UHGV virus genome: UHGV-0120250
DNA length: 17,104 nt
Reading direction: 5' to 3' (one strand)
Source of the DNA: a virus
This document shows positions 1 through 17,104 of the stretch, piece after piece. The position numbers and the translations under genes are program-made. The notes under the pieces were generated by a model, which saw only the letters and a list, made by a program, of their open reading frames with translations, searched no databases and was not told the DNA's origin. Every line of letters begins with the position of its first letter. Within the stretch, counting starts at the first letter, position 1.

Positions 1-7453: not shown

Positions 7454-7460
7454 TTAAATC

Positions 7461-7526
7461 TATCACCGCAAGGGATAAACTTCTAACACCGTGCGTGTTG
7501 ACTATTTTACCTCTAGCGGTGATAAT
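7461..7526. promoter_or_regulatory. OR3-OR2-OR1 operators with divergent pRM and pR promoters
   Basis: OR3 tatcaccgcaagggata 7461..7477; OR2 taacaccgtgcgtgttg 7484..7500; OR1 tacctctagcggtgata 7508..7524; pR -35 TTGACT 7498..7503 and -10 GATAAT 7521..7526; AAGGAGG SD before cro. Confidence 0.9.
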
Positions 7527-7550
7527 GATTGCCTGTACTAAGGAGGTTGT

Positions 7551-7751
7551 ATGGAACAACGCATAACCCTGAAAGATTATGCAATACGCTTTGGGCAAAC
7601 CAAGACGGCTAAAGATCTCGGCGTATATCAAAGCGCGATTAACAAGGCCATTCATGCAGGCCGAAAGATTTTTTTAACTATAAACGCTGATGGAAGCGTT
7701 TATGCGGAAGAAATAAAGCCCTTCCCAAGTAACAAAAAAACAACTGCATAA
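7551..7751 (+). CDS. cro: Cro repressor, 66 aa
   Basis: [54 protein letters not shown]... matches lambda Cro as recalled. Confidence 0.95.
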
Positions 7752-7758
7752 GTAACAC

Positions 7759-7804
7759 CGCTCTTTTCACAATGGACATTCGTCCTACGTCGCTGACAAA
7801 GCGA
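7759..7804 (+). promoter_or_regulatory. nutR-like site: boxA-like CGCTCTTTT plus boxB hairpin TCGCTGACAAAGCGA
   Basis: boxA-like 7759..7767; boxB 7790..7804 with the same GACAA loop as the nutL hairpin; located between cro and cII. Confidence 0.45.
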
Positions 7805-7888
7805 GCCCCAAGATATCTGACCAACTAAGGCCATATGCGTTTCCACGCATACCTTTCAACTAACTATTCACTATTGGAAAATTAACAA

Positions 7889-8185
7889 ATGACACAAGCA
7901 AGTTACAGCAAGCCAACACAGCGAGAAATTGATCGCGCTGAAACTGATTTACTCATCAACCTGTCAACGCTTACCCAGCGCGGTCTGGCAAAGATGATTG
8001 GCTGTCATGAATCGAAGATAAGCAGAACGGACTGGAGATTTATTGCTTCGGTCTTGTGTGCTTTCGGAATGGCATCAGACATCAGTCCGATTAGCAGGGC
8101 TTTTAAGTATGCGCTTGATGAAATCACAAAGAAAAAATCCCCGGTGGCCGCCGGGGACTCTAAGCAAATTGATATGCAATTCTGA
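7889..8185 (+). CDS. cII: cII-like transcriptional activator, 98 aa
   Basis: Position after cro/nutR; size 98 aa; C-terminus ...[18 protein letters not shown] parallels lambda cII ...KKRPAATERSEQIQMEF (from memory); helix-turn-helix-like centre. Confidence 0.8.
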
Positions 8186-8217
8186 GGGAATTACTGGATC
8201 AATCCACAGGAGTAATT

Positions 8218-8364
8218 ATGACAAAACAACTCAGTCCTTACCAGGACAAAATTCACAAACACATACTACGTGATCGCTTCCTGTCCAGCTTCAAGCAGCC
8301 TGGTCGATTCCGGGCTGAGTTGGAAAAAGTGAAGCTGATGCAGAAGGAGAAAGGTCATGAGTAA
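8218..8364 (+). CDS. small hypothetical protein, 48 aa ([48 protein letters not shown])
   Basis: Hand-translated; below the ORF-track size cutoff; AGGAG SD 5 nt upstream; stop overlaps the O start (ATGAGTAA). Confidence 0.4.
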
Positions 8365-9217
8365 TCTTGCAACCGTAACACATTTAAGGCCTTCACAACG
8401 GCCTGTGGAGCGTCGTGTGGCAGAAGTTGAAGATGGTTATACCCGTCTTGCAAATGCCCTGTATGAAGAGCTTATCGGCGCTGATTTAACGAAAAATCAG
8501 AGCAAGGTTGCCCACGCCATATGCCGTAAAACATACGGCTACGGTAAAAAGATGGATCGCATCTCTGATAGTCAGTTAGCTCAAATTACCAGGCTGCCAA
8601 GACAGAAGGTAAACAAGGCCAAGAATGAGCTTATCGCGATGAAGGTTATCCTTCGCGAAGGCCAGCAAATCGGGCCTAACAAGAACATCGAGGAATGGCA
8701 AATCGAAGGGTGTCACTACTCTGGTGATAATGTCACTGCATTGGTGACAAAAAGTGTCACCAAAACGGTGACAGCGCTGTCACCAAAACAGGGACACACA
8801 AAAGAAACTATTACAAAAGAAAAAAGAAATAATAAAAACACTATGTCCGAAAGTGTTCGGACGGAGTGTGAAAAATCACATGACCGTCACGAAGAAACCG
8901 ACAAGGCATTCGAGGAAATATTCTGGTGTGCAGGCATGCGGAAAGCCGGGAAGAAAAACGCAGCTTCGGCATTCAGAACACAGTTCAGGGAATGGCGTAA
9001 AACTACCAGGGGTACGGCAAGCGAGTTTGCCACGATGCTGGCAGAAGACATCGCATGCAGGAATGGTAAGCAGTTCGGATTCGACAGGTTGTTACCATCG
9101 AGCTACCTGAACGGTCAACGCTGGAACGACGAGAAGCCAGAAACTATTCAACCACAATCCAAACCATCATCCGCAATCACCGTATCGAAAACTGGCTACG
9201 TGTTTTTCGACAGGTGA
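8357..9217 (+). CDS. O: replication initiator O-like protein, 286 aa
   Basis: N-terminal domain [56 protein letters not shown] resembles lambda O (DGYARLSNMLLEAYSGADLTKRQFKVLLAILRKTYGWNKPMDRITDSQLSEITKLP, from memory); iterons lie inside the gene. Confidence 0.85.
8711..8845. repeat. candidate replication origin inside O: GGTGACA/TGTCACC iteron cluster followed by an A-rich tract
   Basis: At least six TGTCAC / GGTGACA units in alternating orientation across 8711..8790, then an A-rich run (aaagaaactattacaaaagaaaaaagaaataataaaaacac) at 8797..8845; same layout as ori-lambda within O. Confidence 0.55.
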
Positions 9218-9324
9218 ACCATGAAATAAAAAATCAAATCGCTACTGGTCGCTGGTTATAACCACGGCTGGTTAAGTATTTCGTTTGTCGATTTCTGGTT
9301 TAAAAATCTCAATCTGAGGGAATC

Positions 9325-11205
9325 ATGAGGCCAAGTGAACTTAGCGACCTGCTTTGGGCGCAGGTTGACAGGGTGGCTCCGCACCTGTTGCCAAACGGCA
9401 AGAAAGAGGGGCATGAGTGGGTTGCCGGTAACGTCAACGGTGACAAGGGAAACAGCCTTAAGGTCAACCTTAGCGGCAAGAAAAAATGGGCTGATTTCGC
9501 TGAGGGAGACGGCGGTGACATGCTTGATTTGTGGATGGCATGTCGTGGAATTAACCTGCATCAGGCTATGCAGGAAGCGAAAGCCTTTCTCGGAATCAAG
9601 GATGACGATCACCATTTCGATGCCAAACGTGAGAAGAAATTCTCCAGACCTGACCGCAAGAAAATCGCCCGCTACGTTACCAGAACAGAATCCCATCTTG
9701 AGTACCTGCAATCGCGTGGCATATCGCCAGAAGTCGTAAAGCGCTACGAGGTTGTCAGCGGCAAGGTGTGGAATGGAGAACGAGAACTTGATGCACTGGT
9801 GCTTCCGTACAAACGCGATGGTGAGTTGTTGCAGGTCAAGCGAATCAGCACTGAGCGCCCGGACGGGAAGAAAGTCATTATGGCAGAAGGTGATTGTGAA
9901 CCTTGTCTGTTCGGATGGCAGGCTCTGGACGCTGGCGTGAGGGCGGTTGTACTTTGCGAAGGCGAAATTGATTGTATGAGCTATGCGCAATACGGCATCT
10001 CGGCGTTATCCGTGCCGTTTGGTGGCGGGAAAGGCGCTAAGCAACAGTGGATTGAGTTTGAGTATCACAACCTCGACAGGTTTGAGGAAATATTCATCTC
10101 GATGGACGTTGATGATGTTGGTCGTGAAGCCGCAAGGGAAATCGCAAGCCGACTCGGTGAACATCGTTGCCGTCTTGTTACTCTGCCGTACAAAGACATC
10201 AACGAATGCCTGATGAACGGTGTTACCGAGGATGAAATCTGGCAGTACATCGGCACGGCATCCTACTTCGATCCTGAAGAACTCTACAGCGCGCGAGAGT
10301 TTTACCAGGACACTATCAACGCTTTCTACGGCAAGCAGCAGTATCTGTTTAATCCACCGTGGGAATCTCTGGCAGATAAATTCCAGTTCCGTGAGGCCGA
10401 GTTGACGCTGGTCAATGGTGTGAACGGTCACGGAAAAACGGAGGTTGTCGGGCATATGGCACTTGAGGCAATGCGTCAGGGTGTGAAGACGTGCATCGCG
10501 TCACTTGAGCTGAAGCCTGGTATTCTCCTTAAGCGCCTTACCCGTCAGGCGACGTGCTGCAAGATGCCGCCAGTGCTGGAAATTGACTCTGCATTTAAAT
10601 TTTATGACGAAAGACTTTGGGTGTTTGGCCTGACCGGAACGGCGAAAGCCGACAGGCTGATCGAAATATTCGACTACGCTCGCCGCCGATACGGGATCCA
10701 GTTATTCATCATCGACAGCCTGATGAAATGTGGCATAGGCGACGATGACTATAACGGGCAGAAGGCGTTTGTTGACTCGATTTGCGACTTCAAAAACAAA
10801 ACAAACTCCCACGTCATTCTCGTTACTCACTCGCGAAAAGGAGACAGCGAAGAAAAACCAACCGGGAAAATGGACGTAAAAGGCTCTGGAGCGATAACAG
10901 ACCTGACAGACAACCTTTTCATCATCTGGCGTAACAAGGCTCGCGAGAGAGCGTTACAGAGAGTTCAGAGTGGTGAAAAGATGTCAGAGAAGGACGAACA
11001 GCTACTGGCATCTCCGGCATCTGTTTTGATGCTTGAAAAACAACGTAACGGCGAAGGTTGGGAAGGTGGTGTCCCGTTGTTCCTTGACGAGCAATCGCAC
11101 CAGTTCCTGCAACTTGAATCAGGATCGCCTTATAGCTACATCGCCAATATGCCGAAATCGGAATATGACGAGGCGTGGCGACAGGAAAACGTGACGGAGT
11201 ATTAA
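9325..11205 (+). CDS. bifunctional DNA primase (Toprim) / RecA-fold replicative helicase, 626 aa
   Basis: GAGGG SD before ATG 9325; Toprim-like acidic cluster (VVLCEGEIDCMSYAQ ... ISMDVDDVG); Walker A-like LVNGVNGHGKTEV and Walker B-like LFIIDSLMK in the C-terminal half. Occupies the lambda P position. Confidence 0.9.
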   Translation: MRPSELSDLLWAQVDRVAPHLLPNGKKEGHEWVAGNVNGDKGNSLKVNLSGKKKWADFAEGDGGDMLDLWMACRGINLHQAMQEAKAFLGIKDDDHHFDAKREKKFSRPDRKKIARYVTRTESHLEYLQSRGISPEVVKRYEVVSGKVWNGERELDALVLPYKRDGELLQVKRISTERPDGKKVIMAEGDCEPCLFGWQALDAGVRAVVLCEGEIDCMSYAQYGISALSVPFGGGKGAKQQWIEFEYHNLDRFEEIFISMDVDDVGREAAREIASRLGEHRCRLVTLPYKDINECLMNGVTEDEIWQYIGTASYFDPEELYSAREFYQDTINAFYGKQQYLFNPPWESLADKFQFREAELTLVNGVNGHGKTEVVGHMALEAMRQGVKTCIASLELKPGILLKRLTRQATCCKMPPVLEIDSAFKFYDERLWVFGLTGTAKADRLIEIFDYARRRYGIQLFIIDSLMKCGIGDDDYNGQKAFVDSICDFKNKTNSHVILVTHSRKGDSEEKPTGKMDVKGSGAITDLTDNLFIIWRNKARERALQRVQSGEKMSEKDEQLLASPASVLMLEKQRNGEGWEGGVPLFLDEQSHQFLQLESGSPYSYIANMPKSEYDEAWRQENVTEY

Positions 11206-11234
11206 ATGACCATCTACATCACTGAGCTAATAAC

Positions 11235-11267
11235 AGGCCTGCTGGTAATCGCAGGCCTTTTTATTTG
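11235..11267 (+). terminator. intrinsic terminator between the replication genes and the nin region (tR2-like position)
   Basis: AGGCCTGC-tggtaatc-GCAGGCCT followed by TTTTTATTT. Confidence 0.6.
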
Positions 11268-11282
11268 GGGGAGAGGGAAGTC

Positions 11283-11699
11283 ATGAAAAAACTAACCTTT
11301 GAAATTCGATCTCCAGCACATCAGCAAAACGCTATTCACGCGGTACAGCAAATTCTTCCAGACCCAACCAAACCAATCGTAGTAACCATTCAGGAACGCA
11401 ACCGCAGCATTCGGCAAAATGCACGCCTTCACGCGATGCTATCTGAAATAAGTAAGAAGGCTACATATCATGGAAAAGCAAGAAATATTGAGTTTTGGAA
11501 GGGGTTATTCGTTTCTGGTTGGCAGATTGCAACCAACCAGCACCCTGAGATTATATCAGGGTTAGAAGGTGAGCTAATAAACATCAGAGAGAGTACGGCG
11601 ACTCTATCTGTAAAAAAAATATCCGAAATAATGGACTACATAGAAGCATATTGTGCCATGAACTCAATTCATCTTAGCGAATGGAGGGATTATGATTGA
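11283..11699 (+). CDS. ninB: NinB (Orf-family recombination mediator), 138 aa, C-terminally altered
   Basis: First 42 residues MKKLTFEIRSPAHQQNAIHAVQQILPDPTKPIVVTIQERNRS match lambda NinB as recalled; the rest is divergent but alignable; the track ORF starts 6 codons earlier. Confidence 0.85.
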   Translation: MKKLTFEIRSPAHQQNAIHAVQQILPDPTKPIVVTIQERNRSIRQNARLHAMLSEISKKATYHGKARNIEFWKGLFVSGWQIATNQHPEIISGLEGELINIRESTATLSVKKISEIMDYIEAYCAMNSIHLSEWRDYD

Positions 11700-12294
11700 G
11701 GTTTGGGTAGATATCGAAGGGATTCCATTTTATCAGGTTAGCAATAAAGGAAATTTCAGGTCTATTACGAGGGAAGTTACAGTAACATCAACCAGACAGA
11801 GGCCATATAAGAAAATAATTAATGGCACTAGCATAAAACCATTCAAGTGCAAGTCGACAGGATATCTTCAAATAAAGGTATACGGTAAGAAATACAGCGC
11901 CCACAGGATAGTTGCGAAAGCATTCTGTACAGGGTTCTGTGATGGCTTGGTAGTTAATCACAAAAATGGGCAAAGAGATGACAATAGGGCTGAAAACCTT
12001 GAATGGGTATCACATTCTGAAAACTCAAAGCACGGATATAAACAAAATGGAAGAATACCTATATCGCTAGGTAAATTTAGTGGTGATCATCCTGCCAGTA
12101 AAGCTGTTATTTCTACTGACATGAAAACTGGTGAGGAGGTTTATTATGAAGCAGCTATGGATGCTGTCAGAGAAGGATTTGATAGTTCGTCAATTAGTCG
12201 TTGCTGTAATGGCGAAAGCTCATATCACAAAGGAAGATTCTGGCGATTTGCAAATGAAACAATGAAAGCAAGATGGGGAGATCGGGCTGCATGA
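11692..12294 (+). CDS. HNH homing-type endonuclease with NUMOD4 motif, 200 aa
   Basis: N-terminal EVWVDIEGIPFYQVSNKGNFRSI (NUMOD4-like) and HNH core NHKNGQRDDNRAENLEWVSHSEN; start overlaps the ninB stop; the last 9 residues KARWGDRAA equal the lambda NinB C-terminus. Confidence 0.85.
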   Translation: MIEVWVDIEGIPFYQVSNKGNFRSITREVTVTSTRQRPYKKIINGTSIKPFKCKSTGYLQIKVYGKKYSAHRIVAKAFCTGFCDGLVVNHKNGQRDDNRAENLEWVSHSENSKHGYKQNGRIPISLGKFSGDHPASKAVISTDMKTGEEVYYEAAMDAVREGFDSSSISRCCNGESSYHKGRFWRFANETMKARWGDRAA

Positions 12295-12818
12295 CTATCA
12301 AATCAAATACGCCAGCACACGACAAGGACTGCTGGCAAACGCCGCTTTGGCTTTTTGATGCACTGGATATTGAGTTTGGATTCTGGCTGGATTCGGCAGC
12401 GAGCGACAAAAATGCTCTGTGTGCTCACTGGCTAACTGAGGCCGACGACGCGCTCAATTCTGAGTGGGTAAGCCACGGTGCAATCTGGAATAACCCACCG
12501 TACAGCAATATCAGGCCGTGGGTGGAAAAAGCCGCTGAGCAGTGCATACAACAGCGACAGACGGTAGTTATGCTTGTGCCAGAGGATATGTCAGTCGGAT
12601 GGTTCAGCAAGGCTCTGGAGAGTGTCGACGAAGTTCGCATTATCACTGATGGACGGATTAATTTTATCGAACCATCGACAGGGCTGGAGAAGAAGGGAAA
12701 CAGCAAAGGCTCCATGCTGCTGATTTGGCGACCGTTCATCAGTCCTCGACGGATGTTTACTACCGTATCCAAAGCGGCATTGATGGCGATCGGGCAGGGC
12801 GTCAGGAGGGCGGCATGA
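12291..12818 (+). CDS. phage DNA N6-adenine methyltransferase (Dam family), 175 aa
   Basis: Catalytic NPPY motif ([10 protein letters not shown]); ATGA overlap with the HNH stop; internal start of the track ORF 12273..12818. Confidence 0.85.
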
Positions 12819-12991
12819 GGCGACAGCGACGAAGTATCACCGACATAATCTGCGAAAACTGCAAATACCTTCCAACGAAACGCTCCAGAAATAAACGCAA
12901 GCCAATCCCAAAAGAATCTGACGTAAAAACCTTCAACTACACGGCTCACCTGTGGGATATCCGGTGGCTAAGACATCGTGCGAGGAAATGA
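12815..12991 (+). CDS. ninE: NinE, 58 aa
   Basis: [58 protein letters not shown] matches lambda NinE as recalled; ATGA overlap with the dam stop. Confidence 0.85.
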
Positions 12992-13395
12992 CAATGCTTT
13001 TAATTCAACCAGGATTTGGCCTTAGCATCAAAAAAGGGCACATGTTTGGCGAGAAAGAATCTCAACGAAAAATGGTGTCGATACAGTTGCCATTTATCAG
13101 TATTTATTGGCTAAACAGGGAGGCAACAAATTATTGGTATACATGCGCCAGAGCAGCATTTAACGACCCTGACTGGTTTGTGAAAAACCACCACGCAGTT
13201 CGTCAGGCAAAGAGAAAGGCCAATACGACATACATGAAGGCGTATCGAAAAGCATGGAAAGAACACCGCGATCGATACCAGCAAGATATGGAAAAGCTTG
13301 AATCAGAAAACATGGAATTAAGACGAAAGCTTGGTGAAGCAAAACGAGACATTGATGCTTACAAGCGACTTTTTAATGGTGAAAGCCATGCTTAG
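12988..13395 (+). CDS. hypothetical protein, about 135 aa, with a predicted C-terminal coiled coil
   Basis: ORF between ninE and ninF with start/stop overlaps at both ends (ATGA with ninE, ATGCTTAG with ninF); no recognisable family. Confidence 0.5.
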
Positions 13396-13564
13396 TCCAT
13401 CCCAATCTCTTCAATACCAGAAAGAAAGCGTCGAGCGGGCTTTAACGTGCGCTAACTGCGGTCAGAAGCTGCATGTGCTGGAAGTTCACGTGTGTGAGCA
13501 CTGCTGCGCAGAACTGATGAGCGATCCGAATAGCTCAATGTACGAGGAAGAAGACGATGGCTAA
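13388..13564 (+). CDS. ninF: NinF, 58 aa
   Basis: C-terminal [41 protein letters not shown] matches lambda NinF as recalled; internal start of the track ORF 13331..13564. Confidence 0.8.
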
Positions 13565-14168
13565 ACCAGCGCGAAGACGATGTAAAAACGATGAATGTCG
13601 GGAATGGTTTCACCCTGCATTCGCTAATCAGTGGTGGTGCTCTCCAGAGTGTGGAACCAAGATAGCACTCGAACGACGAAGTAAAGAACGCGAAAAAGCG
13701 GAAAAAGCAGCAGAGAAGAAACGACGACGAGAGGATCAGAAACAGAAAGATAAACTTAAGATTCGAAAACTCGCCTTAAAGCCCCGCAGTTACTGGATTA
13801 AACAAGCCCAACAAGCCGTAAACGCCTTCATCAGAGAAAGAGACCGCGACTTACCATGTATCTCGTGCGGAACGCTCACGTCTGCTCAGTGGGATGCCGG
13901 GCATTACCGGACAACTGCTGCGGCACCTCAACTCCGATTTGATGAACGCAATATTCACAAGCAATGCGTGGTGTGCAACCAGCACAAAAGCGGAAATCTC
14001 GTTCCGTATCGCGTCGAACTGATTAACCGCATCGGGCAGGAAGCAGTAGACGAAATCGAATCAAACCATAACCGCCATCGCTGGACTGTCGAAGAGTGCA
14101 GGACCATCAAGGCGGAGTATCAACAGAAACTTAAAAAACTGCGAAACAGCAGAAGTGAGGCTGCATGA
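13557..14168 (+). CDS. ninG: NinG (Rap) recombination-associated protein, 203 aa
   Basis: Size, position and Cys-rich N-terminus ([12 protein letters not shown]...WWCSPECG) are consistent with lambda NinG. Confidence 0.85.
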
Positions 14169-14836
14169 ATATCTACGAAAGAATTGATGGCAGCAAATAC
14201 CGAAATATTTGGGTAGTTGGCGATCTGCACGGATGCTACACGAACCTGATGAACAAACTGGATACGATTGGATTCGACAACAAAAAAGACCTGCTTATCT
14301 CGGTGGGCGATTTGGTTGATCGTGGTGCAGAGAACGTTGAATGCCTGGAATTAATCACATTCCCCTGGTTCAGAGCTGTACGTGGAAACCATGAGCAAAT
14401 GATGATTGATGGCTTATCAGAGCGTGGAAACGTCAATCACTGGCTGTTTAATGGCGGTGGCTGGTTCTTTAATCTCGATTACGACAAAGAAATTCTGGCT
14501 AAAGCTCTTGCCCATAAAGCAGATGAACTTCCGTTAATCATCGAACTGGTGAGTAAAGAAAAAAAATATGTCATCTGCCACGCCGATTATCCTTGTGACG
14601 AATACGAGTTTGGAAAGCCAGTTGATCATCAGCAGGTAATCTGGAACCGCGAACGAATCGGCAACTCACAAGACGGGATCGTGAAAGAAATCAAAGGCGC
14701 GGACACGTTCATCTTTGGTCATACGCCAGCAGTGAAACCACTCAAATTTGCCAACCAGATGTATATCGATACCGGCGCAGTGTTCTGCGGAAACCTCACA
14801 TTGATTCAGGTACAGGGAGAAGGCGCGTGGGCATAA
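14165..14836 (+). CDS. ninI: Ser/Thr protein phosphatase (lambda PPase, NinI-like), 223 aa
   Basis: Metallophosphatase motifs GDLHG, GDLVDRG, GNHE; size matches lambda phosphatase; ATGA overlap with the ninG stop. Confidence 0.9.
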
Positions 14837-15345
14837 GAGAACTAAACCTCACCAAAGAACAGCACGATTGGCTGAATGGATGGCTTGAACTGTGGGGCGC
14901 ATGGGTTTATTCAGGTCGTCTGGAAAAGCGCATGAGCAGCGTAATAGCGAAGTTCATGGAGAGCGTAGAGCCGGGAAGAGTTATGACAAGGCCAATGTGT
15001 AATGATGATGATGGAATGTTGATTTCTCAGGTCGTCGATTCCGTCATGTGCATTGACAAGAAAGCCTTTGGCATCCTCCTCAGCTACTACGCTCATGGTT
15101 CATCTAAGCGAGCAATTGCATCCTACTATCACGCGACTGCAAAGCCACGCAAGATGTGTGGACGTGGTGGCGAGGGATGGAGAAAACCTTCACTGGCAAC
15201 CTGTAGAAACGAAATTGACGACATCCTGAAAGCGTCGTTATTTGTTTTGTACCAGCCAATGCAAAATGCTTTCAAAATGCGTAAACGTGTTGAGAAAGTT
15301 AAGCATGTTGCTGTTAAAGGCCTTGACATACAATTATCCATTTAG
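14827..15345 (+). CDS. Q: late antiterminator Q, phage 21/933W type, 172 aa
   Basis: LELWGAWV...[12 protein letters not shown]... parallels 933W Q (LERWGAWA...RPQCCDDDAMII, from memory); position before the lysis genes; apparent GTG start overlapping the phosphatase stop. Confidence 0.75.
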
Positions 15346-15408
15346 CCATAATTAGAAGGTAAGCTGCCGTTAGTGACTCTTAAGTTGCAACGGTGGCTTT
15401 TTTTATTT

Positions 15409-15483
15409 GGGTCAGTCGTATAAAGGTCATTACGGAAGGCTGTTAACCTTCTTATCGTGGTTCGAGTCCACGCTGTCCCGCCA
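15409..15483 (+). tRNA. tRNA-Asn-like (anticodon GUU), CCA encoded; imperfect acceptor and D stems
   Basis: Cloverleaf folded by hand: acceptor gggtcag/ctgtccc (one T-T mismatch), anticodon stem gaagg/ccttc, loop CUGUUAA, T-arm cgtgg-TTCGAGT-ccacg, discriminator G, CCA. Confidence 0.5.
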
Positions 15484-15488
15484 AACAT

Positions 15489-15564
15489 GCTGTTTTAGCT
15501 CCAATGGTAGAGCGGTCGCCTTGTAAGCGAATGGGTAGCGGTTCAAGTCCGTTAAACAGCACCA
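15489..15564 (+). tRNA. tRNA-Thr (anticodon UGU), CCA encoded
   Basis: Cloverleaf by hand: perfect 7-bp acceptor gctgttt/aaacagc, D-arm gctc-caatggta-gagc, anticodon loop CUUGUAA, T-arm agcgg-TTCAAGT-ccgtt, discriminator A, CCA. Confidence 0.6.
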
Positions 15565-15651
15565 TAACTGAGCCGTAGCCACTGGCTATCCTGAATTCAT
15601 CAGTGATAGTTACGCTGCGGCCTTCTACACATGATCTTCGTGAAAGCGGGT

Positions 15652-15688
15652 GGCAGGAGGTCGCGCTAACAACCTCCTGCCGTTTTGC
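15652..15688 (+). terminator. hairpin plus T-tract upstream of S, conserved with lambda
   Basis: GGCAGGAGGT-cgcgctaaca-ACCTCCTGCC followed by GTTTTGCCC; the flanking sequence down to the S start matches the lambda region upstream of S as recalled. Confidence 0.5.
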
Positions 15689-15806
15689 CCGTGCATATCG
15701 GTCACGAACAAATCTGATTACTAAACACAGTAGCCTGGATTTGTTCTATCAGTAATCGACCTTATTCCTAAATAAATAGAGCAAATCCCCTTATTGGGGC
15801 TAAGAC

Positions 15807-16130
15807 ATGAAGATGCCAGAAAAACATGACCTGTTAGCCGCCATTCTCGCGGCAAAGGAACAAGGCATCGGGGCAATCCTTGCGTTTGCAATGGCGTACC
15901 TTCGCGGCAGATATAATGGCGGTGCGTTTACAAAAACAGTAATCGACGCAACGATGTGCGCCATTATCGCCTGGTTCATTCGTGACCTTCTCGACTTCGC
16001 CGGACTAAGTAGCAATCTCGCTTATATAACGAGCGTGTTCATCGGCTACATCGGTACTGACTCGATTGGTTCGCTTATCAAACGCTTCGCTGCTAAAAAA
16101 GCCGGAGTAGAAGATGGTGGAAATCAATAA
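15807..16130 (+). CDS. S: holin S (S107/S105 dual start), 107 aa
   Basis: [64 protein letters not shown]... is essentially lambda S, including the MKM dual-start motif. Confidence 0.95.
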
Positions 16131-16590
16131 TCAACGTAAGGCGTTCCTCGATATGCTGGCGTGGTCAGAGGGAACTGATAACGGACGTCAGAAAACCAGA
16201 AATCATGGTTATGACGTCATTGTTGGCGGAGAGCTATTCACTGATTACTCCGATCACCCTCGCAAACTTGTCACGCTAAACCCCAAACTCAAATCAACAG
16301 CCGCCGGACGCTACCAGCTTCTTTCCCGTTGGTGGGATGCCTACCGCAAGCAGCTTGGCCTGAAAGACTTCTCTCCGAAAAGCCAGGACGCTGTGGCACT
16401 GCAACAGATTAAAGAGCGTGGCGCTTTACCGATGATTGATCGCGGTGATATTCGTCAGGCTATCGACCGTTGCAGCAATATCTGGGCTTCACTGCCGGGC
16501 GCTGGTTATGGCCAGTTCGAGCATAAGGCTGACAGCCTGATTGCAAAATTCAAAGAAGCGGGCGGAACGGTCAGAGAGATTGAGGTATGA
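16114..16590 (+). CDS. R: endolysin R (lytic transglycosylase), 158 aa
   Basis: [49 protein letters not shown]... is near-identical to lambda R as recalled. Confidence 0.95.
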
Positions 16591-17054
16591 GCAGAGTAAC
16601 CGCGATTATCTCCGCTCTGGTTATCTGCATCATCGTTTGCCTGTCATGGGCTGTTAATCATTACCGTGATAACGCCATCGCCTACAAAGAGCAGCGCGAT
16701 AACAAGGCCAGTGAACTGGAGAAGGTGAACGCCACCATTACTGACATGCAGCAGCGCCAGCGTGATGCTGATGCACTCGATGCTAAATACACGAAGGAGT
16801 TAGCCGATGCAAAAGCTGAAAATGATGCTCTTCGGCGCAAGCTTGATAATGGTGGTCGGGTGCTCGTCAAAGGCAAGTGTCCAGTGTCAGCCGCAACCCA
16901 AACCGCCGGCGCCGCCAGCATGGGCGATGATGCCACCGTCGAACTCTCTGCAGTTGCTGGACGAAACGTTCTCGGTATCCGCTCCGGAATCATCAGCGAC
17001 CAAACAGCCCTGAGGGCGCTGCAGGAATACATCACCACGCAATGCCTGAAGTAA
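16587..17054 (+). CDS. Rz: i-spanin Rz, 155 aa
   Basis: N-terminal about 85 residues match lambda Rz ([31 protein letters not shown]...AKAENDALR); the C-terminal third is divergent. Confidence 0.9.
16807..17013 (+). CDS. Rz1: o-spanin Rz1 lipoprotein embedded in the +1 frame of Rz, 68 aa
   Basis: [21 protein letters not shown]... carries a lipobox (VVGC) and a Pro-rich body, as in lambda Rz1. Confidence 0.8.
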
Positions 17055-17104
17055 GGCATTACAGAGCCACTTCCAGAGGTGGCTCGATAATGTCAAGGCG
17101 AGGA

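Follow-up and report, generated by a model that had tools for sequence, protein, structure and literature searches.

The stretch 8357-11205 of the analysed virus genome (UHGV-0120250; 17,104 nucleotides, referred to below as the window) is a variant of the lambda-type replication module, in which an O-type initiator gene with an internal origin is followed by a T7-gene-4-like primase-helicase gene that replaces P (Table 1). The best explanation of the whole, which we consider probable, is a module set in the early-right region of a lambdoid (pro)phage, lambda-like up to the origin and T7-like beyond it. It should be noted that this arrangement is already known: publications have described it, and it is annotated in ES18, mEp043, Sf101 and Stx phages. 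The gene order of the window is that of ES18 gp59-gp60-gp61, mEp043, Sf101, epsilon34, SEN22 and the Stx2a phages Min27, 24B and Stx2a_F403. These ES18-group relatives are 96-100% identical to the window in the O C-terminal domain and 94-99% in the primase-helicase (97% and 94%, respectively, for ES18 itself), and mEp043 and Sf101 are 99% identical to the window across the full 2849 bp. The GenBank record of ES18 describes gp59 as 'similar to phage lambda gpO', the rep_origin as 'similar to lambda ori', and gp61 as 'putative primase/helicase; similar to phage T7 gene 4'.

Table 1. Features of the replication module and its immediate surroundings (positions in the window).
Feature	Position	Strand	Basis
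O-type replication initiator gene, 286 aa	8357..9217	+	ORF; Pfam Phage_rep_O; TIGR01610; mEp043/Sf101 homologues
Segment encoding the N-terminal origin-binding domain (aa 20-114)	8414..8698	+	Pfam match extent
Iteron 1 (TGTCACTACTCTGGTGATA)	8711..8729	.	Pattern search; offset in gene retained in Pantoea/Klebsiella relatives
Iteron 2 (TGTCACTGCATTGGTGACA)	8731..8749	.	Pattern search; alignment of relatives
Iteron 3 (TGTCACCAAAACGGTGACA)	8755..8773	.	Pattern search; alignment of relatives
Iteron 4 (TGTCACCAAAACAGGGACA)	8778..8796	.	Pattern search; alignment of relatives
A+T-rich tract, 41 bp	8797..8837	.	83% A+T; near-identity to lambda tract
Inverted repeat, 14-bp arms, 4-bp spacer	8838..8869	.	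Right of A+T tract
O C-terminal domain (aa 172-286), non-lambda type, ending in conserved tail	8870..9217	+	phrog_33384 6e-88; co-occurrence with primase-helicase
Remnant of conserved 35-codon ORF (ES18 gp60, phrog_21848); codon 3 is TAA at 9228-9230	9222..9328	+	Related loci; phrog_21848 4e-26
Bifunctional primase-helicase gene, 626 aa, T7 gp4/Twinkle family	9325..11205	+	ORF; Pfam; structure matches; residue alignment
N-terminal domain (aa 1-95), zinc-ribbon-like fold without Cys4 ligands	9325..9609	+	Family alignment; AlphaFold2; Foldseek
Toprim domain (aa 209-296): E212, D261, D263, D291	9949..10212	+	Pfam Toprim_2; T7 alignment
SF4 helicase domain (aa 355-594)	10387..11106	+	AAA_25, DnaB_C; T7 gp4 alignment
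Walker A GHGKT (K371)	10426-10440	+	Within SF4 helicase domain
Terminator-like hairpin and T-run directly 3' of the primase-helicase gene	11235..11258	+	Consensus match only

The initiator has the lambda-like N-terminal DNA-binding domain that the original prediction, made from the sequence of the window, had assigned to it. The O protein matches Pfam Phage_rep_O with 128.8 bits (E 1.1e-37) and TIGR01610 (phage_O_Nterm) with 105.4 bits (E 1.6e-30), both scores being above the curated cut-offs (28.7 and 45.5 bits, respectively), and its residues 1-157 are 49% identical to lambda O in a BLASTP comparison. Residues 1-118 are 100% identical to those of PhiR12_1 O, and both phages have the same iterons; the proteins annotated as 'DNA replication protein O' in mEp043 and Sf101 are 99% identical to the O protein of the window. 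A search of solved structures with O returned nothing useful (best E-value 0.69).

The repeat cluster at 8711-8796 is made up of four 19-bp inverted repeats of the form TGTCAC-N7-GTGACA and is placed in the linker-coding region of the initiator gene. With up to two mismatches allowed, the pattern has five matches in the window, four of them in this cluster, against a chance expectation of 0.5, and none of 200 shuffled sequences gave five matches. The start-to-start spacing of the units, 20/24/23 bp, is that of lambda ITN1-4 (39034/39054/39078/39101). A chance or coding-only origin of the repeats is ruled out by the shuffling result, together with the ori-lambda geometry and the flanking tract. 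In the Pantoea and Klebsiella relatives, the iteron arms lie at the same gene offsets and the spacers are variable. The A+T tract adjoins the iterons directly on their right; 71% of its top strand is A, and it is presumed to be both the DNA-unwinding element and a mosaic recombination joint. The limits of similarity to other phages fall at this tract: similarity to PhiR12_1 stops at 8829, and similarity to ES18 and to Min27 begins at 8784 and 8833, respectively. The palindrome that follows matches in position the one that flanks the lambda A+T tract on its right. The GGTGACA/TGTCACC iteron cluster and A-rich tract proposed to lie inside the O gene were thus confirmed, and the proposed span, 8711..8845, is essentially correct. 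The expected difference from lambda in iteron sequence was borne out as well. Among natural hybrids, iterons and N-terminal domain vary together, as would be predicted from altered initiator specificity; this gives indirect support to a pairing of the two in specificity. Compared to lambda O-P and ori-lambda, the window has the same N-domain family, an origin within the initiator gene, four dyad iterons with identical spacing, a near-identical A+T tract and the same early-right operon position; however, the iteron arms are TGTCAC/GTGACA versus TCCCTC/GAGGGA in lambda, the O C-terminus is unrelated, and the primase-helicase stands in for P and ren.

The lambda O C-terminus had no significant BLASTP match beyond residue 157 of the window O and no tblastn match in the window, and Pfam, at E-values up to 5, had no family for the C-terminal 121 aa of O, which belong to a domain matching phrog_33384. 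An AlphaFold2 model of the C-terminal 127 aa (20-row alignment) had a mean pLDDT of 59.7, too poor for fold analysis. A word-index homologue search with this domain alone returned mostly fragments of near-identical proteins, which contributed little towards a profile.

The partners of this domain can be compared in natural hybrids. PhiR12_1 has the N-terminal domain and TGTCAC iterons in common with the window up to 8829, followed by a lambda-type O C-terminus and a P that is 97% identical to lambda P. Unlike the window, ES18 combines iterons of the lambda type with a lambda-like N-domain; ES18 and the locus L072 join such an N-domain (93.5% identical to lambda O) and ATCCCTC iterons to the window-type O C-terminus and primase-helicase. 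Min27, 24B and F403 also differ from the window in having an HTH_36 N-domain and different repeats, so that in Min27 a third iteron type precedes the window-type O C-terminus and primase-helicase. The lambda-type C-terminus is found with P in lambda and PhiR12_1, and the window, ES18, Min27, L072, Pantoea, Klebsiella, Fraca and CharmingMan combine the window-type C-terminus with the primase-helicase. This C-terminus and its partner also diverge in parallel: O C-termini of 97-99% identity go with primase-helicases of 94-99%, and those of 55-62% with primase-helicases of 60-87%. Both were present in 79 of 80 IMG/VR loci, and the remaining locus stops at a contig edge. Because of this pairing of C-terminus and partner, the O C-terminus is most likely the docking module that recruits the primase-helicase. 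The idea that the C-domain family is paired exclusively with primase-helicases was rejected for its distant members (37-44% identity), which adjoin other partners: a DnaC-like loader in Pseudomonas phage Skulduggery, and a small ORF, then NinB, in Vibrio phage D65. The domain is therefore not an exclusive primase-helicase adaptor.

As predicted, the next gene encodes a 626-aa Toprim primase fused to a RecA-fold (SF4) helicase. A domain search finds the motifs of both activities, with Pfam matches to Toprim_2 (3.1e-12), AAA_25 (2e-6) and DnaB_C (3e-5). The closest solved relatives are T7 gp4 (phmmer 2.7e-23, aa 192-539, covering both domains) and Twinkle (6.5e-14), which are also the top Foldseek matches (5e-18 and 3e-18, respectively). 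Like the T7 gene 4 protein and mitochondrial/plastid Twinkle, the protein is a single chain in which a linker connects a DnaG-type RNA-polymerase/Toprim domain to an SF4 helicase, and all catalytic residues align, at about 21-24% identity. The acidic Toprim residues E157, D207, D209 and D237, and the basic residues R84, K122 and K128 of the RNA-polymerase subdomain, have catalytic roles in T7 gp4. Among 26 family members, there is no variation at their counterparts in the window, E212, D261, D263 and D291, and R131, K172 and K182. Four residues of the helicase domain are likewise invariant: K371, E395, the Walker B D464 and H502, aligned with T7 gp4 K318, E343, D424 and H465; R574 in KQRNGEG was assigned by eye as the equivalent of the T7 arginine finger. 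Compared to T7 gp4 and Twinkle, the Cys4 zinc ribbon is missing: the family alignment has no conserved Cys/His at the positions of T7 C17/C20/C36/C39, no cysteines there or nearby, and no conserved cysteines in aa 1-95. The AlphaFold2 model of aa 1-95 is nevertheless confident (pLDDT 80-92; strands, then helices), and this domain has a Foldseek match to the Aquifex primase ZBD+RPD and a match to TIGR01391 dnaG (9e-10) that is under the cut-off of that family. A short, gp4B-like helicase-only form starting from M66 was considered and dropped, as M66 is not conserved among family members. An intein is present in the helicase P-loop of Min27 and its close relatives.

The absence of a P-type DnaB loader, also part of the original prediction, holds for the window: domain searches found no P or DnaC-like sequence, and neither lambda P nor a phage DnaC-like loader had a tblastn match in it better than E = 0.95. 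The primase-helicase is the only gene between O and ninB, in an early rightward operon of the order cro-cII-DUF2740-O. A promoter scan of 7400-11500 found 4 candidates versus 4.7 expected from shuffles; there is no excess, and no internal promoter is claimed. An Rfam scan of the window at the gathering threshold found two tRNAs only and nothing in the replication region. Among other temperate phages, P4 alpha and the N15/PY54 RepA proteins join a primase and a helicase, and their replication is largely independent of host initiation proteins; unlike the window, they belong to other primase/helicase families and have origin binding fused in the same polypeptide, with no separate O. T7 does without an origin-binding initiator and encodes a DNA polymerase of its own. 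In the window, unlike T7, the primase-helicase stands behind O and an iteron origin, and there is presumably no phage DNA polymerase, as is the case in other lambdoid phages, the window covering 17 kb only. In P22 (gp18-gp12) and HK97 (gp54-gp55), as in the window, the O-like initiator of a lambdoid module precedes a replicative helicase encoded by the phage, with no loader (PMC10307801), but that helicase is DnaB-like and has no primase domain. The ES18-type protein has been called a 'nonhomologous primase-helicase' (PMC10307801).

From these data, we infer the following course of replication. Expressed from the early rightward operon, O would bind, through its N-terminal Phage_rep_O domain, the four dyad-symmetric iterons in its own gene, and the resulting nucleoprotein complex would open the adjoining 41-bp A+T tract, as suggested by homology of sequence and geometry with ori-lambda. 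The O C-terminus, unrelated to the P-binding domain of lambda O, would recruit the phage hexameric gp4-like primase-helicase, not P-DnaB, as suggested by co-inheritance in the hybrids. The primase-helicase would load itself on the opened strand, like T7 gp4, and unwind it 5'->3'; its Toprim active site probably makes RNA primers, which host DNA polymerase III would extend. DnaB and DnaC are then expected to be unneeded, and the DnaK/DnaJ/GrpE step that releases P would be unnecessary as well; DnaG is possibly unneeded. As to the predicted independence of both DnaB and DnaG, judged from the encoded proteins, the former is likely and the latter uncertain. The DnaG half is weaker because the family is without the Cys4 zinc-binding motif that T7 primase uses in template recognition (PMC3610141). 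The papers available for full-text search contained no experiment on the host-factor requirements of the ES18-type O/primase-helicase module.

This weakness could be taken further, to a protein that acts as a helicase only. The 626-aa protein would then bypass DnaB, DnaC and P, whereas its zinc-less primase domain would not prime and host DnaG would still be required, the N-terminus serving in DNA binding or O docking, as in human Twinkle. The Cys4 motif is absent throughout the family alignment, no Pfam family matches aa 1-204 (at E-values up to 5), and cysteine loss is among the changes associated with lost primase activity in animal Twinkle (PMC3610141); PMC9860392 gives human Twinkle's N-terminal domain a role in DNA binding instead. 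However, the seven catalytic residues of the primase part are invariant across a family that has diverged to 61% identity, and human and Drosophila Twinkle also lack the conserved residues of motifs IV and V (PMC3610141). The strong conservation of the zinc-less N-terminal domain, too, suggests that it has kept a function. We regard loss of priming as unlikely. Far less probable still is an accessory role of the protein, in which O would recruit host DnaB by another route, as it must in lambdoid phages with O alone, and the primase-helicase would act later or differently, e.g., in rolling-circle replication, restart or counter-defence. There are precedents for an initiator without such a partner, as 34 of 314 lambdoid phages encode an O homologue alone, with neither helicase nor loader (PMC12315714), and the Skulduggery relative of the O C-terminus is paired with a DnaC-like loader. 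Conversely, strict adjacency, co-inheritance and parallel divergence tie the O C-terminus to the primase-helicase in all hybrids examined, and the gene sits exactly where lambda has P and where P22 and HK97 have the DnaB-like helicase.

A 35-codon ORF, overlooked in the original prediction, lies in the 107 bp that separate O from the primase-helicase, with its stop overlapping the start of the latter gene. In 88 of 89 related loci it is intact and has exactly 35 codons; this homologue of ES18 gp60 is interrupted in the window alone. The TAA allele is private to the window (it occurs in none of 5426 E. coli genomes and in none of 88 other loci), whereas the intact TCA control allele occurs in 217 of the 5426 genomes. 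Genome pipelines mostly leave this ORF unannotated. If it were a needed third component (adaptor, loader or translational-coupling leader), the nonsense codon would leave the (pro)phage replication-defective or leaky. The rarity of the allele would agree with this, as would the constant length of the ORF in all divergent lineages examined, its overlap with the start codon and its having a PHROG family of its own. On the other hand, the primase-helicase has its own GAGG Shine-Dalgarno 5-8 nt upstream of the ATG, the O and primase-helicase proteins are both intact and share 99% identity with those of the viable phages mEp043 and Sf101, and the single base difference might be a sequencing error; we consider an impaired copy rather doubtful. 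Equally doubtful is a module of three parts, in which the 35-residue micro-protein would be the adaptor or loader joining the conserved O C-terminal tail to the zinc-less N-terminus of the primase-helicase, that N-terminal domain, once a template-reading zinc ribbon, would have become a docking surface, and the nonsense allele of the window would be a natural knock-out of the third component.

The two-gene module with its internal origin is a known instance of a known mosaic principle, leaving the understanding of lambdoid replication modules unchanged, and the value of the finding is modest and chiefly practical. The natural hybrids form a ready-made 2x3 swap panel for mapping parts of O to helicase systems: the same N-domain and iterons occur with P or the primase-helicase, and the same C-domain and primase-helicase with three iteron types. 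If independence of DnaB, DnaC, DnaK, DnaJ and GrpE (perhaps also DnaG) is true, it could affect host range, alter sensitivity to host mutations or defences aimed at the lambda P-DnaB route, and affect the replication rate of toxin-converting prophages. The module corresponds to the "Eru5" replication type of Stx2a phages, including those of UK outbreak EHEC O157:H7 strains (PMC8951638). We found it in 298 of 5426 complete E. coli genomes (about 5%), and also in prophages of Salmonella, Shigella, Klebsiella and Pantoea.

The window corresponds to the early region of a lambdoid (pro)phage with mosaic structure, in which the gene for an O-like initiator is followed by the gene for a 626-residue primase-helicase of the T7 gp4/Twinkle type. 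This arrangement is already known and common. Phages mEp043 and Sf101 match the 2849-bp segment with 99% identity, and their records annotate the two genes as "DNA replication protein O" and "DNA primase/helicase". Likewise, the GenBank record of phage ES18 describes gp59 as "similar to phage lambda gpO", a rep_origin as "similar to lambda ori", and gp61 as "putative primase/helicase; similar to phage T7 gene 4". Stx2a_F403, which represents the "Eru5" replication type among Stx phages (PMC8951638), has a megablast match across 83% of the segment. Of 5426 complete E. coli genomes, 298 contain the module, and the 90%-identity cluster of the primase-helicase has 5632 member sequences. Known lambdoid replication modules comprise O+P, O+DnaB-like helicase, O+primase-helicase, and O alone; the combination of a TGTCAC-type N-domain with a primase-helicase-type C-domain has already been sequenced in mEp043, Sf101, SEN22, and vB_EcoP-720R6.

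Features of the window discussed in the text
Feature	Position	Strand	Remarks
cI	6737-7450	minus	Peptidase_S24 and HTH_3
cro	7551-7751		
cII	7889-8185		
Terminator-like hairpin	8134-8161	minus	strong; within cII 3' end
oop-like promoter/5' region	8200-8226		CAATCCACAGGAGTAATTATGACAAAA
DUF2740 ORF	8218-8364	plus	overlaps O start
O-like gene	8357-9217	plus	
Iterons (starts)	8711, 8731, 8755, 8778		four 19-bp units
A+T tract	8797-8837		41 bp
Inverted repeat	8838-8869		14+14-bp arms
Micro-ORF	9222-9328		35 codons; MKSKIKSLLVAGYNHGWLSISFVDFWFKNLNLRES
626-codon gene (primase-helicase)	9325-11205	plus	
Primase-helicase tail, aa 606-626	11140-11202		acidic and aromatic
ninB	11265-11699		
HNH endonuclease gene	11692-12294	plus	NUMOD4, HNH_3, I-HmuI NUMOD-like
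tRNA gene	15409-15480	plus	Rfam tRNA, 55 bits
tRNA gene	15489-15561	plus	Rfam tRNA, 61 bits

The N-terminal part of the O-like protein matches Phage_rep_O with 128.8 bits (cut-off 28.7) and TIGR01610 with 105.4 bits (cut-off 45.5), and shares 49% identity with lambda O across residues 1-157, in agreement with the original prediction of a lambda-like N-terminal domain. Past residue 157, neither similarity to lambda O, nor a Pfam family, nor a solved relative was found; the C-terminal part (O-C) belongs to the family phrog_33384 and, in an alignment of diverged homologues, consists of conserved helices, a variable linker, and strongly conserved last 13 residues. An iteron cluster (GGTGACA/TGTCACC) and an A-rich tract had also been predicted inside this gene, and both are found there. 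Each of the four repeat units is an inverted repeat, TGTCAC-N7-GTGACA; with two or fewer mismatches, the window has five matches to this pattern, of which four cluster in the O gene. By chance, 0.5 would be expected, and a count of five was not attained in any of 200 shuffles. The start-to-start spacing of the iterons (20, 24, and 23 bp) is the same as that of the annotated lambda iterons (39034, 39054, 39078, and 39101). The tract immediately after the iterons is 83% A+T (71% A in the top strand), matches that of lambda almost base for base, and is followed by an inverted repeat. The lambda origin is composed of four 18-bp iterons and an adjoining 38-bp high-A+T sequence, within gene O (PMC3349717). 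Because of the repeat form, the lambda-equal spacing, the A+T tract, and the inverted repeat, the putative origin of the window has the anatomy of ori-lambda, with different iteron arms.

Natural hybrids switch similarity at a joint in or near the A+T tract. Phage PhiR12_1 shares 98.6% identity with the window over a stretch that begins upstream of O and ends within the tract, at 8829, with identical N-domain and iterons; beyond the joint it is lambda-like (96.7% DNA identity), with P 97% identical, followed by ren. Conversely, similarity to the window begins only at 8784 in ES18 and in an IMG/VR contig (L072), and only at 8833 in phage Min27. On the upstream side of the joint, the N-domain of ES18 is lambda-like (93.5% to lambda O) and its iterons are of the lambda ATCCCTC...GAGGGA type, and Min27 has an HTH_36 N-domain and other repeats (TGGGGCAGGAGCTGCCCC). 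Thus, judging from these sequences, the iteron type tracks the type of N-domain, and this pairing fits the earlier suggestion that iterons different from those of lambda are consistent with an altered initiator specificity. The downstream gene tracks the type of C-domain: the lambda type is followed by P and the window type by the predicted primase-helicase. The window-type C-domain and the primase-helicase are found together in 79 of the 80 IMG/VR loci; the other locus is truncated at its contig end. The pairing extends to Pantoea and Klebsiella prophages (60.5% and 60.7% identity for O-C; 76% and 87% for the primase-helicase), and to phages Fraca and CharmingMan (55-62% and 60-61%, respectively), which have yet another N-terminal region. 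Studies of lambda/phi80 and lambda/P22 hybrids reportedly located the specificity for the origin in the N-terminal half of O, and that for P in its C-terminal half. Given this analogy and the pairing of the C-domain with the downstream gene, the best reading is that the O C-terminal domain would recruit the primase-helicase. At 37-44% identity, O-C relatives adjoin a DnaC-like loader in Pseudomonas phage Skulduggery and a small ORF in Vibrio phage D65; thus, the O-C family is a general module that serves to "recruit the helicase system", and not an exclusive partner of the primase-helicase. The panel of natural swaps is part of the remaining value of this system.

Irregularities were observed in some relatives. 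Six IMG/VR loci (L017, L022, L036, L041, L073, and L080; 4363-4965) contain 491 additional bp between the O and primase-helicase genes, with no convincing ORF. In the Min27 record (L004, 1109-1881), the annotated O gene stops at 1777, and similarity to the window O-C runs to 1881, which suggests a frameshift or mis-annotation; the primase-helicase gene is split into 'P' and 'ORF31' in the same record.

The 626-residue protein was predicted to be a Toprim primase fused to a RecA-fold helicase, and the domain search together with the T7 gp4 match bears this out: Pfam yields Toprim_2 (3e-12), AAA_25, and DnaB_C; PHROGs yields phrog_239, "DNA primase/helicase" (3e-171); and, among proteins of solved structure, the best matches are T7 gp4 (2.7e-23; the alignment extends from the Toprim domain to the helicase) and Twinkle (6.5e-14). 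The AlphaFold2 model is confident over residues 1-330, with Twinkle, T7 gp4, and the Aquifex primase (zinc-binding and RNA-polymerase domains) as the best Foldseek matches. In an alignment with T7 gp4 and family members down to 61% identity, the primase residues R131, K172, K182, E212, D261, D263, and D291 (T7 R84, K122, K128, E157, D207, D209, and D237) and the helicase residues K371, E395, D464, and H502 (T7 K318, E343, D424, and H465) are invariant. R574 of the KQRNGEG motif resembles the arginine finger, an assignment made by eye and not by the aligner. Mutational work of the Richardson laboratory reportedly established the functions of the T7 gp4 residues.

The N-terminal ~95 residues show high conservation, adopt a ribbon-like fold in the AlphaFold2 model, and contain none of the four zinc-binding cysteines in the alignment with T7 gp4 and the family. 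In T7, the template sequence is read by the Cys4 motif, and animal Twinkle, which is devoid of these cysteines, has no primase activity; in human and Drosophila Twinkle, conserved residues of motifs IV and V are missing as well (PMC3610141). In contrast to human and Drosophila Twinkle, the window protein loses the cysteines only, and for this reason primase activity is plausible, but not assured.

The primase-helicase tail ends in ...EYDEAWRQENVTEY, and its residues W618 and T624 have aligned counterparts in the T7 gp4 C-terminal tail (...STDWSNDTDF). The T7 tail contacts the phage DNA polymerase; such a partner is not expected here. Some relatives carry an in-frame insertion of ~340 codons right after the Walker A lysine (GHGK|...HN|TEVV), identified by its Hint and LAGLIDADG domains as an intein in the helicase P-loop (Min27, 1995-4577; L007 and L030, around 5589-6577; protein P0012); the window protein has no intein. 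In another IMG/VR locus (L040, 5262-6513), the Toprim DxD motif is split after residue 263 by a 1.25-kb insertion that encodes an IS3-like transposase and disrupts the gene.

The whole window encodes neither lambda P, nor a lambda-type O C-terminus, nor a DnaC-like sequence, as anticipated from the claim that no P-type loader follows O. In the proposed mechanism, O would bind the four iterons and open the A+T tract, and its C-terminal domain would bring in a gp4-like hexamer. This hexamer would load itself on single-stranded DNA, as is known for T7 gp4, unwind the DNA and probably prime it, and the primers would be extended by host polymerase III. In lambda, DnaB is freed from P by a step that involves DnaK/DnaJ/GrpE; if the mechanism is true, DnaB, DnaC, and this step would no longer be needed, and the need for DnaG would vanish only if the zinc-less primase works. 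The 626-residue protein is very probably the replicative helicase of this origin, and the odds tilt slightly towards DnaG also being dispensable. The functional prediction, independence from host DnaB and DnaG, is reasonable, its DnaG part being weaker than its DnaB part; the underlying observation is confirmed, and its interpretation is supported at the sequence level. A literature search found no experiment on the mechanism of the module or its need for host factors.

The 107-bp "intergenic" gap between the two genes holds a 35-codon ORF, which was overlooked in the original prediction and is not called in RefSeq annotation; the ORF ends in a stop codon that overlaps the start codon of the primase-helicase gene. 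This micro-ORF corresponds to gp60 of ES18, is also found in CharmingMan, has its own family (phrog_21848), and is exactly 35 codons long in all lineages examined, down to ~40% peptide identity. The ORF is uninterrupted in 88 of 89 related loci; only the window has TAA in place of TCA at codon 3 (9228-9230). With a 43-nt probe, the TAA allele was found in none of 5426 E. coli genomes, compared to 217 of 5426 for the TCA control. Either a private knock-out or a sequencing error may account for the TAA codon, and the interrupted ORF is the only unusual thing in this copy of the module. The micro-ORF is another part of the remaining value.

Several minor observations concern the neighboring genes. 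Just right of the cII hairpin lies a sequence that agrees with the conserved oop promoter/5' region given in PMC3349717; together, the two elements probably represent an oop-type antisense RNA, for which the Rfam scan yielded no match. The DUF2740 ORF has the position described for P22 orf48 (PMC3349717); it is labeled 'tail protein' in PHROGs (phrog_1913) and some RefSeq phage records, which looks wrong for a replication-operon gene. The homing-endonuclease-like HNH gene directly follows ninB, in a place where mEp043 has a DNA adenine methyltransferase gene, and two tRNA genes are located in the late-regulatory region.

Follow-up and report, generated by a model that had tools for sequence, protein, structure and literature searches.

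A nuclease gene at the 3′ end of ninB

The DNA analysed here is a 17,104-nucleotide stretch of the virus genome UHGV-0120250, which we refer to as the window; all features described below lie on its plus strand. At positions 11283–11699 the window carries ninB, an open reading frame (ORF) of 138 amino acids that ends in SEWRDYD. The PF05772 domain is complete in its product (E=1.2e-40, profile positions 2–129 of 131). NinB residues 1–42 are identical in protein sequence to those of lambda NinB, and also to residues 1–42 of the Sf101, 434 and P22 proteins, with divergence starting afterwards. On the basis of this identity and a block of Sf101 DNA, we assign codons 1–42 (11283–11408) to the lambda type; they form the left homology arm of the replacement described below. 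Codons 43–138 and the stop codon (11409–11699) form a core, ninB*, that belongs to a different NinB subfamily, NinB*. The window NinB aligns to residues 1–126 of lambda Orf (PDB 1PC6, E=3e-34), the C-terminal helix of Orf (residues ~135–146, including W137) is absent from NinB*, and the stop codon falls about 12 residues short. Nine of these ~12 residues sit on the protein encoded by the next gene. The early end is a trait common to the whole NinB* subfamily, and it encodes the Shine-Dalgarno sequence and start codon of the downstream gene. A preliminary description of this locus, made from the sequence alone, had portrayed NinB as lambda-like at its N terminus and ending early at SEWRDYD, and those statements about the sequence all hold.

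The downstream gene (11692–12294) is a free-standing ORF of 200 amino acids encoding a putative HNH endonuclease of the I-HmuI kind. Its ATG at 11692 lies 8 nt inside ninB, the stop codon of which occupies 11697–11699 (ATGATTGA), and the sequence reads as a GGAGG Shine-Dalgarno motif at 11683–11687, within the last ninB* codons; an equivalent GGAG precedes the downstream start in the related loci L010, L012, L013, L014 and L017. The protein contains a NUMOD4 domain (E=4.7e-14) and an HNH_3 domain (PF13392, E=8.2e-12, above the cut-off), together with a C-terminal I-HmuI NUMOD-like match that is sub-threshold (19.3 versus 27 bits) and a match of residues 134–188 to a PHROG helix-turn-helix family. 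I-HmuI (PDB 1U3E) was its only relative in the PDB by sequence (E=4e-14, residues 54–186), and a Foldseek search with an AlphaFold2 model (pLDDT 85) returned 1U3E as the sole significant match (E=9e-12, 190 columns, 29% identity). PADLOC calls the protein 'HEase' (E=8.5e-27). Across 25 HNH orthologues, H90, N98, N102 and N111 are invariant and H114 nearly so (≥90%), and these residues align to the I-HmuI motif. The dN of the HNH gene is far below a saturated dS, and the protein has therefore been kept functional. The ninB* core gave a dN of 0.084 and a dS of ~2.6 against the phage SEN22 version; for most pairs, saturation at synonymous positions prevented a dN/dS estimate.

Several other identities for the gene were considered and set aside. 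No Rfam intron family was found in the window and the HNH gene has no intron or intein context; the ORF stands apart, in a different frame and preceded by a Shine-Dalgarno sequence of its own, which excludes an intron-encoded enzyme. A terminase-associated HNH protein that assists packaging was ruled out by the position in the nin operon and the I-HmuI-like architecture. The NinB and HNH ORFs of the window, which are two ORFs in different frames, gave no match to DUF968 (PF06147). Promoter-like sites that could serve the HNH gene as a promoter of its own were no commoner than in shuffled sequence.

The nuclease gene lies within a replacement of ninB DNA

Alignment and BLAST against Sf101, 434 and lambda defined a ninB*-HNH cassette of 855 bp (11409–12263) that replaces 284 bp of lambda-type ninB and comprises ninB codons 43–138 and HNH residues 1–191. 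Its GC content is 0.37–0.41, compared with 0.50–0.53 in the flanks. To the left, a 1709-nt block that is 98.9% identical to Sf101 stops exactly at 11408, so placed that the cassette edge falls within the conserved QERNRS codons; to the right, directly past HNH codon 191, one continuous 733-nt match to Sf101 (99.5%) runs from 12264 into dam. Sf101, 434 and lambda all have an HNH-free, uninterrupted ninB, and Sf101 is near-isogenic with the window up to the cassette edges. Comparison with lambdoid phages having an uninterrupted ninB thus yielded insertion-free alleles and edges at 11409 and 12263, and related phages with a full-length ninB (Sf101, 434 and lambda) do have the empty site that an invasion of this gene would presuppose. 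The earlier proposal of an insertion at the ninB/methyltransferase junction stands in that the HNH gene is lodged in the 3′ end of ninB, but it has to be amended in that the event was a replacement, 855 bp for 284 bp, and not a clean insertion. We also rejected a simple insertion after the lambda W137 codon, in which the SEW of NinB* would be read as the LEW of lambda: the AP2-type nucleases of L012 and L013 keep their own EW or DW in the tail, and the GGAG Shine-Dalgarno sequence of the next gene is contained in the W-R/G-G codons of NinB*.

The cassette ends just ahead of a ninB remnant. The final HNH codons and stop (12265–12294) encode KARWGDRAA, which corresponds to lambda NinB residues 138–146 and forms the last nine residues of the lambda, Sf101 and 434 NinB proteins. 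At the DNA level, 30 of the 31 nt at 12264–12294 are identical to Sf101, and none of 5000 shuffles reached the score of the window HNH tail against NinB. The match is not due to chance, because 12264–12294 begins the continuous 99.5% match of 733 nt that extends into dam. The preliminary reading that the HNH ORF terminates in the C terminus of lambda NinB was reproduced against actual NinB sequences, and the DNA continuity with the end of Sf101 ninB bears out its corollary that the gene reads out through the old ninB 3′ end. The last nucleotides of this segment, ATGA at 12291–12294, read as a stop/start overlap between the HNH gene and the Dam gene and as the original junction of ninB with its next gene. 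The same GCNGCATGA junction closes ninB in lambda, 434, Sf101, P22 and 933W, and it closes the HNH gene in SEN22, L010 and L012–L015. NinB-like tails were also detected by the shuffle test in L012 (0 of 5000), L013 (19 of 5000) and P0136 (0 of 5000), the last having the longest tail. The tails of L014, L015, P0156, L010 and SEN22 were not significantly NinB-like in this test. A NinB tail in all orthologues was accordingly rejected, as only the window, L012, L013 and P0136 passed.

Distribution of the cassette and of its relatives

Among 5426 complete E. coli genomes, the cassette is present, always whole, in 77 (~1.4%), and the nuclease-free lambda-type ninB core in 1307, about 17 times as many. 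At an identity of ≥98%, the cassette follows no fewer than three kinds of ninB 5′ part (lambda-type, phi419-type and one more) and precedes dam, two ninC variants or ninD-like genes, in backgrounds with primase, O/P/ren or DnaB replication modules alongside. The SEN22 version has only ~75% DNA identity, yet it has the same left edge, and its flanks are 95–97% identical. Variable ends of the co-conversion tract are hinted at by one SNP only. Decayed copies are few: L019 and L039 are interrupted by insertion sequences, and point-mutated dead copies were not found. No NinB* core without an HNH gene was seen at ≥80% identity. The carriers include many Stx2a-converting prophages of O157:H7 and related strains. 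This sporadic presence in ninB, alongside HNH-free alleles in near-isogenic phages, agrees with the initial identification of an I-HmuI-type HNH homing endonuclease gene.

A bacterial scan with one genome per species yielded four loci only. Relatives of NinB* with 55–66% identity occur in Yersinia, Pantoea, Acinetobacter and metagenomes, all with an overlapping HNH gene; the Aeromonas NinB is more distant (42% identity to the window protein over the core) and it, too, is followed by an overlapping HNH gene, which there lies between ninB and a separate gene for a Ref-like RecA-dependent nuclease. Two unrelated HNH architectures, NUMOD4-HNH_3 and HNH_3-AP2, occupy the 3′ site of NinB*, and NinB-like tails were found in both. 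L018 has a NinB*-type gene of 147 codons without a nuclease gene, which keeps a tail of its own (KKWSARWGA), and some HNH orthologues follow a weakly NinB-like or a non-NinB gene. By these sequence comparisons, the ninB 3′ end is a niche for nuclease genes.

The Dam gene is an incidental neighbour

The gene that follows in the window (12291–12818) encodes a phage Dam-family N6-adenine methyltransferase of 175 amino acids (PF05869, E=7e-65). Its longest ORF begins at 12273, but the annotated start of its relatives corresponds to 12291, which places the Dam ATG at 12291–12293 across the HNH stop codon TGA at 12292–12294; the overlap of HNH stop and Dam start noted earlier is thus present. It had further been suggested that nuclease and methyltransferase might work as a pair resembling a restriction-modification system. 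In such a pair the methylase would shield the phage's own DNA from the nuclease. The adjacency and the ATGA overlap, seen in the window and in Stx2a phages, are all that speaks for such joint action. The overlap, however, is merely the old ninB/dam junction, and the two genes are not inherited together. An HNH gene at least 99% identical to that of the window precedes ninC in APC_JM3.2 and, in several viral contigs, ninD-like genes; in SEN22 a relative with 78% identity precedes ninD, and more distant relatives are followed by ninE, ybcO-region genes, unknown genes or the RecA-dependent nuclease gene. Conversely, dam follows an uninterrupted ninB without HNH in 434, Sf101, 933W and HK97. The suggestion therefore did not survive, and we regard joint action as extremely improbable. 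As judged from these gene orders, the HNH nuclease is linked to ninB and not to Dam, which is an incidental neighbour.

Homing and its alternatives

We think it probable, from the arrangement and distribution of these sequences, that a lambdoid prophage carries here, in the 3′ end of its ninB, a free-standing homing endonuclease gene of the I-HmuI type of HNH enzymes, which has spread together with co-converted ninB. The HNH gene would be transcribed with the delayed-early nin operon, as it shows no promoter signal of its own. Translation would begin from the GGAGG in the last ninB* codons, with the start overlapping the ninB* stop, and the HNH stop would leave intact the overlap with the next start codon through which the following gene (dam in the window) is coupled. 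During mixed infection, or on induction of the prophage beside a related phage, the enzyme would nick or cut HNH-free ninB DNA, and recombinational repair from the HNH-carrying genome would copy the nuclease gene with the adjoining ninB* core. Such co-conversion may have produced the mosaic ninB of the window. In T4, genes for free-standing endonucleases overlap the ORF that precedes them, are propagated through repair of double-strand breaks and carry neighbouring markers along by co-conversion (PMC2988022). A search of open-access papers found none on this ninB-associated endonuclease. Two considerations from the sequences weigh against homing: the usual swapping of modules among lambdoid phages at conserved ends of genes would yield the same mosaic, and the complete linkage of HNH to the NinB* core could be explained by missing homology inside the core. 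Moreover, the pairing persists through saturated synonymous divergence, with both genes diverging roughly in parallel. Purely selfish elements are usually patchier. The scarcity of decayed copies, the orthologue tails without significant NinB likeness and the lone SNP behind variable tract ends weigh on the same side.

This persistence gives some weight to a different view, that the nuclease is not, or no longer, selfish but forms a two-gene recombination module with NinB*, in which the nuclease nicks or breaks DNA to give sites where the Orf-family mediator loads RecA or the phage annealase, and which moves solely by the usual mosaic recombination of lambdoid phages at conserved ends of ninB. 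The pairing extends from E. coli to Acinetobacter and Aeromonas with stop and start always overlapping, both genes are under purifying selection, it is well established that lambdoid phages exchange mosaic segments at short stretches of conserved sequence, and NinB-HNH domain fusions in Gram-positive phages have been read as functional cooperation (PMC2034487, PMC4118853). Nevertheless, the architecture is that of a site-specific homing enzyme (I-HmuI) and not of the zinc-finger HNH proteins in the DUF968 fusions, two unrelated architectures swap at the same site within the NinB* clade, and nuclease-free lambda-type ninB is much the commoner allele in E. coli. The Aeromonas gene order and the orthologues behind genes barely or not related to ninB also argue against such a module, and on balance we consider a domesticated nuclease of this kind unlikely. 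Somewhat less likely still is that NinB* and the HNH protein constitute a co-evolved two-gene unit throughout gammaproteobacterial lambdoid phages, in parallel with the fusion proteins of Gram-positive phages. A former homing endonuclease would then have been recruited into recombination to nick or break DNA for the shortened Orf-type mediator to act upon, and the NinB-derived tail would be left over from this partnership or would, in some lineages, still serve it as a tether.

A tether is taken further if NinB has been split, a case of genes in pieces with a new function, such that its C-terminal helix now resides on the nuclease and docks it to the NinB* dimer. The final ~12 residues of lambda Orf, W137 among them, are missing from NinB*, the C-terminal region of lambda Orf contributes to DNA binding (PMC4118853), the HNH tail is predicted to be helical, and longer NinB-like tails persist in some orthologues as well as in the unrelated nucleases of AP2 type. 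The helix prediction is of low confidence, though, and in SEN22 and Yersinia the tails are down to two or three residues with the gene pair still kept. The conserved element is the final AA-stop/ATG junction; this speaks for coupled translation and not for a protein contact, and we regard a docking function as quite improbable.

Relation to known mobile nucleases

Read as a homing endonuclease gene, the window HNH gene is a rather unremarkable example of a type of mobile element that is already known. I-HmuI of Bacillus phage SPO1 (1U3E) likewise combines an N-terminal β DNA-binding part, an HNH motif and a C-terminal helical DNA-binding part; it resides, however, inside a group I intron of the DNA polymerase gene, whereas the window gene is intronless and free-standing in the end of ninB. 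I-HmuI is a nicking enzyme, to which the window protein is likened by sequence and predicted fold. The position is more like that of mobE, segF, segG and other intronless nuclease genes of T4-like phages, which lie between conserved genes or at their ends. Their starts overlap the upstream ORF (mobE by UAAUGA, others by 11–24 bp), and their co-conversion is seen as marker exclusion (PMC2988022). Comparable features of the window are the 8-nt start overlap, the ATGA overlap at the end and the ninB* segment that travels with the gene. Unlike the T4-like genes, the window gene belongs to a temperate lambdoid phage or prophage, lies in the nin operon and has taken over the final codons of the gene that it invaded, and its homing, unlike their spread, is read from sequence.

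In the available description of Aeromonas phage Aeh1, mobE splits nrdA, so that an endonuclease gene sits in a conserved coding sequence and the host protein is altered yet functional (PMC2988022); by comparison with that account, NinB in the window loses no more than its final ~12 residues, and they are translated on the nuclease rather than as a separate fragment. Gene 31 of epsilon34, a P22-like/lambdoid phage, also joins an HNH homing endonuclease in frame to a portion of a resident gene, which in that phage supplies an eaE-like N terminus (PMC2629481). That fusion is at the nuclease N terminus and in the early-left operon, whereas the fusion in the window is at the C terminus and in ninB. 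The NinB/Orf-HNH proteins of Gram-positive phages (DUF968, PF06147) also associate an Orf-family mediator with an HNH nuclease (PMC2034487, PMC4118853), but they are single polypeptides with a zinc-finger, Ref-like HNH, whereas the window has two ORFs in different frames and an HNH of the HNH_3/I-HmuI kind.

If the enzyme is active, the locus would offer a tangible example of gene conversion, driven by an endonuclease, that moulds the nin-region mosaic in lambdoid and Shiga-toxin phages, with one allele of a recombination mediator pushed through phage populations, and the enzyme may be a new nickase or cutter of long sites. The arrangement also illustrates how such a gene could settle in an operon with little damage: it provides a stop codon for the shortened host gene, overlaps that gene with its own start codon and preserves the old stop/start junction for the next gene. 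For phage annotation, the end of ninB can be flagged as a recurrent landing site. Annotations of the HNH gene in E. coli genomes go no further than "NUMOD4 domain-containing protein" or "HNH endonuclease".

Gene arrangement and cassette boundaries

The ninB gene (11283-11699, 138 amino acids), the HNH gene (11692-12294, 200 amino acids) and a Dam-family methyltransferase gene (12291-12818, 175 amino acids, taking the ATG annotated as the start in relatives) are arranged head to tail on the + strand. In Pfam searches, the ninB product matched the full NinB domain, the HNH product matched NUMOD4 and HNH_3, with a sub-threshold I-HmuI NUMOD-like match, and the methyltransferase matched Dam (PF05869). 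The HNH ATG lies 8 nt inside ninB (ATGATTGA), with GGAGG on its 5' side at 11683-11687, and the stop of the HNH gene overlaps the Dam start in an ATGA at 12291-12294. Residues 1-42 of NinB equal those of lambda NinB, beyond which the protein diverges and ends in ...SEWRDYD; the HNH protein ends in KARWGDRAA, and these nine residues are exactly those at the C terminus of NinB in phages lambda, Sf101 and 434. The preliminary description had recorded the lambda-like N terminus, the early end, the KARWGDRAA tail and the stop/start overlaps, correctly in every detail.

Boundaries were defined by aligning the window with Sf101, 434 and lambda, in which ninB is uninterrupted, and BLAST was also run. 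Sf101 is 98.9% identical to the window over 9700-11408 and 99.5% over 12264-12996; between these, 11409-12263 (855 bp) stands opposite 284 bp in Sf101. The left edge falls past ninB codon 42, among the conserved ...QERNRS codons, and the right edge at HNH codon 191 (ATG, 12262-12264), 3' of which 30/31 nt are identical to the Sf101 ninB 3' end, with homology running on into dam. The incoming segment, or cassette, comprises codons 43-138 of a divergent NinB (NinB*) and nearly all of the nuclease gene, and has a GC content of 0.37-0.41, versus 0.50-0.53 in the flanks. Because 855 bp occupy the place of 284 bp, the event was a replacement rather than a plain insertion. The earlier proposal that an HNH gene was inserted at the ninB 3' end, carrying the ninB tail, thus stands for the tail but not for the mode of entry.

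NinB* and the mobility of the cassette

The NinB* core, with the motif ...EFWKGLFVSGWQIAT...GLEGEFINIRESTA..., was found at at least 80% identity in 65 records of the phage collection, and among the matches listed the HNH gene adjoins it in every record; at at least 95% identity there were 63 records for each. The next-best NinB was 44% identical, and NinB* is a real subfamily. One NinB*-type gene lacks a nuclease neighbour (L018); it encodes 147 amino acids with a lambda-like tail (...KKWSARWGA) and is directly followed by ybcO. Aligned with lambda Orf (1PC6), NinB* covers residues 1-126 and lacks the last approximately 12, including W137, a region with a part in DNA binding (PMC4118853). Both the GGAG Shine-Dalgarno sequence and the ATG of the next gene are encoded within the final NinB* codons (W-R or G-G, then x-Y-D/E), so the short end belongs to the arrangement itself and did not arise by a recent truncation in the window. 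A NinB* relative in L017 overlaps the next gene by the same 8 nt, but there a 60-amino-acid ORF (3413-3595) with no family match stands in place of the nuclease gene. An A8 run lies inside ninB* (11612-11619, codons V-K-K-I); in 2 of 31 otherwise near-identical viral-contig cassettes (L049 and L051) it is A7, truncating NinB* to ...VKKYPK, a difference that reflects either a site prone to slippage or an error in sequencing the homopolymer.

The cassette was present in 77 of 5,426 complete E. coli genomes, whole every time and annotated as "recombination protein NinB" and "NUMOD4 domain-containing protein"; the lambda-type ninB core was present in 1,307. Cassettes at least 98% identical occur with many flank combinations: lambda-type ninB, the phi419 type of Stx2a phages or a third, unrelated 5' end (L050, joined at most 12-15 nt from the usual left edge); dam, two ninC variants or ninD-like genes on the 3' side; and primase/helicase, O/P/ren or DnaB-type replication modules. 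In Salmonella phage SEN22, a version with only approximately 75% DNA identity has the same left edge, within flanks of 95-97% identity, and is followed by ninD; its nuclease ends in ...ERMAA, the last codons (GCCGCATGA) being P22-type ninB codons. The same dam gene follows intact ninB in 434, Sf101, 933W and HK97, so the Dam neighbour of the HNH gene is incidental. These comparisons show the cassette to be a unit tied to ninB, not to dam, and the suggested restriction-modification-like pair failed its first defining test. Interrupted nuclease copies were also seen; in one from a Mixta genome (L019, 2910-3640) the interruption is an IS1-like element, and in one from an E. coli viral contig (L039, 3049-4246) it is an approximately 1.2-kb insertion past codon 46.

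The nuclease and its captured tail

By sequence, the sole solved relative of the nuclease was I-HmuI from phage SPO1 (1U3E, E=4e-14), an HNH homing endonuclease that acts as a nickase. The same enzyme was the only significant Foldseek match (190 columns, E=9e-12) of an AlphaFold model for which 25 orthologues were used (mean pLDDT 85), and a PADLOC homing-endonuclease model matched residues 5-190 (E=8.5e-27). Among the 25 orthologues H90, N98, N102 and N111 are invariant and H114 nearly so (at least 90%). Between the window and SEN22, dN was 0.084 and dS about 2.6 for NinB*, and dN was 0.147 with saturated dS for the nuclease, so both are under purifying selection. No intron family and no excess of promoter-like sites were found in the window, and a strong intrinsic-terminator-like hairpin with a T run (11235-11258) lies upstream of ninB in a small ninA-like ORF (11206-11286), in the place of lambda tR2. 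The HNH gene therefore belongs to the nin operon as a free-standing gene, and expression of ninB* and the HNH gene would need antitermination.

In NUMOD4-type nucleases the conserved core ends in HKGxxWRF, followed by a variable 0 to about 22 residues. In a shuffle test, the tails of the window nuclease, an orthologue (P0136, ...SRLEIEWATRWGKS) and an AP2-type nuclease (L012, ...AIEWASRFGDKQRAAA) were significantly NinB-like (0/5000 each), as was that of a second AP2-type nuclease (L013, 19/5000); those of L014, L015, P0156, L010 and SEN22 were not significantly so. The SEN22 and Yersinia nucleases keep just two or three residues of the tail, which makes a docking role for it unlikely. An Ala-Ala-stop on a conserved GCNGCATGA overlaps the ATG of the next gene, whatever that gene, in very divergent NinB proteins (L002, L003, L004, L005 and L008), in nucleases in ninB's place (L006, L010 and L012-L015) and at many viral-contig loci (L021, L062, L067, L071, L075, L081 and L090); it may act as a signal for coupling or as a linker in recombination.

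Recurrence at the ninB end and origin of the cassette

NinB* relatives at 55-66% identity (from Yersinia kristensenii, a Pantoea MAG, Acinetobacter-associated contigs and metagenomes) are followed by an HNH_3 gene overlapping the ninB stop by 8-32 nt. Two unrelated nuclease architectures occur at the ninB end, the NUMOD4-HNH_3 type of the window and an HNH_3-AP2 type (L012, L013, L052, L054 and L086). In Aeromonas phage-like contigs, an orthologous nuclease overlaps by 20 nt the gene of a NinB that is further removed (42% identity with the window across the core) and precedes a separate RecA-dependent nuclease gene. In the Aeromonas-like contigs L101 and L102 (2104-3365), the latter is Ref-like with a weak DUF968 match; the HNH gene there is flanked by an Orf-family gene on one side and, on the other, by a nuclease of the type that is joined to NinB in Gram-positive phages. 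Orthologous nucleases also follow a 143-amino-acid, weakly NinB-like protein (E=0.004) in Klebsiella and one metagenome, and, in a Pseudomonas aeruginosa prophage (L096; nuclease ending ...DYWEAA), a gene for a 112-amino-acid coiled-coil-like protein that is not NinB (2166-2504).

The reading best supported by these comparisons is that the HNH gene is probably a homing endonuclease gene of the free-standing kind, which invaded ninB at its 3' end. It would be co-transcribed with the nin genes, its translation start would be coupled to the ninB* stop, and, by ending on the old ninB/next-gene ATGA, it would keep translational coupling of the downstream gene. Its product may damage nuclease-free ninB DNA, repair then copying the nuclease gene with the adjoining ninB* core and so spreading both. 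This proposal agrees with the established behaviour of T4 free-standing endonuclease genes (PMC2988022), which have overlapping starts and cleavage sites possibly away from the gene, and show marker exclusion as well as co-conversion. The same mosaics would result from ordinary exchange of lambdoid modules at the conserved ninB ends.

Alternatively, the nuclease could now be a working partner of NinB*, as the age and constancy of the pairing and the NinB-HNH fusion proteins of Gram-positive phages (PMC2034487, PMC4118853) would suggest. We consider this unlikely, given the homing-type architecture of the nuclease, the swapping of two unrelated types at the same site, the separate Ref-like nuclease in Aeromonas and the numerous nuclease-free ninB genes.

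The gene is already annotated in public records as an HNH/NUMOD4 protein, and HNH homing endonucleases that are free-standing, or fused in frame with resident genes as in epsilon34 gene 31 (PMC2629481), are known kinds. A search of open-access papers turned up no account of the ninB site, of a NinB* core travelling with the nuclease gene, of the captured ninB tail or of two architectures recurring at this site.

Other features of the window

A 301-amino-acid ORF (5745-6650, - strand) between the N-like antiterminator and cI-like repressor genes encodes the abortive-infection protein BstA (PADLOC E=2e-105; PHROG 6287 E=2e-132), and a SieB superinfection-exclusion gene lies nearby (4306-4887, +). 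Two tRNA genes, Asn-GTT and Thr-TGT (15409-15564), are located between the genes for the Q-like antiterminator and the holin. The only matches of a 147-amino-acid ORF past ninE (12952-13395) are PHROGs of unknown function (phrog_1511, E=6e-86). At this position Sf101 has NinX, a different protein, and Sf101 has no match to 12997-13387.

Follow-up and report, generated by a model that had tools for sequence, protein, structure and literature searches.

The window analysed here, a stretch of 17,104 bases, covers the early-right and lysis regions of a lambdoid/P22-like prophage, in which the genes surrounding two tRNA genes follow one another, 5' to 3', in the order NinG, phosphatase, Q, tRNA-Asn, tRNA-Thr, S, R and Rz. 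The first protein gene of the late operon is S (15807..16130, + strand), an open reading frame for a lambda-type holin whose homologues are annotated in Sf6 and E. coli prophages, and it is followed by the open reading frames of R (16114-16590, + strand) and Rz (16587-17054, + strand). Abc2, an anti-RecBCD protein, is also among the genes of the window. Over positions 15300-15800, the sequence is 96-99.6% identical to Sf6, BTP1, SPN9CC, vB_SosS_Oslo and about 280 complete E. coli genomes.

Applied to the whole 17,104-base window, ARAGORN returned exactly two tRNA genes, both on the + strand: tRNA-Asn(GUU) at 15409..15483 (75 nt, discriminator G73) and tRNA-Thr(UGU) at 15489..15564 (76 nt), each with an encoded CCA. 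Both genes also match Rfam RF00005 (gathering score 29), at 55.3 bits (E = 9e-10) for tRNA-Asn and 61.2 bits (E = 2.3e-11) for tRNA-Thr, and the two methods agree with a preliminary description of this DNA on the number of tRNA genes, their anticodons, their boundaries and the encoded CCA. The T-T mismatch noticed earlier in the acceptor stem of tRNA-Asn is U4·U69 (Rfam alignment and sequence comparison), the remaining six pairs being standard, and the imperfection seen in the D stem is U13·U22, with which that stem ends (Rfam alignment); the anticodon stem, GAAGG/CCUUC, consists of five standard pairs. The identity elements for AsnRS are G34, U35 and U36 together with G73, all of which tRNA-Asn carries, and those for ThrRS, namely G1-C72, C2-G71, G35 and U36, are all four present in tRNA-Thr. 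The anticodon arm of tRNA-Thr reads GUCGC-CUUGUAA-GCGAA, with G27·A43, and the entire molecule differs from tRNA-Thr21 of phage 21 only at pair 5:68 (U-A for G-C) and at nucleotide 26 (G). An integration-site or attP role of the tRNAs found no support; both genes are complete and lie within the late leader.

Upstream of the tRNA genes lies Q (14827..15345, + strand), a late antiterminator of the Q21 family (Pfam Phage_antitermQ, E = 1.5e-25). Its product shows 85% identity with phage 21 Q across 162 amino acids, with the differences mostly located after about residue 94, and matches the solved Q21 structures PDB 6P18/6JNX (E ~1e-90), which bears out the earlier assignment of a phage 21-type Q. 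The features of the late leader were placed by transferring the phage 21 annotations to the window by alignment. The late promoter pR' (15323..15352, + strand; 11/12 positions matching) comprises a -35 element TTGACA at 15323-15328, inside the end of Q, an 18-nt spacer and a -10 element CATAAT at 15347-15352, aligned to that of phage 21. It is the sole promoter-like site in a scan of 15200-15850 and aligns with the annotated pR' of both phage 21 and Sf6; the transcription start site, mapped from the phage 21 alignment, is near 15359. A putative equivalent of the Q binding element (QBE), AATTATCC ATTTAGCC (15332..15347, + strand), was placed by position: it aligns column by column with the phage 21 QBE, ATTGAGCA/AATGAGCA, from which it differs at 7 of 16 positions. 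The last 23 bases of Q, ending in the stop codon at 15343-15345, overlap the -35 element and the QBE-equivalent. The preliminary description had been unable to place pR' and qut within 15346..15408; homology to phage 21 places them, beginning upstream of that interval at 15323. The divergence of the QBE-equivalent parallels the divergent C-terminal part of Q, a point on QBE and Q that has also been made for phage L (PMC8022706).

The predicted intrinsic terminator tR' (15361..15404, + strand) consists of a hairpin at 15361-15397 followed by seven T at 15398-15404. The hairpin folds with -21.5 kcal/mol (z = -4.7; none of 200 shuffles as good), and is base-for-base the same in all five aligned phages; its T-run is as long as that of phage 21, for which the terminator has been annotated (PMID 1704887). 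Its position fits a short late leader RNA, with the terminator about 40-50 nt past the start site. A simple terminator scan of 15200-15850 reported no terminator, because its loop and stem rules exclude the bulged hairpin of tR'; the call is based on folding and on a hairpin and T-run identical to those annotated in phage 21. The T-run that had been flagged earlier at 15397..15404 is present, but it starts one base later, position 15397 being a C, and corresponds to the U-tract of the predicted tR'. The tRNA-Asn gene begins 4 bases past this run, and 5 bases separate it from tRNA-Thr. Judged by its sequence, the window thus carries the known phage 21-type late leader, composed of Q, pR', tR', tRNA-Asn and tRNA-Thr.

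Between the tRNA genes and S, we identified a second, terminator-like hairpin (15652..15686, + strand), formed by GGCAGGAGGU/ACCUCCUGCC (15652-15681) and followed by GUUUUG, with a folding energy of -30.7 kcal/mol (z = -3.3). This hairpin is homologous to, and near-identical in, lambda and is near-identical also in HK446; the homology to lambda restarts about three bases past the CCA of tRNA-Thr and includes it.

Among 5,426 complete E. coli genomes, 347-369 (about 6.5%) contain the same 164 bases with 95-100% identity; the copies there are annotated as tRNA-Asn and tRNA-Thr, and the pair is likewise annotated in phage 21, Sf6 and BTP1. Given copies of this identity in E. coli genomes, phage 21, Sf6, BTP1 and others, the tRNA pair is not a chance match. 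The preliminary description had considered these tRNA identities unexpected at this place, but Asn(GUU) plus Thr(UGU) is the standard combination in phage 21 itself, and Sf6 is annotated as 'similar to phage 21'. The tRNA-Asn sequence is identical in phage 21, Sf6, ST64T, JLK-2012 and HK446; the tRNA-Thr allele of the window (U5-A68, G26) is a minority one, shared by four to five further loci. A literature search for the Asn/Thr pair in prophages found nothing.

We surveyed 136 loci having the common tRNA-Asn D arm, using a search pattern that spanned positions 8-27. When single-base variants are included in the counts, the sequence upstream is a phage 21-type tR' in about 104 of these loci, a lambda t6S-type terminator in about 17 and a Klebsiella type without a T-run in about 11, and the remaining classes comprise three further hairpins resembling terminators. 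In 123 of the 136 loci, five or more consecutive T occur no more than 20 nt before tRNA-Asn, and this is so for at least five different kinds of upstream sequence. The arrays themselves are mostly Asn-Thr (107 loci), with Asn-Gly (9), Asn alone (6), Asn-Phe-Thr-Arg (5) and a few others making up the rest of the survey; tRNA-Asn is the constant member and Thr(UGU) its usual partner. In HK446, a lambda-type Q, pR' and the t6S terminator are followed directly by both tRNAs, and at the exact position of the cassette lambda has about 155 bp of unrelated DNA, which aligned poorly with the tRNAs and gave no sign of tRNA remnants. The cassette behaves as a discrete module of about 160 bp with sharp edges, set behind different types of Q and terminator.

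The mismatch in the acceptor stem had led to the suggestion that tRNA-Asn might be decaying or specialised. Across 18 distinct variants of this tRNA, compensatory double changes were found at five pairs (5:68, 6:67, 7:66, 28:42 and 29:41), and the covariation score is 0.156, compared with 0.063 in shuffles, none of 500 of which reached the observed value; in slid-alignment controls the covariation collapses. Of the 18 variants, 16 have no pair at 4:69 (14 with U·U, two with U·C), a wobble pair occurring only in two singleton variants, and U·U persists in acceptor stems of three kinds, GGGUCAG/CUGUCCC, GGGUCGA/UCGUCCC and GGGUAGG/CCUUCCC. The double changes, together with the retained mismatch, indicate that the latter is a conserved feature of a tRNA under structural selection. 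The invariance of the D stem in the survey, including U13·U22, is uninformative, because the search pattern fixed that arm. In tRNA-Thr, compensatory changes were found at pairs 3:70, 5:68 and 6:67, among them U5-A68 of the window as against G5-C68 of phage 21.

That tRNA-Asn should be a decaying pseudogene, as U4·U69, U13·U22, C9 and a 4-nt variable loop might be taken to indicate, is therefore highly improbable: besides the compensatory changes at five pairs and the survival of U·U at 4:69 through three acceptor-stem backgrounds, the Rfam score of this gene is far over the gathering score, its AsnRS identity elements are intact, and the gene is invariant among phages with differing flanks. 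The conserved U4·U69 is a structural constant of tRNA-Asn. Whereas decay is contradicted by covariation and by the U·U of 14 of the 18 variants, specialisation gains from the phage 21 tRNA-Thr allele, which is nuclease-resistant (PMC12445682).

The classic nuclease of anti-lambda exclusion, P2 Old, is lethal because it cleaves host tRNA-ThrU(UGU) in the anticodon stem, at a paired CNG motif, and phage tRNA-Thr(UGU) genes rescue from it (Govande et al. 2025, PMC12445682). In that study, tRNA-Thr21 'also protected against P2-OLD', its resistance being attributed to a shorter anticodon stem plus C28U/G42A, which alter the CNG motif; both changes are required, and tRNA-ThrU altered in the motif only did not protect. 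The tRNA-Thr of phage 21 decodes ACA in vivo, protects Old+ Gam+ cells and withstands cleavage. Host tRNA-Asn(GUU) is also cut by P2 Old, at a slower rate. The AriB nuclease of PARIS cuts between positions 40 and 41, with U39, position 41 and U16 as determinants, defined on tRNA-Lys (Belukhina et al.); its primary target is tRNA-Lys(UUU), tRNA-Thr and tRNA-Asn(GUU) being depleted as well, and the T5 tRNAs Lys, Thr and Asn jointly neutralise PARIS (Belukhina et al.).

We compared the anticodon arms of the two tRNAs with those of their host counterparts. Host thrU has a 5-bp stem, ACUGA/UCAGU, with CUG/CAG at nucleotides 28-30/40-42 and UAAUCA at 36-41, whereas in tRNA-Thr of the window the stem, GUCGC/GCGAA, has 4 bp (G27·A43), with UCG/CGA and UAAGCG at the same positions. 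The 27-43 arm is the same as that of tRNA-Thr21, whose sequence was taken from the phage 21 genome record, and is retained in 21 of 25 distinct variants, the unpaired 27:43 being kept in nearly all variants. The window tRNA-Thr hence shows the traits of a rescue tRNA, namely a UGU anticodon, an altered paired CNG and an unpaired 27:43, and its function can be read by analogy, being known for an allele, tRNA-Thr21, that differs from it only outside the anticodon arm.

Host asnT has a 5-bp stem, GCGGA/UCCGU, with CGG/CCG at nucleotides 28-30/40-42 and UAAUCC at 36-41, compared with the equally long stem of the window tRNA-Asn, GAAGG/CCUUC, with AAG/CUU and UAACCU. The phage tRNA-Asn thus lacks both CNG triplets and the U39 of host asnT, has a changed position 41, does not contain the AriB motif U36-A-A-U39, and has an A in place of U at D-loop position 16; its anticodon stem is unshortened. 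Klebsiella-type variants of the same tRNA-Asn have CAG/CUG, that is, a paired CNG motif, so CNG avoidance is no constant of the tRNA-Asn family. To judge from these substitutions, tRNA-Asn is most likely the second arm of a counter-defence cassette, acting as a resistant stand-in for host tRNA-Asn; because its stem is of full length and the Klebsiella-type variants have CAG/CUG, this is a role that we infer.

According to the classical view, tRNAs of this kind would top up the host pool for AAC/AAU and the rare ACA and so speed the translation of abundant late proteins. Codon supply has been proposed for phage L, in whose coat gene AAC accounts for 24 of 25 Asn codons (PMC8022706), and E. coli K-12 has a single UGU tRNA-Thr gene, thrU; the host already has four tRNA-Asn genes, however. 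The window itself holds just three late genes, and the codon test set late genes from the closest complete prophage (98.2% identity over 12264-17049 of the window, collinear with it only from 12264 on) against a small sample of 36 K-12 genes, the late regions of these phages being mosaic. The enrichment of ACA and AAC/AAU in late genes that the preliminary description had proposed to look for did not appear in this relative: ACA is depleted (6.6 versus 9.7 per 1000, odds ratio 0.67, p = 0.04) and Asn codons are not enriched (44.3 versus 41.3 per 1000, p = 0.35), with AAC alone being slightly commoner (28.3 versus 23.9 per 1000, p = 0.086). Enrichment of ACA was seen only in the early genes of the relative (14-16 per 1000), and the early genes of the window are similarly rich in this codon (O-like 24.5, Erf 19.0 and Abc2 20.6 per 1000), but such genes would be translated before a Q-dependent tRNA appears. 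Codon supply for late proteins is not supported by these observations and, since it also leaves the conserved altered anticodon stems unexplained, we consider it an unlikely reason for the presence of the tRNAs.

We think it probable instead that both genes are functional tRNAs of a conserved phage 21-type late-leader cassette and that they mainly replace host tRNAs destroyed by anti-phage Toprim nucleases. The main source of their transcription would be pR', once Q has rendered RNA polymerase terminator-resistant; since the tRNAs start 4 bases past the U-tract of tR', transcription is expected to come mostly from pR' after Q action. Host tRNA-processing enzymes would then release the tRNAs from the leader. 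In a lysogen, some basal read-through of tR' could occur and would be stopped before the lysis genes by the hairpin at 15652-15686. The tRNA-Thr(UGU) would take the place of host tRNA-ThrU, the target through which P2 Old kills and one of the prime targets of PARIS AriB; with no paired CNG motif in its anticodon stem and one stem pair fewer, it would escape cleavage, while tRNA-Asn(GUU) would most likely replace host tRNA-Asn, a secondary target of both P2 Old and AriB. We infer the Q dependence, processing and charging of the tRNAs, as well as all function of tRNA-Asn.

The presence of Abc2 in the window would fit the replacement of destroyed host tRNAs, interference with RecBCD being the class of event sensed by P2 Old (PMC12445682). 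Other points stand against it: without tRNA-Lys(UUU), the cassette alone cannot neutralise the characterised PARIS system; tRNA-Asn keeps a 5-bp stem, and motif change alone failed in tRNA-ThrU; the Klebsiella-type tRNA-Asn has a paired CNG motif; and there is a tension of timing, in that the early genes are rich in ACA yet a Q-dependent tRNA would come late. The conflict would be smaller if lysogens allowed basal read-through of tR' that the second hairpin halts ahead of S. In the BTP1 transcriptome paper, the two tRNA genes are treated as expressed loci, with the lytic operon beginning directly downstream. The alternative that the cassette is a neutral, hitch-hiking passenger, or an RNase P/RNase E entry site that splits the leader from the late mRNA, appears quite improbable. 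A discrete module of about 160 bp that is swapped behind different Q and terminator types, the unrelated DNA of about 155 bp in its place in lambda, and a second tRNA that is variable and sometimes degraded or replaced (ST64T and JLK-2012; the Asn-Gly and Asn-Phe-Thr-Arg arrays) could all be expected of a passenger, but the compensatory changes keep the anticodons, the identity elements and the cloverleaf, none of which a mere processing site needs, and the phage 21 tRNA-Thr decodes and protects in vivo.

The replacement of nuclease-damaged host tRNAs can be extended to a wider proposal, in which the entire two-tRNA cassette is a counter-defence module of temperate lambdoid/P22-like phages directed against OLD-family Toprim tRNases (P2 Old and PARIS AriB), with U4·U69 and A16 aiding the evasion of distal nuclease contacts and with the site between tR' and the second hairpin providing tRNA at a basal level in lysogens and at a Q-boosted level in lytic growth. 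We offer this extended version tentatively, as a possibility that we are slightly inclined to doubt.

The feature as such is already known: hundreds of E. coli genomes carry annotations for it, as do phage 21, Sf6 and BTP1, and a 2025 paper described what the tRNA-Thr of phage 21 does (PMC12445682). The anticodons Asn(GUU) and Thr(UGU) correspond to two of the three host tRNAs depleted by PARIS AriB, and both of these tRNAs are substrates of P2 Old; these shared nuclease targets, together with the same tandem in the unrelated phage P1, suggest that this widespread prophage module may counter tRNases on two fronts. On that view, prophages with the cassette, found in about 6.5% of complete E. 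coli genomes, would be expected to manage lytic growth in strains that harbour P2-like elements or elements with PARIS.

Among the known systems, phage 21 (OL657228) has the same order of Q, pR', tR', tRNA-Asn and tRNA-Thr, and its record annotates the -35 and -10 elements of pR', the QBE, the start site, the pause element, the terminator and both tRNAs. The tR' hairpin and tRNA-Asn of the two phages are base-for-base the same, and the tRNA pair is 98.2% identical. The window differs from phage 21 in that its Q is 10 codons longer and hence overlaps pR', in the QBE (ATTGAGCA/AATGAGCA there, the equivalent AATTATCC/ATTTAGCC here), in the -10 element (AACACT there, CATAAT here) and in the lysis genes, which are lambda-type S/R/Rz in place of a pinholin and a SAR endolysin. 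Sf6, BTP1, SPN9CC and vB_SosS_Oslo, at 96-97% identity over 15300-15800, share the type of promoter and QBE, tR', the tRNAs and the lambda-like hairpin, and these Sf6/P22-like phages differ from the window by point changes only; Sf6 has annotations for pR', qut, tR', tRNA-Asn and tRNA-Thr.

In 933W and other Stx phages, the ileZ-argN-argO genes lie between Q and stx and are usually explained by codon supply. This cluster resembles that of the window in having tRNA genes downstream of Q at the start of the late operon, but its anticodons are those for rare Ile and Arg codons and its sequences are unrelated. Phages also encode nuclease-resistant rescue tRNAs, such as the Lys, Thr and Asn tRNAs of T5 against PARIS and tRNA-Thr(UGU) against P2 Old: the cassette shares its two anticodons with members of the T5 trio, and its substitutions fall at the same determinant positions (28/42, 39, 41 and 43). 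The window differs from these systems in belonging to a temperate lambdoid phage, in having two tRNAs and no tRNA-Lys, in its late, presumably Q-dependent placement, and in the unshortened stem of its tRNA-Asn. Finally, P1 (AF234173), a temperate coliphage, carries adjacent Asn(GUU) and Thr(UGU) genes, its tRNA-Thr being about 80% identical to that of the window and its tRNA-Asn likewise lacking CNG triplets (UUG/CAA). In P1, however, the tandem lies outside a late-operon leader, tRNA-Asn is quite unlike in sequence and has a fully paired acceptor stem, and tRNA-Thr retains CUG/CAG and the 5-bp stem; as an independent Asn(GUU)-Thr(UGU) tandem, it supports a functional link between the two anticodons.

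The tRNA pair of the cassette (tRNA-Asn(GUU), 15409-15483; tRNA-Thr(UGU), 15489-15564) occupies a position at which HK446 and lambda differ. In phage HK446 (L009, 1001-1360), the same pair lies immediately 3' of lambda's own t6S terminator, whereas in lambda itself (L010, about 990-1150) exactly this position is taken up by approximately 155 bp of unrelated sequence that overlaps orf-64. Alignment of the two phages shows sharp junctions, one at the T-run and the other just past the CCA of tRNA-Thr. Between the tRNA genes and the holin gene S, the window contains a strong hairpin followed by GUUUUG (15652-15686, + strand), which is terminator-like by its fold and of which both lambda and HK446 carry a near base-for-base copy. 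Thus, together with the tR' terminator (15361-15404), this hairpin places the tRNA pair between two terminator-like structures. Tandem terminators downstream of lambda pR' are known from the older literature.

Upstream of the cassette, the window Q has 10 codons more than Q21, so that the pR' -35 element and most of the equivalent of the Q-binding element (QBE) fall within the Q reading frame. Comparison of window positions 15323-15347 with positions 1420-1443 of phage 21 (L004) shows that the QBE equivalent and the C-terminal part of Q have diverged in parallel from their phage 21 counterparts. This points to a separate Q/QBE pair with its own specificity, common to the window, Sf6, BTP1 and ST64T.

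The second gene of the cassette varies among phages. In ST64T (L007, 1285-1360), it retains the acceptor stem and T arm of the tRNA-Thr, with a different, shorter anticodon region, and ARAGORN made no tRNA call for it; the equivalent gene has been read as tRNA-Leu(UAA) in the phage L paper (PMC8022706). In some cassettes, including those of JLK-2012 (L006, 1285-1438) and one IMG/VR variant, the 5' part of the tRNA-Thr is phage-type and the 3' part resembles host thrU, a mosaic structure suggestive of recombination with the host gene. One such tRNA-Thr has the fully host-like ACUGA/UCAGU arm, and that of JLK-2012 has two mismatches within the arm. In JLK-2012, as in P1, tRNA-Gly(UCC) and tciA/tciB come next after the tRNA-Thr. 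The P1 tandem (L013, 2925-3078) includes a tRNA-Asn quite unlike that of the cassette in sequence, although there, too, the CNG triplets have been lost (UUG/CAA), and a tRNA-Thr that retains CUG/CAG.

The exact tRNA-Asn D arm was also present in two metagenome-assembled genomes (L016 and L020), one labelled Segatella copri and the other Collinsella sp.; the short contigs that carry it are most likely mis-binned pieces of enterobacterial prophages.

Elsewhere in the window, a 200-aa ORF (11692-12294, + strand) located after the replication genes and before the nin region matches a homing endonuclease model (PADLOC HEase, E = 8.5e-27). On the opposite strand are the genes for Abc2, a P22-type anti-RecBCD protein (1603-1896; Pfam, E = 6e-64), and Erf recombinase (2303-2938). 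RecBCD, the target of Abc2, is the complex whose inactivation is sensed by P2 Old (PMC12445682). Profile searches of the window proteins, which detected Erf, also identified the superinfection exclusion protein SieB (4306-4887, + strand). The abortive infection protein BstA (5745-6650, - strand; PADLOC BstA, E = 2e-105) is encoded immediately 3' of a cI-like repressor gene (6737-7450, - strand), the same cI-bstA order as described for prophage BTP1.
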